Source: Lysobacterales bacterium
GTDB taxonomy: Bacteria > Pseudomonadota > Gammaproteobacteria > Xanthomonadales > Xanthomonadaceae
Assembly: GCA_038236425.1 (NCBI GenBank)
Contig: JBBRZU010000001.1
Coordinates: 6,006-70,005 of the forward strand
Reading direction: 5' to 3'
DNA: 64,000 nt
A model generated the notes under the pieces. That model saw only the letters and a list, made by a program, of their open reading frames with translations, ran no database searches and had not been told where the DNA came from. A program made the translations under genes and the position numbers. Below, piece by piece: positions 1 to 64,000 of this stretch. The number at the start of each line of letters is the position of its first letter. Positions within the stretch are counted from its first letter, which is position 1.

Positions 1-1878
1 GCTGAAGTCGAAATCGTCCACGACCACCGCAGCCCGCGTTTCCGAGTTGATGCGTTGCGGGCACAGCCTGCAGGCGCGCGCCGGGTGCGTGGAAGCGATC
101 ACCACGCCGTTGCGATCAACCACGCGCTCGATGAAATACGTATCCACCAGGAAGCCGCCATTGGCGAACACGGTGTAGCCGCGGGCGACCGAGATCGGCG
201 TCAATGATGCGGTGCCCAGCGACATCGACAGGTTGGCCGGCAGGCTCTCAAGTTTGAAGCCGAACTGGGTGATGTACTTGCGCGCGAACTCCACGCCGAT
301 CGCGTCGAGCAGGCGCACCGAGACCAGGTTGCGCGATTGCACCAGCGCCTCGCGCATGCGCATCGGCCCGGAGAACTTGCCGTTGTCGTTCTGCGGGCGC
401 CAGACATGCCCGACCCGGTCGCGGAAGACTACGGGCGCATCGAGCACGATCGAGGCCGGCGTGTAGCCGCGCTCGAGTGCGGCCGAATACAGGAAGGGCT
501 TGAAGCTGGACCCGGGCTGGCGTTGTGCCTGCGTGGCGCGGTTGAAATTGCTGCGCGAGAAGCTCATGCCGCCCACCAGCGCGCGCACGGCGCCGTCCTC
601 GGGTTGCAGCGAGACCAGCGCCGCCTCGGCCTTGGGCAGTTGCGCGACCTCGAAGTGCCCTGGCTCGGCGCCAGGGATCAGCCGGATCAGGTCGCCACGC
701 TTGAGCAGGGAGCCGGGTGATTTGCCGGTCCAGGCGGTGGACTTGGCGTCCAGGACCAGCGGCGGCCCGGCGGCCAGCAGCACGGTGGCCGACTTGCCGG
801 ACGCTTCGGTCACCAGGGCCGCAGGCATGCCGGTCACGTAGACGGCCTTGCGGACCTTCGTGCGCAGCCCAGCCTCATCCTCGTTGTCGATCTCGACCTG
901 CGCCTCGGCACCGCGCCAGCCGTGCCGTCGATCGTATTCCACCAGGCCGTCGCGCACGGCCTTGTTGGCCGCGACCTGGTCGTCGCTGCGCACCGTGGTG
1001 AAGACCCGGAAGCCGCTGGTTTCCGACTCCGCGCCGTAGCGCTCCTGCATTGCTGCGCGGACCATTTCGGCGACGTAAGGGGCGTCCAGCTCGATCTTGG
1101 GCTGGTGCGGGCTGGCGTGGCTGGGCTCGGCGCGCGCGACCACTTCCTGTGCCTCGGTGATGAAGCCGACCTCGCGCATGCGCTGCAGTACGTAGTTGCG
1201 GCGCTGGATGTTGCGCTCCGGGTTGATGATCGGGTTGGCCGACGAGGGGAACTTCGGCGTGGCGGCCAGGGTGGCGGCCTCGGCCAGGCTGAGCTGGTCG
1301 AGCGGCTTGCCGTAGTAATACTCGGCGGCGGCGACCACGCCGTAGGCGCGATTGCCGAAGAAAATCTTGTTGAGATAGAGCTGCAGGATCTCGTCCTTGC
1401 TCAGCTCGCGCTCCATCTTCAGCGCCAGTGCCATCTCCATCAGCTTGCGGCTGTAGCTGTATTCCGAGCTGAGGTAGAAGTTCTTTGCGACCTGCTGGGT
1501 GATCGTGCTGCCGCCCGGCACGCGCTTGTCGTGGGTGGTGGCCAGCAGCCAGACCGCGCGGCTGATGCCGCGGAAATCCAGGCCCTGGTGCTGGTAGAAA
1601 TGCGCGTCCTCGATGGCGATGAAGGCATTGCGCACCTGCACCGGAACCGCGGCGATCTTGACCGGGTAGCGTCGTGTTTCACCAAATTGGGCGATCAGCT
1701 TGCCGTCGCGGCTGTAGACCGACAGGGGCACCTGGAGCGCGACATGGCGCAGCTCCTGGACGTCAGGCAGCCTGGGGGCAACCAGCCAATAAACGATGCC
1801 CAAGGCCAGCAGTCCGAGCCCGAGCCCGACGGCAGCGAGGACGGCCAAGCGTCGCATCCAGCGTTTTATCTGGGCCAT
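1..1878 (-). CDS. mrcA: Penicillin-binding protein 1A (partial; continues beyond window start)
   Basis: Read manually on the minus strand: MAQIKRWMRRLAVLAAVGLG..., transglycosylase motifs EDAHFYQHQG, GGSTITQQVAKN, RKLME, KDEILQLYLN; transpeptidase QPGSSFKP; divergent from pilM as usual. Confidence 0.93.
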   Translation of the reverse strand, partial: MAQIKRWMRRLAVLAAVGLGLGLLALGIVYWLVAPRLPDVQELRHVALQVPLSVYSRDGKLIAQFGETRRYPVKIAAVPVQVRNAFIAIEDAHFYQHQGLDFRGISRAVWLLATTHDKRVPGGSTITQQVAKNFYLSSEYSYSRKLMEMALALKMERELSKDEILQLYLNKIFFGNRAYGVVAAAEYYYGKPLDQLSLAEAATLAATPKFPSSANPIINPERNIQRRNYVLQRMREVGFITEAQEVVARAEPSHASPHQPKIELDAPYVAEMVRAAMQERYGAESETSGFRVFTTVRSDDQVAANKAVRDGLVEYDRRHGWRGAEAQVEIDNEDEAGLRTKVRKAVYVTGMPAALVTEASGKSATVLLAAGPPLVLDAKSTAWTGKSPGSLLKRGDLIRLIPGAEPGHFEVAQLPKAEAALVSLQPEDGAVRALVGGMSFSRSNFNRATQAQRQPGSSFKPFLYSAALERGYTPASIVLDAPVVFRDRVGHVWRPQNDNGKFSGPMRMREALVQSRNLVSVRLLDAIGVEFARKYITQFGFKLESLPANLSMSLGTASLTPISVARGYTVFANGGFLVDTYFIERVVDRNGVVIASTHPARACRLCPQRINSETRAAVVVDDFDFS

Positions 1879-2091
1879 CCCGGGCCTGATCCTCGTTTAC
1901 TTCGTGCGGGACCGGGAGTATAGAACGAGGGAGTCCGGGCACGGTGCAGCCGCCGTCCCAGGGCCGAGCGGGGAATGCTGAAGCTGTGAACTGGTGGGGC
2001 AAAATCAGGCCCCGGACCGGAAAATTGGTGGGGGGCATTGCCATTTGGGAATTTTTCGTTATTAATGTGACGGCGCACGAATAGCGTGTAA

Positions 2092-3173
<1,082 letters not shown>

Positions 3174-3174
<1 letters not shown>

Positions 3175-3956
3175 TGGCGACGATCAACCTCTTGCCGTGG
3201 CGCGCCGAGCGCCGCAAGCAGCGGCAGCAGGAATTCCTGACCATGCTTGGGGTGGCCTCGGCTGCCGCGGTGTTGGTCGTCCTGCTGATCGTGATGTCCT
3301 ACAACGCCTGGATCTCCGCGCAGGAGAGGCGCAACCAGTACCTGACCGACCAGATCTCCGCGCTCGACAAGCAACTGACCGAGATCGCCGAACTGGACAA
3401 GAAAAAGGCCGGGCTGCTCAAGCGCAAGCAGGTCATCGAGGAGCTGCAGGCGAGCCGCTCGCAGATGGTGCACCTGTTCGACGAACTGGCGCGGACCATT
3501 GCCGATGGCACCCAGATCACCTCGATCGCCCAAAATGGCACCGAGATGACGATCCTGGGTCGCGCGCAGTCCAATGCGCGGGTCAGCACCTATATGCGCA
3601 ACCTGGATGCCTCGGGCTGGATGGGTAATCCCGACCTGGGTGTGATCGAATTGCGCGGCACCGACCCCGGGCTGCCGAACGAATTCTCGCTCAAGGTGAC
3701 GCTGAAGAATCCCAACGACCCCAACGCCGCGGCCGCGACGACGGCCACTTCGCCCGTCGAGGCGCCGTTGCCGAACGCACCGCTTCCCGCCGTGCAAGCG
3801 CCTGCGCTTGATCCAGGTGCGCCTGCCGCCGCGACCACCGTCGCCCCGGCAGCACCGGCGACGGTTCCAGCCACCGTACCCGCCCCGGCAGCTGCCGGAG
3901 CGACACCGCCGGCCGCAGCCACGCCGGCGGCGCCTGCCGCGGGAGGCCAGCCATGA
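3174..3956 (+). CDS. pilN: Type IV pilus assembly protein PilN, with long Pro/Ala/Thr-rich C-terminal tail
   Basis: MATINLLPWR motif, TM helix, coiled coil; ATG overlaps the pilM stop. Confidence 0.95.
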
Positions 3957-4603
3957 GCAAGAAGGGAATGGATCTTCGCAACCTCGACACCAGCAACCCT
4001 GGGTCCTGGCCGCTGCCGGTCAAGCTGTTTGCCTGCATTTTCACCGGCCTCATCATCATCGGCCTGGGTTGGTACTTCCTCGTCGCCGATCGCAAGACCG
4101 AGCTCGAGGGCCTGGTTGCGGAGCAGGAAACGCTGAAGGCGACCTTCATTGACAAGCAGGGCCGCGCCGCCAACCTCGAGCCGCTCAAGCAGCAGCTTGC
4201 GCAGATGGAACTGATGCTGCAGCAGATGCTGCGCCAGCTGCCAAGCAAGAACGAGATGCCCGACCTGATCGTGGACGTCTCGCAGACCGCGCTGGCCACC
4301 GGCATCAGCAACGAACTGTTCCAGCCGGGTCCGGAAACGGCGAAAGAGTTCTACGCCGAAAAGCCGATCAACCTGCGCATGGTTGGCACCTACCACCAGT
4401 TTGGTGCCTTCGTCAGCGGCGTGGCTTCGTTGCCGCGGGTAGTGATCATGACCATGCACAACATCTCGCTGACGCCGCGTGCCGGCAAGCCGGGCCAATT
4501 GGTGCTGCAGGGCACGATCAAGACCTATCGCTACCTGGATGACGACGAGATCGCAGCCCAGCAAAGCGGCGCACCGGCACCGGCCGCGGGAGGGAGCAAG
4601 TGA
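3953..4603 (+). CDS. pilO: Type IV pilus assembly protein PilO
   Basis: PGSWP, QLPSKNEMPDL, EFYAEKPI, TYRY motifs; gene order. Confidence 0.95.
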   Translation: MSKKGMDLRNLDTSNPGSWPLPVKLFACIFTGLIIIGLGWYFLVADRKTELEGLVAEQETLKATFIDKQGRAANLEPLKQQLAQMELMLQQMLRQLPSKNEMPDLIVDVSQTALATGISNELFQPGPETAKEFYAEKPINLRMVGTYHQFGAFVSGVASLPRVVIMTMHNISLTPRAGKPGQLVLQGTIKTYRYLDDDEIAAQQSGAPAPAAGGSK

Positions 4604-5121
4604 TGGCCAGCAACGCATTCCGCGCCGCCGTCCTGCTCGCCGTGTTCGGTTTCGGCCTGTCGGGTTGCGCCAGCGACACCAAGGAAATCGAGGAGTGGGT
4701 GGCCGAAGTGAAAGCGCGTCCCGCGCCGCCGCTCGATCCTCTGCCGGTGATGAAGCAGTTCGAGTCGTTCGAATATTCGGCCGAAGGCCTGCGCGATCCG
4801 TTCGCCGTGCCCACGCCTGACCGCGACTCGGGCAGCGGCCTGCGGCCCGACCCGAACCGGCGCAAGGAAGTGCTGGAAGCCTTTCCGGTCGACGGCCTGA
4901 ACATGGTCGGCACGATCGGGAAAGGCGGCAACCTGGTCGGGCTCGTCCTGGCGCCTGACAAAGTGACGTACCGGGTGCGGCCCGGAAACTATCTAGGCCA
5001 GAGTGATGGCCGAATCACCGCGGTGTACGAAGACCGCATCGAAATGGTCGAACTGGTACCGGATGGGGCGGGTGGCTGGCTGGAACGTCAAGCCAAGATC
5101 GCTCTTGAAGACAATGATTGA
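4603..5121 (+). CDS. pilP: Type IV pilus lipoprotein PilP
   Basis: Lipobox LSGC, LRDPF, RRKEVLEAFP, GNYLGQSDGRI. Confidence 0.95.
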   Translation: MASNAFRAAVLLAVFGFGLSGCASDTKEIEEWVAEVKARPAPPLDPLPVMKQFESFEYSAEGLRDPFAVPTPDRDSGSGLRPDPNRRKEVLEAFPVDGLNMVGTIGKGGNLVGLVLAPDKVTYRVRPGNYLGQSDGRITAVYEDRIEMVELVPDGAGGWLERQAKIALEDND

Positions 5122-5137
5122 TTTGGGGGACAACGCG

Positions 5138-7261
5138 ATGACCGCAACGAAGATGACCGGCATGGGCAAGGCAAGCCGAGCCTTGCGCAACACCGCCATG
5201 GGCCTTGGCCTGATGCTGGTCAGCGCCCAGGCGCTAGCCGACAACGTCCTGCAGGACGTCCGCTACGCCGCAGCGCCCGGCGGCAAGGTGGACATCACCC
5301 TGCAGTTCGCCAAGCCGGTTGGGGAGGTCCAAGCCTTCACCACCGACAGCCCCCCGAAGATCGCGATCGATCTGCCGGATACCACGAGTGCGCTGAGCAA
5401 GCGTCGTGTGGTGATCGGTAGTGGCGCGACTTCGGCGGTTTCGGCGGTTGAAGCCGGTGGCCGGACCCGCGTCGTGGTCGACCTGCTGCGGCCCGCGGGC
5501 TACGTGACTCGCAGTTCCGGCAACCTGCTGGTGGTGACGGTGGATGCCGGCTCCGTGCAGCAGGCAGGCGCGGCCATGGTTCAAAGCGCCGATCCGACCA
5601 AGCGCTCGGCGGCCACCGCGACCGTCTCCAACATCGACTTCCGCCGTGGCGACAACGGCGCCGGCCGCGTGATCCTGCGCTTCGACAATCCCGGTGTTGC
5701 GCCGGACATGCGCAATGACGGCAAGCAGGTGATCGTGGACGTCAGCAACGCGACCATCCCGGAGGCCCTGCGCCGCCGCCTGGACGTGACCGACTTCGCC
5801 ACCCCGGTGGTCAGCGTCGAGCCGCGCAACAATGCCGGTGCGACCCGCCTGGTGATCAATACCAATGGCGCCTACGAGAGCATGGCCTACCAGACCGGCA
5901 ACGAGTACGTGGTCGAAATCACGCCCAAGCGTGGAGTGGCTTCGACGGCAGCCCAGCCCGGCGTGATGCGCGCCGCGGGTGCGGTTGGTACCGGTGGCAC
6001 GTCGCAGCGGTACGCGGGCAAGCCGGTGACCTTCAACTTCCAGGACGTGCCGGTGCGCACGGTGCTGCAGTTGATCGCCGAAGAGTCCAACCTCAACATC
6101 GTGGTCGCGGACACGGTCTCGGGCAGCGTCACGCTGCGCCTGATCAATGTGCCGTGGGACCAGGCGCTGGAAATCCTGCTGCGTGCCAAGGGCCTGGACC
6201 AGCGCCGTGATGGCAACGTGGTGTGGGTCGCCCCGCAGGCCGAGTTGTCGGCGTATGAGCTGGCGCAGAACAATGCCCGGATCAACCTGGAGAACTCCGG
6301 CGAGCTGATCACCGAATACATCCCGATCAACTATGGCAACGCCCAGGACCTGATCGCGATCATCCAGGCCAATGGCTCGGGTGGCGGTGGTGCGGCAGGT
6401 GGCGGCGGCGCAGCTGGCGGCAATCGCGGATTCCTGTCGGCGCGCGGCAGCATCAGCGCCGATACCCGCACCAACACGCTGCTGATCAGCGACACGCGCA
6501 AGAAGATCGACGAGATCCGGCGCATGCTCGAAGTGCTTGATCGTCCGGTTGACCAGGTGTTGATCGAAGCCCGCGTGGTGATCGCCGACGAGACCTTCGC
6601 CCGCGATATCGGCGCCACCTTCAGCGTCAACAACGTCAACAACCCGAGCCGCACCAGTGACAGCACGAGCACCACTGGCTTCGACTTGAGCCTGCCGGTG
6701 ACCGGCGGCGGCACCTTCAACTTTGGCATCCTGCGTCCAAGCTCGAACCTCGATCTGTCGCTTTCGGCGCTGCAGGCCGAGGGTCGTGGTGAAGTGGTGT
6801 CCAATCCGCGCGTGATCACTACCAACCAGCGCGAGGCAACCATCACCCAGGGCGACGAAATCGGCTACACCACGCCGCAGGCGGCCGGTGCGGGCCAGGC
6901 GCTGGCAACCCCGGCGTTCAAGGAAGCCCTGCTTGAGCTGAAGGTCACGCCGACCATCACCACCGATGGCCGCGTGTTCATGCAGTTGAACATCAAGAAG
7001 GACGACATCAAGGGCTTCACCCTCGGTGTGCCGTCGCTGACCAAGCGCTCGATCACCACCGGCGTGATGGTGGACAGTGGCGATACCGTCGTGATCGGCG
7101 GCGTCTACGAGTTCCGCAATCGCGAAGACATCAGCAAGTTGCCGTGGCTGGGCGACGTGCCGGTGCTCGGCAATCTGTTCAAGAAGCGCGGCAAGACCCA
7201 TTCGAAGGCCGAGTTGCTGGTCTTCGTGACCCCGCGCGTCCTGCAGGTCAGCAAGCGCTGA
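5138..7261 (+). CDS. pilQ: Type IV pilus secretin PilQ
   Basis: AMIN-like N-terminus, FNFQDVPVRTVL, VPWDQAL, QVLIEARVV, KLPWLGDVPVLGNLF, ELLVFVTPR. Confidence 0.96.
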   Translation: MTATKMTGMGKASRALRNTAMGLGLMLVSAQALADNVLQDVRYAAAPGGKVDITLQFAKPVGEVQAFTTDSPPKIAIDLPDTTSALSKRRVVIGSGATSAVSAVEAGGRTRVVVDLLRPAGYVTRSSGNLLVVTVDAGSVQQAGAAMVQSADPTKRSAATATVSNIDFRRGDNGAGRVILRFDNPGVAPDMRNDGKQVIVDVSNATIPEALRRRLDVTDFATPVVSVEPRNNAGATRLVINTNGAYESMAYQTGNEYVVEITPKRGVASTAAQPGVMRAAGAVGTGGTSQRYAGKPVTFNFQDVPVRTVLQLIAEESNLNIVVADTVSGSVTLRLINVPWDQALEILLRAKGLDQRRDGNVVWVAPQAELSAYELAQNNARINLENSGELITEYIPINYGNAQDLIAIIQANGSGGGGAAGGGGAAGGNRGFLSARGSISADTRTNTLLISDTRKKIDEIRRMLEVLDRPVDQVLIEARVVIADETFARDIGATFSVNNVNNPSRTSDSTSTTGFDLSLPVTGGGTFNFGILRPSSNLDLSLSALQAEGRGEVVSNPRVITTNQREATITQGDEIGYTTPQAAGAGQALATPAFKEALLELKVTPTITTDGRVFMQLNIKKDDIKGFTLGVPSLTKRSITTGVMVDSGDTVVIGGVYEFRNREDISKLPWLGDVPVLGNLFKKRGKTHSKAELLVFVTPRVLQVSKR

Positions 7262-7288
7262 TCGGAAACCGCCAGGGGACTGCCCAGG

Positions 7289-7396
7289 GCCGCGCATGCG
7301 GCCCTGTGCTTTTGTGGATGATGCGCCGCGCATGCGGCCCTGTGCTTTTGTGGAAGATGCGCCGCTTTCGCGGCCCTGTGCTTTTGTGGATGATGC
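7289..7396. repeat. 36-bp tandem repeat x3 (GCCGCGCATGCGGCCCTGTGCTTTTGTGGATGATGC)
   Basis: Units at 7289-7324, 7325-7360, 7361-7396 with few mismatches and no spacers. Confidence 0.92.
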
Positions 7397-7427
7397 AGCG
7401 CATGGGTGGATCCGGAGGCGCGCACGC

Positions 7428-8678
7428 ATGACCCCGCCCCACATCGTCCTGCGCGCCGGCGAGGTGCTGTTCGCCGAAGGCGATGCGCCGACCAATGCCT
7501 ACCTCGTCGAGTCCGGCGAGTTGGAAATGGTAACGGTGGTGCGCGGCCGCCGGCTGGTGCTGGGCCGGATGCGTGCCGGCGAACTGGTTGGCGAACTGGC
7601 GGTATTCGACGACGGCCCGCGCTCGACCAGTGCGGTTGCCCTGACCGACTGCGTGCTCTATGCGATCGACCCGGAACAGGTCAGCGAGCGCCTGGCCAAG
7701 ACCGATCCGGTGATTCGCGCCCTGATCGAGAGCCTGCTCGGCCGCTATCGCGGCATCCTCGAAACCTATCGCGAGGCCTCGCCGCGTTCGGCGTTCGAGC
7801 CCGAGCCCAGCGTTGAGCACTTGCGCCGGCTTGCAATTGCCCGCGCCGATGCTGCCGCTGGCGTGAAGATGGTCCGTCCGGAAGGCGTGGACAAACTCCG
7901 GCTCGAATCCCAACTCCGCCAAGCCCTTGCTGAGGACGGGTTGGATGTTCGCTTCCAGCCCATCCTGCACATCGCCAGCAACCGGATCGCGGGATACGAA
8001 GCGCTGATCCGCTGGAACCACCCGGACCGCGGTCCGGTGTCGCCGATGGAACTGGTCGGACTGGCGGAGGAATCGTCGCTGATCGTCGCGGTCGGCGAAT
8101 ATGTCTTCGACACCGCCTGCCGCGCCGTGACTCGACTGATCCAGGCCGGCGCCCAGCCGTCACCGTTCATTGCAGTGAATGTGTCGGCCCGGCAGCTACA
8201 GCACCCTGGGCTGATCGAGCGCATCGTCCAGCGGGTCGAGGCGGCATCGGTTCCGGCCGGCAGCCTGAAGATCGAGTTGACCGAGACCCATGCCTTCGAC
8301 CTGGAATTGGTGCAGTCGGCGATCACGCTGTGCCACAGGCATGGCATCGGTGTGGCGCTGGACGATTTCGGTACCGGCTACTCGAACCTGGCGCAGATGC
8401 AGCGGCTGGCATTCGATACGCTCAAGATCGACCAGGCGTTCACGCGATCCCTGCTCGACGAGCCGCGCACCCGCCGCCTTGTGGAAGCCATCGTCACCAT
8501 GGCCTGCGCGATGGATGCAGCGATCGTGGCCGAGGGCGTGGAATCGACAGGCACGCTCGAGGCGTTGCGCGAGATGGGTTGCGACTACGCCCAGGGCTAC
8601 CTGATCGGTGAAGCGCAACCGCTCGAAGCCATCATCGCCGGGCTGCCGTATCCTTCCTCGTCCAACCTCCACGAGTGA
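7428..8678 (+). CDS. Cyclic-nucleotide-binding domain + EAL c-di-GMP phosphodiesterase
   Basis: N-terminal LFAEGD...GELVGELA...PRSTSA (cNMP); EAL domain motifs YEALIRW, AVNVS, IELTE, DDFGTGYS, LKID, AEGVE, QGY. Confidence 0.9.
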   Translation: MTPPHIVLRAGEVLFAEGDAPTNAYLVESGELEMVTVVRGRRLVLGRMRAGELVGELAVFDDGPRSTSAVALTDCVLYAIDPEQVSERLAKTDPVIRALIESLLGRYRGILETYREASPRSAFEPEPSVEHLRRLAIARADAAAGVKMVRPEGVDKLRLESQLRQALAEDGLDVRFQPILHIASNRIAGYEALIRWNHPDRGPVSPMELVGLAEESSLIVAVGEYVFDTACRAVTRLIQAGAQPSPFIAVNVSARQLQHPGLIERIVQRVEAASVPAGSLKIELTETHAFDLELVQSAITLCHRHGIGVALDDFGTGYSNLAQMQRLAFDTLKIDQAFTRSLLDEPRTRRLVEAIVTMACAMDAAIVAEGVESTGTLEALREMGCDYAQGYLIGEAQPLEAIIAGLPYPSSSNLHE

Positions 8679-8682
8679 AACC

Positions 8683-10044
8683 ATGACTGCCGTCGCGCCG
8701 TCCGCCCGGCCACCGGGTTTTCCCCTGCACATCAAGGTCCTGATCGGTTTCGTGTTCGGCGCGTTGCTGGGGCTGCTTATCCACTCGATGGGCATGGAAC
8801 AGGCGCCTGTGGTGGCGCACCTCATGGATTGGCTGGTGAAGCCATTCGGACAGATCTTCCTCAACCTGCTGTTCATGCTGGTGGTGCCGCTGATGTTCAG
8901 CGCGCTGGTGCTGGGCGTGGCCGAGCTGGGCGACATCGCAAGCCTTGGTCGACTTGGTTGGCGCACGCTGGTTTACACCGGCGTGGTCACGGGTATTGCA
9001 GTCGGCATTGGCGTGCTGATGGTCAACTTGCTGCAGCCTGGACTGCACCTGGATCCGGCGACCCTCAACCAGGCGATGGCGCAGGGCGCGGCCAAAGCCG
9101 GAGAAATCGCCAGCAAGGGCCAGGAACTCAACTTCATCGACCTGCTGGTGAACATCGTCCCGCACAACGTGCTTGCCGCTGCCACCGACGACAAGCAGAA
9201 ACTTGGCGTGGTGTTCTTCGCGCTGCTGTTCGGCATCGGCATGGTGATGACGCCGTCGCCCGCCACCCAGGCATTCAAGAATGCACTGCAGGGCCTGTTC
9301 GAGATCTGCATGCGGCTGATCGGCCTGATCATCCGGCTGGCGCCCTACGCGGTGGCGGGCTTCATGTTCAACCTGACCGCCAACCTGGGTTGGGACGTGA
9401 TCGAGGGCCTGGCCTGGTTCGTGGTGACGGTGTTGCTGGCGTTGGCCCTGCATGGCTTCGTGGTGCTGCCGCTGTGGGTGCGCATCATGGGCAATATGTC
9501 GCCGAGAGTGTTCTTCCGCGGCAGCCAGGAAGCCATCCTGACGGCGTTCGCGACCGCATCATCGGCGGCGACGCTGCCGGTGACGCTGCGCGTGGCCGAG
9601 GAAAACCTGAAGTTGCCGCGCAAGGTGTCGCGCTTCGTGCTGACCGTGGGCGCGTCGGCCAACCACCATGGCACCGCCCTGTTCGAGGGCATCACGGTGC
9701 TGTTCCTGGCCCAGGTTTCCGGCCTGCACCTTCCGCTCGTCCAGCAGTTCATCGTACTGGGCTTGTGCATCCTCGGCGGCATCGGTACGGCGGGAATCCC
9801 GTCGGGTTCGTTGCCGGTGATCGCCATGATCTGCGGGATCATCGGGCTTCGGCCGGAGGGCATCGCCATCATCCTCGGCGTGAACACCTTCCTGGACATG
9901 TGCCGGACCGCGCTCAACGTGACCGGCGACCTGGCGACTGCGGTGGTCGTTTCGCATCAGGCGGGCGAGCATCGCGAGGAACTGGCCGTGCTGGACGCGC
10001 AAGGCGAGTCGGCCTTGGGCGTGGGACCCGACACCGCTTCCTGA
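8683..10044 (+). CDS. Dicarboxylate/amino acid:cation symporter (DAACS, GltP-like)
   Basis: AFATASSAATLP, GTAGIPSGS, FLDMCRTALNVTGD; multiple TM helices. Confidence 0.92.
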   Translation: MTAVAPSARPPGFPLHIKVLIGFVFGALLGLLIHSMGMEQAPVVAHLMDWLVKPFGQIFLNLLFMLVVPLMFSALVLGVAELGDIASLGRLGWRTLVYTGVVTGIAVGIGVLMVNLLQPGLHLDPATLNQAMAQGAAKAGEIASKGQELNFIDLLVNIVPHNVLAAATDDKQKLGVVFFALLFGIGMVMTPSPATQAFKNALQGLFEICMRLIGLIIRLAPYAVAGFMFNLTANLGWDVIEGLAWFVVTVLLALALHGFVVLPLWVRIMGNMSPRVFFRGSQEAILTAFATASSAATLPVTLRVAEENLKLPRKVSRFVLTVGASANHHGTALFEGITVLFLAQVSGLHLPLVQQFIVLGLCILGGIGTAGIPSGSLPVIAMICGIIGLRPEGIAIILGVNTFLDMCRTALNVTGDLATAVVVSHQAGEHREELAVLDAQGESALGVGPDTAS

Positions 10045-10145
10045 TCGCGCAGGCGGCGATTCCGGAACTTTCGGGGAGACAGGCGGGCAGCGTTCAGGGA
10101 AAATGGGCTGCCCGGACCTTGGGCGCCTCCTGACGAGCCCCCGAC

Positions 10146-12146
10146 ATGCCGACGCCCAGCCGCCGCGACCTTGCCAATGCCATCCGCTTCCTCGCTGCCG
10201 ATGCGGTGGAGAAGGCCAAGTCGGGCCACCCCGGGATGCCGATGGGCATGGCCGACATTGCCGAGGTGTTGTGGAACGATTTCCACAAGCACAACCCGAA
10301 CAATCCCAAGTGGTTCGATCGTGACCGCTTCATGCTCTCGAATGGGCACGGATCGATGCTGCAGTACGCGCTGCTGCACCTGTCGGGCTATGACCTGTCG
10401 ATCGAGGAACTGAAGAACTTCCGCCAGCTGCACTCCAAGACGCCGGGGCATCCCGAGCATCGCGATACTCCCGGTGTTGAAACGACCACGGGGCCGCTTG
10501 GCCAGGGGCTGGCCAATGCCGTCGGCTTCGCGCTTGCGGAAAAATTGCTGGCGCAGCGCTTCAACCGCCCCGAATTCCCGATCGTTGATCATTTCACCTG
10601 GGTTTTCCTCGGCGATGGCTGCCTGATGGAAGGCATCTCGCACGAGGCCTGCTCGCTGGCCGGTACCTGGGGCCTGGGCAAGCTGGTGGCGCTGTGGGAC
10701 GACAACCACATCTCCATCGATGGCGACACCAAGGGCTGGTTCACCGACGACACCGCGGCGCGCTTTCGCGCGTACGGCTGGCATGTCATCCAGGGCGTGG
10801 ATGGCCACGACCCGGTGCAGATCCACGATGCCATCGCCACCGCCCAGGCCGAAACCGGCAAGCCCAGCCTGATCTGCTGCCGCACGATCATCGGCTTCGG
10901 CGCACCGCACAAGCAGGGCAAGGAAAGCGCGCATGGCGCGCCGCTGGGCGCCGACGAGCTGGCCGCCGCGCGCGTTGCACTCGAATGGCCGTATGCGCCG
11001 TTCGAGATTCCGCAGGAAATTTCCGATGGATGGCGCGCCGGTAATACCGGGCTGGTGCGCGAAGAACAGTGGAATCGGTTGTTTGACGCGTACTCGCGCC
11101 AGTATCCACAGCTTGCGGACGAGTTGGTGCGCCGCTCGCACGCCGAGTTGCCCGGCAACTTTGCCGATATCGCGCAGGCCTTCGTCGAAAAACTGCAGGC
11201 CGATGGCCCCGTGGTGGCCTCGCGCAAGGCCTCGCAGATGGCGATCGAGGCGTACGCGCCGCACCTGCCGGAACTGATCGGCGGCTCCGCGGACCTGGCG
11301 CACTCGAACCTGACCTTGTGGTCGGGCAGCAAGTCCGTCGCCAGCACCGATGCCGATGCCAACTATATCTACTACGGCGTGCGCGAATTCGCGATGAGCG
11401 CGATCAGCAACGGGCTGGCGTTGCATGGCGGATTCATCCCGTATGACGCGACCTTCCTGGTGTTCTCGGACTATTCGCGCAATGCACTGCGCATGTCGGC
11501 GCTGATTCCCACCGGCGCGATCCACGTGTTCACCCACGATTCGATCGGCCTGGGCGAGGACGGCCCGACGCACCAGCCGGTGGAACACCTGGCATCGCTG
11601 CGCTACATCCCCAACAACGAAGTCTGGCGTCCCTGCGATGCGGTGGAATCGGCGGTGGCCTGGCGTTGTGCGATCGAGCGCCGGGATGGGCCAAGCTGCC
11701 TGATTTTCAGCCGCCAGAACCTGGCGCACCAGGCGCGCGACGCCGCGCGGCTGGCCGACATCTCGCGTGGTGGCTATGTGTTGCATGAGCCAGAAGCTGG
11801 CGCCCAGGTGGTGCTGATTGGCACCGGATCCGAAGTCGAACTGGCGATGCAGGCCGCGCGCCAACTCGCCGCGGAGGGGATTGCTGCCCGCGTGGTGTCG
11901 ATGCCCTGCAGTAATCGCTTCGACCGCCAGCCGGCCGCGTGGCGCGAGCACGTGCTGCCGTCGAAGCTGCGCGTGCGCGTCGCGGTGGAGGCGGGCGTGA
12001 CCGACTATTGGCGCAAGTATGTCGGCCTGGATGGCGCGGTCATCGGCATCGACAGCTTTGGCGCGTCGGCACCGATCGATGCGCTGTACAAGTATTTCGG
12101 AATCACTGCCGAAGCGGTCGCCGCTGCGGCGAAAGCGCAGCTGTAA
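10146..12146 (+). CDS. tkt: Transketolase
   Basis: [49 protein letters not shown]. Confidence 0.98.
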
Positions 12147-12187
12147 GGAACGAGCCGCTGTAACAAACGAGGCGTTGTCGCGATCAG

Positions 12188-14200
12188 TCAGCCTTGCGGG
12201 CGACGGTCGTGGCCGCCTGTGTTCGTGCGTCGAAGCGCAAGGCGCAGAAAACGTGCCTCGATGCGTGCCGCCAGCGAGTCGGGCCGGGACAGGGCCATGC
12301 GTTCGATCGCGTCGTCTTCGCCTGGCGCGGCTGCACCTGCGGACAACAGCGCAACCAGGATCGTCGACACCATGCCTGCTGGCCGCGCCGTCGCCGACTT
12401 GAGCCATTCAAGCGCGCGCACCAGTTGCTGCTCGACCGGGGTGAAATCGCAGCCGAGCGGGTAATCGATCAACACGCCGTTGCGGCGGAATGGCGCCAAC
12501 CGACGCGAGATCTCCGCCGGCGTATTGGCGGACCAGTCCGGCGGCACGCGAAAGTCCTTCGGAATCTTTCGCGCTGCATCCGCTTGCCGCAGCAGCTCGC
12601 CCTGGAATCGTGCATCGGCGATCGCCGCCATCGCCTTGACGCAGCCCGCGTCGTCCACGCCGCGCAGGTTGGCGATGCCGTATTCGCTCACCGCGATATC
12701 GCGCAGATGGCGCGGGATGGTGCAATGGCCATAGTTCCACGGCACGCTGGTGCTGATGTCGCCCTTGTGTTCGCGGGTTGCCCGGAACATCAGCACCGAG
12801 CGTCCATCGCGCAAGGCATGCGCCATCGCCACGAAGTTGTATTGGCCGCCGACACCGGACACTACCCGTCCGTCCGCCAGGCCATCGGATACTGCGGCGC
12901 CCAATGCGGTGGTCATCATGCAGGTATTGAAGAAGCGCGCACGGCGTCGCTGCAGTCGTTCGCGCTCCTCGAAGCCGCCGTAAAGCTCGTTGATGTGCGA
13001 GATGCGGGTCATGCCCAGGCCGCGCGCCTCGGCAGACGGCATCGTGCCTAGCCAGTGGTACAGGTCTTTCGAGCCCAGGTAGAAACCGCCGTCAAGCCAG
13101 TGGCCCTCGGCCTCGATCAGCGCGCAGTCGGCATCGGTCGCATTGCCGTTGTCGACGCGCAGCATCACGTCCACGTCGTTCAACACCCGGCGCACCAGGA
13201 TGCCTGCCTGGCGTAGCCGCATGAAGCCGTCGTTGACCATCTCGCTGGCGCCGTACAGTCCTTCGACAAAGGGCCCCGTGCCGCCCTGGCTGAGCACCAC
13301 CGCGGATGTCGCCAGCCCGGGCGACAGCGCTTCGAGCAGGGCGAGGTAATCGGCATTGCGTGAATGACGCAGGATCAGCGCATGGCACAGTGCATCCGAC
13401 AAGGTGCCAATGCCGATCTGCAGCGTGCCGCCATCACGAACCAGGGTGCTGGCGTAGAGTCCAATCGCAAACTCGGCATCATTCACCGGTTGGCGCGGAA
13501 TGGCGAACAACATCGGCGCAGGGCCGGGCAACTCGATCACCAGGTCGAAATAGTCACGCGGCACGACGGCGGTGCCGCCGATGTATGGCAGGCCTGGATC
13601 GACTTCCGCGACCAGCATGGGCCGCGGCTTGCCGAGCCGGGCGACTTCGTCGATGAGGTCGAAACTCAGGTCCGGGTTGCAGCTCAGGCTCAGCCTGCTG
13701 CCATCGGGCGAAGCCGCCACCTTCTGTAACAGCACGCTCACATGCGCGGCCACGGTGCGCGCGACATGGGTGTAGTTGAGCGAGTTGTACGAGGACTGGG
13801 CTGAGCGCGAACCGAGCATCGCGCCCGATTGCATGTAGAACTCTTCGACTTTGATGTTTGCCGGAAGCGCATCGCGCTTCTGCGCGACTGTGTACGCCAG
13901 CCGCGGAAAGTCGATGCCGAAATGCCGTGCCGCGAATGGCGCCAGGAAGCGCTTCTCCAGCGACGCGGACGGCGAGGGCGGGTCGAGCGAGAGCGCCGTG
14001 TGGATACGCATGGACAGTGATGTGTCAGCCGCGACACGTGCATACAGGGCGTTGAGAAGGTGGTGTGGCTTGCCCAGTCCAAGCGGCGTGGCAACCTCGA
14101 GCCTGGAACCGCAACGCGCAAGGATCGCGTCGACAGCGGCTTCCAGGGCTGGGCTGTTGCCGGCGTTGGGGTTGTCGGTGGGGCGCGTCGGGTCGGTCAT
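12188..14200 (-). CDS. Acetyl-CoA hydrolase/transferase family protein
   Basis: TPLGLGKP, TLQIGIG, VSGVGGQYNFV, SEYGIANLRG. Confidence 0.88.
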   Translation of the reverse strand: MTDPTRPTDNPNAGNSPALEAAVDAILARCGSRLEVATPLGLGKPHHLLNALYARVAADTSLSMRIHTALSLDPPSPSASLEKRFLAPFAARHFGIDFPRLAYTVAQKRDALPANIKVEEFYMQSGAMLGSRSAQSSYNSLNYTHVARTVAAHVSVLLQKVAASPDGSRLSLSCNPDLSFDLIDEVARLGKPRPMLVAEVDPGLPYIGGTAVVPRDYFDLVIELPGPAPMLFAIPRQPVNDAEFAIGLYASTLVRDGGTLQIGIGTLSDALCHALILRHSRNADYLALLEALSPGLATSAVVLSQGGTGPFVEGLYGASEMVNDGFMRLRQAGILVRRVLNDVDVMLRVDNGNATDADCALIEAEGHWLDGGFYLGSKDLYHWLGTMPSAEARGLGMTRISHINELYGGFEERERLQRRRARFFNTCMMTTALGAAVSDGLADGRVVSGVGGQYNFVAMAHALRDGRSVLMFRATREHKGDISTSVPWNYGHCTIPRHLRDIAVSEYGIANLRGVDDAGCVKAMAAIADARFQGELLRQADAARKIPKDFRVPPDWSANTPAEISRRLAPFRRNGVLIDYPLGCDFTPVEQQLVRALEWLKSATARPAGMVSTILVALLSAGAAAPGEDDAIERMALSRPDSLAARIEARFLRLALRRTNTGGHDRRPQG

Positions 14201-14220
14201 GGCCCAGTATCGCAGACCCC

Positions 14221-14271
14221 TTGACAGGATAAATTACAGGCGTAATCTCAGGCTTGTGATTACATCTGTAA
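14221..14271 (+). promoter_or_regulatory. Sigma70-like promoter with two BlaI/CopY-type operator palindromes
   Basis: TTGACA at 14221, TAATCT at 14243; ATTACAGGCGTAAT (14233-14246) and TTACATCTGTAA (14260-14271) resemble the TACA-N2-TGTA box, directly upstream of the BlaI-family gene. Confidence 0.75.
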
Positions 14272-14291
14272 GCAGGAGGGTCGAAATGGGG

Positions 14292-14669
14292 ATGCAACCT
14301 GACATCAGCGAAGCCGAAGCGGTCGTGATGGAGGTGCTTTGGCGTGAGCCCGGGGCGAGTTCGGCGGATGCCGTGGTTGCCGCGCTGGCCAAGCACCAGG
14401 ACTGGCAGGAAGCGACCATCAAGACCCTGCTCAACCGCCTGCTCAACAAGGGCGCCATCGCAGCAACGCGCGACGGCCGTCGCTACCTCTACACGCCGGT
14501 GCTGCGGCGCGAGCAATGGCTGACCAGTGAGAGCGAGTCCCTGCTCGATCGTCTCTTCGGCGGCCGTGTCGCACCCCTGGTCGCCCACTTCGGGCGCCAC
14601 CGCAAGCTCAGCCGCAAGGACCTGGCCGAGCTCAAGCGCCTGGTCGAGGAGTTGGAAAATGACGACTGA
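14292..14669 (+). CDS. BlaI/MecI/CopY family transcriptional repressor
   Basis: ISEAEAVVMEVLW, WQEATIKTLLNRLLNKG, LLDRLFGG. Confidence 0.93.
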   Translation: MQPDISEAEAVVMEVLWREPGASSADAVVAALAKHQDWQEATIKTLLNRLLNKGAIAATRDGRRYLYTPVLRREQWLTSESESLLDRLFGGRVAPLVAHFGRHRKLSRKDLAELKRLVEELENDD

Positions 14670-15846
14670 GCCGATGGCCTTGCTGCTGCGTTGCGCACTC
14701 TTTGCCACGTTCGCATTGCTGGTGGTGTTTGCACTGCGCTGGCCGGCGCGACGCGTCCTGGGATCGCGGGCGACGTACGCGCTTTGGTGGCTGCCTGTGT
14801 TGGTCTTCACTGCCTGCCTGTTGCCCGGCCCGGCAAGGATCGCTGCAGTGGGCGCGCTGCCGGGAACGCCAATGCTGGCAGACGCCGTCGCGCGCTCCGG
14901 TTCGGCGGTTGCCGCGCTCGACCCGTCCCGACTGCTGCTTCCGATCTGGTTCGGTGGCGCGCTGCTTGCGGCGCTGGCGATGTGGCTGGTGCAGCGCAGT
15001 TACCTGCGCTCGCTTGGGCGGCTCGCGCCTGATCGTGACGGCCACTGGCGCAGCCTGTCAGCGGCCGCGCCCGCTCTGGTGGGTGCATGGCGCGCGCGAT
15101 TGGTACTGCCCGCCGATTTTGAACAGCGCTACTGCGCGGATGAACGCGCATTGATCCTTGCGCATGAAGCCGTGCACCTGCGCCGTCGAGATCCGATCGC
15201 CAATGCAGCGGCAGCGGCCGCACTGTGCCTGTTCTGGTTCAACCCGCTGGCGTGGTGGGCGCTGGGCCGTTTCCGCTTCGATCAGGAACTGGCCTGCGAC
15301 GAAGCCGTACTTGGCGAGCACCCGAATTCGCGCCGCAGCTACGCCAGCGCAATGCTCAAATCCCAGCTTGCGGCCGATGCCGGCCTGCGGCTCCCCCTGG
15401 GTTGCCATTGGGCCGCCCGTCACCCGCTGAAGGAGCGAATCACCATGTTGAAGCGTCCGATTCCCGCACGTGCATGTCGTGTGTCGGGACTGTTGCTCTC
15501 ACTCGGCCTGGCGGCTGCCTGCAGCTACACCGCGTGGGCCAGTGACACGCCCTCTTCGCAACCGGTTCGCCACCTGACCCGCCTGGTGGCGGCCGATCAC
15601 ATGGACCCGCCTGCGTATCCAAAGGAACTGCTGGCCTCGAAGATTGAGGGCAAGGTAGAGCTGGACATCCTGGTCGGCACTGATGGCCACGTCATCGACG
15701 CGCGAGTTTTCAAAGCCGAGCCAGCCGGGCTGTTCGACGCGGCAATTCTTGAGGCAGCGCGGAAATGGACCTTCGTGCCGGGCCGCGACGACAACGGTAA
15801 GCCGCTGCAGGGCTGGGTGCGAACGACCGTCGAGTTCCGGCCCTGA
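14659..15846 (+). CDS. M56 (BlaR1-like) metallopeptidase fused to a C-terminal TonB domain
   Basis: YALWWL, AHEAVH (HExxH), FWFNPLAW, DQELACD, LKERITML; C-terminal PPAYP...EGKVELDILVGTDGHV...FDAAILEAARKWTFVP. Confidence 0.9.
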   Translation: MTTEPMALLLRCALFATFALLVVFALRWPARRVLGSRATYALWWLPVLVFTACLLPGPARIAAVGALPGTPMLADAVARSGSAVAALDPSRLLLPIWFGGALLAALAMWLVQRSYLRSLGRLAPDRDGHWRSLSAAAPALVGAWRARLVLPADFEQRYCADERALILAHEAVHLRRRDPIANAAAAAALCLFWFNPLAWWALGRFRFDQELACDEAVLGEHPNSRRSYASAMLKSQLAADAGLRLPLGCHWAARHPLKERITMLKRPIPARACRVSGLLLSLGLAAACSYTAWASDTPSSQPVRHLTRLVAADHMDPPAYPKELLASKIEGKVELDILVGTDGHVIDARVFKAEPAGLFDAAILEAARKWTFVPGRDDNGKPLQGWVRTTVEFRP

Positions 15847-15853
15847 GTTGGAT

Positions 15854-16717
15854 TCAAAGCGTGTCGAGCGGCAGGCGCAGGTAACGCTTGCCGTCGGCAT
15901 CGGCCGGCGGCAATTCGCCGGCGCGAATATTCACCTGCACCGCCGGCAGGATCAGCGCCGGCAGCGAAAGCGTGGCATCGCGGGCGGTCCGCATCGCCAC
16001 GAACGCGTCGCAGTCCACCGCAACGCGTGCGTGGATGTTGCCGGCCTTTTCCGCCGCGATCGTCGTCTCGGCCTGCGGCGCGCGGCCGCCCGGGCCATAG
16101 TCGTGGCAGACGAATACGCGTGTGTCATCCGGCAGCGCATACAGGCGATGGATCGAGGCATACAGGATCTTCGCATCGCCGCCAGGGAAGTCGCAGCGCG
16201 CGGTGCCGCCATCGGGCATGAACAGGCTGTCGCCGACGAATACCGCGTCGCCGATGTGGTAACTCAGGCTGTCGCTGGTGTGACCCGGCGTGGCGATCAC
16301 TTCAATCTCGAGTTCGCCCAGTGGCAGGCGATCGCCATGTTCGAACAGATGGTCGAACTGCGACCCATCGGTCGCGAACGTCGGCCCCAATCCGAACACT
16401 TCCTGAAACACGCGCTGCACATCGCGGATCCCGCTGCCGATACCCACCGGCACGCCAAGCTGCTGCTTCAACCACGCCGCGGATGACAGATGGTCGGCAT
16501 GGGCATGCGTCTCGAGGATCCACGCCACGCGCAGGTCTTCGGCCCGGCACAGCGCGAGCACCGCCTCGGCTTCGGTGTGCGCGGTGCGTGCTCCATTGGC
16601 CTCGTAGTCCAGCACCGGGTCGATGATCGCGGCGACGCGGGTGGCCGGAGCAACGACAACATGGGTCCAGGTGCCGGTCTGTGCGTGATAGCGGGAGTGG
16701 ACGATCGGTGCGGTCAT
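15854..16717 (-). CDS. MBL-fold metallo-hydrolase (persulfide dioxygenase-like)
   Basis: IIDPVLDY, ILETHAHADHLS, TPGHT, GTARCDFPGG, CHDY. Confidence 0.88.
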   Translation of the reverse strand: MTAPIVHSRYHAQTGTWTHVVVAPATRVAAIIDPVLDYEANGARTAHTEAEAVLALCRAEDLRVAWILETHAHADHLSSAAWLKQQLGVPVGIGSGIRDVQRVFQEVFGLGPTFATDGSQFDHLFEHGDRLPLGELEIEVIATPGHTSDSLSYHIGDAVFVGDSLFMPDGGTARCDFPGGDAKILYASIHRLYALPDDTRVFVCHDYGPGGRAPQAETTIAAEKAGNIHARVAVDCDAFVAMRTARDATLSLPALILPAVQVNIRAGELPPADADGKRYLRLPLDTL

Positions 16718-17553
16718 GGACGCGCGGCTCGCTTCAGCGGATCGAGTGCGTCGTTGAGCATGTCGGCCAGCCGGTCGCCGGCCTCGCGCAGGCGCTGCTG
16801 CATCTGCGTGCGATGGGCGTCGAGGTACTCGTTGCCGATCGAATGACCCGTCGGGTACAGGTTGCCGTCGCGCACGATCCGGCAGCTTTCGAGCGCCCAC
16901 TCCACCGTCGCGCGATCGGAGTGCCGGGTTGGATCCGCTGGCAGCGGCGGCAGCGCCGCAAGCAAGGCGGGGTAGCCGGCCTCGTCGCTGCCGGCCACCG
17001 ACAGCGCACGCTGCAACAACAGCCGGTCCCAGGCCTGGTGCAGGTTGGTGCCGGTGCCATTGACCGACAATTGGTAGTCGTTGCCGCCCTTGTCGTCGCG
17101 CGACGAGGCGTGCAGCGGCTGGTGCGCGTCGCCGACCAGGTGCACCAGGTACTTGAGTGCATCGCGCCGCTCGACATCCGGGCGGCGGCGATCGCCAAGC
17201 ACGAGGAGCTGCCGGTTGATCGCGGCGACAACGCATTTGCCGTCCGGACAATCGCGCGGCGGCACGTACTCGCATCCGTCCTTGAAGTTCACGTAATGCC
17301 ACTGCCGGGTGTCAGCCATGCCCGGCGCGTTGGAATCGCGCTGCTCGTCGGCCCAGTTGGCGACATCAGACAGGTGCGTCGCGCCGTCCAGGGCAAGCAA
17401 GCGCCGGGCTTCGGCGAGCGCTGCGGGACGCAACTGCGCCTCGGCGCGGCTGGCAATGATGCGGTGTCCCGGAGGGCCCCAGGCGAAAGCGAGCCCTGGC
17501 AGCAGGGCCAGCAGGGTGAAAATCACGGTCAAAGCAAGACGAATTGGGCGCAT
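16714..17553 (-). CDS. S1/P1 nuclease
   Basis: Signal peptide then WGPPGH, WAD, WHYVN, HLVGDAHQPLH, NLHQAWD. Confidence 0.93.
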   Translation of the reverse strand: MRPIRLALTVIFTLLALLPGLAFAWGPPGHRIIASRAEAQLRPAALAEARRLLALDGATHLSDVANWADEQRDSNAPGMADTRQWHYVNFKDGCEYVPPRDCPDGKCVVAAINRQLLVLGDRRRPDVERRDALKYLVHLVGDAHQPLHASSRDDKGGNDYQLSVNGTGTNLHQAWDRLLLQRALSVAGSDEAGYPALLAALPPLPADPTRHSDRATVEWALESCRIVRDGNLYPTGHSIGNEYLDAHRTQMQQRLREAGDRLADMLNDALDPLKRAARP

Positions 17554-17660
17554 CGGGCTCCAGGATGGCCGCCCGGAACGCACAGGGGTGTCGCCGGGGC
17601 GGCCGCAGGCGATAAAATGGCGGTCTGTCCCTAGTGTCCCTCATTCCCAGGAGCTTGCCC

Positions 17661-18674
17661 ATGGCGATCAAGGTCGCGATCAACGGTTACGGACGCATCG
17701 GCCGCAACGTGCTGCGCGCTATTTATGAATCTGGCCGGCGGGACGAGATCCAGGTCGTTGCGATCAACGATCTCGGCGACGCCGCCACCAATGCCCACCT
17801 GACCCAGTACGACACCGCGCACGGAAAGTTTCCGGGCGAAGTCTCCGCCGAGGGCGGCGACATCATCGTCAACGGCGACCGGATCAAGGTGTACGCGATC
17901 CGCAATCCGGCCGAGATTCCGTGGCGCGACCACGACGTGGACGTGGTGCTCGAATGCACCGGCCTGTTCAATTCCAAGGCCAAGGCCGGCGCGCATCTCG
18001 CCGGTGGCGCCAAGAAGGTCATCCTCTCCGCGCCCGGCGACAAGGACGTGGACGGCACCTTCGTGTTCGGCGTCAACCACGACAAGCTGACCGCCGCGCA
18101 CACCGTCATCTCCAATGCGTCGTGCACCACCAATTGCCTGGCGCCGCTGGCCAAGGTGCTGCACGAGAAGATCGGCATCGTGCATGGCCTGATGACGACC
18201 ATCCACGCCTATACCAATGACCAGGTGCTTACCGACGTCTATCACACCGACCTGCGTCGCGCGCGCAGTGCGACGATGTCGCAGATCCCGACCAAGACGG
18301 GTGCCGCAGCAGCTGTCGGCCTTGTGCTCCCCGAGTTGAACGGAAAGCTGGACGGCTTTGCGATGCGCGTTCCAACCATCAATGTCTCGGTGGTGGACCT
18401 GTGCTTTGTCGCCGCCCGCGACACCAGCAAGGAAGAGATCGACGCGGTCGTGCTGGAAGCCAGCAAGGGCACGCTGAAGGGCATTCTCGGATTCAACACT
18501 GCGCCGCTGGTGTCGGTGGATTTCAACCACGACCCGCGCAGCTCGGTGTACGACAGCACGCTGACCAAGGTCACCGGTGGTACGCTGGTCAAGGTGCTGG
18601 CCTGGTACGACAACGAGTGGGGCTTCTCCAACCGCATGCTCGACATGACCGTCGCGCTGATGGCGGCCAAATAA
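17661..18674 (+). CDS. gap: Glyceraldehyde-3-phosphate dehydrogenase (type I)
   Basis: [30 protein letters not shown]. Confidence 0.98.
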
Positions 18675-18684
18675 AGGTTCGCCC

Positions 18685-19566
18685 GTGCGCCTGGCCGGGC
18701 TTGGAATGGTGCTTGCGCTCATGACGGGCGCCGGCACCGCATCGGCTGGCACTGTATCGGCCGGCGCCGCATCGGCTGGCATTGCGTCTGTCGGCACTGC
18801 GTCGGCGCAGACCGGCTTCCTCGATCGCACGGTCACCGTCGATGGCGTGGCGTATCGCTACCAGGTGTATGTCCCGGTCGACTACATGCCCGATCGCGAG
18901 TGGCCGGTCGCCCTGTTCCTGCACGGATCGGGCGAGCGCGGTGACGACGGCACCAAGCAGACCAATGCCGGCATCGGTCCGGCGATCCGCAACGATCGCA
19001 AGCGCTTCCCGCTGATTGTGGTGATGCCGCAGACGCGCGAGAACACGCGCTGGAATGGCGCCATGGCGAAACAGGCGATGCAGGCGCTGGACGCATCGAT
19101 CCTGGAATTCCACGGCGACCCGCAGCGCATCTACCTGACCGGCATGTCCATGGGTGGGCAGGGCACTTGGCTACTCGCCGCGGCCCATCCGCACCGGTTT
19201 GCCGCGATGGCACCGATCTGCGGGTTCCTGCGCCTCAAGAACGACGACGATGTCGTTGATCCGGTCGCGGACAAACTCCTGGTGGCGGACTTCCCGGAGT
19301 TGCTGGCCGACAATCCCTCGGCTGCCATGGCGCGCCGCATCGGCGGGACGCCTGCTTGGATATTCCATGGCGCCGATGACGATCTCGTGCCAGTGCACAA
19401 CGCGCAGCGCATGGCCGCCGCGATGCGCGCCGTCGGCGGCGAAGTGCGCTATAGCGAATATCCCGGCGTCAACCACGGCTCCTGGGATCGCGCCTATGCC
19501 GAACCGGAACTCGTGTCCTGGTTGTTGTCGCATCGCCTGGACGACAACAAGACGAGCCGACCCTAG
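18685..19566 (+). CDS. Secreted alpha/beta hydrolase (predicted esterase/peptidase)
   Basis: FLHGSGERG, nucleophile elbow GMSMG, FHGADD, NHGSW; signal peptide followed by GTASA-like pentapeptide repeats. Confidence 0.82.
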   Translation: MRLAGLGMVLALMTGAGTASAGTVSAGAASAGIASVGTASAQTGFLDRTVTVDGVAYRYQVYVPVDYMPDREWPVALFLHGSGERGDDGTKQTNAGIGPAIRNDRKRFPLIVVMPQTRENTRWNGAMAKQAMQALDASILEFHGDPQRIYLTGMSMGGQGTWLLAAAHPHRFAAMAPICGFLRLKNDDDVVDPVADKLLVADFPELLADNPSAAMARRIGGTPAWIFHGADDDLVPVHNAQRMAAAMRAVGGEVRYSEYPGVNHGSWDRAYAEPELVSWLLSHRLDDNKTSRP

Positions 19567-19623
19567 GTTCGATCGGTGGTGTGTCGCCGGCGATGGTGGC
19601 GCTTCGTGACGGGGCGAGTCATG

Positions 19624-19703
19624 TCAGGCTGAGTCGCATCCGGGCTGAGTTGCAGCAGGGCTGAGTTGCATCAAGGCTGAGTTGCATCAGGGCTGAGTTG
19701 CAT
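19624..19703. repeat. 16-bp tandem repeat x5 (CAGGGCTGAGTTGCAT)
   Basis: Five consecutive units with few mismatches, abutting the Sua5 stop codon. Confidence 0.9.
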
Positions 19704-20686
19704 CAGGGCGAGTCGTCGCCAGGTTCCGCGCCAGCGGCGGCACGCCGCAGGCGATCGTGCACCGCCAGCCAGTCGCCGCCTTGCGGCGGCTGCTCCACCA
19801 GCAACAGATGGCTTCCATCGTTGTCCAGTGCGCGCATCGCCGCGTACAGGCCATGGGCATACGCGTGTGCGTCGGCCGGCAAGACCTGGCCGCGGGTTCC
19901 GGCGGGCAACGCGCCAAGCACAAGCGCGCGGACGTGCTTGCCCAGCGCAGCTTGCTGGCTGGCCTCAGCCTCCAGTGCCGCGCGCGACAGCAACAGCATC
20001 GGGGTGCGTGGCGCGTAGTGGGCTTCCAGCGTGCCAGAGGCACGTGGGCTGTCTTGGCCACTGCCCAGCAGCACTGGCCCGATCACGGCCTCGATCTGCG
20101 CCTGGGTGATGCGACCCGGCCGCAGGATCCGCGGCGTGCTACCGACAAAGGCGACGATCGTGCTCTCGATGCCGACCTCGCAGTCGCCGCCGTCAAGCAC
20201 GATCGGAACGGCATCGCCAAACTCATCGCGCACATGGGACGCCTTGGTCGGACTGATCCGGCCGAACCGGTTTGCCGACGGTGCCGCCACGCCGCCGTCG
20301 AAGGCATCCAGCAACTGGCGCGCCAGCGGATGCGCCGGGCATCGCAAGCCGACCGTGTCCTGGCCACCGGTAACGGCATCGAGCACCATGGGTTGGCGCG
20401 GCAGGATCAGCGTCAACGGGCCCGGCCAGAATGCAGCTGCGAGCGCGCGTGCGCCGTCGGGGATGTCGCGGGCCCACGACGATAATTGCGCTGTGCTGGC
20501 GAGGTGGACGATCAGCGGGTGGTCCGCCGGCCGGCCCTTGAGCGCAAAGATCTTGCGCACGGCGGCGGCGTTCGATGCATCTGCGGCCAGGCCGTAGACG
20601 GTTTCGGTGGGCAGGCCGATCACTTCGCCACGGCGCAGCGCGGCGACCGCATCGGCGAGTCGGGCGGACGCGGCTGCGGCGGTCAC
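19703..20686 (-). CDS. L-threonylcarbamoyladenylate synthase (Sua5 type, with C-terminal SUA5 domain)
   Basis: [43 protein letters not shown]; start codon uncertain. Confidence 0.92.
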
Positions 20687-20865
20687 GCGGTGCGCCCCGA
20701 CCCGGCCACGCGGGATCGGCGCACTGCTGCAGACGCCGGCAGGGGGAGCGACAGTGGCGCGGGGCGGACCATGGCCCATTCTCCCACAGCGCCCCGGCCA
20801 CGAAGTCCTGTACCCGGTCCCGCCCCGCGGGCGAAAATACGCCCTTCAACAAACGGAGCACGCCC

Positions 20866-22041
20866 ATGGCCATCACCCGCATGACCGACCTGGATCTCGC
20901 CGGCAAGCGCGTGCTGGTACGCGAGGACCTCAACGTGCCGGTGAAGGATGGGCGGGTCACGTCCGAACAACGCATCCTCGCCGCGCTGCCGACGCTGCGC
21001 CTGGCGCTGGAGCGCGGCGCGGCCGTGATGGTGACTTCGCATCTTGGGCGTCCGAAAGAAGGCACCTGGAGCGCGGAAGACTCGCTCGCGCCGGTGGCCG
21101 CGCGGCTGTCGGAACTGCTGGGCCGCCCGGTCCCGCTGCTGCGCCACTGGGTGGATGGCGTGGATGTGTCGCCGGGTGACATCGTGCTGTTGGAAAATTG
21201 CCGCATGAACGTCGGCGAGGGCAAGGATGACGAGACGCTGGCGCGCAAGTATGCCGCGCTGTGCGACATCTTCGTGATGGATGCCTTCGGCACCTCGCAT
21301 CGCGCGCAGGCCTCCACGCACGGCGTGATCCGCTTTGCCCCGATCGCCTGCGGCGGGCCCTTGCTGATGGCCGAGCTGGATGCACTCGCGCTCGCACTGG
21401 AAGCGCCGAAGCGGCCGATGCTGGCGATCGTCGCAGGTTCGAAGGTGTCGACCAAGCTTGAACTGCTCGGCAACCTGGTCGGCAAGGTGGACCAGCTGAT
21501 CGTCGGCGGCGGCATCGCCAATACTTTCCTGGCTGCCAACGGCCTGCCGGTGGGCAAGTCTCTGTGCGAGCACGACCTGGTCGACACCGCGCGCAAGATC
21601 ATGGCCGACGCCGATGCGCGCGGCGCGCATATCCCGCTGCCGGTGGACGTCGTGGTGGCCGATCGCTTCGCTGCCGATGCCACGGCGACGGTCAAGCGCG
21701 TGGAAGATGTCGCAGCCGAGGACATGATCCTCGACATCGGGCCGCAGACGTCGGCTCGCTACGCCGCGCTTATAGCGGGTGCGGGAACCGTGCTTTGGAA
21801 TGGTCCGGTCGGGGTGTTCGAGTTCGACGCCTTCGGCGCCGGCACCCGCGCACTGGCCGAGGCCATCGCCGCCTCGGATGCATTTTCCATCGCTGGCGGC
21901 GGCGACACCCTGGCGGCCGTGGACAAGTACGGCGTGGCGGCAGGGATCGGCTACATCTCCACCGGTGGCGGCGCCTTCCTCGAGTTTTGCGAGGGCAAAC
22001 CACTGCCGGCGGTAGTCGCGCTCGAGGCGCGCAGCGCCTGA
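20866..22041 (+). CDS. pgk: Phosphoglycerate kinase
   Basis: [40 protein letters not shown]. Confidence 0.98.
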
Positions 22042-22097
22042 CGGCGCGTCCGCCGCTGGGCTATGGTAGTTTTTCAGCTTCATTCAAGGCGATGCCA

Positions 22098-23567
22098 ATG
22101 ACTCCCGATTTGCGCCGCACCAAGATCCTGGCCACTCTGGGCCCGGCCACCGACGCCCCCGGTGTACTCGACGAACTGGTGCGCGCCGGTGTCAACGTGG
22201 TGCGGCTCAATTTCTCCCATGGCACACCGGAGCAGCACGGTGCACGCGTCGCCGAGGTGCGCGCGGCGGCGCAGCGCGCCGGGCGCGAGGTCGGCATCCT
22301 GGCCGACCTGCAGGGCCCGAAGATCCGCATCGAGAAATTCGCCGCGGGCAAGGTCGCGCTCAAGGAAGGCGACCCCTTCACACTGGTCTGCCGTGCGGAT
22401 TCCCCACCGGGCGATGCACGCTCGGTCGGCGTGAGCTACCTCGGCCTGGTCGGCGATGTGCACGCGGGCGATGTCCTGCTGCTCGACGATGGACTGGTTT
22501 CACTCCGGGTGACAGAAGTGGCTGGCGACCTGGTGCACACGACGGTGATGACCGACGGTTCACTGTCGGATCGCAAGGGGCTGAACCGCCTGGGTGGCGG
22601 ACTGTCACTGGGCGCGCTCACCGAGCAGGACCAGGCGCATATCAAGATCGCCGCCAAGCTCGGCGTGGATTTCATCGCGGTGTCGTTCTGCCGGTCGGCA
22701 GCCGACATGGATGAGGCGCGCGCGCTCGCCGTCGCCGCCGGCAGCGATGCAGCGATGGTCGCGAAGATCGAACGCGCCGAGGCAATCGAGAACCTGGATG
22801 CGATCACCATCGCTTCGGACGTGGTGATGGTCGCCCGTGGCGACCTGGGCGTGGAGATCGGCGACGCCGAGCTGCCAGGTTTGCAGAAGAAGATCATCCG
22901 CACCGCCCTTGAGCGCAACCGGATCGTGATCACCGCGACGCAGATGTTGCAGTCCATGGTGGATAACCCGATCCCGACCCGGGCCGAAGTGCTTGACGTT
23001 GCCAACGCGGTCATTGATGGTACCGACGCGGTGATGCTGTCGGCTGAAACCGCATCCGGCAGCTACCCGGTCAAGGCGGTCGAGGCGATGGTGCGCATCT
23101 GCCTGGGCGCCGAACGCCAGTTCGACCACGAAACCGATTTCGAGGCGGCGCCGCGTGAATTGCAGCGCGCCGACCAGGCGATCGCCATGGCCGGCATGTT
23201 CCTGGCCGAGCACACCAAAGTGCGGGCCATGCTCGCGCTGACCGAGTCCGGCGGCACCGCGCGCTTCCTGTCGCGTTTCCGATCCTCGGTACCCATCTTC
23301 GGCTTGTCGCGCCACGATGGTGCCCGTCGCAAGATGGCGATGATGCGCGATGTGTTCCCGGTCGCCTTCGACAGCCGTGGCTTGCCCACCCGCGAGGCGG
23401 CGCGGGGTGCGATTGCCAAGCTGTTCGAGCTGGGATTGCTGTCCGAGAGCGACCGCGTGCTGATCACCAGCGGCGACCACATGGAAACCCACGGCAGCAC
23501 CAATACCTTGCGCCTGCTGCGCGTTGGTGCCCAGGGCCGTGCCGAGGGGCTTGGCGAGTTGCTCTGA
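22098..23567 (+). CDS. pyk: Pyruvate kinase
   Basis: RRTKILATLGPA, RLNFSHG, DLQGPKIR, MVARGDLGVE, DAVMLSAET. Confidence 0.98.
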   Translation: MTPDLRRTKILATLGPATDAPGVLDELVRAGVNVVRLNFSHGTPEQHGARVAEVRAAAQRAGREVGILADLQGPKIRIEKFAAGKVALKEGDPFTLVCRADSPPGDARSVGVSYLGLVGDVHAGDVLLLDDGLVSLRVTEVAGDLVHTTVMTDGSLSDRKGLNRLGGGLSLGALTEQDQAHIKIAAKLGVDFIAVSFCRSAADMDEARALAVAAGSDAAMVAKIERAEAIENLDAITIASDVVMVARGDLGVEIGDAELPGLQKKIIRTALERNRIVITATQMLQSMVDNPIPTRAEVLDVANAVIDGTDAVMLSAETASGSYPVKAVEAMVRICLGAERQFDHETDFEAAPRELQRADQAIAMAGMFLAEHTKVRAMLALTESGGTARFLSRFRSSVPIFGLSRHDGARRKMAMMRDVFPVAFDSRGLPTREAARGAIAKLFELGLLSESDRVLITSGDHMETHGSTNTLRLLRVGAQGRAEGLGELL

Positions 23568-23645
23568 AGCCCGCGCCCATGCGGGCAAGAAGTCTTGCCT
23601 TGTGCTAGAAAAGGGCGCGCACTACCTTCAGAAGGGAACGACGTC

Positions 23646-24266
23646 ATGAACAGCACCATCAGTCGCATCCTGTTCGCATTGCCATTGCTTGCCCTGGCCA
23701 TTGCCGTACAGGCGAAGGAACCGCCCAAGGCGAAGAGCGACCAGCCGGCGATCGTGAGCGAATCCGACGCCGTCAACTACTGGCAACCCGCAGCCCCGAG
23801 GTCCGAACCGGCGCTGCCGACGCCGGCGCCTGATCAGTCGGAAGACGTCTGCGTCAGCCTGGGCTATGTGGTCCAGCCGGACGGAACCACATCCGACTTC
23901 GCCTTGCTGCGCAGTTGGAGCAGCAAGCATGCCAAGGGCCTCCCGGATTCAGCCGACTATTCGATCTACTCCAGGACTGCCGTCGCCGCGAGCATGCAGC
24001 GCAAATTCACCGTCGCGCCGTCCATGGGCAACAAGCCGGTCTCGATATTCACCGCAACCACATTCGCATTTCCGGCGCAGGCCGGTGGCGACCGGGAATC
24101 GATGCGCGCGCACTGTGCGATCAAGAACCTCCCCGATTTCGTCCGTCGCGCGCAGGAAGACTCCTATCGGCGCCGTGGCGACCTGAACAAGGCAAGCATC
24201 GATCGCCGTCCGGCGACGGATGCGATCCGCGCCGTAGTACCCAATACCGGCAGCGGTCGACGCTGA
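23646..24266 (+). CDS. Secreted hypothetical protein, possibly TonB-C-like fold (paralog 1)
   Basis: Signal peptide; EDVCVSLGYVVQPDGTTSDF; highly similar to the next ORF. Confidence 0.7.
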   Translation: MNSTISRILFALPLLALAIAVQAKEPPKAKSDQPAIVSESDAVNYWQPAAPRSEPALPTPAPDQSEDVCVSLGYVVQPDGTTSDFALLRSWSSKHAKGLPDSADYSIYSRTAVAASMQRKFTVAPSMGNKPVSIFTATTFAFPAQAGGDRESMRAHCAIKNLPDFVRRAQEDSYRRRGDLNKASIDRRPATDAIRAVVPNTGSGRR

Positions 24267-24344
24267 TTGCATTATGACTTCCGGCCTGCGCAAGCCGGCG
24301 TAGGTGCGTGCTACAAAGCACGCACCACGCATGAGGCTTGTCCG

Positions 24345-24932
24345 ATGAACAAGATTGCGCCCCGACTTCTTCCCGCTTTGCTGGTCCTTGCCCTGGCCTC
24401 GGTCGCACAGGCAAAGGTCCCCGTCAGGGACCAGACCGACCGGCCCGCCACCGTCAGCGAATCCGAAGCGGCCACCTACTGGCAGCCCAAGTCACCGATG
24501 ACCGAGCCGGCACTGCCGGTCTCCGCACCCGACGCGTCCGAAGACGTCTGCGTGAGCCTGGGCTACATGGTCAAGGCGGACGGCACCACCTCCGACTACG
24601 CCCTGTTGCGCAGCTGGGGCAGCAAGCATCCGCGCGGCATCCCGGACTCTGCCGCCTATTCGGTCTATTCCCGCACCGCCGTTGCCGCGACCATGCAGCA
24701 CAGCTTCACGGCCGCGCCGTCGATGGCAGCCAAGCCGGTGTCGATCTTCACCGCCACCACGTTCGCCTTCCCGGCCGCCGGTGGTGACCGGGCGGCGGTG
24801 CGTGCGCGCTGCGCGATCGCCAATCTGCCCGATTTCGTCCGTCGCGCCCAGGAGGATTCCTACCGCCGCCGCGGTGACCTCAACAAGGGCCGGGTGGATC
24901 GCGCCCAGGTGATGCGCGGAACCGGCATCTAA
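24345..24932 (+). CDS. Secreted hypothetical protein, possibly TonB-C-like fold (paralog 2)
   Basis: Signal peptide; EDVCVSLGYMVKADGTTSDY; shares NLPDFVRRAQEDSYRRRGDLNK with paralog 1. Confidence 0.7.
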   Translation: MNKIAPRLLPALLVLALASVAQAKVPVRDQTDRPATVSESEAATYWQPKSPMTEPALPVSAPDASEDVCVSLGYMVKADGTTSDYALLRSWGSKHPRGIPDSAAYSVYSRTAVAATMQHSFTAAPSMAAKPVSIFTATTFAFPAAGGDRAAVRARCAIANLPDFVRRAQEDSYRRRGDLNKGRVDRAQVMRGTGI

Positions 24933-24995
24933 GGGCGCGGGTGGCCCCGGCTGGCTGCGTATAATGGCGGTTTCCCCCATGCCTGGAGCCGCCAC

Positions 24996-26006
24996 ATGAG
25001 CATCGACCTTCTTGCCGAAACTGCCCAGGCGATGGTTGCGCCCGGCCGCGGCATCATCGCGATCGACGAGTCCAACGCGACCATCAAGAAGCGCTTCGAC
25101 GGTGTCGGCATCGAGTGCACCGAGGAAAACCGGCGCGCCTATCGCGAGATGTTGCTGACCACGCCGAACCTGTCGGACTACATTTCCGGCGCGATCCTGT
25201 ACGACGAAACCCTGCGCCAGGCCACCCGCGAAGGCATTCCCTTCGCGCGCGTGATGGCCGACGCCGGCATCCTGCCGGGCATCAAGGTGGACAAGGGACC
25301 GGTGGCGCTGGCCGGCTTCCCGGGCGAAGTGGTGACCGAGGGCCTCGACGGCCTGCGCGATCGCCTGCGCGAATATGCGCTGCTGGGCGCGCGCTTCGCC
25401 AAGTGGCGCGCAGTGATCCATATCGGTGACGACATTCCCTCCGGCACCTGCATCGAAGCCAACAGCCATGCGCTGGCACGCTATGCAGCGCTGTGCCAGG
25501 AAGCGGGCATCGTGCCGATGGTCGAGCCCGAGGTGCTGATGGATGGCGACCACGACATCGACGTGGCCTATGAAGTGACCGAAGTGGTGCTGCGCTCGCT
25601 GTTCTCCGCACTGTACGACCAGAACGTCATGCTCGAGGGCACCATCCTCAAGGCCAGCATGGTGGTCTCGGGCAGGGATTGCCCCGAGCAGGCCAGCGTG
25701 GACGAAGTGGCCGAGATGACACTGCGCTGCCTGCGCAGCACCGTGCCGGCGTCGCTGCCGGGCATCGTCTTCCTGTCGGGCGGCCAGTCCGACCACGACG
25801 CCACCGCCCACCTCAATGCCATGAACCAGTACGGCGCGCTGCCGTGGCCGCTGAGCTTCAGCTATGGCCGGGCGATGCAGTCGGCCGCGCTCAAGCTGTG
25901 GTCGAAGGACCTGACCGGCAACATCGCCGTGGCCCAGCAGACCGTGTTTGCCCGCGCCCGTGACAACGGCCAGGCCGCACTTGGCCAGTGGGATTCGGCC
26001 GCCTGA
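24996..26006 (+). CDS. Fructose-bisphosphate aldolase class I
   Basis: GIIAIDES, GIKVDKG, FAKWRAVI, VEPEV, FLSGGQS, FSYGRA; TATAAT at 24960 upstream. Confidence 0.96.
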   Translation: MSIDLLAETAQAMVAPGRGIIAIDESNATIKKRFDGVGIECTEENRRAYREMLLTTPNLSDYISGAILYDETLRQATREGIPFARVMADAGILPGIKVDKGPVALAGFPGEVVTEGLDGLRDRLREYALLGARFAKWRAVIHIGDDIPSGTCIEANSHALARYAALCQEAGIVPMVEPEVLMDGDHDIDVAYEVTEVVLRSLFSALYDQNVMLEGTILKASMVVSGRDCPEQASVDEVAEMTLRCLRSTVPASLPGIVFLSGGQSDHDATAHLNAMNQYGALPWPLSFSYGRAMQSAALKLWSKDLTGNIAVAQQTVFARARDNGQAALGQWDSAA

Positions 26007-26050
26007 CACGACCCGCCACGTTGGGCCATACGGCCCGCCACTGCAGCCCG

Positions 26051-26074
26051 AAACCCCGGCCCATGCCGGGGTTT
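26051..26074. terminator. Intrinsic terminator hairpin after the aldolase gene
   Basis: AAACCCCGGC-CCAT-GCCGGGGTTT perfect stem. Confidence 0.8.
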
Positions 26075-26241
26075 ATCGTTGCGCCGACGCACTGGCTGAT
26101 GATGGCGCGATTCAACGACTCGGTGGAGTCGCGCACGCGGGCGTTGATCAAGCTCGACGCCGAGCTTGCATCGGTGGACCGTTCGCACGGCGGCTGAGTG
26201 GCTGGACTACACTCGCCGCTGAGCCTCGAGATGATCCGCGC

Positions 26242-27198
26242 ATGACCGATCGTGACCCACCTTCCGATTCGCCCTACCGCGGCCCACCCAAGCAGCGCAT
26301 GGACAAGCGCGCCCGTGAGCGCGCCGCCGCTGCGCAGGGCAGGCCTGCCACCAGGCCCGGCACCCGCGAAGATTCACCACCGCCGCGCCACGCCACGCGC
26401 AGCGAATCGGCACCGCGACACGGCACGCGCAGCGAATCGGCACCGCGCGCAGAGCCAGCCGAGCAGGGCCCACCGGAAGAGCAGCGCTACTACGGCGTCA
26501 ACGCCTGCCTGGCGTTGTTCCGGCATCGGCCCGAAGCGCTGCGCAAATTGTGGCTGCTCGAATCGCGCATCCCGGTGCTGAAGCAAGTGTTGGCCTGGTG
26601 TGCCGCGCAGCGTCTCGGCTACACCATCGTCGAGTCCGGTGACCTGGAGCGGCTCAGCGGCAGCCAGCACCACGAAGGCGTCGTGTTTGGCGCGATGCCA
26701 CCGGAAGAACAGACATTGTCGGACTGGTTGCGTGCGCTTGCCCCGGGGCCGCAGCTTGCGCTGTGGCTCGATGGCGTCGGCAATCCGCATAACCTTGGGG
26801 CCATGCTCCGTAGTGCTGCGCACTTTGGCAGCGCCGGCCTGCTGATGCCGAAGTTCTCCACGCTCACACTCTCCGGCGCCGCTGCACGCGTCGCAGAAGG
26901 TGGCGCCGAGGCGGTACCGCTGGTGCGACTCGGCCGCACCGACAACGCCCTGGCGCAATTGCAGTCCGCCGGCTTCGTGCTCGCAGCGACCGTCGTGCGC
27001 GGCGGCGAACCCCTGCATGGCGCACGCCTGCCGTCGCGCCTGGTGCTGGTGATGGGCGCCGAGCAAACCGGCGTGGACCCGGCGCTCGCGCAAGCAAGCC
27101 GGCTGCGCCTGTCGATTCCTGGCACCGGCGCGGTAGACAGCCTCAACGTCGCTGCGGCTACCGCGGTGCTGCTATCCGAGTGGCGCCGCCAGCACTGA
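26242..27198 (+). CDS. TrmH/SpoU family RNA methyltransferase
   Basis: HHEGV, LDGVGNPHNLGAMLRSAAHFG, VMGAEQTG, SLNVAAA; N-terminal 30-bp duplication (HATRSESAPR/HGTRSESAPR). Confidence 0.9.
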   Translation: MTDRDPPSDSPYRGPPKQRMDKRARERAAAAQGRPATRPGTREDSPPPRHATRSESAPRHGTRSESAPRAEPAEQGPPEEQRYYGVNACLALFRHRPEALRKLWLLESRIPVLKQVLAWCAAQRLGYTIVESGDLERLSGSQHHEGVVFGAMPPEEQTLSDWLRALAPGPQLALWLDGVGNPHNLGAMLRSAAHFGSAGLLMPKFSTLTLSGAAARVAEGGAEAVPLVRLGRTDNALAQLQSAGFVLAATVVRGGEPLHGARLPSRLVLVMGAEQTGVDPALAQASRLRLSIPGTGAVDSLNVAAATAVLLSEWRRQH

Positions 27199-27246
27199 CA
27201 CGCGTCGCTCCGTAGCGCGACTCGCTCCGTACGAGCCGCCGGGCAA

Positions 27247-27700
27247 GTCGCTTCGTACGAACTGGCGCGCGCCGCGCTTCGCACCACTACCCCGCTTCGC
27301 CACTCCGGGCTGCCCCGCCGCACGTCATCGCCGCGCTTCGTCGGACCGCGGCAACGTGCACTGCGGTGCACTGCGGTGCACTGCGGTGCACTGCGGTGCA
27401 CTGCTGTCGCTGTTGCGTTGCTTTGCTCTTGCTTTTGCAGCGACGAGCGACGGGCGTGCGGCCTGACGCGTGACGCTTCGAAGCCCCGGCTATGCGGAAG
27501 TTGGCCGAAGCGTTGCGCCCGAACGAGGTCGCGCGAGTGCGTGGGGGGTCCTGCCAAAGGCCATGGATGGCCGACGAGCCCACTGGAACATGGACGTTCG
27601 AGTGGGCGGGCAGGACCCCCCACGCAATCGCGCGCGCGCCAGTTCATACGTAGCGACGGAGGGGTGCCGTGATCGCGGCGCGCGCCAGTTCGTACGTAGC
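27247..27700. repeat. Structured intergenic element (MITE/REP-like) with inverted termini, internal branched hairpin and 10-bp tandem repeat
   Basis: Perfect 23-bp IR 27254-27276 / 27674-27696, extra copy 27632-27657; perfect 18-bp IR 27538-27555 / 27609-27626; (GTGCACTGCG)x~5 at 27356-27404. Confidence 0.8.
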
Positions 27701-27710
27701 GGCCGACGAA

Positions 27711-29126
27711 CTATTCGGCGCCAGGTGACGACGAGCGCCCGAAGTCCACCGGCGATTGCGCCGCAGCGTATGCCATCGCAGCGTAAGCAGCGGCCTGCTG
27801 GTCGAGCGCTTTCGGCTCGATCTTGTCGAGCGTGTCGTTGGCGGTGTGGTGATAGTCGAAGTAGTTGGTGCCGTCCTGCGCCAGTTGCGCCCAGGGCATT
27901 CCGAGGGTGGCGAATGGGCCGATATCGGGACCGGCACCGCCTATTCCAAGTTCGTAGGCAATACCGAGTGGTTCCAGGATGGTTGCGATCTGGTCGATGA
28001 CCGGGCGCGCTTCGGGCGACGCGTTGGCGCTGAAGCGATAGATGCGGCCGCCGCCGAAATCGCTTTCGGCACCGAGCTGTTGTGCATCGAGCTCGACCTT
28101 GTGCGTTTCCGCGTAGGCGCGGCCGCCGTACAGGCCCTGCTCTTCGTTGGCGAAGGCGATCACGCGGATGGTGCGCATCGGACGCTTGTCGAGCTTGCCG
28201 ATCATTGCACCCGCGGCCATGGTGATCGCTACGCCAGCGCCGTCATCGATTGCGCCGGTGCCGAGGTCCCAGGAATCCAGGTGGCCGCCGATCACGACGA
28301 CTTCATTGGCCAGCTTGCCGCGGCCGCGGATTTCGCCGATGACGTTGTAGGCCTGCACGGTCTTGCCGGTCCACTCGGCATCGATGTCCAGGCGCACGCG
28401 CACCGGCTTGCCGCGGCGGATCATGTTCGACAGCAGGTCGGCGTCGGAATTGGACAGTGCCGCTGCCGGGATCTTCGTCACGCCATCGGTGTAGCGCGTG
28501 CCGCCGGTGTGCGGCATGCGGTCGTGGTCGGTGCCGATCGAACGGATCAGCAGTGCGATGGCGCCTCGCTTGGCGGCCTCGCCGGCGCCACTGCGCGCGG
28601 CCACGGCGGGTCCGTATCCGTGGCCGTCCTTGAAGCGCTCCATGCGATTGGAGATGTAGGCGAACTTGCCGTCCAGCGAATGCTCCGGCGCTGCCTTGAG
28701 CGCATCGAGCGTGGCGAACTCCACAACTTCGGCGTCAATCGGCTTGCCACCGGTGCCGACGCTGCCACCGAGCGCCGTCATCACCAGGCGCTGCGGGAAG
28801 GGCGACAGCACTTCAGCCGACTCGTGGCGGCGCACCCATTGCGGGAAGCTCACCGGTTCGCGATAGACGCGGTCATAGCCCAGCGACTTGAAGCGCGCCT
28901 GGGCCCAGTCGATCGCGTGGTCGAATGCCTCCGATCCCGCCAGCCGCGGTCCGATCTCGGTGGTCAGGCCTTCGACGATAGCGTAGGCGCCGGTATCGGT
29001 GTCCGCAGCGGCGGCGAGCTTGCGCGCATTGGCCAGGCTGTGCGGATCAAGGCCGGCGGCGGCCTGTGCAGTCGCAGTGCCAAGGCAGCAAGCCAGGACG
29101 AGCGAGAGAGTGCGAAGCTTCGGCAT
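27711..29126 (-). CDS. M28 family aminopeptidase/carboxypeptidase Q-like, secreted
   Basis: IGPRLAGS, GGHLDSWDLGTGAIDDGAG, NEEQGL, ESD, YHHTANDT. Confidence 0.9.
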   Translation of the reverse strand: MPKLRTLSLVLACCLGTATAQAAAGLDPHSLANARKLAAAADTDTGAYAIVEGLTTEIGPRLAGSEAFDHAIDWAQARFKSLGYDRVYREPVSFPQWVRRHESAEVLSPFPQRLVMTALGGSVGTGGKPIDAEVVEFATLDALKAAPEHSLDGKFAYISNRMERFKDGHGYGPAVAARSGAGEAAKRGAIALLIRSIGTDHDRMPHTGGTRYTDGVTKIPAAALSNSDADLLSNMIRRGKPVRVRLDIDAEWTGKTVQAYNVIGEIRGRGKLANEVVVIGGHLDSWDLGTGAIDDGAGVAITMAAGAMIGKLDKRPMRTIRVIAFANEEQGLYGGRAYAETHKVELDAQQLGAESDFGGGRIYRFSANASPEARPVIDQIATILEPLGIAYELGIGGAGPDIGPFATLGMPWAQLAQDGTNYFDYHHTANDTLDKIEPKALDQQAAAYAAMAYAAAQSPVDFGRSSSPGAE

Positions 29127-29197
29127 GCGGTTCTCCGGGGCGGTAATGCAACAGGCGCCGGAAACTGCGGCGCCTGTCGTTGAACGGTGGGCAAATT

Positions 29198-29617
29198 CTA
29201 GCGCGATCGCAGTGCGTCGCGGATTTCGGTCAGCAGGACGATGTCCGCGGCTGGCGCGGCGGGCGCTTCCGGGGCGGCTTCTTCCTTGTGGTGCATGCGA
29301 TTGATGGCCTTGACGGCAACGAAGATCGCGAAGGCGATCAGCAGGAAATCGACGATGCTCTGGATGAAGGCACCGTAGCGCAGCAGTACCGCGGCCGCAG
29401 TTTCCTTGCCATCCGGCCCCACCACTGCAGGTGTGAGCTCGAGCGCAAGTTTGCTGAAATTGACGCCGCCAAGCAGCTTGCCGACGATCGGCATGACCAC
29501 GTCATTGACCAGCGATGTGACGATCTTGCCGAAGGCGCCGCCGATGACCACGCCGACCGCAAGGTCGATGACGTTGCCGCGCATCGCGAATTCCTTGAAC
29601 TCTGACATCATCCCCAT
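29198..29617 (-). CDS. mscL: Large-conductance mechanosensitive channel
   Basis: EFKEFAMRGNVIDLAVGVVIGGAFGKIV...LLTEIRDAL. Confidence 0.97.
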   Translation of the reverse strand: MGMMSEFKEFAMRGNVIDLAVGVVIGGAFGKIVTSLVNDVVMPIVGKLLGGVNFSKLALELTPAVVGPDGKETAAAVLLRYGAFIQSIVDFLLIAFAIFVAVKAINRMHHKEEAAPEAPAAPAADIVLLTEIRDALRSR

Positions 29618-29672
29618 CGCATTGCTCCGCTGCTGGTGGTGAAAGTGCTGGTGGTGAAAGTGCTGGCGGATC

Positions 29673-30365
29673 CTATTGCAGGATCTGCCCGGAAAATTCA
29701 GTGATGCCATCGACGCCGGCGCGGAACCGGTCGCCGCGCGACAGCGCTGCGACGCCCGCGGGCGTGCCCATGAACACCAGGTCACCCGCCCGCAGTGCAA
29801 ACAGCGCCGACAGTTCGTGGATGATCTCGGCGACGCCGAACACCATCTCCGACAGCGGTGCCTGTTGCCGCAGCCCGCCGTTGACCTCGAGCCAGAGCCT
29901 GCCGGCAGGCTCGCGTCCAGTGCGGGCAACCGGCACGATCGGCGCGAGCGGCGCCGAGGCATCGAAACCCTTGGAGGTATCCCAGGGCAAGCGCTTGTCC
30001 TTCGCGCGCGCCTGCAAGTCGCGGCGGGTCAGGTCGAGCCCCACGCTGTATCCGAACACCAGGTCGAGTGCATCGGCAACGGGAACCACGCCATCGGCGT
30101 CGCGCCCGAGCGCGACAACCAGCTCGACTTCGTGGTGCAGGTCGGCGGTTGCGGTGGGATAGGGCACGTTGCCGTCGATCACCACGGCATCGGCGGGCTT
30201 CATGAAGAAGACGGGCGTGCCGCGATCGACTTCGGCGCCCATCTCGCGCGCATGTTCGGCAAAGTTGCGGCCGACGCAATAAATCCTGTGCACCGGAAAC
30301 AGCGCAGCGCTCCCGTCGATCGGGACGCTGGCAACGGGGATGGTCGAGAACGCGAACTCGGGCAT
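29673..30365 (-). CDS. Fumarylacetoacetate hydrolase family protein
   Basis: RIYCVGRNFAEH, FFMKP, LHHEVEL, DLTRRDLQ, GDLVFMGTPAGV. Confidence 0.93.
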   Translation of the reverse strand: MPEFAFSTIPVASVPIDGSAALFPVHRIYCVGRNFAEHAREMGAEVDRGTPVFFMKPADAVVIDGNVPYPTATADLHHEVELVVALGRDADGVVPVADALDLVFGYSVGLDLTRRDLQARAKDKRLPWDTSKGFDASAPLAPIVPVARTGREPAGRLWLEVNGGLRQQAPLSEMVFGVAEIIHELSALFALRAGDLVFMGTPAGVAALSRGDRFRAGVDGITEFSGQILQ

Positions 30366-30402
30366 GGAATGCTCGGCGGCAAAACCCGAGTCTAACGCGG
30401 GA

Positions 30403-30675
30403 TCAATGCACGCCGAGCTGGGTTCGCGGCTTCTGGATCACTGCATATTCGCCATCGATCACACGCTCGCCCGTGGCAACATGCGCGATCGGTGCAGGCG
30501 CGCTGAGCATGCGGCGCGCGGCGGCAAACAGGAGCATCCCCAGGCCGACGAACAGGCCGACAACCACCAGCCCGGCCAACAGGACCAGGCCGAGCAGGCC
30601 GATCAGCACGCGCAGCAGCGGGTGGCGCGGCTTGCTGGGCGCATAGTGGAAGATGCGGTGGACGAACAGGGGCAT
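30403..30675 (-). CDS. Small membrane hypothetical protein
   Basis: Hydrophobic segment, C-terminal VIDGEYAVI; fills the gap between flanking genes. Confidence 0.7.
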   Translation of the reverse strand: MPLFVHRIFHYAPSKPRHPLLRVLIGLLGLVLLAGLVVVGLFVGLGMLLFAAARRMLSAPAPIAHVATGERVIDGEYAVIQKPRTQLGVH

Positions 30676-30715
30676 GGGGGTCGTGCCAAACTTGCCGGGG
30701 AAACGGAGTATGGCC

Positions 30716-31072
30716 ATGGCCCCGGACGAAAGTGTCAACGCTTCGTTAATCCGGCGTTCCGACTTGCCAAATGGCGAGATCGTCGGGAAAGAAGTGGATA
30801 TTGGTGGCGAACGTGACGCGATCATCATCCATCGTGACGGTGACCGGGTTTCCGCCTGGCGCAATGTCTGCCCCCATCAGGGGCGCCGCCTGGACTATGC
30901 ACCGGGCAAGTTCCTGATTGACCGGGGGAATCTGGTCTGCGCCGCGCACGGCGCCAGTTTCCGGTTGAGCGACGGCCGCTGCGTGGCGGGACCCTGCATC
31001 GGTGAGCGCCTGCGTGCGCTGGTCGTGCAGGACCTTGGCGACGGGCAGATCGTGGTTTCCGAGCCGCCCTAG
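30716..31072 (+). CDS. Rieske [2Fe-2S] ferredoxin
   Basis: CPHQG...CAAHG Rieske ligands. Confidence 0.9.
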   Translation: MAPDESVNASLIRRSDLPNGEIVGKEVDIGGERDAIIIHRDGDRVSAWRNVCPHQGRRLDYAPGKFLIDRGNLVCAAHGASFRLSDGRCVAGPCIGERLRALVVQDLGDGQIVVSEPP

Positions 31073-32913
31073 AACAGCAGATTGACCGCCAACAGCGTGA
31101 TCACCAGATAGGCCAGCGTCAGCGGTGCGCCGGTCCGCCACATATCACGTGGGCGGTAGCCGGCAGGTCCGGCGATCATCGACATCACCGGGTTGGACTG
31201 GCTGAGGAAGTTGTTGGATGCCGACAAGGCCACCAGCATCGCAAACGCCAGCGGCTTTCCTTGCGCAGCCAACGCGATATTGATCGCCATCGGCACCATC
31301 ACGATGGTCGCGCCGACATTGCCGATCACCAGGCTGAAGGCAATGGTCAGCAGGGCGATTGCGGCCTGCAATCCCCACACCGGCATACCGCTACCGAAGC
31401 GCTCGAGTGCCTGCTGCGCCACCCAGCTGGCTGCGCCGGTGGAATCCATCGCGTAGCCGAGCGGGATCAGGCAGGCCATGAGGAAAACCGTTTTCCAGCT
31501 CACCGCCGCGTAGGCTTCATCCATGTTCAGCACGCCGGTGACAATCATCGCCGCCGCGCCGCCCATCAGCGCCAGCGGCACCGGGAGCAGGGTACTCAGC
31601 GCCAGCGCCATTGCCGCCACGAACAGCACGATCGCCAGTTTCAATTTATGCGGGCGCTGTTCCTGCTTGGGGTAATCAGTCACCACGACGAAATCGCGAT
31701 TCACGCCGGCCTGCGCCAGGTCGCTCCAGACACTGTGGAACACCAGCATGTCGCCGGCGCGCAAGGGCAGCTGGCGGATGTCGGCGCGGAAGACCTTCTT
31801 CTCGCGGTTGATCGCCAACAGGCTGATGCCGTGGCGCTTGCGCAACTGCAATTGCGCCTGGGTGCGGCCGATGAACTGCGAGGTCGGCGGCACCACGGCT
31901 TCGGAAATGCCCGCGCGGCTGGGGTCAAACAGGTCGGCAAAGTTGCGCAGCCGCGCCGACAGCTTGAGCTGGTTGGCCTGCGCATAGGTCTGCACGGCGT
32001 CACGCCCGCCCATCACGCCGATCACGCTGCCCACCCAGATCATCTGGTCGGCCGGCGGCGACAGGCGCGCCTCGGTGCCGGTCAGCAGCGCCAGGTAGAG
32101 TGGCGCGCCGGACTGTGCCTCGGCTTCGCCGATCGACATGCCGACCAGCGGACTTTCCGCGCCCACGGTCAATTCATAGACGTCGCCTTCGATGCCGTAG
32201 GCCTGGGCGAAGTAACTCTCGGTGCGCGCCGGCGTCACCGCGTCCTTGCCTTCCTCGGCGTCGCGCAGCCACTTGCGTCCCGGGTAGCGGTAGTACAGCA
32301 GGCTGGCGATCAGCAGCGTCAGGCCGATCGGCAGCGGACGGAACATCGGGAATGCAGTCAGCGTCGCCACGCCCGAAGGCAGGTTGCGGTTCGCCGACAG
32401 CACCAGGTCGTTGAGCAGCAGCAGTGGCGAATTGCCGACCATGGTCAGGCCACCGCCCATCACGATCGCCGCGGCCAGCGGCAACAGCAGGCGCGGCAGG
32501 CTCACGCCGGTGCGCGATGACAGGCGCGAGGCGACCGGCAGGAACAACGCGGTCACCGACGGGTTCTGCATGAAGCCTGACATCAGGCCGGCGACCGCCG
32601 AGGTCCACAGCACCAGCCGGGTTTCGACGCCCTTGGACCGGCGCAGCAACCACGACGCCAGCCGATGCAGTGCACCGGTGTGGTCGAGCCCGGCGCCCAG
32701 GATCATGGTGGCAATGATCGAGATGACCGCGTTACCGGAAAAACCCGCGAACAGTTCGTTGCCCGGTACCAGGTGGGTTACACCCAGCGCGACCAATACG
32801 ACCAATGCCGTCGCATCGCTGCGGATGCGCTCGAACATGAACATGGTCATCGTGAACGCGACCAGACCGAGCACCAGCATCATGTCGCGGGTCAGGGTGA
32901 GGTCGGTTCCCAT
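31069..32913 (-). CDS. SLC13 family permease with TrkA-C domains
   Basis: LFAGFSGNA, LTMVGNSP, central TrkA-C repeats, GPAGY; gene order after trmB. Confidence 0.88.
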   Translation of the reverse strand: MGTDLTLTRDMMLVLGLVAFTMTMFMFERIRSDATALVVLVALGVTHLVPGNELFAGFSGNAVISIIATMILGAGLDHTGALHRLASWLLRRSKGVETRLVLWTSAVAGLMSGFMQNPSVTALFLPVASRLSSRTGVSLPRLLLPLAAAIVMGGGLTMVGNSPLLLLNDLVLSANRNLPSGVATLTAFPMFRPLPIGLTLLIASLLYYRYPGRKWLRDAEEGKDAVTPARTESYFAQAYGIEGDVYELTVGAESPLVGMSIGEAEAQSGAPLYLALLTGTEARLSPPADQMIWVGSVIGVMGGRDAVQTYAQANQLKLSARLRNFADLFDPSRAGISEAVVPPTSQFIGRTQAQLQLRKRHGISLLAINREKKVFRADIRQLPLRAGDMLVFHSVWSDLAQAGVNRDFVVVTDYPKQEQRPHKLKLAIVLFVAAMALALSTLLPVPLALMGGAAAMIVTGVLNMDEAYAAVSWKTVFLMACLIPLGYAMDSTGAASWVAQQALERFGSGMPVWGLQAAIALLTIAFSLVIGNVGATIVMVPMAINIALAAQGKPLAFAMLVALSASNNFLSQSNPVMSMIAGPAGYRPRDMWRTGAPLTLAYLVITLLAVNLLF

Positions 32914-32927
32914 GGTGGTGGCCGGCG

Positions 32928-33632
32928 TCAGGCGCGCCGGTACAGCAGATCCCAGGTGCCGTGGCCGAGTTTCTGGCCGCGGGTTTCGAAGTGGGTCTGG
33001 CGGCGCCAGTCGGGACGCGACACCGCGCCGCGCGGGCCAGCGGTGTTGTGCAGGCGCGGCTCGGCATCGAGCACGTCCCACATGTGTTCGGCATAGGCTT
33101 CCCAGTCGGTGGCCAAGTGCAGCAAGCCGCCGGGCCGCAGCTTGTCGCAGATCAACCCGACGAAGCCCGGTTGCACGATGCGCCGTTTGTTGTGCTTCTT
33201 CTTGTGCCACGGATCGGGAAAGTAGATCCGCACTTCATCAAGCGCAGCATCGCCAACTTCATCGCGCAACACTTCGACCGCGTCGTGCTGGTACAGCCGC
33301 ACATTGCCCAGCGCGCCGGCCGCCAGCGCATTCAGCACGCGCCCAACGCCTGGACCATGCACTTCGACGCCGATGAAATCGCGCGCCGGTTCATGGCGCG
33401 CCGCGAATTCAAGTTGCTCGCCATTTCCGAATCCAACTTCAAATACGCGCCCTGCGTGCCGCCCGAACACCGCGTCGAAGTCCCGGGTCGAACCGGCGTA
33501 GTCAAGCCCATAGGTTGCCCAGTGATCGTCGAATGCGCGCCTCTGCGCGCCGGTCATCCGGCCTTGGCGCAGCACATAGCTGCGGATGGCGCGCCGGACC
33601 GGGCCGGGTTCGGGGGCCGGCTCGGCGGGCAT
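32928..33632 (-). CDS. trmB: tRNA (guanine-N7)-methyltransferase
   Basis: [35 protein letters not shown]. Confidence 0.97.
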
Positions 33633-33637
33633 GCCGC

Positions 33638-34435
33638 TCAGAAAAACAATCCGTCCGCAGGCGATGAGGCGTCGGCGTGGCGTCGACGCGGGATACGTCC
33701 GGCAAGGAAGGCTTCGCGGCCGGCTTCGACCGCCTTGCGCATCGCGCTGGCCATCAGCACCGGATTCTTCGCCCCGGCGATGGCGGTATTCATCAGCACG
33801 CCGTCGCAACCCAGCTCCATCGCGATGGCGGCGTCCGAGGCGGTGCCGACGCCGGCATCCACCAGCACCGGCACCTTGGCGTTCTCGACGATTTCCAGCA
33901 GGTTCCAGCGATTCTGGATGCCCAGGCCTGAACCGATCGGCGCCGCCAGCGGCATGATTGCGACGCAGCCGATTGCTTCCAGGCGCCGCGCCAGGATGGG
34001 ATCGTCGGAGGTGTAGACCATCACGTCAAAGCCATCGGCAACCAGGATCTCGGCGGCCTGCAGGGTCTGCACGACATCGGGATACAGGGTCTTCGGATCA
34101 CCGAGCACTTCAAGCTTCACCAGCTTGTGTCCGTCGAGCAGCTCGCGTGCGAGACGGCAGGTCCGCACGGCATCCTCGGCGGTGTAGCAACCGGCGGTGT
34201 TGGGCAGGATGGTGAACAGGTCCGGCGGCAGCACATCGAGCAGGTTGGGCGCGTTGGCGTCCTGGCCCAGGTTCATGCGGCGCAGCGCGACAGTGACGAT
34301 CTGCGCGCCGGCGGCATCGCTGGCCGCGCGGGTCTGCTCGAAGTCGCGGAACTTGCCGGTGCCGGTCAACAGGCGCGAACGATAGGGCTTGCCCGCGATG
34401 ATCAGCGGGTCGTCGAGCGGGGTAGAGGATTGCAT
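33638..34435 (-). CDS. thiG: Thiazole synthase
   Basis: [38 protein letters not shown]. Confidence 0.97.
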
Positions 34436-34614
34436 CGGGCAATTATGGCGCGGATTGGATGCTGGACCCAAGGACTGCTGCGCTGGTTGTGATGTGTGCG
34501 GCACACAGACCCTGCAACCAACCATCCCTGGTGGATGGCGCCTGCCGGCGCTCCCGGCGCCGGCCTGATCGGCCGCGCGACATGCCATTCATGACATGTC
34601 GCAAACGCGGCCGA

Positions 34615-34815
34615 TCAGCCCCCGCCAATGGCCTGGATCAGCTCGATCTGGTCGCCGTCGTGCAGCGGATGCTCGGCATGGCGGCTGCGCGGCACGATCT
34701 CGCGGTTGACCTCGACCGCCAGCCGGCGGCCTGCCTGACCCTCGGCCACCAGCAGGGTGGCCACGGTCTGCGGCGCGGGCAACTCGCGCGTGTTGCCATT
34801 GACGATCAGTTTCAT
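34615..34815 (-). CDS. thiS: Sulfur carrier protein ThiS
   Basis: 66 aa, AVEVNREIVPRS, C-terminal GGG. Confidence 0.95.
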   Translation of the reverse strand: MKLIVNGNTRELPAPQTVATLLVAEGQAGRRLAVEVNREIVPRSRHAEHPLHDGDQIELIQAIGGG

Positions 34816-34872
34816 CGGCGAAGGATATCGCTTTGCGGGGACCCGGGGCCGGGGCCATAATCGTGCCAACCA

Positions 34873-34946
34873 GCGGGTGTAGCTCAATGGTAGAGCTGTT
34901 GCTTCCCAAGCAACTGACGAGGGTTCGATTCCCTTCACCCGCTCCA
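34873..34946 (+). tRNA. tRNA-Gly (anticodon CCC)
   Basis: GCGGGTG acceptor stem, AGCTCAATGGTAGAGC D-arm, GTTGC-TTCCCAA-GCAAC anticodon arm, GGTTCGATT T-loop, 3' CCA. Confidence 0.96.
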
Positions 34947-35004
34947 CGTCGGCGATCGCGGCGGAACAAGCTCGCCACCGTCGCAACGCAACTCGCGAGA
35001 CTCC

Positions 35005-36483
35005 ATGCAACAGACCGACACGCAGACCGGACCGGGCGACGAACCCACAGCCGAGGTTGCACGGCGGCTTGCGCTCGCACTGCTCGCCCTGCAGGAGCAG
35101 CAGCAGCGCAACCTCGATCTGCAGTCCGAGCTGGCGGATATTCATGCCAGCCGGAGCTGGCGCCTGACCAAACCGCTGCGCACCCTGCGCTCGCGATTGC
35201 TGCCGTCGCTGGCCACCCTGCCTGCGCTGGAGCCCGCGGCCAGCGGAAACGGCCGGGTCCTGGCCGATCCGGCGCGCCTGCTGATGCAGCGCGTCGGCGT
35301 GCTCCTGCCTGCCACGCGTCGTGGCACTGACACCGGTCCGGGACCGCGCCTGCTGGTCGACGTGACCGAATTGGCGCTGCAAGACCACGGCGCCGGGATC
35401 CAGCGTGTCGTGCGCCGCCTGCTGGTCGAGTTGCTGCTTGCGCCTGCGCCCGGACTGCGCACCGAACCGGTGCGCCTGGCCGCCACTGGTGGCTATGTGC
35501 ACGCACGCGCCTTCCTCGCACGGATGCTCGGCATGGACGCGGCCGATGCCGGCGAAGACACGCCGGTGCTGGCTGGCCCCGGCGACCGCCTGCTCGCGCT
35601 GGACCTGCTGCGCGACCGCGTCGAGCAGCTCCGTCCAGCCTGGCGCGAACTGCGCTCGCGCGGCGTGCGGCTGAGCGTGGTGGTGTACGACCTGTTGCCA
35701 CTCAGCAATCCGTCCTGGTTCCCGCCCGGCGTGCCAGCGCGCTTCGCCGATTGGCTCGACCTCGTTCTGGACCAGGCGGACCAGGCACTGTGCATTTCCC
35801 GCACTGTTGCCGATGCCTTGCGCGACGCAAACCAGGCGCGCGGCGGCGTGCGTGCGCCGGCGATCTGCAATTTCCGGCTCGGCGCCGACCTCGAGGGCTG
35901 GTTGCTGCCGGTGCGCCGGCTACCGGGCCTGGCACCCGGACAACCGCGTTTCATCGTGGTTGGGACGATCGAGCCACGTAAAGGCCACGCCCAGGCCCTG
36001 GCTGCATTCGAGGCCCTGTGGGCAGGCGGCAGCCAGGCGCAGTTGCTGATCGCCGGGCGCTACGGTTGGGGCGAACATCGGCTCGCCAACCGGCTGCGCA
36101 ACCATCCCGAGGCCGGCAAGCGCCTGCTTTGGATCGACGCCGCTGACGATGCCGACCTGACAGCGGCCTACCGGGAAAGCACCGCCTTGCTGGCGCCGTC
36201 CCGGGGCGAGGGCTTCGGCCTGCCCCTGGTGGAGGCGGCCGCGCATGGCCTGCCGGTGCTGGCGCGTGACCTGCCGGTGTTTCGCGAGGTCGGAGGCACC
36301 GGCGTCGACTATTTCAGCGGCGAGTCGCCGGCACAGTTGCGGGCGGCAATCGAAGACTGGCTGCGACGTTGGGAAAGCGGCGCCATCGCCATGCCTGAAG
36401 TGGCTGCAGTGCGCAGCTGGCGCGACAGCGCCCACGCTCTCCTGCTCGCGATCGGGGTCGCAGAGCAGCCTGTCCACGCTTGA
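35005..36483 (+). CDS. Glycosyltransferase family 4 with N-terminal coiled coil and SRSWRLTKPLR helix
   Basis: GIQRVVR, VVYDLLPL, VGTIEPRKGH, EGFGLPLVEA. Confidence 0.88.
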   Translation: MQQTDTQTGPGDEPTAEVARRLALALLALQEQQQRNLDLQSELADIHASRSWRLTKPLRTLRSRLLPSLATLPALEPAASGNGRVLADPARLLMQRVGVLLPATRRGTDTGPGPRLLVDVTELALQDHGAGIQRVVRRLLVELLLAPAPGLRTEPVRLAATGGYVHARAFLARMLGMDAADAGEDTPVLAGPGDRLLALDLLRDRVEQLRPAWRELRSRGVRLSVVVYDLLPLSNPSWFPPGVPARFADWLDLVLDQADQALCISRTVADALRDANQARGGVRAPAICNFRLGADLEGWLLPVRRLPGLAPGQPRFIVVGTIEPRKGHAQALAAFEALWAGGSQAQLLIAGRYGWGEHRLANRLRNHPEAGKRLLWIDAADDADLTAAYRESTALLAPSRGEGFGLPLVEAAAHGLPVLARDLPVFREVGGTGVDYFSGESPAQLRAAIEDWLRRWESGAIAMPEVAAVRSWRDSAHALLLAIGVAEQPVHA

Positions 36484-36653
36484 CCGGTTTGGGTCTCGCG
36501 CTGTGCGGCAGTTATCCTTGCGGCCAACGCGAGGCCGCGACGTCGACCTCCGACCCCAGGATTGCCGTGATCGAACTGCAGTGTGGCGCCACCGATCTTT
36601 CCATGCCCCGGCTCGCTTCCTGACATGGCTCGCTGCATGCCCTGGCTCGCTGC

Positions 36654-37937
36654 ATGAACTCGATGTCTTACGCGCAGAACCGCGAGGACCTGGTGCTCGC
36701 ACGCGTGCTGGCCGACGTGGTGCGGGGAAGCTACGTCGACGTGGGCGCGCAGGACCCCCGCGTCGATTCGGTCACCTGTGCCTTCTACGAACGCGGATGG
36801 CGCGGTATCAACATCGAACCAGTGCAGCACTGGCACCGGCGTCTGCTGGCGGCGCGTCCGGACGATCTCAACCTGTGCCTTGCCGCCGGTGACCATGCCG
36901 GCACGTTGCGACTCTACGAGGTCCAGGGCACCGGCCTGTCGACCGTCCGCGCGGACCTGGCCGCGCGTCATCGCGCAGCCGGCCTGCTGGTGCACGAATC
37001 GGAAGTTGCGGTACAGACCCTGGATGCCATCTTCGCTGTCGCGGGCATGGCGGACGTGCATTTCCTGAAGATCGACGCGGCGGGCGCGGAACTGGAGGTC
37101 TTGCGCGGTTTGTCCTTCCGCATACTGCGACCCTGGATCGTGGTGGTGGCGGCCATGCCCGAGTCGCGTGTGCCCGCCGGTCCGGACTGGGAACCTGCGC
37201 TGCTCGGTCACGACTACGATTTCGCCTATGACGACGGCAACAACCGCTTCTACCTGGCGCGCGAACACGCGGACCTGGCGGGACGCTTCGGACCGTCGAG
37301 CGCGCTGGATGACTTCGCGCGCCCCGGGCAGTTGGACAACGCGGCAATGCTCGAGTCGCGACCCGGGGAAACTGCAGCGCTCCTGCAGTCGAAATTGAAG
37401 GATGCGACGGCGCGGATCCTTGCCCAGGCCGCGGATCTGTCCTCCGCTGGGGCGCTGGCGCAGCGCCAGCAGCTCGAGGTGGCGACGCTGCGACTGGCGC
37501 ACGCGCGGTTGTCGTTGCTGGTGCCCAACCTTGAGGCGGAGTTGCACGGCGCCGAGCGCGCGAACGCAGCGATGACGGCCGAAATCCTGCGCCAGGCCGA
37601 TCTGATCGCGGCGCTCCAGGCTGAACATTCCGGCCTCATGGGCAGCCGCTCCTGGCGCCTGACCGCGCCCTTGCGGGCACTGCGGCTGCCGATGGCCGCG
37701 GCCAGCGACGTCAGCGCCCGGTCGGCACGCTCCCTGGCGCGCAATCGGTTGCTGCGTGGTGCCACGGCGCTTGCACTCCGGCCCCTCCCCGGCCTCGCAG
37801 CCAGGCTGAAACTGCGACTGTACGGCCCACCGGCGCCGGAGCTGAAAGACGATCTGCCGATGGCATTGACCGAAGATGCCGAACGCATCCTGCGTCTTGC
37901 CCCGGTCGTGCCTGCGCCCAAGCAGGGCAGGGGCTGA
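36654..37937 (+). CDS. FkbM-family methyltransferase + coiled coil (WbdD-like chain terminator candidate)
   Basis: SYAQNRED, YVDVGA, GWRGINIEP, HFLKID; C-terminal coiled coil and SRSWRLTAPLR. Confidence 0.82.
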   Translation: MNSMSYAQNREDLVLARVLADVVRGSYVDVGAQDPRVDSVTCAFYERGWRGINIEPVQHWHRRLLAARPDDLNLCLAAGDHAGTLRLYEVQGTGLSTVRADLAARHRAAGLLVHESEVAVQTLDAIFAVAGMADVHFLKIDAAGAELEVLRGLSFRILRPWIVVVAAMPESRVPAGPDWEPALLGHDYDFAYDDGNNRFYLAREHADLAGRFGPSSALDDFARPGQLDNAAMLESRPGETAALLQSKLKDATARILAQAADLSSAGALAQRQQLEVATLRLAHARLSLLVPNLEAELHGAERANAAMTAEILRQADLIAALQAEHSGLMGSRSWRLTAPLRALRLPMAAASDVSARSARSLARNRLLRGATALALRPLPGLAARLKLRLYGPPAPELKDDLPMALTEDAERILRLAPVVPAPKQGRG

Positions 37938-37940
37938 CCG

Positions 37941-40910
37941 ATGCGCATCGTCATCGACCTGCAGGCATGCCAGAGCCTCGGCAGCCGGGTGCGCGGCATC
38001 GGCCGCTATTCGGCCAGTATCGCCAAGGCCATGATCGGCCGCGGCACGGGGCATGAGTTCTGGATCGCATTGAACGGGGCGCTGCCGGAATCCATCGAGG
38101 ACATCCGCGCGGACTTTGATGCCTTGCTGCCCCAGGACCGCATCGTGGTTTGGGACAACCCGTTTCCGGGCAGCGAGTACATGGCCCCCGAGCCATGGCG
38201 GATCCGCATGGCGGAAGTGCTGCGCGAGGATTTCCTGCGTACCCTGCGCCCGGACCTGGTGCATGTCAGTTCCCTGTTCGAAGGCCTGCACGATCCAGTC
38301 GTAACCTCGATCGGCCGCTCCAGTGGCCCGGTCTTGCCAACGGCCGTCACGCTGTACGACCTCATCCCGCTGGCGATGGAGTCCGACTACCTGCAGAATC
38401 CGCCGACCCGAAAGTGGTACCAGCGCAAGCTGGGCAGCCTGCGCCGCGCTGATCTGCTCCTGGCGATTTCGCAATTCAGCCTGTCCCAGGCCAAGTCGCT
38501 GTTGCGATTGGACGATGCGCGCCTTGCCAACATCTCGGGCGCCGCCGATCCGCTGTTCCGGGTGCTGCCGGCAGATTCCGCGCGCGAAGTCGCGCTGCGC
38601 GCTCGCCTGGGCGTGTGGCGCAGCTTTGTCATGTACGCCGGCGGCTTTGACTCGCGCAAGAACGTGGCCGGATTGATCCGCGCCTACGCCTCGCTGCCGC
38701 CGTCGTTGCGCCAGTCGCGTCAACTGGTGGTGGTCGGCGAGCCGCTCGGCACGATCCGCGCCGAGCTCGACGCGGTGGCGCGCAAGCACGGGCTGGCCGC
38801 CGACGAGCTGCGCTTCGTCGGCTTCGTGAACGACGCCGACTTGGTCGGCTTGTACAACGCCTGCGAGCTGTACGTGTTTCCCTCGCGCAGCGAGGGCTTT
38901 GGCCTGCCCGCACTGGAAGCCATGGCCTGCGGCGCGCCGGTGATCGCCGCCGACACCAGCAGCCTGCCCGAGGTCATCGGATATCCGGACGCGATGTTCG
39001 ATGCCACCTCGGATGCCGCGATGGCGGAGCGAATCGGCCAGGCGCTGTCCGATCCGGGGTATCGCGCACGGCTTATCGCGCACGGCAAGGAACGCGTACG
39101 CCTGTTTTCCTGGGAAGCCAGCGCGGATCGCGCGCTGGACGCGATCGCCGCCTGGTCGCTGCGGCAGGCCGGCGCAGCCCCGGGTCCGGACCTGGATCCG
39201 GTCATGGATGCCCCGGGGCCTGGCCGGGATGACCCGAGGCTTGGCGCAATCGGCAGGCAATCGCGAGCACTGGCGCGTGAGCTTGCGGGGCACGATCCCG
39301 GCGCCGCAGCGCTTCGTCGCCTGGCCGCGGCGCAGTCAACCAACACGTCCATTCCCGGCCGCCCTCGCCAGCTGCTGCTGGACGTGTCGGAGCTCTCGGC
39401 GCGGGATGCGCGTACGGGCATCCAGCGCGTGGTGCGCAATATCCTGGGCGAACTGCTGCAGGCGCCGCCGCCCGGGTTCGAAGTCGCCGCAATGCGCTTC
39501 GATGCCGATGGCAGTTGCCGTTACGCGCGCGCCTTCGTGCACCGCCTGCTCGGCCGCGGCGGACCGCCGCCGGAGGACGCAGTCGTTGACGCGCGCCAGG
39601 GTGATGTCTTCCTGGGCCTGGACCTGTCGGCACATCTCGTGCCCGGACAGGAGGCGCTGCTTGCGCGCTGGCGCCGGCATGGCGTCGCCCTGTACTTCGT
39701 CGTGTATGACCTGGTGCCACTGTTGCGCCCGGATGTTGTGCAACCAAACGCCCTGCCATTGTTCCGGCAGTGGTACCCGGTGATCGCGCGGCTGGCCGAC
39801 GGCCTGTGCTGCATTTCCGCCGCCGTGGCCAGGGAGTTGCTCGAGTGGTGCGACCAGGAGCGGCCATCGCGCCTGCGTCCGTTGCATTTGGGTCATTTCC
39901 ACCTCGGTGCGGACCTCGATGCAGGCACCGTCAGCGGCCACGGCGCGGCACCGCCGCCGGACTGGCTTTCGACACGACCAACCTTGCTGATGGTGGGTAC
40001 CCTCGAACCGCGGAAGGGTTACGCGCAGGCACTGGCTGCGATGGAAGTACTGTGGGCCGGCGGCGAGCAGGTGAACCTGGCGATCGTCGGCAAGCCTGGC
40101 TGGATGATGGATGACTTCGCCAGGAAGCTGCGCCGGCATCCCGAGTTCGGCCGGCGCCTGCAGTGGTTCGAGTCTGCTAACGACGCCGAGTTGTGCGCGC
40201 TCTACATCGGAAGCTCGGGATTGCTGATGGCCTCCGAAAGCGAAGGGTTCGGCTTGCCGATCATCGAGGCGGCGCGTCATGGCCTGGCCGTCGTGGCGCG
40301 CGACCTGCCGGTGTTCCGGGAAATCGCCGCCGGACACGCATATTGGTTTTCCGGCTATGCCGCCGACGACCTGGCCGCCGCACTGCGCAGTTGGCTCACG
40401 CTGTTTCGCCGCGGCGCAGCGCCCAGTCCGGAAGGCGTTCGCCAGATCAATTGGGCCGAGAGCAGGCGCCAGCTGCTCGCCCTGGTGATGGATGGCGGCT
40501 GGGACGCCACCTGGATGCCCGGGCCGCGCTATCTGTTTCCGGCCAGCGATCCCCGCCTCCTGCTGCAGGTCGGCGTGCGCGATCGACAGTCGTTGCGCAG
40601 CGACGGACGTGCGGGCTTCCTCGTCTATGGTCCGTACGCAAGCCTGCCGGCGGGTCGCTACCGCCTGGAGGTCCGCGGTGCCTGGGAACACGACGGCGAT
40701 GCCTACTGCGACGTGATGGTTGGAAAGGGCAGGAACAGGCTGGCGCACCGCGATATACGGGCCGCCGATGCGACACGCGGAATGATTCTGCTGGACACGC
40801 TCGAGCTCGCCAGCGACGTCTTCGACCTCGAGGTACGGCTGTGGGTATCGGAGTCCGTGGGCCTGCGGATCGACGCCATCGAGCTGCACTCCATCGACGC
40901 TGCCACCTGA
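37941..40910 (+). CDS. Multi-domain GT4 (two GT4 domains, WbdA-like) with extra C-terminal domain
   Basis: MRIVIDLQ...RGIGRYS, two EGFGLP motifs, C-terminal DGRAGFLVYGPY domain. Confidence 0.88.
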   Translation: MRIVIDLQACQSLGSRVRGIGRYSASIAKAMIGRGTGHEFWIALNGALPESIEDIRADFDALLPQDRIVVWDNPFPGSEYMAPEPWRIRMAEVLREDFLRTLRPDLVHVSSLFEGLHDPVVTSIGRSSGPVLPTAVTLYDLIPLAMESDYLQNPPTRKWYQRKLGSLRRADLLLAISQFSLSQAKSLLRLDDARLANISGAADPLFRVLPADSAREVALRARLGVWRSFVMYAGGFDSRKNVAGLIRAYASLPPSLRQSRQLVVVGEPLGTIRAELDAVARKHGLAADELRFVGFVNDADLVGLYNACELYVFPSRSEGFGLPALEAMACGAPVIAADTSSLPEVIGYPDAMFDATSDAAMAERIGQALSDPGYRARLIAHGKERVRLFSWEASADRALDAIAAWSLRQAGAAPGPDLDPVMDAPGPGRDDPRLGAIGRQSRALARELAGHDPGAAALRRLAAAQSTNTSIPGRPRQLLLDVSELSARDARTGIQRVVRNILGELLQAPPPGFEVAAMRFDADGSCRYARAFVHRLLGRGGPPPEDAVVDARQGDVFLGLDLSAHLVPGQEALLARWRRHGVALYFVVYDLVPLLRPDVVQPNALPLFRQWYPVIARLADGLCCISAAVARELLEWCDQERPSRLRPLHLGHFHLGADLDAGTVSGHGAAPPPDWLSTRPTLLMVGTLEPRKGYAQALAAMEVLWAGGEQVNLAIVGKPGWMMDDFARKLRRHPEFGRRLQWFESANDAELCALYIGSSGLLMASESEGFGLPIIEAARHGLAVVARDLPVFREIAAGHAYWFSGYAADDLAAALRSWLTLFRRGAAPSPEGVRQINWAESRRQLLALVMDGGWDATWMPGPRYLFPASDPRLLLQVGVRDRQSLRSDGRAGFLVYGPYASLPAGRYRLEVRGAWEHDGDAYCDVMVGKGRNRLAHRDIRAADATRGMILLDTLELASDVFDLEVRLWVSESVGLRIDAIELHSIDAAT

Positions 40911-40988
40911 GTTGGCGCGCCGCGGCTCGCGCTGGCGGTGCGGAGACGGCGCCAGTCTATACTCGCTTTCCCAGCAAGGAAGTCCGCC

Positions 40989-41570
40989 ATGACCCAACGA
41001 CGATCCCATGCCGCATCCTGGCTCGCACTCGGCGCCTGCCTGTGTCTTGCTGCTTGCGGGGAGCGGCCAGCCGTTGCGGTCCCCGGGCCCGCGGTTCCGG
41101 GCGAGGGGCCCGCGCCGACCGTGTCCGCGCCGATCCCGGCTGCGGGTCCAACGTCGCAGGGAACGTCCGCACCGACCATGTCGCTGACCGTCGATGACCC
41201 GCGCATCGCCAGCCTGGTGGGTGTGCGTACGCCCGGGTTGGGAATTGTTTCCGACGGCCGCGCTGGCTTTCTGGTTTACGGTCCCTATGCACACCTCGAC
41301 GCGGGCCGATATGAGGTTGCGTTACTCGGTTCCGTGCAGCCGGGCCACGCCGGTCCACTGCACATCGACATCGCGCGCGACAGGGGAGCCACCGTGGTCG
41401 CCGCGCAAGACCTGGAACCCGAGGCGCTGGCGAACCCGGGCATGGGCGGTGCGGTCGCTGTGCTCGCCTTCGAGTTGCCGGTCGCGGCAGACGATCTCGA
41501 GGTACGCGTCAGCGTCGACGCCAAGTCGCGCATCGCTGTGTCAGGTTACGACATCCGCCCTCGGCCGTGA
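40989..41570 (+). CDS. Lipoprotein with Pro/Ala linker and GRAGFLxYGPY domain
   Basis: AAGGAAG RBS, lipobox LAAC, domain shared with both neighbours. Confidence 0.8.
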   Translation: MTQRRSHAASWLALGACLCLAACGERPAVAVPGPAVPGEGPAPTVSAPIPAAGPTSQGTSAPTMSLTVDDPRIASLVGVRTPGLGIVSDGRAGFLVYGPYAHLDAGRYEVALLGSVQPGHAGPLHIDIARDRGATVVAAQDLEPEALANPGMGGAVAVLAFELPVAADDLEVRVSVDAKSRIAVSGYDIRPRP

Positions 41571-44071
41571 CCGGGTTCGCCGCCGCAGGCGCCGCACGCG
41601 AGGCGGATGCGACGGCCGATGCGACGGCCGATGCGACGGCGCGATGGCCGGAGGTGGCGGATGCGTGGCTGGAACGCCTTACCGTCTTCGTCATCGCCAC
41701 CGGACTGTGTGGCCTCGGCCTCGCGCTGGTTGGCCGATTCGTCGCGCAATCGGCCCTGGTCATGGGTTTGCTGGCGGTCGTGCTGTACCACCTCGCAGTT
41801 CGGGCAGCCGATACGCAGGCTGCGCCTGCGGCGCCCTTGATCAATGCGCCGGCGCTGCGCTGGCGCCACTTGCTGCCGGTGCTGCTGCTGGCGCTGCTGT
41901 TCCGCCTGGTGCCGTATCCCTATGTGCTTGGCGGCCAGGACGAGGGCGTCTATACCAACGTCGCCGCGCACATCGTGCGCAGCCAGGGCATCGCGGTCGA
42001 CGATCCCGCATGGTCGCGCCTGTCTGGCAGCACAGCGCGCGCTGCCTATATTGCCGACAATTACAAAGGTAACTTCCTGCCGGGCGTCTATACGCTTCCC
42101 GGCGAAACACCCGGACTTGTATTCCAGTTCTACCACTTGTTCCCGGTCTGGCTGGCGATCTTCGGTGGTCTGTTCGGCTTCGGTGCCTCGACCTTTGGGC
42201 TGACCTTCCTCTCGCTGGTTGCGGTGCTGTTCTTCCAGCGGCTGGCGATTGCGCTCAGCGGCAGTGAACGCGTCGGCCTGGCCGCTGGATTGTTGTTCGC
42301 CGTCAATCCGCTGCTCGCCTTCTTTTCGAAATTTCCACTCGCAGAAATCCCGACGCTTGGATTTTCGCTTGCCGGATTCACCTGGCTCGCGCGCTATGCG
42401 CAGGCCGGTAGCGGGGCGCGACAACGCCGTTGGCTGTGGCTGTCGGCCGCCTGTTTCGCCAGCCTGTTCCTGACCCGCGTGTCGGGCTTCATGTACCTGC
42501 CGATCCTGTTTGCCCTGGCCTGGCTGACACCGCTGCTCGATCCGGACGTCGCACGCGCCCGCGCGATTGGCCGCTGGGCTTACGCGACGATCGGGTTGTA
42601 TGTCGTCTCGATCCTCTATGGCCTGACTTGGTCGCGCCCGTATGCCATCTGGTCGTATGACCAGATGTTCGGTCTCGCCATCGGGCCGACTTGGCCTATC
42701 GTGCTGTTGGCACTCGCGGGGCTGACCGGCGTTGCGTCGCTGCTGCTGTGGCGCCTGCCCGCCGGGGGCGCTGTCGCCTTGCGCCTGGCCGCCATGGTGC
42801 CGCGCGCGGAGGCATTGCTCGGGCCGGCCCTGTTTGTGCTGCTGGGACTGGGCGCATGGAAGCTGTACCAACTGGGATTCGGCACGCGCTACCTGCACGA
42901 TGCCTTCTTCGTGCAGTTCACCGGCATCGCCGGGCTGGGCTGGGCGAGCCTGGCCAGTGGCAGTCTGGTTGCTGCCGCGGTCTACCTGTGCCCGCTGGTC
43001 GCGATCGCGTACGTGTGGCTTGCCCAGCGCCGCTGGGTCGCGCCGGGCGCACGCCTGCTGCTGCCCTTTCTGCTGTGTTTCGTCGCCTACGCGGCGGTGC
43101 TCAACTGGGTCCTTCCCTACCAGCCCTACTACGCGCGCTACCTGTCGAGCGAGCTGGTGCCGTACGCACTGCTGTTCGTCACCTGCTGCCTGGCCTGGCT
43201 GGAAGCCGCGACCGCACGGCGCTTCCTGGCTGCCGTGCTGGTGGTGTCCGGCCTGTATGCCGTTGCACTGTCGTCGGCGCAACTGGGTCGGGTCGAGAAT
43301 GCCGGAGCCTTCGACAGTGTCGGCCGCGTCGCCGCATTCGCGGGTGACGGCGACGTGCTGCTGCTCGACGGTCGTGCTGACCAGGGATTCGCTCCCGAGG
43401 AACTGAAGACCCCGCTTGCCTACATGTTCGGACGCAACGTGGTGACCGCCGGCAATCAATCACTGGATGAACTCGGACTGCTGGGCGGCTTGGCTGGCGC
43501 TTATGACCAGGTTTTCCTCGTCACCGGATCGGCGATCACGCCCCCGGGCTTCGTGCGCAGCGGCTTTGTCCGCCTGCGGGCCAGCAACTTCGTGCGTAGC
43601 GCGCATCCCCCGCTGGCGCTCGCAACGGCGGTTGATGCGCCGCTATGGATCTATCGCCTGGAATCGGTGGACTTCAGCCCGGGGCGCACCCTGTCCGTGG
43701 ATGCGGCGCGCGATGCACGCGTGCTGTCCCAGGTCGGACGCCGCCGCCAAGGCCTGGGCCTGGTCGGCAACGGGCGCGCGGGATTCCTTGCCTACGGCCC
43801 GTACGTCCCGGTTCCCGCCGGCACCTACCAGCTACAGGTTTTGGGCAGCGATGCTGAGGGTGTCGTCCGCGTCGACGTGGCGATGGCGGAGGGTTCGCGG
43901 GTGCTGGCATCGGCCGCGCCAGTGGCCGGCGCCCCGGCGAAGGTCGGCGCGATCGCGGCCTTCGTGTTCGATGTTCCAGAGCCCGGAGCGAGTGACCTCG
44001 AGGTACGCGTCGTCGTGCCTGCAGGCGCGTCCGCATCGCTGCGCGGATATACCATTCGCCGCCTGCACTGA
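41567..44071 (+). CDS. Polytopic GT-C-fold glycosyltransferase (PMT/ArnT-like) with C-terminal GRAGFLxYGPY domain
   Basis: Many TM helices, GGQDEGVY acidic motif in the first loop, FYHLFPVW, YYARYL. Confidence 0.72.
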   Translation: MTGFAAAGAAREADATADATADATARWPEVADAWLERLTVFVIATGLCGLGLALVGRFVAQSALVMGLLAVVLYHLAVRAADTQAAPAAPLINAPALRWRHLLPVLLLALLFRLVPYPYVLGGQDEGVYTNVAAHIVRSQGIAVDDPAWSRLSGSTARAAYIADNYKGNFLPGVYTLPGETPGLVFQFYHLFPVWLAIFGGLFGFGASTFGLTFLSLVAVLFFQRLAIALSGSERVGLAAGLLFAVNPLLAFFSKFPLAEIPTLGFSLAGFTWLARYAQAGSGARQRRWLWLSAACFASLFLTRVSGFMYLPILFALAWLTPLLDPDVARARAIGRWAYATIGLYVVSILYGLTWSRPYAIWSYDQMFGLAIGPTWPIVLLALAGLTGVASLLLWRLPAGGAVALRLAAMVPRAEALLGPALFVLLGLGAWKLYQLGFGTRYLHDAFFVQFTGIAGLGWASLASGSLVAAAVYLCPLVAIAYVWLAQRRWVAPGARLLLPFLLCFVAYAAVLNWVLPYQPYYARYLSSELVPYALLFVTCCLAWLEAATARRFLAAVLVVSGLYAVALSSAQLGRVENAGAFDSVGRVAAFAGDGDVLLLDGRADQGFAPEELKTPLAYMFGRNVVTAGNQSLDELGLLGGLAGAYDQVFLVTGSAITPPGFVRSGFVRLRASNFVRSAHPPLALATAVDAPLWIYRLESVDFSPGRTLSVDAARDARVLSQVGRRRQGLGLVGNGRAGFLAYGPYVPVPAGTYQLQVLGSDAEGVVRVDVAMAEGSRVLASAAPVAGAPAKVGAIAAFVFDVPEPGASDLEVRVVVPAGASASLRGYTIRRLH

Positions 44072-44108
44072 GGCCGGCGCCCGCATGCCCGCGCGCCGGG
44101 CGGGACGC

Positions 44109-44137
44109 AAAAAAAGATCCGCCCTCGCGGGCGGATC
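44109..44137 (-). terminator. Intrinsic terminator of secreted protein 1
   Basis: Stem GATCCGCCC-TCGC-GGGCGGATC with an A7 tract on its left. Confidence 0.85.
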
Positions 44138-44172
44138 CTGGTTCGTCGAAACGGCGCGCGCTTTCGCTGCGA

Positions 44173-45477
44173 TCAGAACGGCGCGACGGTGTCGTGGTAG
44201 CGGATCAGGTCGCCCAGCGTGTGGCCGCTGCCGCTCTGGCAGTGCAATTTGTAGGCACGCACGGCGCCGGTATTGGTTTCGGAGTCCTCGACCTCGATGC
44301 GGTAACGCGTGTTGGAACCACCGTTGCGCTGGGCCTTGTCGCCGAGATAGACGTCGCCGAATCCGGTCACGTTGTTGCCGCCCGCAAGCACGAGCCCGTT
44401 CGGGTCGAGCAGCCGCATCTCGAGGCCGTAGCTTGGCAGGACGCGGGTGCTGGTGGTGTTCGGGTCGATGAGTTCGCAACTCACGAAATCCGGGTGGCGG
44501 AAATAGACGATGTGCGTATTCGCGTTCGCGCCGGCCAGGATGGAGAAAGTGCGACCGATCGCATCCACGGAGGTCAGCGTGTTGCGGGCCGCGATGTTGT
44601 CCTGCGCGCCGACAATGTCGCCGGGATAGGCCTGGCCACCGGCGGCGGTTTCCTGCTTGGCGATGCGGAAGTCGGCGCCGAAGGAGGTGTTGTCCTGCAC
44701 TGTGCAGTAGGAAATCAGCCCCGGGTCGGGCAGCGCGGTCTCATCCACGTAGAACTGCGCGTCGTTGTAATTGCCGACTGCGCCGACTGCTGCGAAAACG
44801 TCGAGCAGGCGCACGATCTTTCCGGGGGTCAGGTCCAGGCTGCCGGCGTTGCCGATCAGGTTGCCGACGCTGTCGCGCAAGGCGTAATTGATGTGGATCG
44901 TACCCGACGAGGCCGAGGTCTCGTTGAGCACGCCCACGAAGCAGTTGGTCTGGTAGGTCGGCTGGCCACCGGTGGCGGCGATGCTGCGCAGACCGTTCAC
45001 CACGAGGTCGGCGGATGTGAAGGTCTCGGCCGGGAACGCCTCAACGGAGGCGCCGACACCCGCGGGATTGAAATAGCGGGAAAACGCCGCGAACGGCAGG
45101 TGTGTGCTGCCCGTCTGGGTCATGTACAGGTAGCCGAACTGGCTGCCGGCGGGCAGGGAGGAGACGTTCGTCACCAGGCACAGGTTACGCAGGCTGTCGA
45201 CCGTTGCCGTCTTGCCCGGGGCGATGACCACGTCATTGCAAGCCTGGGGCGACTGGGAGGCGAAGTTCGTCGCCGGGTAAAAGACGGTCTTGATGGTCAG
45301 CGTCGTCGAGTTCGGGTTGCGGAAACTGAAGCGCTGCGCGAACGATGTGGTATCGACAACCAGCGGGAACACCTGGATGGAGTGATAACCGTCGGTGGAC
45401 TGGGCTGACGCGTGGCTGCTTGCGAGGGCTGCGACAAGGCACACGGCGGACAAACCAAGGAACTTGAAGGGGTTCAC
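44173..45477 (-). CDS. Secreted hypothetical protein (paralog A)
   Basis: Signal peptide ending ASA-QSTDGYH; beta-rich, conserved Cys, terminal Phe. Confidence 0.85.
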   Translation of the reverse strand: MNPFKFLGLSAVCLVAALASSHASAQSTDGYHSIQVFPLVVDTTSFAQRFSFRNPNSTTLTIKTVFYPATNFASQSPQACNDVVIAPGKTATVDSLRNLCLVTNVSSLPAGSQFGYLYMTQTGSTHLPFAAFSRYFNPAGVGASVEAFPAETFTSADLVVNGLRSIAATGGQPTYQTNCFVGVLNETSASSGTIHINYALRDSVGNLIGNAGSLDLTPGKIVRLLDVFAAVGAVGNYNDAQFYVDETALPDPGLISYCTVQDNTSFGADFRIAKQETAAGGQAYPGDIVGAQDNIAARNTLTSVDAIGRTFSILAGANANTHIVYFRHPDFVSCELIDPNTTSTRVLPSYGLEMRLLDPNGLVLAGGNNVTGFGDVYLGDKAQRNGGSNTRYRIEVEDSETNTGAVRAYKLHCQSGSGHTLGDLIRYHDTVAPF

Positions 45478-45634
45478 GGGGGTGACTCCGGGGATCTCGA
45501 TGAGTCGACATATTTACATATATCGCCAGTGGGAACAGGGGGCTGTGGCTTTCGAGGCTTGCGCCCGATCACAGTCCGGGCTGTCCGTGCGTCGCGTCGC
45601 CGGGACAGAATGCCGGAAATGGGACTCCTTGCCC

Positions 45635-45664
45635 AAAAAAGCGCCCTCCACAGGGGAGGGCGCT
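45635..45664 (-). terminator. Intrinsic terminator of secreted protein 2
   Basis: Stem GCGCCCTCC-ACAGG-GGAGGGCGC with an A6 tract on its left. Confidence 0.85.
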
Positions 45665-45685
45665 GGTTATACCGTTGCTGGCCGT

Positions 45686-47002
45686 TCAGAACCGGACGAC
45701 TGCTTCCTGGTAACGCAGGATGTCGCCATCGGTGTGCCCGCTGCCGCTGACGCAATGCAGCTTGTAGGACCGCGCGACCGCGGTGTTCTGGCCGTTGGTC
45801 TCGACTTCGATCGTGTATCGGGTATTGGCGCCGTTGTTGCGCTGGTATTTGTCACCCAGATAAAGCGTGTTGAAGCCCGTGGCGTCGTTGCCGCCGGCGA
45901 GGATGAGGCCATCCGAGCCGATGATTCGCATTTCCAGGCCGTAGGTCGCCAAGGCGCGCACATTGGTGGCCGGATCGATGATCTCGCACTGCACGTAGTC
46001 AGGATGGCGGAAGTAGACGACGTGGGTATTCATGCCCGTCGCGCCTGACGGAATCGTGAAGGGACGGCCGGTGGGCAGCCCGCTCATGATCATGTCGCTG
46101 GAGATCGTGGAATCGCGCAGCACGTGCTCGTCCTGTGCCGCCGGCGTCTGGGTCAGCGAGATCTGGCTGAAGCCCCGCTCCTGCTTGGCGATGCGGAAGT
46201 CGGCACCGTAGCTGGTGTTGTCCTGCACGGTGCAGAACGACAGGATGCCCGGCTCGCCGCTGCCGCTTTCCTCGAAGGTGACGCGGGCGTTGTCGTAGTT
46301 GCCCGCCGGCGCGCCAACTGCCGCGAATACATCGAGTAGCCGCACCAAGTGGCCCGGCAGGACGGCAAACGTGGTGGTGCTGCCGAGCAGGGCGCCGGCG
46401 CTGTCGCGGACCGACACCAGCACGTCGCTGGAAGTACCCACCGTCACGTTGACGTTGTTCATCTTGCCGATGAAGCAATTGGTCTGGAACGCAGGCTGCC
46501 CGCCAGACGCCGCGATGCGCCGGATGTCGGTCACGACGCTGTCGGCCGAGGTAAAGGTGTGTGCCGGGAACGCCTCGACCGTGAAGCCGATGCCGGCCGG
46601 ATTGCTTACCCTGGAAAACGCCGCAAACGGGCGCTTGCGCGTGGTGCTGCTTTCATTCACATAGACGATGCCGAATTGGTTTCCGATTGCCAGGCTCGGG
46701 CACAGCGCACGCAGGCTGTTGAACACGGCCTGGCTGTTCGCGGGGATGGCAACCGCAGGGCACAGGATTGCCGTTGCCTGCGAGGTGCCGGTGCCCGGCA
46801 GGTATTGCACCGTCAGCCCGATCGCATTGTCCGCATCCGGATTGCGAAACGTGAAACGTTGGGCGAACGACGCCGAATCGACCGCGACCGGAAACACCTG
46901 GATCGCGTGGTAGCCGTCGGTGGACTGGGCAAGCGCCGACTGGGCGCCGGTCATCGCGGCCATGCACAATCCTGCGACTGCCAGGGTCTTGAAGGTGGTC
47001 AA
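45686..47002 (-). CDS. Secreted hypothetical protein (paralog B)
   Basis: TTG start after AAGGAG; ALA-QSTDGYH; colinear with paralog A. Confidence 0.85.
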   Translation of the reverse strand: MTTFKTLAVAGLCMAAMTGAQSALAQSTDGYHAIQVFPVAVDSASFAQRFTFRNPDADNAIGLTVQYLPGTGTSQATAILCPAVAIPANSQAVFNSLRALCPSLAIGNQFGIVYVNESSTTRKRPFAAFSRVSNPAGIGFTVEAFPAHTFTSADSVVTDIRRIAASGGQPAFQTNCFIGKMNNVNVTVGTSSDVLVSVRDSAGALLGSTTTFAVLPGHLVRLLDVFAAVGAPAGNYDNARVTFEESGSGEPGILSFCTVQDNTSYGADFRIAKQERGFSQISLTQTPAAQDEHVLRDSTISSDMIMSGLPTGRPFTIPSGATGMNTHVVYFRHPDYVQCEIIDPATNVRALATYGLEMRIIGSDGLILAGGNDATGFNTLYLGDKYQRNNGANTRYTIEVETNGQNTAVARSYKLHCVSGSGHTDGDILRYQEAVVRF

Positions 47003-47127
47003 TGCATTCTCCTTGGGTTGCGGCCGCGGCGACGGAGTGCGGTTTCCACGTCCGGTCTGGCCAGACGCATATGGTTGCACAAAAGGCCCGTGTCCGAGGA
47101 AAACTGACCGCAGGAAGGGCCGATGGT

Positions 47128-47682
47128 TCAGGGGTTGCGTTGCGCCTGGTCCCGGGCCCTTTCGGCGGCCCGCAACTTTTCCACCTGCTGCTCGGTCAGG
47201 TGGACGCCCTGGGTCGGCGCAACCACGGCCGGCCCGCCATCCGCCCACATGTCCACGGCTGCAAACGTTCCGGGCGCATTGGCGGCGGTCTTGATGTCTT
47301 CAGCCCGCATCGGATGGCTCACGCCATTGGCATCCACGCGATAGCCAACGATGTCGGTGGGCGCGGCCTTGATCGGGACCGGCTTGGCATCGGGAGTCCT
47401 GGGGCCGGGCGGCAATCCGGCGGCACTGAGGATGCGCTTGCCATCGGCGTCAAGCAGGATCCCCTGTTCCCAGTGCGCGCCCGGGGGAAGGCTGGGATCG
47501 CCCGAGCTATACACAGCTGCCCGCACTGGCGCGGGAGCCGGTGGCGGCGGGGCCGCAACGGTCGCCACGGGCGCGCTTTCGCGCCGCATCCAGAAGAACA
47601 GGGCGACCAGCGCCAACACCAGCGCGACCAGGATCAGGGAGCCGCGTCGAGGCGGGGCGGGCGAGTTGTCTGTGCTGTTCAT
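47128..47682 (-). CDS. Membrane-anchored hypothetical protein
   Basis: MNSTDNS..., single N-terminal TM helix, Pro-rich linker; co-oriented with the secreted pair. Confidence 0.7.
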   Translation of the reverse strand: MNSTDNSPAPPRRGSLILVALVLALVALFFWMRRESAPVATVAAPPPPAPAPVRAAVYSSGDPSLPPGAHWEQGILLDADGKRILSAAGLPPGPRTPDAKPVPIKAAPTDIVGYRVDANGVSHPMRAEDIKTAANAPGTFAAVDMWADGGPAVVAPTQGVHLTEQQVEKLRAAERARDQAQRNP

Positions 47683-47934
47683 CTTGCGTGCAAATCCCGG
47701 GGGAGGAAGTCGGGACGGTTCGGTCCCTCGACACGATGGTAGCAAGCGCGCTGCCTGCCTGCGTTCACGCCGCCCGGCCTGCGTTCGCGCCGCTTGCCCG
47801 CGTCGGCACCACCCGGCCACGTTGCCGTGCGCGATGCTGCCGCGTATCGTGCCCTGCTGTCCGGCCAGTGAAAGGAACACCATGACGCCGACCCGGCCCC
47901 GACCCGGCCCGATGCCGAACCTGGGCCCGGACCG

Positions 47935-48876
47935 GTGAAGCTGGTCCTGCAACTGCCCTGCCGCGACGAAGCGGGACAACTGCCTGCCACGCTGGCCGGA
48001 TTGCCACGCCAGGTACCGGGCTTCGACCACGTGGAATGGCTGGTCATCGATGACGGGTCCAGCGATGGCACGGCCGAGGTGGCGCGCGCCGCGGGCGCAG
48101 ACCACGTCCTGCGATTGCCCGAGAACCGTGGCCTGGCGCGTGCCTTCGCGGCCGGGCTGGAAGCCGCCTGCAGGCTCGGCGCCGACGTCATCGTCAATGT
48201 TGATGGCGACAACCAGTACCGCAGCGAATTCATCGGCGCGCTGTGCGAGCCGCTGGTGGCCGGTCGCGCGGATATCGTGGTGGGCTGTCGCCCGATCGCG
48301 CGGATTGCGCATTTTTCCGGCTTGAAGAAATTGCTGCAGCGGCTCGGCAGCGCCGTGGTCCGCCTGGTCGCGGGAGTGAAGGTGAGCGATGCCACCAGCG
48401 GCTTTCGCGCCTACACGCGCGAAGCCGCGATGTCGCTCAACGTGTACTCACGCTACACCTACACACTGGAAACGCTGGTGCAGGCCGGGCAGGCGAAGCT
48501 TCGCGTGCTCAGCGTGCCGGTTGAAGTGAATGCGCCGACGCGGCCCTCGCGCCTGATGCGCAGCAGCAGCGAATATGTCCGGCGTTCCCTGCTGACCATG
48601 TTGCGATCGTTCGTCATCTATCGACCGCTGCGCTTTTTCCTGGTGCCGACGGTGCTGGCCACCGGGCTTGGCACGGCGATCGGCGCGCGCTTCATGGTGC
48701 TGTGGATGGGCGGCAATGGCAGCGGCAATGTGCAGTCGCTGATCCTCGCCGCGATCCTGATCATCCTCGGTGCGGTCTGCCTGTCGATCGGACTTGCCGC
48801 CGACCTGCTGTCGGTGAACCGGCGACTGCTCGAGGATATCCAGGCCAGCCAGCGACGGCGCGACTGGCGCCCGTGA
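47935..48876 (+). CDS. GT2 polyprenol-phosphate glycosyltransferase (DPM1-like)
   Basis: VIDDGSSDGT, NRGLARAF, DGDNQY, DATSGFRAY, two C-terminal TM helices. Confidence 0.9.
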   Translation: MKLVLQLPCRDEAGQLPATLAGLPRQVPGFDHVEWLVIDDGSSDGTAEVARAAGADHVLRLPENRGLARAFAAGLEAACRLGADVIVNVDGDNQYRSEFIGALCEPLVAGRADIVVGCRPIARIAHFSGLKKLLQRLGSAVVRLVAGVKVSDATSGFRAYTREAAMSLNVYSRYTYTLETLVQAGQAKLRVLSVPVEVNAPTRPSRLMRSSSEYVRRSLLTMLRSFVIYRPLRFFLVPTVLATGLGTAIGARFMVLWMGGNGSGNVQSLILAAILIILGAVCLSIGLAADLLSVNRRLLEDIQASQRRRDWRP

Positions 48877-50030
48877 GCGGCAGCCTGTGGATGCTCAGTC
48901 GCAAACATCCGCCCAGCGTCGGCGGCATGCAGCAACTGAGCTGGCACCTGGTGCAGGGCCTGTCGCGACAACGCCCGGTAACCGCGATCACCTGGGGCCG
49001 TGGCAGCCGGGGCCGTGGCAGCTGGGGCCTGCCGCTGTTCTTTGCCTGGGCGCAGTTGCGCCTGGCCTGGGGACTGGCGCGCGGGCGCATCGCCGTCCTG
49101 CACCTCGGCGACCCGTCACTTGCTGCGCTGGCATGGCTGCCACGACTGGCTGGCGTGCCCGTGTTCGCCACCGTGCACGGCCTCGACATCACCTATCCGG
49201 CGCGCTGGTACCAGGCGTACCTGGCGCATTTTTTCTGGGGCAGGATGCGCGCCTACGCCTGCATCAGCCGGCATGTGCAGTCGCTGGTGCTGGCGCGCGG
49301 TATCGCTGCGCAGGATGCGCCGGTGATTCCGGTCGGGATCGACGTTGCCGCGTTTCTGGCGCACGCACCCGAATCCATCACCAGGCATGACGACTGCAGC
49401 GCTGACGACTGCGCCGAGGGGATCACCGACCGCAGCGATGACGGCCCGACCTTGCTGTGCCTTGGACGCCTGGTCGAACGAAAGGGTGTGGCCTGGTTTC
49501 TGGAATCAGTCGCGCCGCGCTGGCTGGTCCTGCATCCGCGGGGGCGGCTGAAGATTGCCGGTGACGGGCCATTGCGCGAGCGGATCATGGCGCTATCCAG
49601 GTCCCGCGGCATGGACGGTCGGATCGAGGTGCTGGGGGAAGTGGATGAGCCAGGCAAGCGGCGCCTGCTTGCCGAGGCTGACCTGTTGCTGATGCCAAAC
49701 ATCCGCGTGCCGGGTGACGCCGAAGGGTTTGGCCTGGTCTGCCTTGAAGCGGGAGCGAGTGCAACCTGGGTCCTTGCCGCTGATATCGAAGGCTTGCGCG
49801 ACGCCATCATCGAAGGCGAGAACGGCAACCGCGTCCCGTCCGGCGACCCGATCGCCTGGTCCAGGGCGCTGGATAATCTGTGTGCTGATCGTGATCGGCT
49901 GCGGTCACTGGGGTCATCCGCGCGATCAGCCGTCGACTTGCACTTCGGATGGCCGGCGATCGTCGCCAGCTACGCTGCATTGTCCGATTCGCTCGCTGCC
50001 GGCTGCGTCGGGAGCAGCACGCATGCCTGA
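48873..50030 (+). CDS. Glycosyltransferase family 4
   Basis: PPSVGGMQ, VHGLDI, GRLVERKG, DAEGFGLVCLEA. Confidence 0.88.
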   Translation: MSGSLWMLSRKHPPSVGGMQQLSWHLVQGLSRQRPVTAITWGRGSRGRGSWGLPLFFAWAQLRLAWGLARGRIAVLHLGDPSLAALAWLPRLAGVPVFATVHGLDITYPARWYQAYLAHFFWGRMRAYACISRHVQSLVLARGIAAQDAPVIPVGIDVAAFLAHAPESITRHDDCSADDCAEGITDRSDDGPTLLCLGRLVERKGVAWFLESVAPRWLVLHPRGRLKIAGDGPLRERIMALSRSRGMDGRIEVLGEVDEPGKRRLLAEADLLLMPNIRVPGDAEGFGLVCLEAGASATWVLAADIEGLRDAIIEGENGNRVPSGDPIAWSRALDNLCADRDRLRSLGSSARSAVDLHFGWPAIVASYAALSDSLAAGCVGSSTHA

Positions 50031-50940
50031 CCGGCGTTGGCGGTGGCTGGGCGCTGTGCTGGGCGTGGCCTTGCTCGCGCTGGTGCTGTGGCGCCTGGTG
50101 GAATACCGAGACCAGCTCGTCGTGGACTGGGCGACGCTGTCCTGGCCGCTGATCGGCGCGGCACTGGCGGCGTCGTGCGCCGCGCAATTTCTCTTGGCCA
50201 GTGCCTGGCACGTGCTGATACCGGCAACTGCGGCCGCCGGCTGGCGCATTGATGTCGCGCGATGGAGCGTGTCGCTGGCGGGGAAATATATTCCGGGAAA
50301 AGTTTTCCAGGCCGTGCTTCGCCTGGGCAGTTATCGCGCGCAGGGCGGCAGCACATTGGTGGCGCCGGCCATGCTGCGCGAGATCCTGTTGAGCATGAGT
50401 GCTGCCTGTGCCTGGGTTGCGGTGCACCTGGCGACCACCACGATGGGGCCGCGGGCACTCCTGTGGCCAATCGCATTGGCTGCGCTGGTTCTCGCGGTGG
50501 CCGCGCTGCCCTCGGCCAGCCGCCCATTCGGGCAACTCCTGCGGCGACTGATGCCCGGACAGGTGATCGCCACCGCGCCGGCCCAGTCGCGGATCCTCGC
50601 CGCCTGGGGGCTGCAGGCGGCTGCCTATCTCCTGCTGGGGGTGTCGGTCTGGTTGCTCGCGATCGCGCTCGCGCCGGGTCAGGCGCCGGGGCTGTTGGCC
50701 TGCCTCGCCGGTCTGTGTTTCGGCGGCGTCGTCGGCGTGGCTGCAATCATGGTGCCCGCCGGCATCGGCGTGCGCGAAGCGGCGCTGGCCTGGTATCTCG
50801 CCGCGTGGCTGCCGGCCGGGCCGGCCGCCCTGCTGGCGATTGCCGCGCGACTTTGCCTCACGGCCGCCGAATTCGCTGCGCTCCTGGTCGGGCTGTGGAT
50901 CGTCCGCGCCGGTCCTCCAACCTTGCCTGAGCCAACATGA
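50023..50940 (+). CDS. Lysylphosphatidylglycerol-synthase TM-domain (flippase-like) protein
   Basis: [17 protein letters not shown], multiple TM helices. Confidence 0.8.
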
Positions 50941-51890
50941 AAATCGCCATTCTGTCCCGCAACACCAAGCTGTATTCCACCCAGCGCCTGGTCGCGGCAG
51001 CGCGCGATCGCGGCCACACGGTGCGCGTGCTCGATCCGCTGCGCTGCTACATGAAGATCGCGCCCGGGCAGTTCGAGCTCCGCTACAAGGGCAAGCCAAT
51101 CGTCGGCGTTGATGCAGTGATCCCGCGCATCGGCGCCTCGGTGACCCGCTATGGCACCGCGGTGCTGCGCCAGTTCGAATTGATGGGCGCGTATGTCGCC
51201 AACAGTTCCGACGCGATCCTGCGTTCTCGCGACAAGCTGCGCGCGCACCAGATGCTGGCCGGCCAGGGCATCGACCTTCCGGTGACCGTGTTCGGCGACA
51301 ACCCCGACGACACCGACGACCTGCTCGGCCTGCTCGGCAAACCGCCACACGTGATCAAGCTGATCGAAGGATCGCAGGGCAATGGCGTGGTGCTGGCCGA
51401 CCACCTGTCGGCGTCGCGCAGCGTGATCGAAGCGTTCCGCGGCCTGTACGCCAACTTCATCGTCCAGGAGTTCATCGCCGAAGCGAAGGGCGCAGACCTG
51501 CGTTGCTTCGTGGTTGGCGACAAAGTCGTGGCGGCAATACGTCGCCAGGCTGACCCGGGCGAGTTTCGTTCCAACCTGCATCGCGGTGGCACGGCCAGCC
51601 GTGTGCGCCTGACCAAGGCCGAGATCGACGCTGCACTGCGTGCCGCGCGGGTGATGGGCCTGGAGGTGGCGGGCGTCGACCTGCTGCGCTCGCGCAGGGG
51701 GCCCCTGGTGCTGGAGGTCAACTCCTCGCCCGGCTTGGAGGGGATCGAGGGGGCAACCGGGGTGGATGTGGCCGGGGCCATCCTGGACCACGTGGCGGCC
51801 CGCAGGCCCCCCAAGGCGGCCAAGCGCACCCCCCGGGAAGGCCCCAAACCGGCCCCCGCCAACCGCCGGTCGGGCCGCGAGCAAAAATAA
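50937..51890 (+). CDS. rimK: RimK alpha-L-glutamate ligase
   Basis: [49 protein letters not shown]. Confidence 0.95.
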
Positions 51891-52012
51891 GCAAAAATCG
51901 CCCGGATTTTAACGAATTCTTAATCTACTGGCCCCTAGGCTGATCGAGCCAAAACCGCTGGTCCTCCTCGTGGACCCCGCGATTACGGCAATCGGGACAT
52001 CTGTAAACCTTC

Positions 52013-52056
52013 GACCCGGGCGAGGCGCTGATAGCGCGTCCCCGGGTCTTTTTCTT
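52013..52056 (+). terminator. Long hairpin + U-tract (terminator of a candidate sRNA or of rimK)
   Basis: GACCCGGG...GGCGCT-GAT-AGCGC...CCCGGGTC followed by TTTTTCTT. Confidence 0.75.
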
Positions 52057-52169
52057 GTGGCGACACGCTGCTTGCTGCACCGCGCGACAACATCAGGCGC
52101 GCTGTGTCGCGACGGAACTTCGCCGCTCTGGCAGAATCGAACGCACTCGTCCACCGACTCCCAGACCCC

Positions 52170-52850
52170 ATGCGCATCCTCGTTGTCGAAGACAACCGTG
52201 ACATCGCCGCCAACCTCGGCGACTACCTGGAAGAGCGCGGCCACACCGTGGACTATGCCGCCGATGGCGTGACCGGCCTGCACCTGGCCGTGGTCAACGA
52301 CTTCGACGCCATCGTGCTCGACCTCAACCTGCCCGGCATGGATGGCCTGGAGGTTTGCCGCAAGCTGCGCGCCGAAGGCCGCAAGCAGACCCCGGTGCTG
52401 ATGCTCACCGCCCGCGACTCGCTCGACAGCAAGCTGTCCGGCTTCGACTCCGGCGCCGACGACTATCTGGTGAAGCCCTTTGCCTTGCAGGAAGTCGAAG
52501 CCCGACTGACCGTGCTGGCCCGCCGCGGCAAGGCCGCGCAGCCGCGCGTGCTCGAAGTCGCCGACCTCGAATACAACCTCGACACGCTCGAAGTCCGGCG
52601 TGGCGGCAAGCTGCTCCAGCTCAACCCGACCGCGCTGAAGATCCTGCAGTCATTGATGGAAGCATCACCGGCCGTGGTGCCCAGGATGGACCTGGAAACC
52701 CGCGTCTGGGGCGAGGAGTTGCCCGACTCCGATTCCCTGCGGGTGCACATCCACGGCCTGCGCGCCGCAGTGGACAAGCCGTTCGACAAGGCCTTGATCC
52801 AGACCCGCCACGGAATCGGCTATCGCATCGCAGACTCCGATCCGGCCTGA
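52170..52850 (+). CDS. OmpR-family response regulator (ColR-like)
   Basis: MRILVVEDN, LDLNLPGMDG, LMLTARD, DDYLVKPF, HGIGYRI. Confidence 0.92.
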   Translation: MRILVVEDNRDIAANLGDYLEERGHTVDYAADGVTGLHLAVVNDFDAIVLDLNLPGMDGLEVCRKLRAEGRKQTPVLMLTARDSLDSKLSGFDSGADDYLVKPFALQEVEARLTVLARRGKAAQPRVLEVADLEYNLDTLEVRRGGKLLQLNPTALKILQSLMEASPAVVPRMDLETRVWGEELPDSDSLRVHIHGLRAAVDKPFDKALIQTRHGIGYRIADSDPA

Positions 52851-52854
52851 GCCG

Positions 52855-54153
52855 ATGCACTATCGGCGCCGGCTACGCAGCCGAATCATCGTCAGCTTCC
52901 TGCTGTTGGGCTTTGGCCTGACCGCGGCGTTCGCAGTGGCGACGGTGGCGCTGCGCAATCGGCTGGAGGGCCAGCTGCTCGACAACACCCTGCAGAACGA
53001 GGCCAACAGCCTCAACGTGCAGGTCCGTACCGATCCCGATCGGCAGCCGGCCTTCAGTTTTTTCGATGCCGGCACCGTCAGCGACCGGACGGCGTGGAAG
53101 TTGCCCTTGCAGTTGCAATCGCTGCCGACCGGGGTGCACGAGGTCGTGCAAGTTGATGCCATCGGGCGCGAGCACCACTACAAGTATGCGATCCGGCGCG
53201 ATCCGGACCTGATCAGCTATGTGCGCTACGACATCACCGGCTCCTCGATCGGCGAGCGGCAGATGATGGTCGCCCTGATGGCGGCGGTGGTGCTGTTCAC
53301 CGGCCTGGCCTGGCTGATCGGCCTGTGGTCGTCGTCGCGTGTCATCAGCCCGCTGACCGAACTGGCACGTCGTGTCGGCGGACTCGCGGGCCGCGAGAAC
53401 CCGGAAAAGCTGGCCCCGCATTTCCCGCGTGACGAAGTCGGCGAGTTGGCCTCCGCGCTCGATGACTACGCCGCGCGCATGACCCGCCTGGTCACGCGTG
53501 ACCGCGAGTTCAACGCCGATGTCAGCCACGAGTTGCGCACGCCCTTGGCGGTGATCCGCGGCGCGGCCGAGTTGATGCTGGCCAATCCCGAACTGCCTCA
53601 AAAAACCCGGGAGCGCCTGTCCCGGATCGAGCGCGCGGCGATCCAGTGCACCGACCTGACCACCGCCTTGCTGCTGCTGTCGCGCAACGAGCGCGGCCAC
53701 GGCAGCACCGATCTGTTCAAGTTGTGCTGCGCCCTGGCCGAGGCCAACCGCGCGCAGCTGGCCGGCAAGCCGGTGCAGATCCTGGTCGAGGGCCGCGAAG
53801 ACGTGCACGTCGAAGCACCCGAGGCGGTGCTGTCGGTGGCCCTGGGCAACTTGTTGGGCAATGCCTGCAAGTACACCAGTGAAGGCGAAGTGCGCGTTGT
53901 GGTGCAGGGCGATCGGGTGCTGATCGAGGACACCGGGCCAGGCCTCAGCGCCGAGGATGCCGAGCGTCTGTTCGAACGTGGCTATCGCGGTTCAGGCGCG
54001 GGCGGTACCAGCGGCGGCGGCATCGGCCTGTCAATCGTGCGCCGCCTCTGCGAGCTGTATCAGTGGACCGTCAGCATCGCGCCGCGGCCCGAGCGCGGCG
54101 CGGTCGCGTGCCTGGCGTTCGGCGCCAACGAGGTTCGGGCTTCCGACGACTGA
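52855..54153 (+). CDS. HAMP sensor histidine kinase (ColS-like)
   Basis: DVSHELRTPL, NLLGNACKYT, DTGPG, GIGLSIV. Confidence 0.92.
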   Translation: MHYRRRLRSRIIVSFLLLGFGLTAAFAVATVALRNRLEGQLLDNTLQNEANSLNVQVRTDPDRQPAFSFFDAGTVSDRTAWKLPLQLQSLPTGVHEVVQVDAIGREHHYKYAIRRDPDLISYVRYDITGSSIGERQMMVALMAAVVLFTGLAWLIGLWSSSRVISPLTELARRVGGLAGRENPEKLAPHFPRDEVGELASALDDYAARMTRLVTRDREFNADVSHELRTPLAVIRGAAELMLANPELPQKTRERLSRIERAAIQCTDLTTALLLLSRNERGHGSTDLFKLCCALAEANRAQLAGKPVQILVEGREDVHVEAPEAVLSVALGNLLGNACKYTSEGEVRVVVQGDRVLIEDTGPGLSAEDAERLFERGYRGSGAGGTSGGGIGLSIVRRLCELYQWTVSIAPRPERGAVACLAFGANEVRASDD

Positions 54154-54166
54154 GCAGCGCTGTTGC

Positions 54167-55078
54167 CTACTCCAGCCAGCCGTAAGCGTCCGGCGTCTCG
54201 CCGGTGAACAAGCCAAAGAACAGCGACTGGATGCGCTCGGTCACCGGGCCACGCTTGCCGCTGCCGACCTGGCGCCCATCCACCGAGCGGATCGGGGTGA
54301 TTTCGGCGGCGGTGCCGCACATGAACAATTCGTCGCACAGGTAGAGGTATTCGCGCGGCAGGTCGCGCTCGACCACTTCGATACCGCGGTCGCGGGCCAG
54401 CCGCATGATGGTGTCGCGGGTGATGCCGTTGAGCAGGGCGGCGCTGACCGGCGTGGTGTGCAAGCGGCCGTCCATGACCAGGAACAGGTTTTCGCCCGCG
54501 CCTTCCGACAACAGGCCGGTGGACGCGAGCGCGATGCCTTCGCCAAAGCCGAGTCGGCGTGCTTCGCGAGCGATCAATGTGCCAGACAGATAATTGCCAC
54601 CGGCTTTCGCGCCGGCGGGAATGGTGTTTGGCGCGACCCGTTGCCAGCTCGACACGCAGGCATCAATGCCTGCCTCGAGCACGCCGGCGCCGAGGTAGGA
54701 GCCCATCTTCCAGCTCGCCACCGCCACATCGATCGGGGTTTCCGCCGACAGGCCGAAGCCACCCAGACCGCGATACGCCACCGGCCGCAGGTAGGCGGCG
54801 CCGAAGCCGTTGGCGCTGATCACATCGCGGCAGGCCTTCGCCATCTCGTCGAGCGAGTAGGGCAGTTTCATTTCGTAGATCTTGGCCGACGACTCGAGCC
54901 GCTTGAGGTGGTCGGTGAGGCGGAAGATCCTGGCGCCGTTGGGCGTGTCGTAACTGCGGATACCTTCGAAGATCGAGGAACCGTAGTGCAGCGCATGTGC
55001 CATCACGTGCACGGTCGCTTCGGCCCAGGGCTTGATCGCGCCGTTCTGCCAGATGTAGTCGGGATAGGCTTGGCTCAT
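54167..55078 (-). CDS. ilvE: Branched-chain amino acid aminotransferase
   Basis: HALHYGSSIFEGIR, AKAGGNY, EGAGENLF, LNGITR, GTAAEITP. Confidence 0.96.
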   Translation of the reverse strand: MSQAYPDYIWQNGAIKPWAEATVHVMAHALHYGSSIFEGIRSYDTPNGARIFRLTDHLKRLESSAKIYEMKLPYSLDEMAKACRDVISANGFGAAYLRPVAYRGLGGFGLSAETPIDVAVASWKMGSYLGAGVLEAGIDACVSSWQRVAPNTIPAGAKAGGNYLSGTLIAREARRLGFGEGIALASTGLLSEGAGENLFLVMDGRLHTTPVSAALLNGITRDTIMRLARDRGIEVVERDLPREYLYLCDELFMCGTAAEITPIRSVDGRQVGSGKRGPVTERIQSLFFGLFTGETPDAYGWLE

Positions 55079-55265
55079 GGGGGGCTCCGGGGAAACCGCG
55101 ATTTTACCCCGTTGGGGCGACCGGACGGGACCCTGATCCGGCCCGGCCCGGTCGCGGTCGCGGTCCCGTCGCGGTCGTGCTCGCGGTCGCGGTCGCCGAT
55201 GCGGACGCGGTCTCGGGCGTGGGCAATGGCGCTGGCACTGGCACTGGCACGCGCGAACCGCTGAT

Positions 55266-56174
55266 TCAGTATTGCAGCCACCAGCAGCCGGCATTGCTGC
55301 GCAGGCGGAACCAGGTGACCTGGGCGGCGGCATCGCTTTCGCTGCGCATCTGGTCTACCCGCACCAGGTCGGCAGGACGCGGCCGGACCGGCGTTGGCGT
55401 GGGCGCGGGGGCCTGCTGCAGTGTTTGCGGCGCGCCGTCCATCCTGGCGAGCAGGCCCGGGCTGTCGAACCGCGGTTGCTGGCTGCTGCCATCGGCAAAT
55501 CCGCTCGGCTGGCGCAGCGCCTGGCTCGACACCAACTGGATATCCACCAGCTGGCGCTTGGCGAAAGAATCCAGGCGGTCCATCAGGCGATAGCCCTCGA
55601 CCGAGCCCATGCCCGCCCAATGATAAAAACCGGCGAGGCGATTGACGTCATGCAGTTCGAGCGCGCCGCGCACGCCGTCGACCAGGTCTTCACGATTGCG
55701 CGCGCAGGTGCGCACCGGGTTGATCCGCGACTGCGGGGTCACGACCTCGGCTGCGATCTCGGGCGGCGGCTCGTAGGCATCGATCGTGTCGCATTCGCGG
55801 TCGGTGTAGACGCTGCCACCGCTGGCATTCACGCAACGGCGCAAGCCATCCACCTCGGCAACATGGCGGCCGGGCGCATTGCGCACGGTCGCTTCCTGCG
55901 CGCGGCGCGCGGCATCGTCGGCAGACAGGCGCGACAGCCGCGCAAGTTCGCTGTCAGTCGCGGATGCGGGTGCTGCGGCCGCCAATGAGTCCGCCGCAGG
56001 CGCGGTGGCGGGCGTGGTGGCAGGCGCGCTGGCAGGCGCGCTGGCAGGCGCCGCTGGCGCGGGCTCGGGCGCGGCCGAGACGGCGGCGACGGGTGCGATG
56101 GGCGGTGTCGTTGCCAGCAGCGGCGTGGACGTGAGCGCCGCGGCGAGCATGCCCGCGAGGAGCGCAATCTTCAT
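55266..56174 (-). CDS. Secreted hypothetical protein with Ala/Pro-rich linker
   Basis: Signal peptide, RRCVNASGGSVYTDREC, DVNRLAGFYHW, C-terminal GCWWLQY. Confidence 0.75.
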   Translation of the reverse strand: MKIALLAGMLAAALTSTPLLATTPPIAPVAAVSAAPEPAPAAPASAPASAPATTPATAPAADSLAAAAPASATDSELARLSRLSADDAARRAQEATVRNAPGRHVAEVDGLRRCVNASGGSVYTDRECDTIDAYEPPPEIAAEVVTPQSRINPVRTCARNREDLVDGVRGALELHDVNRLAGFYHWAGMGSVEGYRLMDRLDSFAKRQLVDIQLVSSQALRQPSGFADGSSQQPRFDSPGLLARMDGAPQTLQQAPAPTPTPVRPRPADLVRVDQMRSESDAAAQVTWFRLRSNAGCWWLQY

Positions 56175-56217
56175 GGGCGAAACGATAGCACCGGCCGCGC
56201 GCGCGGCCGGCTGCCGA

Positions 56218-57048
56218 TCAGGCCAGGCGCGCCAGCACAGCCTCGGTCGGACGGCTGAGGTTCAGCGTGTAGAAGTGCAGCTCGGGCACCCCGGCGTCTA
56301 CCAGGCGGCGGCACATGGCGGCGACCAGGTCCGCGGCGAACTCGCGCACGCCATCTGCGTCGTCGCCCAGGGCCTGCATGCGCTTGCCGATCCAGCGCGG
56401 GATCTCGGCGCCGCAGGATTCCGAGAACCGTCGCAACTGGGTGAAGTTCGAGATCGGCATGATCCCCGGGATGATCGGCACCGTGACGCCAAGCGCGCGC
56501 GCCTCGTCCACGAAGCGGAAGTAGGCGTCGGCATTGAAGAAATACTGGGTGATGGCGGAATCGGCGCCGGCGTCGATCTTTGACTTGAAGTGGAGCAAGT
56601 CCGCGTGGGCGTCATCGGCCTGCGGATGGATTTCCGGATAGCAGCCCACTTCGATGCGAAAGTGCTTGCCGTGCTCGGCGCGGATGAATTCGACCAGGTC
56701 GGTGGCGTGGCGGAAGTCGGCAGTGCGCGCCATGCCCGACGGCAGGTCGCCGCGCAGCGCGACCACGCGGCTGCAGCCCAGCTCGCGGTACTGGCGCAGC
56801 AGCTGGCTGATCTCCTCGCGGGTGCCGCCCATGCAACTGAGGTGCGGCACGCCATCGAGGGCATGGTCGTGGCGCAGGGAGCGCACGGTTTCCGGGGTGT
56901 AGCTCAGGGTCGAGCCGCCGGCACCAAAGGTCACCGACACGAACTCCGGTGCGTGCGTCTTCAGCCGCCGCACGGTGCGGTCGAGCTGGGCGCGCTGCTC
57001 ATCGGTCTTGGGCGGGTAGAACTCGAAGCTGACCGGAATCTGGGACAT
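56218..57048 (-). CDS. metF: 5,10-methylenetetrahydrofolate reductase
   Basis: SFEFYPPK, SVTFGAGGST, ALRGD, ITQYFF, LHFYTLN. Confidence 0.97.
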   Translation of the reverse strand: MSQIPVSFEFYPPKTDEQRAQLDRTVRRLKTHAPEFVSVTFGAGGSTLSYTPETVRSLRHDHALDGVPHLSCMGGTREEISQLLRQYRELGCSRVVALRGDLPSGMARTADFRHATDLVEFIRAEHGKHFRIEVGCYPEIHPQADDAHADLLHFKSKIDAGADSAITQYFFNADAYFRFVDEARALGVTVPIIPGIMPISNFTQLRRFSESCGAEIPRWIGKRMQALGDDADGVREFAADLVAAMCRRLVDAGVPELHFYTLNLSRPTEAVLARLA

Positions 57049-57084
57049 GGGCGGCGCCGCATTGGACAGCCGCCATTGTGAAAG

Positions 57085-57110
57085 AAAACCCGGGTCAGAG
57101 TCGACTTTCT
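57085..57110 (+). repeat. 26-bp RAYT-associated repeat, copy 1 (forward)
   Basis: AAAACCCGGGTCAGAGTCGACTTTCT. Confidence 0.93.
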
Positions 57111-57309
57111 TCCAGCTTTGCTGCCACGGTCCTTGTTTCGGGTTTCACGAACGCACTCTGACCCCAGTTCCTGGGCCCTGGTTTCTGGCCTGCTTTCTGT
57201 AGGAATTGCTGTTCCGAAACATTCAGTATCCGGGTGCCAGACTCCAACAGTGCCTCCGCTTCATGCTCCCAAGACCATACTCCCAGGACAACGCGACGCA
57301 GCGGAGCAA

Positions 57310-57361
57310 GGACTGAGCACGGCGGACTGAGCACGGCGGACTGAGCACGGCGGACTGAGCA
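57310..57361. repeat. 14-bp tandem repeat x~3.7 (GGACTGAGCACGGC)
   Basis: Identical consecutive units upstream of the ChaB RBS. Confidence 0.92.
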
Positions 57362-57389
57362 AGGTCCTTGGCCCCCTGAGGAAATCAAC

Positions 57390-57617
57390 ATGCCATACGA
57401 ACGCATCAGCGAACTGCCCGATTCTGTCCGCGACCATCTCCCGAAACATGCGCTGGAGATATACAAGGAAGCCTTCAACAGTGCATGGGACGAGTACAAG
57501 GATCCGGATGATCGCCGCGGCGATGCTTCGCGCGAGGAAACTGCGCACAAGGTGGCTTGGGCAGCCGTGAAGCACAAGTACGAGAAGGGCGACGACGGCG
57601 ACTGGCATCCGAAGTAG
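57390..57617 (+). CDS. chaB: ChaB family protein
   Basis: MPY...LPDSVRDHLPKHALEIYKEAFNSAW...AHKVAWAAVK. Confidence 0.92.
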   Translation: MPYERISELPDSVRDHLPKHALEIYKEAFNSAWDEYKDPDDRRGDASREETAHKVAWAAVKHKYEKGDDGDWHPK

Positions 57618-57619
57618 GC

Positions 57620-57763
57620 GTTGCCCGACCGGCCGAGGTTTCGGTCTCGAAGCAGTTCGACGGCTATGTGTGGTTCAACGAAACCCACGCGATTCCACGT
57701 CTTCCCATCCAGGGCAGCGGATCCAGCCGGGGCGTTCCCGATAGCTGCCGGTTTGGCCTGTAG
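57620..57763 (+). pseudogene. C-terminal remnant resembling erythromycin-esterase-family proteins
   Basis: KQFDGYVWFNETHAIPRL...VPDSCRFGL*, resembles the QFDxYxWFDET...P.TYPFGL tail; no start codon or RBS. Confidence 0.55.
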
Positions 57764-57921
57764 GCCGGGGTTGGCTCCGTCGGCGCCTGCGGAAACGATT
57801 CCAGCGATGGGCCACCTCGTCCCGCGGGCCGATTTCGCGCCACTGAAAACGTCGCGGGCAAGGCTTCAATTTTCGGCTTTGAAAGCAGCGCTCTGACCGG
57901 GCTGCTAGACCCGGCTTTCAT

Positions 57922-57945
57922 AAAGTCGACTCTGACCCGGGTTTT
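57922..57945 (-). repeat. RAYT-associated repeat, copy 2 (reverse)
   Basis: AAAGTCGACTCTGACCCGGGTTTT; overlaps the oxidoreductase stop codon. Confidence 0.93.
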
Positions 57946-58969
57946 AGGCGCGGATTATGCGTTTGCCGAAGTTTTCGCCTTTGAGCAGGCCGATGAAGGC
58001 GGCTGGGGCGTTCTCGAGGCCCTCGATGACTTCCTCGCGATAGCTGATTTTTCCGCTTTCTATCCAGCCGGCCATCTCCTTGGCGAACTCGGGGTAGAGG
58101 TGGCCGAAATCGTCGAAGATGATGAAGCCCTGCATCAGGATCCGCTTGCGCAGCATCTGGCCCATCAGCCAGTTCATGCGGTCCGGACCCGCCGGCAATG
58201 CGGTGGCGTTGTACTGCGACACCAACCCGCACAACGGGATCCGCGCATTGCTGTTGAGCAGCGGCAGCACCGCGTCGAACACCTTGCCGCCGACGTTTTC
58301 AAAATACACGTCGATGCCATTCGTGCTCGCCTTCGCAAGTTGCTCGGCAAAGTCGTCGGCTTTGTGGTCGATGCAGGCATCGAAACCCAGGGTGTCCACG
58401 GCATACGCACACTTGTCCGGACCGCCGGCGATGCCGATCACACGGCAGCCGAGCAGCTTGCCGATCTGGCCGACCGTCGCGCCGACCGGTCCGGTCGCTG
58501 CCGCGACTGCAATCGTTTCGCCCTTTTTGGGCTTGCCGATCTGTATCAGCCCCGCCCAGGCGGTGAAGCCGGGCATGCCGAGGATCCCCAGTGCCCATGA
58601 CGGATGCGTGGGCGACGGCCCCAGCCGGGTCACACCCTTGCCGTCGGACAGCGCATAGTCCTGCCAGCCACTGAAGCTGAGCACCCAGTCGCCGGCCGCA
58701 TAGCCATCCAGATTGGAGCGCACCACCTGCGCGACCGTGCCCCCGACCATCACCGCACCGATCTCGACCGGCGCTGCGTACGACGGCGCAGCGCTCATCC
58801 GCCCGCGCATGTAGGGGTCCAGCGACAGGTATTCGGTGCGCAGCAGCATCTGCTTGTCGCCCGGCTCGGGCACCGCGCCGTGCTCCATGCGGAGTGTCGC
58901 CTCGGTTGGTTCGCCCTTCGGGCGCTCGGCAAGAAGCCACTGGCGATTGCTGTCGGTTTGCTGGGACAT
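57944..58969 (-). CDS. NADP-dependent oxidoreductase (MDR, CurA/YncB-like)
   Basis: LSLDPYMRGRM, LGILGMPGFTAW, AATGPVG, YFENVGG, GENFGK. Confidence 0.93.
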   Translation of the reverse strand: MSQQTDSNRQWLLAERPKGEPTEATLRMEHGAVPEPGDKQMLLRTEYLSLDPYMRGRMSAAPSYAAPVEIGAVMVGGTVAQVVRSNLDGYAAGDWVLSFSGWQDYALSDGKGVTRLGPSPTHPSWALGILGMPGFTAWAGLIQIGKPKKGETIAVAAATGPVGATVGQIGKLLGCRVIGIAGGPDKCAYAVDTLGFDACIDHKADDFAEQLAKASTNGIDVYFENVGGKVFDAVLPLLNSNARIPLCGLVSQYNATALPAGPDRMNWLMGQMLRKRILMQGFIIFDDFGHLYPEFAKEMAGWIESGKISYREEVIEGLENAPAAFIGLLKGENFGKRIIRA

Positions 58970-59007
58970 ATGGATTCCTTTCAATTCTGGGGAAGATTAA
59001 AACCCGT

Positions 59008-59033
59008 AAAACCCGGGTCAGAGTCGACTTTCT
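59008..59033 (+). repeat. RAYT-associated repeat, copy 3 (forward)
   Basis: Identical 26-mer, preceded by a duplicated TAAAACCCG (58998-59006). Confidence 0.93.
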
Positions 59034-59390
59034 CCTGGCTCGAAGGTCGGCGTCGTGTGCCCTGGCTCCTCCACCTTGCAGGCGCCGTCGACCTCAAGAC
59101 AGACGGTGGCATCAGTCGCACCGATGCAACGCCGCATGTGCCCGAGGATCAGCATACGCGTTGAAAAACAGGCCTGGCCCGGGTATCTGTCTGTGGCATC
59201 GCGGAGCGGGAAGCGCTTCCCGATGAAAGAGAACTCGCCCTTGGCATCTATTGTGGCGATTCGGGTCAGACCCAAACCTTACTCCGTTTCCCACGCCTGC
59301 TCCGCCGGCCTGCACCGATGACACGACCGTCGTTTTGCGTACGTTCCGCCACCATGCGTTCTATTGGCGAAAAAGGACAAGGAGACTGCC

Positions 59391-59513
59391 ATGGCCCAGT
59401 TGCGCATGCGACTCACCGCCAGTGAAGACGACACGATCCAGCTGATCAACCGCATCTCATCGCCGCATGGCATCGAATCGGTCGTGGTCGATGACGAAAT
59501 GCATTTCGGCTGA
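59391..59513 (+). CDS. 40-aa small ORF or truncated gene (MAQLRMRLTASEDD...)
   Basis: Strong AAGGAGA RBS, ATG 59391, TGA 59511; below the ORF-track length cutoff. Confidence 0.5.
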   Translation: MAQLRMRLTASEDDTIQLINRISSPHGIESVVVDDEMHFG

Positions 59514-59643
59514 CCACCCGTCGCGCCACGGCATCGTCGTCCAGACCGTGCTTGCTGTACCCAACGAGGCATTGCCGCATCCGCGTCCGCCCGGACCATA
59601 GCCGTTCACGTTGCGACGACAGCGCCAGCGGTGACATGCGCCC

Positions 59644-60219
59644 ATGCGATTACGATTCCTCGCCGCCTTGTTCCTGTCCTGCAGCCTGCCCCTGGCATCG
59701 GCCGCCTCGGTCCCGGAGTCCTCCATGCGCACTCTGATCGGTTTCGACAACAGCCCGCAGGAACCGCACTGGGTCGCGGTGAATGATGGCGTGATGGGTG
59801 GTCGTTCGAGCGGCGGCCCGACGGTTGCCGATGGGGAGCTTGCGTTCCGGGGCGAGCTTTCGCTGGCTAACAACGGCGGCTTTTCATCAGTGCGCAGCGT
59901 GGGCCGCGACTTTGACCTGAGCGATGCCTCCGTGGTTGTCCTGCGGGTGCGTGGCGACGGCCGCCGCTACCAGTTGCGGCTGGCCACGGATGCCCGCTAT
60001 CGCGGCGTGCCGGTGTCCTATGGCGCCGGGTTCGACACGACCGCCGGCAAGTGGACCGAGGTGCGCATACCGCTGGCGTCGCTGGAGCCCACGGTGCGCG
60101 GTTCCAGCCTGCGAGGCCCGCCGTTGGACCCGTCGCAGGTGCGCGAGATCGGCCTGCTGATCGCGGACAAGCGCGAAGGCAGCTTCGCACTTTCCGTCGA
60201 CTGGATCGCCCTGGAGTAA
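59644..60219 (+). CDS. CIA30 (NDUFAF1-like) family protein, secreted
   Basis: WVAVNDGVMGGRS, LSLANNGGFSSVR, RGDGRRYQL. Confidence 0.92.
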   Translation: MRLRFLAALFLSCSLPLASAASVPESSMRTLIGFDNSPQEPHWVAVNDGVMGGRSSGGPTVADGELAFRGELSLANNGGFSSVRSVGRDFDLSDASVVVLRVRGDGRRYQLRLATDARYRGVPVSYGAGFDTTAGKWTEVRIPLASLEPTVRGSSLRGPPLDPSQVREIGLLIADKREGSFALSVDWIALE

Positions 60220-60244
60220 AAACCCGGGTCAGAGTCGACTTTCT
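60219..60244 (+). repeat. RAYT-associated repeat, copy 4 (forward; downstream end of the transposase)
   Basis: Identical 26-mer; overlaps the CIA30 stop and encodes the transposase C-terminus and stop. Confidence 0.93.
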
Positions 60245-60942
60245 CCCATCTCTCCCACCGACTTCCCGGGCCGCCCGATCTTCTGTGGCCCCACAGTTCT
60301 GCCAAGCTGCGCCTCGATCGCCAGCCTGAATCGATCCGGGCCATACGGATGCTGGCGCTGCAGGTGGCGGCGGATGGCGTCCACTTCTTCGGCGTGCACG
60401 GCTGCGTTTACCATCGCGCGGTAGCGCTGCTGGCGGACGGCGTCGTCGGCCGAAAGCGCCAGGTAACCGGGATGCGGACTCAGCAGCGGGTCGGCCTCGC
60501 CGAAGGCCAAGGCGCGGTGGCTGGACCATGGGTAATCGCGAGGATCGGCGACCATCGCGGCGCGCAGGGGATTGAGTTCGATGTAGCGGTGGCAGTGCAT
60601 GAGGTGGGCGCCACCGCCGACCAGACTGGCCTTGTAGCGACCCTCCCACAGCGTGCCCGTGCGGCGGTGCGCGGTGTTGATGTAGCGGACATAGCGCCGC
60701 CCGAGCGCCTGCATCATGCGCGTGACTGCGCCGGGTACGGTTGGGGTCAGCAGAAGGTGCACATGGTTCGTCATCAGCACGTAGGCGTGGACCGCGCAGC
60801 CCTCGCGCCGGGCCATGGCCTTGAGTTCGCTGCGGTAGCACAGGTAGTCGGCGTCGGTGAAAAAGCACGGCTGGCGGTCGTTGCCACGCTGGACGACGTG
60901 TTGCGCGATGCCTGGGAGATCGATGCGCAGTGGACGGGGCAT
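60229..60942 (-). mobile_element. Y1-HuH tyrosine transposase (RAYT / IS200-like)
   Basis: MPR..R...HVVQRGNDRQPCF, LMTNHVHLL (HuH), RTGTLWEGRY, YIELNPLRA (catalytic Tyr), YPWSS; flanked by inverted repeats. Confidence 0.93.
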
Positions 60943-61026
60943 GGCGGGGGCTGCTTGATGGGCTATGCCGAGGATGGCAGCCAGCCCATCACGCGCCTAT
61001 CGGGCAAGCTCGATTGCCGAGGTCAG

Positions 61027-61051
61027 GAAAGTCGACTCTGCCCCGGGTTTT
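61027..61051 (-). repeat. RAYT-associated repeat, copy 5 (reverse; upstream end of the transposase)
   Basis: GAAAGTCGACTCTGCCCCGGGTTTT, one mismatch. Confidence 0.92.
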
Positions 61052-61134
61052 TCTGTCACGGCATTACTTCGGCGTTCATCAGGCAGGTTTAATCTGGACA
61101 TGAACGGAATCGTGTTCATCCTATGGAGAAGTAT

Positions 61135-61281
61135 ATGTTGTGGACCATCGTGGCAATCCTGTTGATTCTCTGGCTGCTCGGCTTGCTGACATCCGTTGGC
61201 GGCTCACTTATTCATGTCTTGCTGGTTATCGCCGTCATCGTGATCGTGGTGAAGCTGGTGACTGGACGCAAGGTCCTCTAG
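61135..61281 (+). CDS. Small lmo0937-family membrane protein (48 aa)
   Basis: GGAGA RBS; MLWTIVAILLILWLLGLLTSVGGSLIHVLLVIAVIVIVVKLVTGRKVL. Confidence 0.88.
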   Translation: MLWTIVAILLILWLLGLLTSVGGSLIHVLLVIAVIVIVVKLVTGRKVL

Positions 61282-61582
61282 CCTGGCGTTGCAACGTCGC
61301 ACAGATGTCCCAGCGGAGGCTCCCAGCCTCCGTTGTTTTATGCAGGCCCTGCGCTCATGGAGGCTGGAAGCGTTCCAGCTTGAAGAGTGCGCGCCCACGG
61401 GCAGATGGCGGCCAGGTGGCGGAATCCAACTGGCCGGCCGGCCGCGCAATCGATGACTGGTATCAACCGGTCGCCTCGTCGATCGTGAATTTCCTGATCC
61501 TGCGGTACTTCCTCAAACTCAGGAAACATCAAGTCGACGAGAGTCGCAACGATGATCCCGGCAATACTCGAAGGTGGTTGCG

Positions 61583-62518
61583 ATGTCGACAAGGAACTCC
61601 TCGCGCAAGGTGGTCTACGCCGCGCTTGCCGGCAACTTGTTGATCGCGATTTCCAAGTTCGTCGCCGGTGCGTTTTCTGGCAGTTCGGCGATGTTGAGCG
61701 AAGGAATCCATTCGCTGGTCGATACCAGTAACCAGGGCTTGCTGCTCTACGGCCTGCATCGCGCGAGCAAGGCGCCAGATGCGAGCCATCCCTTCGGCTA
61801 TGGTCGCGAGCTTTACTTCTGGAGCTTTGTCGTCGCATTGCTGGTGCTTGCGCTCGGCGCAGGAATGTCGGTGTATGAAGGTGTGACGCACATCCTGGAT
61901 CCGGAGCCGGCCGGCCATCTGACGATCAACCTGATCGTGCTCGGCGTCGCGTTCGTATTCGAGGGCACCACCTGGACGATCGCGCTGCGGGAGTTCCGGA
62001 AACGCAAGGGTGCGATGGGGTATTTCGAAGCGTTCCGCAAGAGCAAGGATCCCAGCACGTTCACCGTCCTGCTCGAGGACAGTGCAGCCCTGCTTGGCTT
62101 GTTGATTGCGGCGGCGGGCCTGCTGGCCGCGCACTGGCTGCGGATGCCGGTGCTCGACGGCGTGGCTTCGGTCTGCATCGGAGCGGTGCTGGCCGCGAGT
62201 GCGCTGCTGCTCCTGCGCGAGACCAAGGGCCTGTTGATCGGTGAACCGGCATCGCAAGCGGTCGGAGAGTCGATTCGCGCGGTTGCCGAGCAGGACGACG
62301 ACGTACGTCATGTCAACGGACTGTTGACCGTGCAGATGGGGCCGCAACAGGTGGTTGCGGCCCTGAGCGTCGAGTTCGAGAACGAACGCACCACGCAGCA
62401 GATCGAGGCATGCATCGACCGCATGGAACAACGGATCAAGTCCCATCATCCACAGTTGCAGGCTTTGTTCGTCAAGCCGCAGACGCCAGAGGCGTGGCGT
62501 GAGCGGCGCGGAACGTGA
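61583..62518 (+). CDS. Cation diffusion facilitator family transporter
   Basis: SSAMLSEGIHSLVD, HPFGYGRE, EDSAAL, LDGVAS. Confidence 0.92.
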   Translation: MSTRNSSRKVVYAALAGNLLIAISKFVAGAFSGSSAMLSEGIHSLVDTSNQGLLLYGLHRASKAPDASHPFGYGRELYFWSFVVALLVLALGAGMSVYEGVTHILDPEPAGHLTINLIVLGVAFVFEGTTWTIALREFRKRKGAMGYFEAFRKSKDPSTFTVLLEDSAALLGLLIAAAGLLAAHWLRMPVLDGVASVCIGAVLAASALLLLRETKGLLIGEPASQAVGESIRAVAEQDDDVRHVNGLLTVQMGPQQVVAALSVEFENERTTQQIEACIDRMEQRIKSHHPQLQALFVKPQTPEAWRERRGT

Positions 62519-62585
62519 CCGGCATTTGCGGCCCCGACTTTTCTGAGGCATCAAGGGAGCGGGGCAGTCGGCCTTCAGGGGCAGG

Positions 62586-62608
62586 AAAGTCGACTCTGAC
62601 CCGGGTTT
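62586..62608 (-). repeat. RAYT-associated repeat, copy 6 (reverse)
   Basis: GAAAGTCGACTCTGACCCGGGTTT, immediately followed by the CAGGAG RBS of the next gene. Confidence 0.93.
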
Positions 62609-62620
62609 CAGGAGTTGTGC

Positions 62621-64000
62621 ATGTCACCGATTGACGCCGGCTTTATCCTGCTTGGTCTGGTCCTGGCGACGGCACTTGTGTCGCGGCGGATCAGTATCCC
62701 GGCGCCCATCGTGTTTGCCGCAGTGGGCCTCGCCGCGGGCGCCGCCTGGCATCTGGTGCCGGGCTTGCCGGCGGTGACGATGCCACCCGACCTGGTGTTG
62801 TTCGTCTTCCTGCCACCCCTGCTGACGACGGCGGCGTATGCGCTGCCACTCGAAGCATTCCGTCGGAACCTGCTGCCGATTGGCCTGTTGGCCGTGGGCC
62901 TGGTCATCGCCACGATGGGTGTGGCCGCGCTGGTCGGCCACGCGCTGGCCGGGCTGCCATGGGCGGCGGCAATCGTATTGGGCGCGATCGTGGCGCCGCC
63001 CGATCCGGTCGCGGCGACGGCGGTGGCCGGCAAGACCGGACTGTCGCACCGGCTGGTGGTGATCCTGGAAGGCGAAGGCCTGGTCAACGATGCGGTGGCC
63101 ATTTCCGCCTACGGCATCGCGCTGTCCGCACTGGTCGCCGGACACTTCAATGCGTTGGATGCGGTGTGGTCCGTGCTGCGCGAGGCACCGCTCGGCGTCG
63201 CGCTGGGCTTGGCGGTCGGTTGGTCAGCCGCATTCATCCGGCGGCGCGCGGACAGCGTGCCAGTGGAAGTCGGTATCTCGCTGGTGGCGCCATACCTGGC
63301 TTATCACGTTGCCGACAGCATTGGTGGGTCAGCGGTGTTGGCGGTGGTGACGCTGGGCATGCTGCTGCGTGCGTCGTCGTCCAAGGTGTCGTCGCCGGTG
63401 GCGCGCCTGGCGGCTCGCACCGTGTGGAGTTTCCTGGGCTTCGCCAGTACGGCGGCCGTCTTCCTGTTGCTGGGCGTGCTGATGGGCCAGCTCATCGTGG
63501 ACTGGCCCGGCGAGGGACTGATGGTCGCGGGCGGCGTGCTTGCGGCTGCGATCATCGTGGTGCGCCTGGCCTGGATGCTCGTGGTGCCGCGTCTGGTCGG
63601 GCGCTTGCGGCGCAATCCGGGGCCGGCGCCCACTCTGGGCGAACAGGTGGTGATGGGTTGGGCCGGCATGCGCGGCGTGGTGTCGCTGTCACTCGCGCTG
63701 GCGCTGCCGTTCTCGCTGGATGTCGATGGCACCCTTCGCGCGACCATCATTTTCCTCACGATGGTGGTGATCGTTGTGACGTTGTTGTTCCAGGGAATCA
63801 TCCTGCTTCCGCTGATCAAGTGGCTAGGCGTTGGCGACTCGGCGCGCGAGCAGCGCGAGGAAGCTGAGGCCAGGGCGCTGGCCGGGCGCGCGGGCGCTGA
63901 CGCAGCGGCGGAAGCGCACCTGGCGTCGGCGGATGCGGGCAATCGCCGGACGGAGAAACATCAGGACCTGGTTTCGCGGATTGCCAGCGGGCACGTCGGC
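62621..64000 (+). CDS. CPA1 family Na+/H+ antiporter (partial; continues beyond window end)
   Basis: Read manually: MSPIDAGF..., FVFLPPLL, GAIVAPPDPVA, ILEGEGLVNDA, GWAGMRGVVSLSLAL. Confidence 0.92.
   Translation, partial: MSPIDAGFILLGLVLATALVSRRISIPAPIVFAAVGLAAGAAWHLVPGLPAVTMPPDLVLFVFLPPLLTTAAYALPLEAFRRNLLPIGLLAVGLVIATMGVAALVGHALAGLPWAAAIVLGAIVAPPDPVAATAVAGKTGLSHRLVVILEGEGLVNDAVAISAYGIALSALVAGHFNALDAVWSVLREAPLGVALGLAVGWSAAFIRRRADSVPVEVGISLVAPYLAYHVADSIGGSAVLAVVTLGMLLRASSSKVSSPVARLAARTVWSFLGFASTAAVFLLLGVLMGQLIVDWPGEGLMVAGGVLAAAIIVVRLAWMLVVPRLVGRLRRNPGPAPTLGEQVVMGWAGMRGVVSLSLALALPFSLDVDGTLRATIIFLTMVVIVVTLLFQGIILLPLIKWLGVGDSAREQREEAEARALAGRAGADAAAEAHLASADAGNRRTEKHQDLVSRIASGHVG

Follow-up and report, generated by a model that had tools for sequence, protein, structure and literature searches.

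The question raised by this locus is whether a Y1-HUH transposase has gathered the functionally unrelated genes around it between copies of its own terminal repeats, or whether these repeats entered a gene cluster that was already there. The window analyzed is the whole stretch of 64 kb from this genome (G000). A pattern search across it with the 25-mer TIR retrieved six matches with 0–1 mismatch and no others, and 100 shuffles returned none. This agrees with an earlier note on this DNA, which had counted six near-identical copies and none in the preceding 57 kb. The degenerate copies that it had seen were recovered as well, with cores at 57156, 57891, and 59263. Three copies lie on each strand, and the neighboring genes also occupy both strands. 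The repeats and the transposase are listed below with reference to two relatives, G073 and the sister species G085, which carries the same genes in another order and a single-copy TIRtron at the same locus.

57085 to 57109, forward: TIR copy 1, the left arm of a doublet that has decayed
57141 to 57170, reverse: decayed right arm of the copy 1 doublet (57085 and 57155 are the two arms of a single decayed doublet)
57881 to 57900, reverse: decayed tandem TIR; two near-intact tandem copies at the same place in G085
57921 to 57945, reverse: TIR copy 2; overlaps, at its outer tail, with the TAA stop codon of the oxidoreductase; same neighbors in G085
58998 to 59006, forward: 9-nt stub that duplicates the copy 3 outer tail in tandem
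59008 to 59032, forward: TIR copy 3, left border of a unit absent at that place in G085
59262 to 59273, strand unassigned: near-palindromic, degenerate TIR core that may be a collapsed remnant
60219 to 60243, forward: TIR copy 4, downstream TIRtron terminus; holds the transposase stop codon
60229 to 60942, reverse: TIRYT, a 237-aa transposase of the Y1-HUH type carrying NHVH, WE, YIELNP, and SS; single copy
61027 to 61051, reverse: TIR copy 5, upstream TIRtron terminus
62585 to 62609, reverse: TIR copy 6, within the CDF-NhaP junction, where G085 and G073 have a gap of a few nt

Copies 4 and 5 do bracket the transposase as inverted repeats, and the suggestion that the repeats are the transposase's own termini was borne out, as these two copies are the TIRs of the Y1_Tnp gene between them. 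The flanks (60218-60243 and 61027-61052) are 26 nt long and 96% complementary, i.e., long TIRs and not REPs. The protein matched PF01797 (E 2.6e-13), with the HUH motif at H60-V-H62 and the catalytic tyrosine at Y120, and its dN/dS of 0.18 against G085 indicates purifying selection. The predicted structure (pLDDT 90.7) had 4ER8 as its best fold match (E 5e-9), and TIRYT is thus predicted to fold like TnpA-REP. Scores against the NCBIfam RAYT model NF047646 (67.4, cut-off 80) and against NF033573 (22, cut-off 55) fell below threshold. According to the accessible text of the sources, TIRtrons with their TIRYT (Di Nocera et al. 2013, PMC3733652) correspond to TnpA-Y1 subclass 2.1 (Quentin et al. 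2018, PMC6006769) and to RAYT Group 1 (Bertels et al., 10.1101/119735). All subclass 2.1 motifs were found (NHVH, W[EQ], YIELNP, and the proximal SS, with a length of 237 vs ~238), a placement made by motifs against Table 1 of PMC6006769 and not by the authors' HMMs. Also shared with TIRtrons, as the available portions of these papers describe them, are a 237-aa Y1-HUH gene between long TIRs, the downstream one overlapping the gene end, a TIR family of moderate abundance that occurs as dimers and in clusters, two TIRYT/TIR families in one genome, and a core that follows GGGGWSAS at 7/8 positions (CGGGTCAG here). TIR variants in G078, G002, and G073 match GGGGWSAS fully, and GGGWSAS is present in 77/102 homologue TIRs. 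Where subclass 2.1 has a C-terminal HTH-like extension, the TIRYT described here has predicted helices (residues 158-213) and no HTH match in Pfam. Flanking inverted repeats were identified at 102/129 evaluable homologous loci. The next homologue is 48% identical, plasmid-borne homologues are few (8 records, <50% identical), and a search of viral contigs did not retrieve the TIR pattern. Judged from the sequence, the six repeats are the TIRs of a TIRYT/TIRtron, a known but little-studied kind of element.

Pfam and NCBIfam searches confirmed the gene labels first given to the block (ChaB, NADP oxidoreductase, CIA30, lmo0937-like, CDF, and Na+/H+ antiporter). The variable block spans metF to ahcY, the latter border lying outside the window (G000 C1:72857-74281).

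56218 to 57048, reverse: metF, core gene, left border of the variable block
57205 to 57323, forward: remnant of a 90-aa gene, upstream region fused to the 3' end; intact in G073:C102
57390 to 57617, forward: ChaB (Pfam/NCBIfam); dN/dS 0.13 vs G085
57944 to 58969, reverse: NADPH-dependent CurA-type oxidoreductase (Pfam/NCBIfam)
59328 to 59513, forward: what remains of a 100-aa gene after internal deletion; the gene is intact in G073 and G006
59644 to 60219, forward: CIA30, stop codon fused to copy 4
61135 to 61281, forward: lmo0937/DUF5670 membrane protein, missing at that place in G085 and G073
61471 to 61565, forward: 3' remnant of an MgtC-family gene, which is intact before CDF in G073
61583 to 62518, forward: CDF transporter (Pfam/NCBIfam)
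62621 to 64000, forward: NhaP-type Na+/H+ antiporter, running past the window to C1:70206

The end of NhaP (C1:70206) abuts a collapsed-doublet palindrome common to NhaP and TrmY. The intact 100-aa gene lies upstream of the 90-aa gene, MgtC, and CDF in G073 and adjoins TrmY in G006, and the eroded genes of the block carry internal deletions away from any TIR. Rfam detected nothing in the block and only an SAH riboswitch before ahcY, and the terminator search called none of the doublets, a result uninformative for doublets given its loop limit of 8 nt. CDF and NhaP stand in the same order, repeat-free, in G085 and G073, and copy 6, which has an extra 9-nt stub in one near-identical strain, is by this comparison a late insertion into the pair. 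The same order without the repeat, which the earlier note had set against its own proposal, was thus encountered at copy 6. Because one relative has CDF-NhaP-TrmY together with intact forms of three genes that are eroded here, all without intervening repeats, and because copy 6 came late, the block genes are, as far as gene comparison tells, native stress genes, partly eroded, and not foreign cassettes.

Across the genome a total of 34 TIR copies were identified, 28 of them outside the window on 9 other contigs, and 26 of these 28 form REPIN-like inverted doublets (13 doublets), mostly 62-76 or 37-42 bp long. There are 15 sites beyond the window's six, 21 in all, and 15/21 have a neighbor within 5 kb vs 1.25 expected. 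The repeat is therefore clustered and not uniformly scattered, as had been anticipated, but dispersed doublets also stand beside core genes, adjoining rpmB, ubiE, and amtB/ubiK, with one in frame inside icmF. Mirror-image flanks of at least 4 nt were observed at 4/40 doublets (p 0.002, partly due to one contig-end case). The idea that doublets are internally deleted TIRtrons was rejected, as their spacers matched the TIRtron inner flanks no better than shuffles (z mostly <2). Comparison of alleles revealed a palindrome in G000 where the matching G085 site has TIRs, the reverse at C171 (filled in G000, collapsed in G085), and a naive orthologous site without tails at C143. The collapsed allele is the A5-CCCGGG-T5 palindrome left once the inner part of the doublet is lost. 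The REPIN-like trait of an inverted doublet that acts as the unit and whose center is lost to a palindrome was therefore found in the filled, collapsed, and naive alleles, and these sequences show the probable mobile unit to be the whole doublet plus tails, often at a stop codon.

Gene order in G085 differs from that of the window, which is kept in near-identical strains. Specifically, CIA30 in G085 is enclosed by direct TIRs in the interval from metF to ChaB, and it has same-strand TIRs on either side at both of its positions. The downstream crossover of this move, at copy 4, falls inside the repeat within 25–33 bp of near-identity, and the upstream junction lies off the repeat, by 37 nt in G085 and ~570 nt in G000. 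The lmo0937-like gene is missing from the outer end of the copy 5 counterpart in G085, and CDF starts ~30 nt off that end; at the place of copy 3, G085 has two tandem TIRs 40 bp apart. At a second locus the same two TIR sites enclose a 5'-truncated S41 peptidase vs ArsR and AHSA1, and G085 lacks both gabT and its doublet. Since these breakpoints fall at the repeats, the TIRs are likely cut-and-join points. The reading that we favor, with somewhat better than even confidence, is that TIRtron ends piled up in a native, already variable stress-gene cluster, where they probably serve as occasional cut-and-join points, and that CIA30 was moved in this way.

Alternatively, TIRYT may only deposit repeats, with gene movement and loss left to exchange between copies on the same strand, either RecA-dependent or by slippage, e.g., by tandem duplication and subsequent deletions. 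About 25–33 bp of near-identity could permit enzyme-free exchange, and the CIA30 crossover lies inside such a stretch; likewise, the collapsed palindrome is what slippage over a hairpin flanked by CCCGGG direct repeats is expected to leave, and the internal deletions of the eroded genes have no TIR close by. However, each of the lmo0937, gabT, and truncated S41 junctions coincides with the outer end of one repeat, and homology alone fails for them because there is no second copy at the other breakpoint. Outer-end stubs also speak against this alternative: they are frequent (26/80 doublet ends vs a 4.3% background, in units of 7-14 nt) and vary among near-identical strains. We consider it unlikely.

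The matches between breakpoints and repeats could also be incidental, with doublets merely tolerated in the gene-end gaps of regions that vary for other reasons. The ahcY-metF gap varies with or without TIRs among 40 genus gaps: 6/11 gaps >2 kb are TIR-free by the patterns used, and TIR presence was not clearly linked to gap size (5/11 vs 5/29, p 0.10). The C64 gap is not the same in G000, G085, and G073, of which only G000 has a TIR there, and G085 lacks the 8-kb block that separates the C23 and C143 doublets, with TIR-free breakpoints 35-80 nt away, so variable borders are possible without TIRs. When independent events were counted by hand, breaks were not significantly in excess at TIRs (5/12 vs 27/140, p 0.13; vs REP 5/18, p 0.46), in a comparison with G085 that excluded 5/21 G000 sites without a counterpart (C31 three, C51 two). 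This recount replaced an automated junction test (TIR 5 breaks and 4 same; p 0.022 vs plain gaps, p 0.22 vs REP), which mis-called genes around CIA30. The expectation that breakpoints coincide with repeat ends was thus upheld for the order changes mapped against G085, at this locus and others, but not by the event count. Nevertheless, the CIA30 exchange ends within a 25-bp repeat amid gaps of several hundred bases, with same-strand TIRs at both positions, which makes chance unlikely in this case, and we give co-location by itself very little credence.

The earlier note had proposed a dedicated HUH-driven system that, in the manner of an integron, captures genes as gene-plus-TIR units and accumulates them next to the transposase. 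On the one hand, CIA30 and the oxidoreductase both end in a stop codon fused to a TIR tail, CIA30 moved together with its downstream TIR, one locus exchanges genes between the same two TIR sites, and same-orientation ends are stacked between genes at further homologous loci, e.g., L087, L214, and L143. On the other hand, the cargo consists of native genes, some of them eroded, CDF-NhaP is older than copy 6, and CIA30 was TIR-free at 16/16 other genus loci checked, lying ≤2.6 kb from TrmY in 7/16. Closeness to stop codons is common to ordinary REPs (45/83 sites within 25 nt in the separate GTGG-type REP family that G000 also bears), and although 14/29 homologous loci have extra TIR sites in their 4-kb flanks (at least 3 in 5 loci), 15/29 have none there. 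The proposed check for circles and junctions yielded no credible excision joint in the contigs of 4 + 4 runs, contigs being known to drop rare variants; apparent joints (e.g., 57108 to 57922) had sides ≤26 nt and contained spacer sequence from elsewhere, in one case the C31 spacer, and were attributed to other doublets. A reading of the block as an array of passenger-gene cassettes is thus not supported, as its repeats are a dispersed doublet family in both orientations around native cargo, in an ahcY-metF gap that varies regardless. We regard the capture system as distinctly improbable, and integron-like capture of any form at this locus as hardly less so.

Integrons have intI beside the array, one site per cassette, a single orientation, and circular cassette excision. 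The block resembles them in that short repeats separate unrelated genes, stop codons fall at the site, and one gene-plus-site unit has relocated, but no IntI adjoins it (the sole TIGR02249 match over cut-off is on C56, a contig without this TIR), sites and genes occur in both orientations, single TIR arms form no attC-like hairpin, and the cargo is native and operonic (CDF-NhaP in relatives). Inverted doublets conserved in length, variable spacers, palindromic leftovers, and the related fold 4ER8 recall REPIN/RAYT systems as portrayed in the accessible text of PMC3337134 and PMC8266576, from which the TIR arms differ in having no GTAG/GTGG tag, no stem-loop alone, and ~34 copies vs hundreds. 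REPtrons (RAYT groups 2/3) differ in their flanks, which are GTAG/GTGG-tagged stem-loop REPs and not TIRs, and the NF047646 score stays <80. With IS200/IS605 elements, as outlined in the available part of PMC6006769, TIRYT shares the HUH/Y1 core and a predicted ssDNA chemistry, but it is single copy, has YIELNP and not Y---Q, TIRs and not subterminal hairpins, and no tnpB, and its NF033573 score stays <55.

The mechanism that we favor, with TIRtron ends as occasional cut-and-join points, starts from a TIRYT with intact HUH and Tyr motifs, purifying selection, and a predicted TnpA-REP-like fold. By analogy with TnpA-REP chemistry as given in the accessible text of PMC8266576, it would nick ssDNA near the outer A/T tail, and the 5'-phosphotyrosine end would then be joined to a free 3'-OH. 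According to the allele comparison, what appears at new sites is the entire doublet, tails included, and loss of its inner part leaves the palindrome. The density of copies near the transposase gene suggests action in cis. For CIA30, nicking by the transposase may have set off the relocation, by way of a circle or of successive duplications and deletions involving same-strand copies, and the reshuffling would be a by-product of end processing and not the work of a dedicated capture system. A bolder version, which we deem improbable, is that TIRYT is an ssDNA recombinase taking any two of its ends, with gene-plus-TIR circles excised and reinserted at other ends, so that TIRtrons would build and reorder accessory arrays as an HUH-based counterpart of integrons acting on host stress genes.

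Subclass 2.1/Group 1 proteins occur in ~15% of strains according to the accessible portion of PMC6006769, and our literature search found no assay of what they cut or move. Likewise, gene moves at TIRs, filled/collapsed/naive series, and biochemistry are not reported for TIRtrons in the accessible text of PMC3733652, PMC6006769, and 10.1101/119735. This locus offers substrates for such work: the cognate TIR, an allele set (filled, collapsed, and naive) that delimits the likely cut positions, and a gene move with its crossover in the repeat. If TIRYT is not responsible for the moves, its TIRs would be a REPIN-like family whose copies passively seed rearrangements; if it is responsible, widespread TIRtrons would be an unrecognized source of local gene shuffling.

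A search of the window recovered the 25-bp terminal inverted repeat (TIR) six times, in forward orientation at 57085, 59008 and 60219 and in reverse at 57922, 61027 and 62586, with no occurrence in 100 shuffles. These are the positions claimed in an earlier note on this DNA, and its degenerate copies, placed near 57155, 57881 and 59262, were found as TIR cores at 57156, 57891 and 59263. Its gene labels agree with our domain identifications, and copies 4 and 5 are indeed the inverted termini of the transposase: they bracket the Y1 gene, and its stop codon falls within copy 4. A 14-nt tandem repeat of about four units was also seen at 57310-57364, with one unit fewer in X4 and X5 (runs of near-identical strains). 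The transposase (237 aa; motifs NHVH, WE, YIELNP and SS) scores below the RAYT and IS200 model cut-offs, and its predicted structure (pLDDT 90.7) best matches TnpA-REP 4ER8. Its signatures and length are those (median, for length) listed for TnpA-Y1 subclass 2.1 in Table 1 of PMC6006769, the available text of which ties this subclass to the TIRYTs of PMC3733652. The element is a TIRtron (a TIRYT gene between TIRs) and not a REPtron, IS200 element or integron; the sole integron integrase gene noted in the genome, intI, lies outside the block (C56:16026-16967, above the TIGR02249 cut-off). The window TIRYT is single-copy in the host genome (G000), with a dN/dS of 0.18 against the sister species (G085). 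A second TIRYT of G000, 48% identical, belongs to a TIRtron at C22:12734-13547 (locus L121) with its own family of 48 TIR copies at 17 sites; genome G059 has a homologue in the same place, after MacB-type permeases.

The repeats had been taken for a candidate gene-cassette array; genome-wide mapping shows a dispersed family: G000 carries 34 TIR copies, 28 of them on nine other contigs, and 26 of these form 13 inverted doublets. Sites outside the window occupy intergenic gaps, where their neighbours are accessory (a rhodopsin-carotenoid cluster) as well as core (rpmB, ubiE, amtB/ubiK), and one single copy is in frame within icmF. This fused icmF-type mutase gene (C31:15848-19468; L113:7848-11468) translates its TIR as EKPGSESTF and has an in-frame GTGG-REP doublet about 300 nt beyond. 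At C51:3971-11274 (L112), a bacteriorhodopsin-like gene and carotenoid genes, not found in G085, lie between two doublets. Another site was present within 5 kb at 15 of 21 TIR sites, against 1.25 under a uniform null that reached 15 in 0 of 5000 draws and is blind to placement in intergenic or accessory DNA. Leaving out the window gave 9/15 (0.62 under the same null), and uniform nulls gave 28.9 for ordinary REP sites (43/107 observed) and 0.8 for the second TIR family (3/17). For 14 TIRs the gene on the outer side terminates facing the repeat, and in 12 of these cases the stop codon was within 25 nt, compared with 45/83 for ordinary REPs. The GTGG-type REP family comprises about 199 copies at 107 sites, none within the block.

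G085 is 88.9% identical to G000 over 393 kb aligned, and its order is metF-TIR-CIA30-TIR-ChaB-TIR,TIR-oxidoreductase-TIR,TIR-TIRYT-TIR-CDF-NhaP-TIRs-TrmY, with CIA30 at a different position than in G000. The expectation that breakpoints coincide with repeat ends was borne out in part. Downstream of CIA30, homology continues past the stop codon as far as the downstream repeat extends, beyond which G085 matches the sequence after G000 copy 1, and the lmo0937-like gene is absent in G085 at copy 5's outer end; the upstream CIA30 junction is less clean, the repeat lying 37 nt away in G085 and about 570 nt in G000. Against the repeats as cassette separators, CDF and NhaP adjoin in the same order in G085, which lacks copy 6, and a true cassette system appears improbable. 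Contigs from X3 link the six copies in an order identical to that of the window. No credible excision joint was found in the block among contigs of four runs (three studies), nor at C51 in contigs of four runs, contigs being blind to rare circles.

The order next to zwf in genome G073 is 100-aa gene, 90-aa gene, MgtC, CDF, NhaP, two more ORFs, a single TIR, TrmY. The window keeps deleted remnants of the first three genes, the first two in swapped order. If the remnant-plus-CIA30 unit is returned to where G085 has it, the order of G073 reappears, so CIA30 most likely moved in the G000 line. CIA30 occurs widely in the genus, at 16 other loci always without an adjoining TIR and at seven of them within 2.6 kb of TrmY. 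Together these findings identify the block as a native gene cluster that was relocated and eroded. The gap between its borders, ahcY and metF, can be as short as about 50 bp or as long as 16 kb in the genus, and TIR-type repeats occur in 10 of 40 such gaps, picked mainly by size. Tandem arrays (15-16 kb) of ~620-aa paralogues lie in this gap in L287 (G006:C50:32050-48450) and L294 (G014), and the patterns used detected no TIR in the L287 gap. An SAH riboswitch at L111:6327-6417 precedes ahcY; next come a Schlafen-group-3 helicase gene and several gene pairs of toxin-antitoxin-like type.

Elsewhere, we counted for a role of TIR ends the joint absence of gabT and its doublet from G085, and the C64 doublet that limits G000-G085 synteny. 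Also counted in favour was a locus where, between the same two TIR sites, G000 has an S41 peptidase cut at the TIR outer end and G085 has ArsR and AHSA1 genes. Counted against were the unchanged G085 neighbours at copies 2 and 6, C51:3661, C107, C171 and C24; the segment bounded by the C23 and C143 doublets, missing in G085 with TIR-free breakpoints 35-80 nt off; and the C64 gap, different in each of the three genomes. By hand count, 8 of 16 evaluable TIR sites (of 21) broke at the repeat versus 27/140 plain wide gaps (p 0.010), a control drawn from 69 of 360 G085 contigs, with both genomes incomplete (81% and 90%). Counted as independent events, 5/12 TIR breaks gave p 0.13 against plain gaps and p 0.46 against REP (5/18). 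Mere co-location of TIRs and variable genes seems improbable.

At the NhaP-TrmY junction, just past the window, G000 has a perfect A5-CCCGGG-T5 palindrome, unique in that genome, where G085 has three TIRs and G073 one; it resembles the REPIN leftovers described in the available text of PMC3337134. C171 is a doublet in G000 and a palindrome in G085, with a derived stub (a short tandem duplicate of the TIR outer tail) common to both, and the C143 site of G085 is naive, without tails. These filled, collapsed and naive alleles indicate that the unit inserted at new sites is a doublet including its tails, the palindrome being what it leaves on collapse. Stubs occur at 26/80 doublet ends (background 4.3%), clear units of 7-14 nt at 20/68 ends in G000 and G085, and run X5 differs by one stub at 62601 and at C51:11277. 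Passive exchange between TIR copies is an unlikely account of the moves, if a conceivable one.

TIRYT homologues were present in 63 and the window-type TIR in 9 of 83 genus genomes, tallies that take in the unpublished G013 and G089, as does the range of ahcY-metF gap sizes; nothing else concluded here depends on those two genomes. In public collections (158 loci), flanking inverted repeats accompanied 102 of the 129 homologous loci with enough flank, and the best-matching named homologues were from Lysobacterales. Of 29 homologous loci whose flanks were complete, 14 had additional TIR sites no more than 4 kb from the gene (at least three such sites at five loci) and 15 had none. Locus L087:8660-13177 (G048:C4) is more array-like than the window, with two TIRYT copies and same-orientation TIRs separating small low-GC ORFs without Pfam match; similar stacking was seen at L214, L143, L223, L257 and L258. 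In the literature covered, which takes in few subscription papers, just two works that name TIRYT were found, and nothing indicating gene shuffling at TIRYT ends. According to the available text of PMC8266576, TnpA-REP cuts and rejoins single-stranded REP DNA via a 5'-phosphotyrosine. By analogy, we lean modestly towards TIRYT acting with similar chemistry at the TIR tail: new copies would be placed mostly near the TIRYT gene and at gene ends, and end-to-end joining of TIRs may now and then shift or drop adjoining genes.
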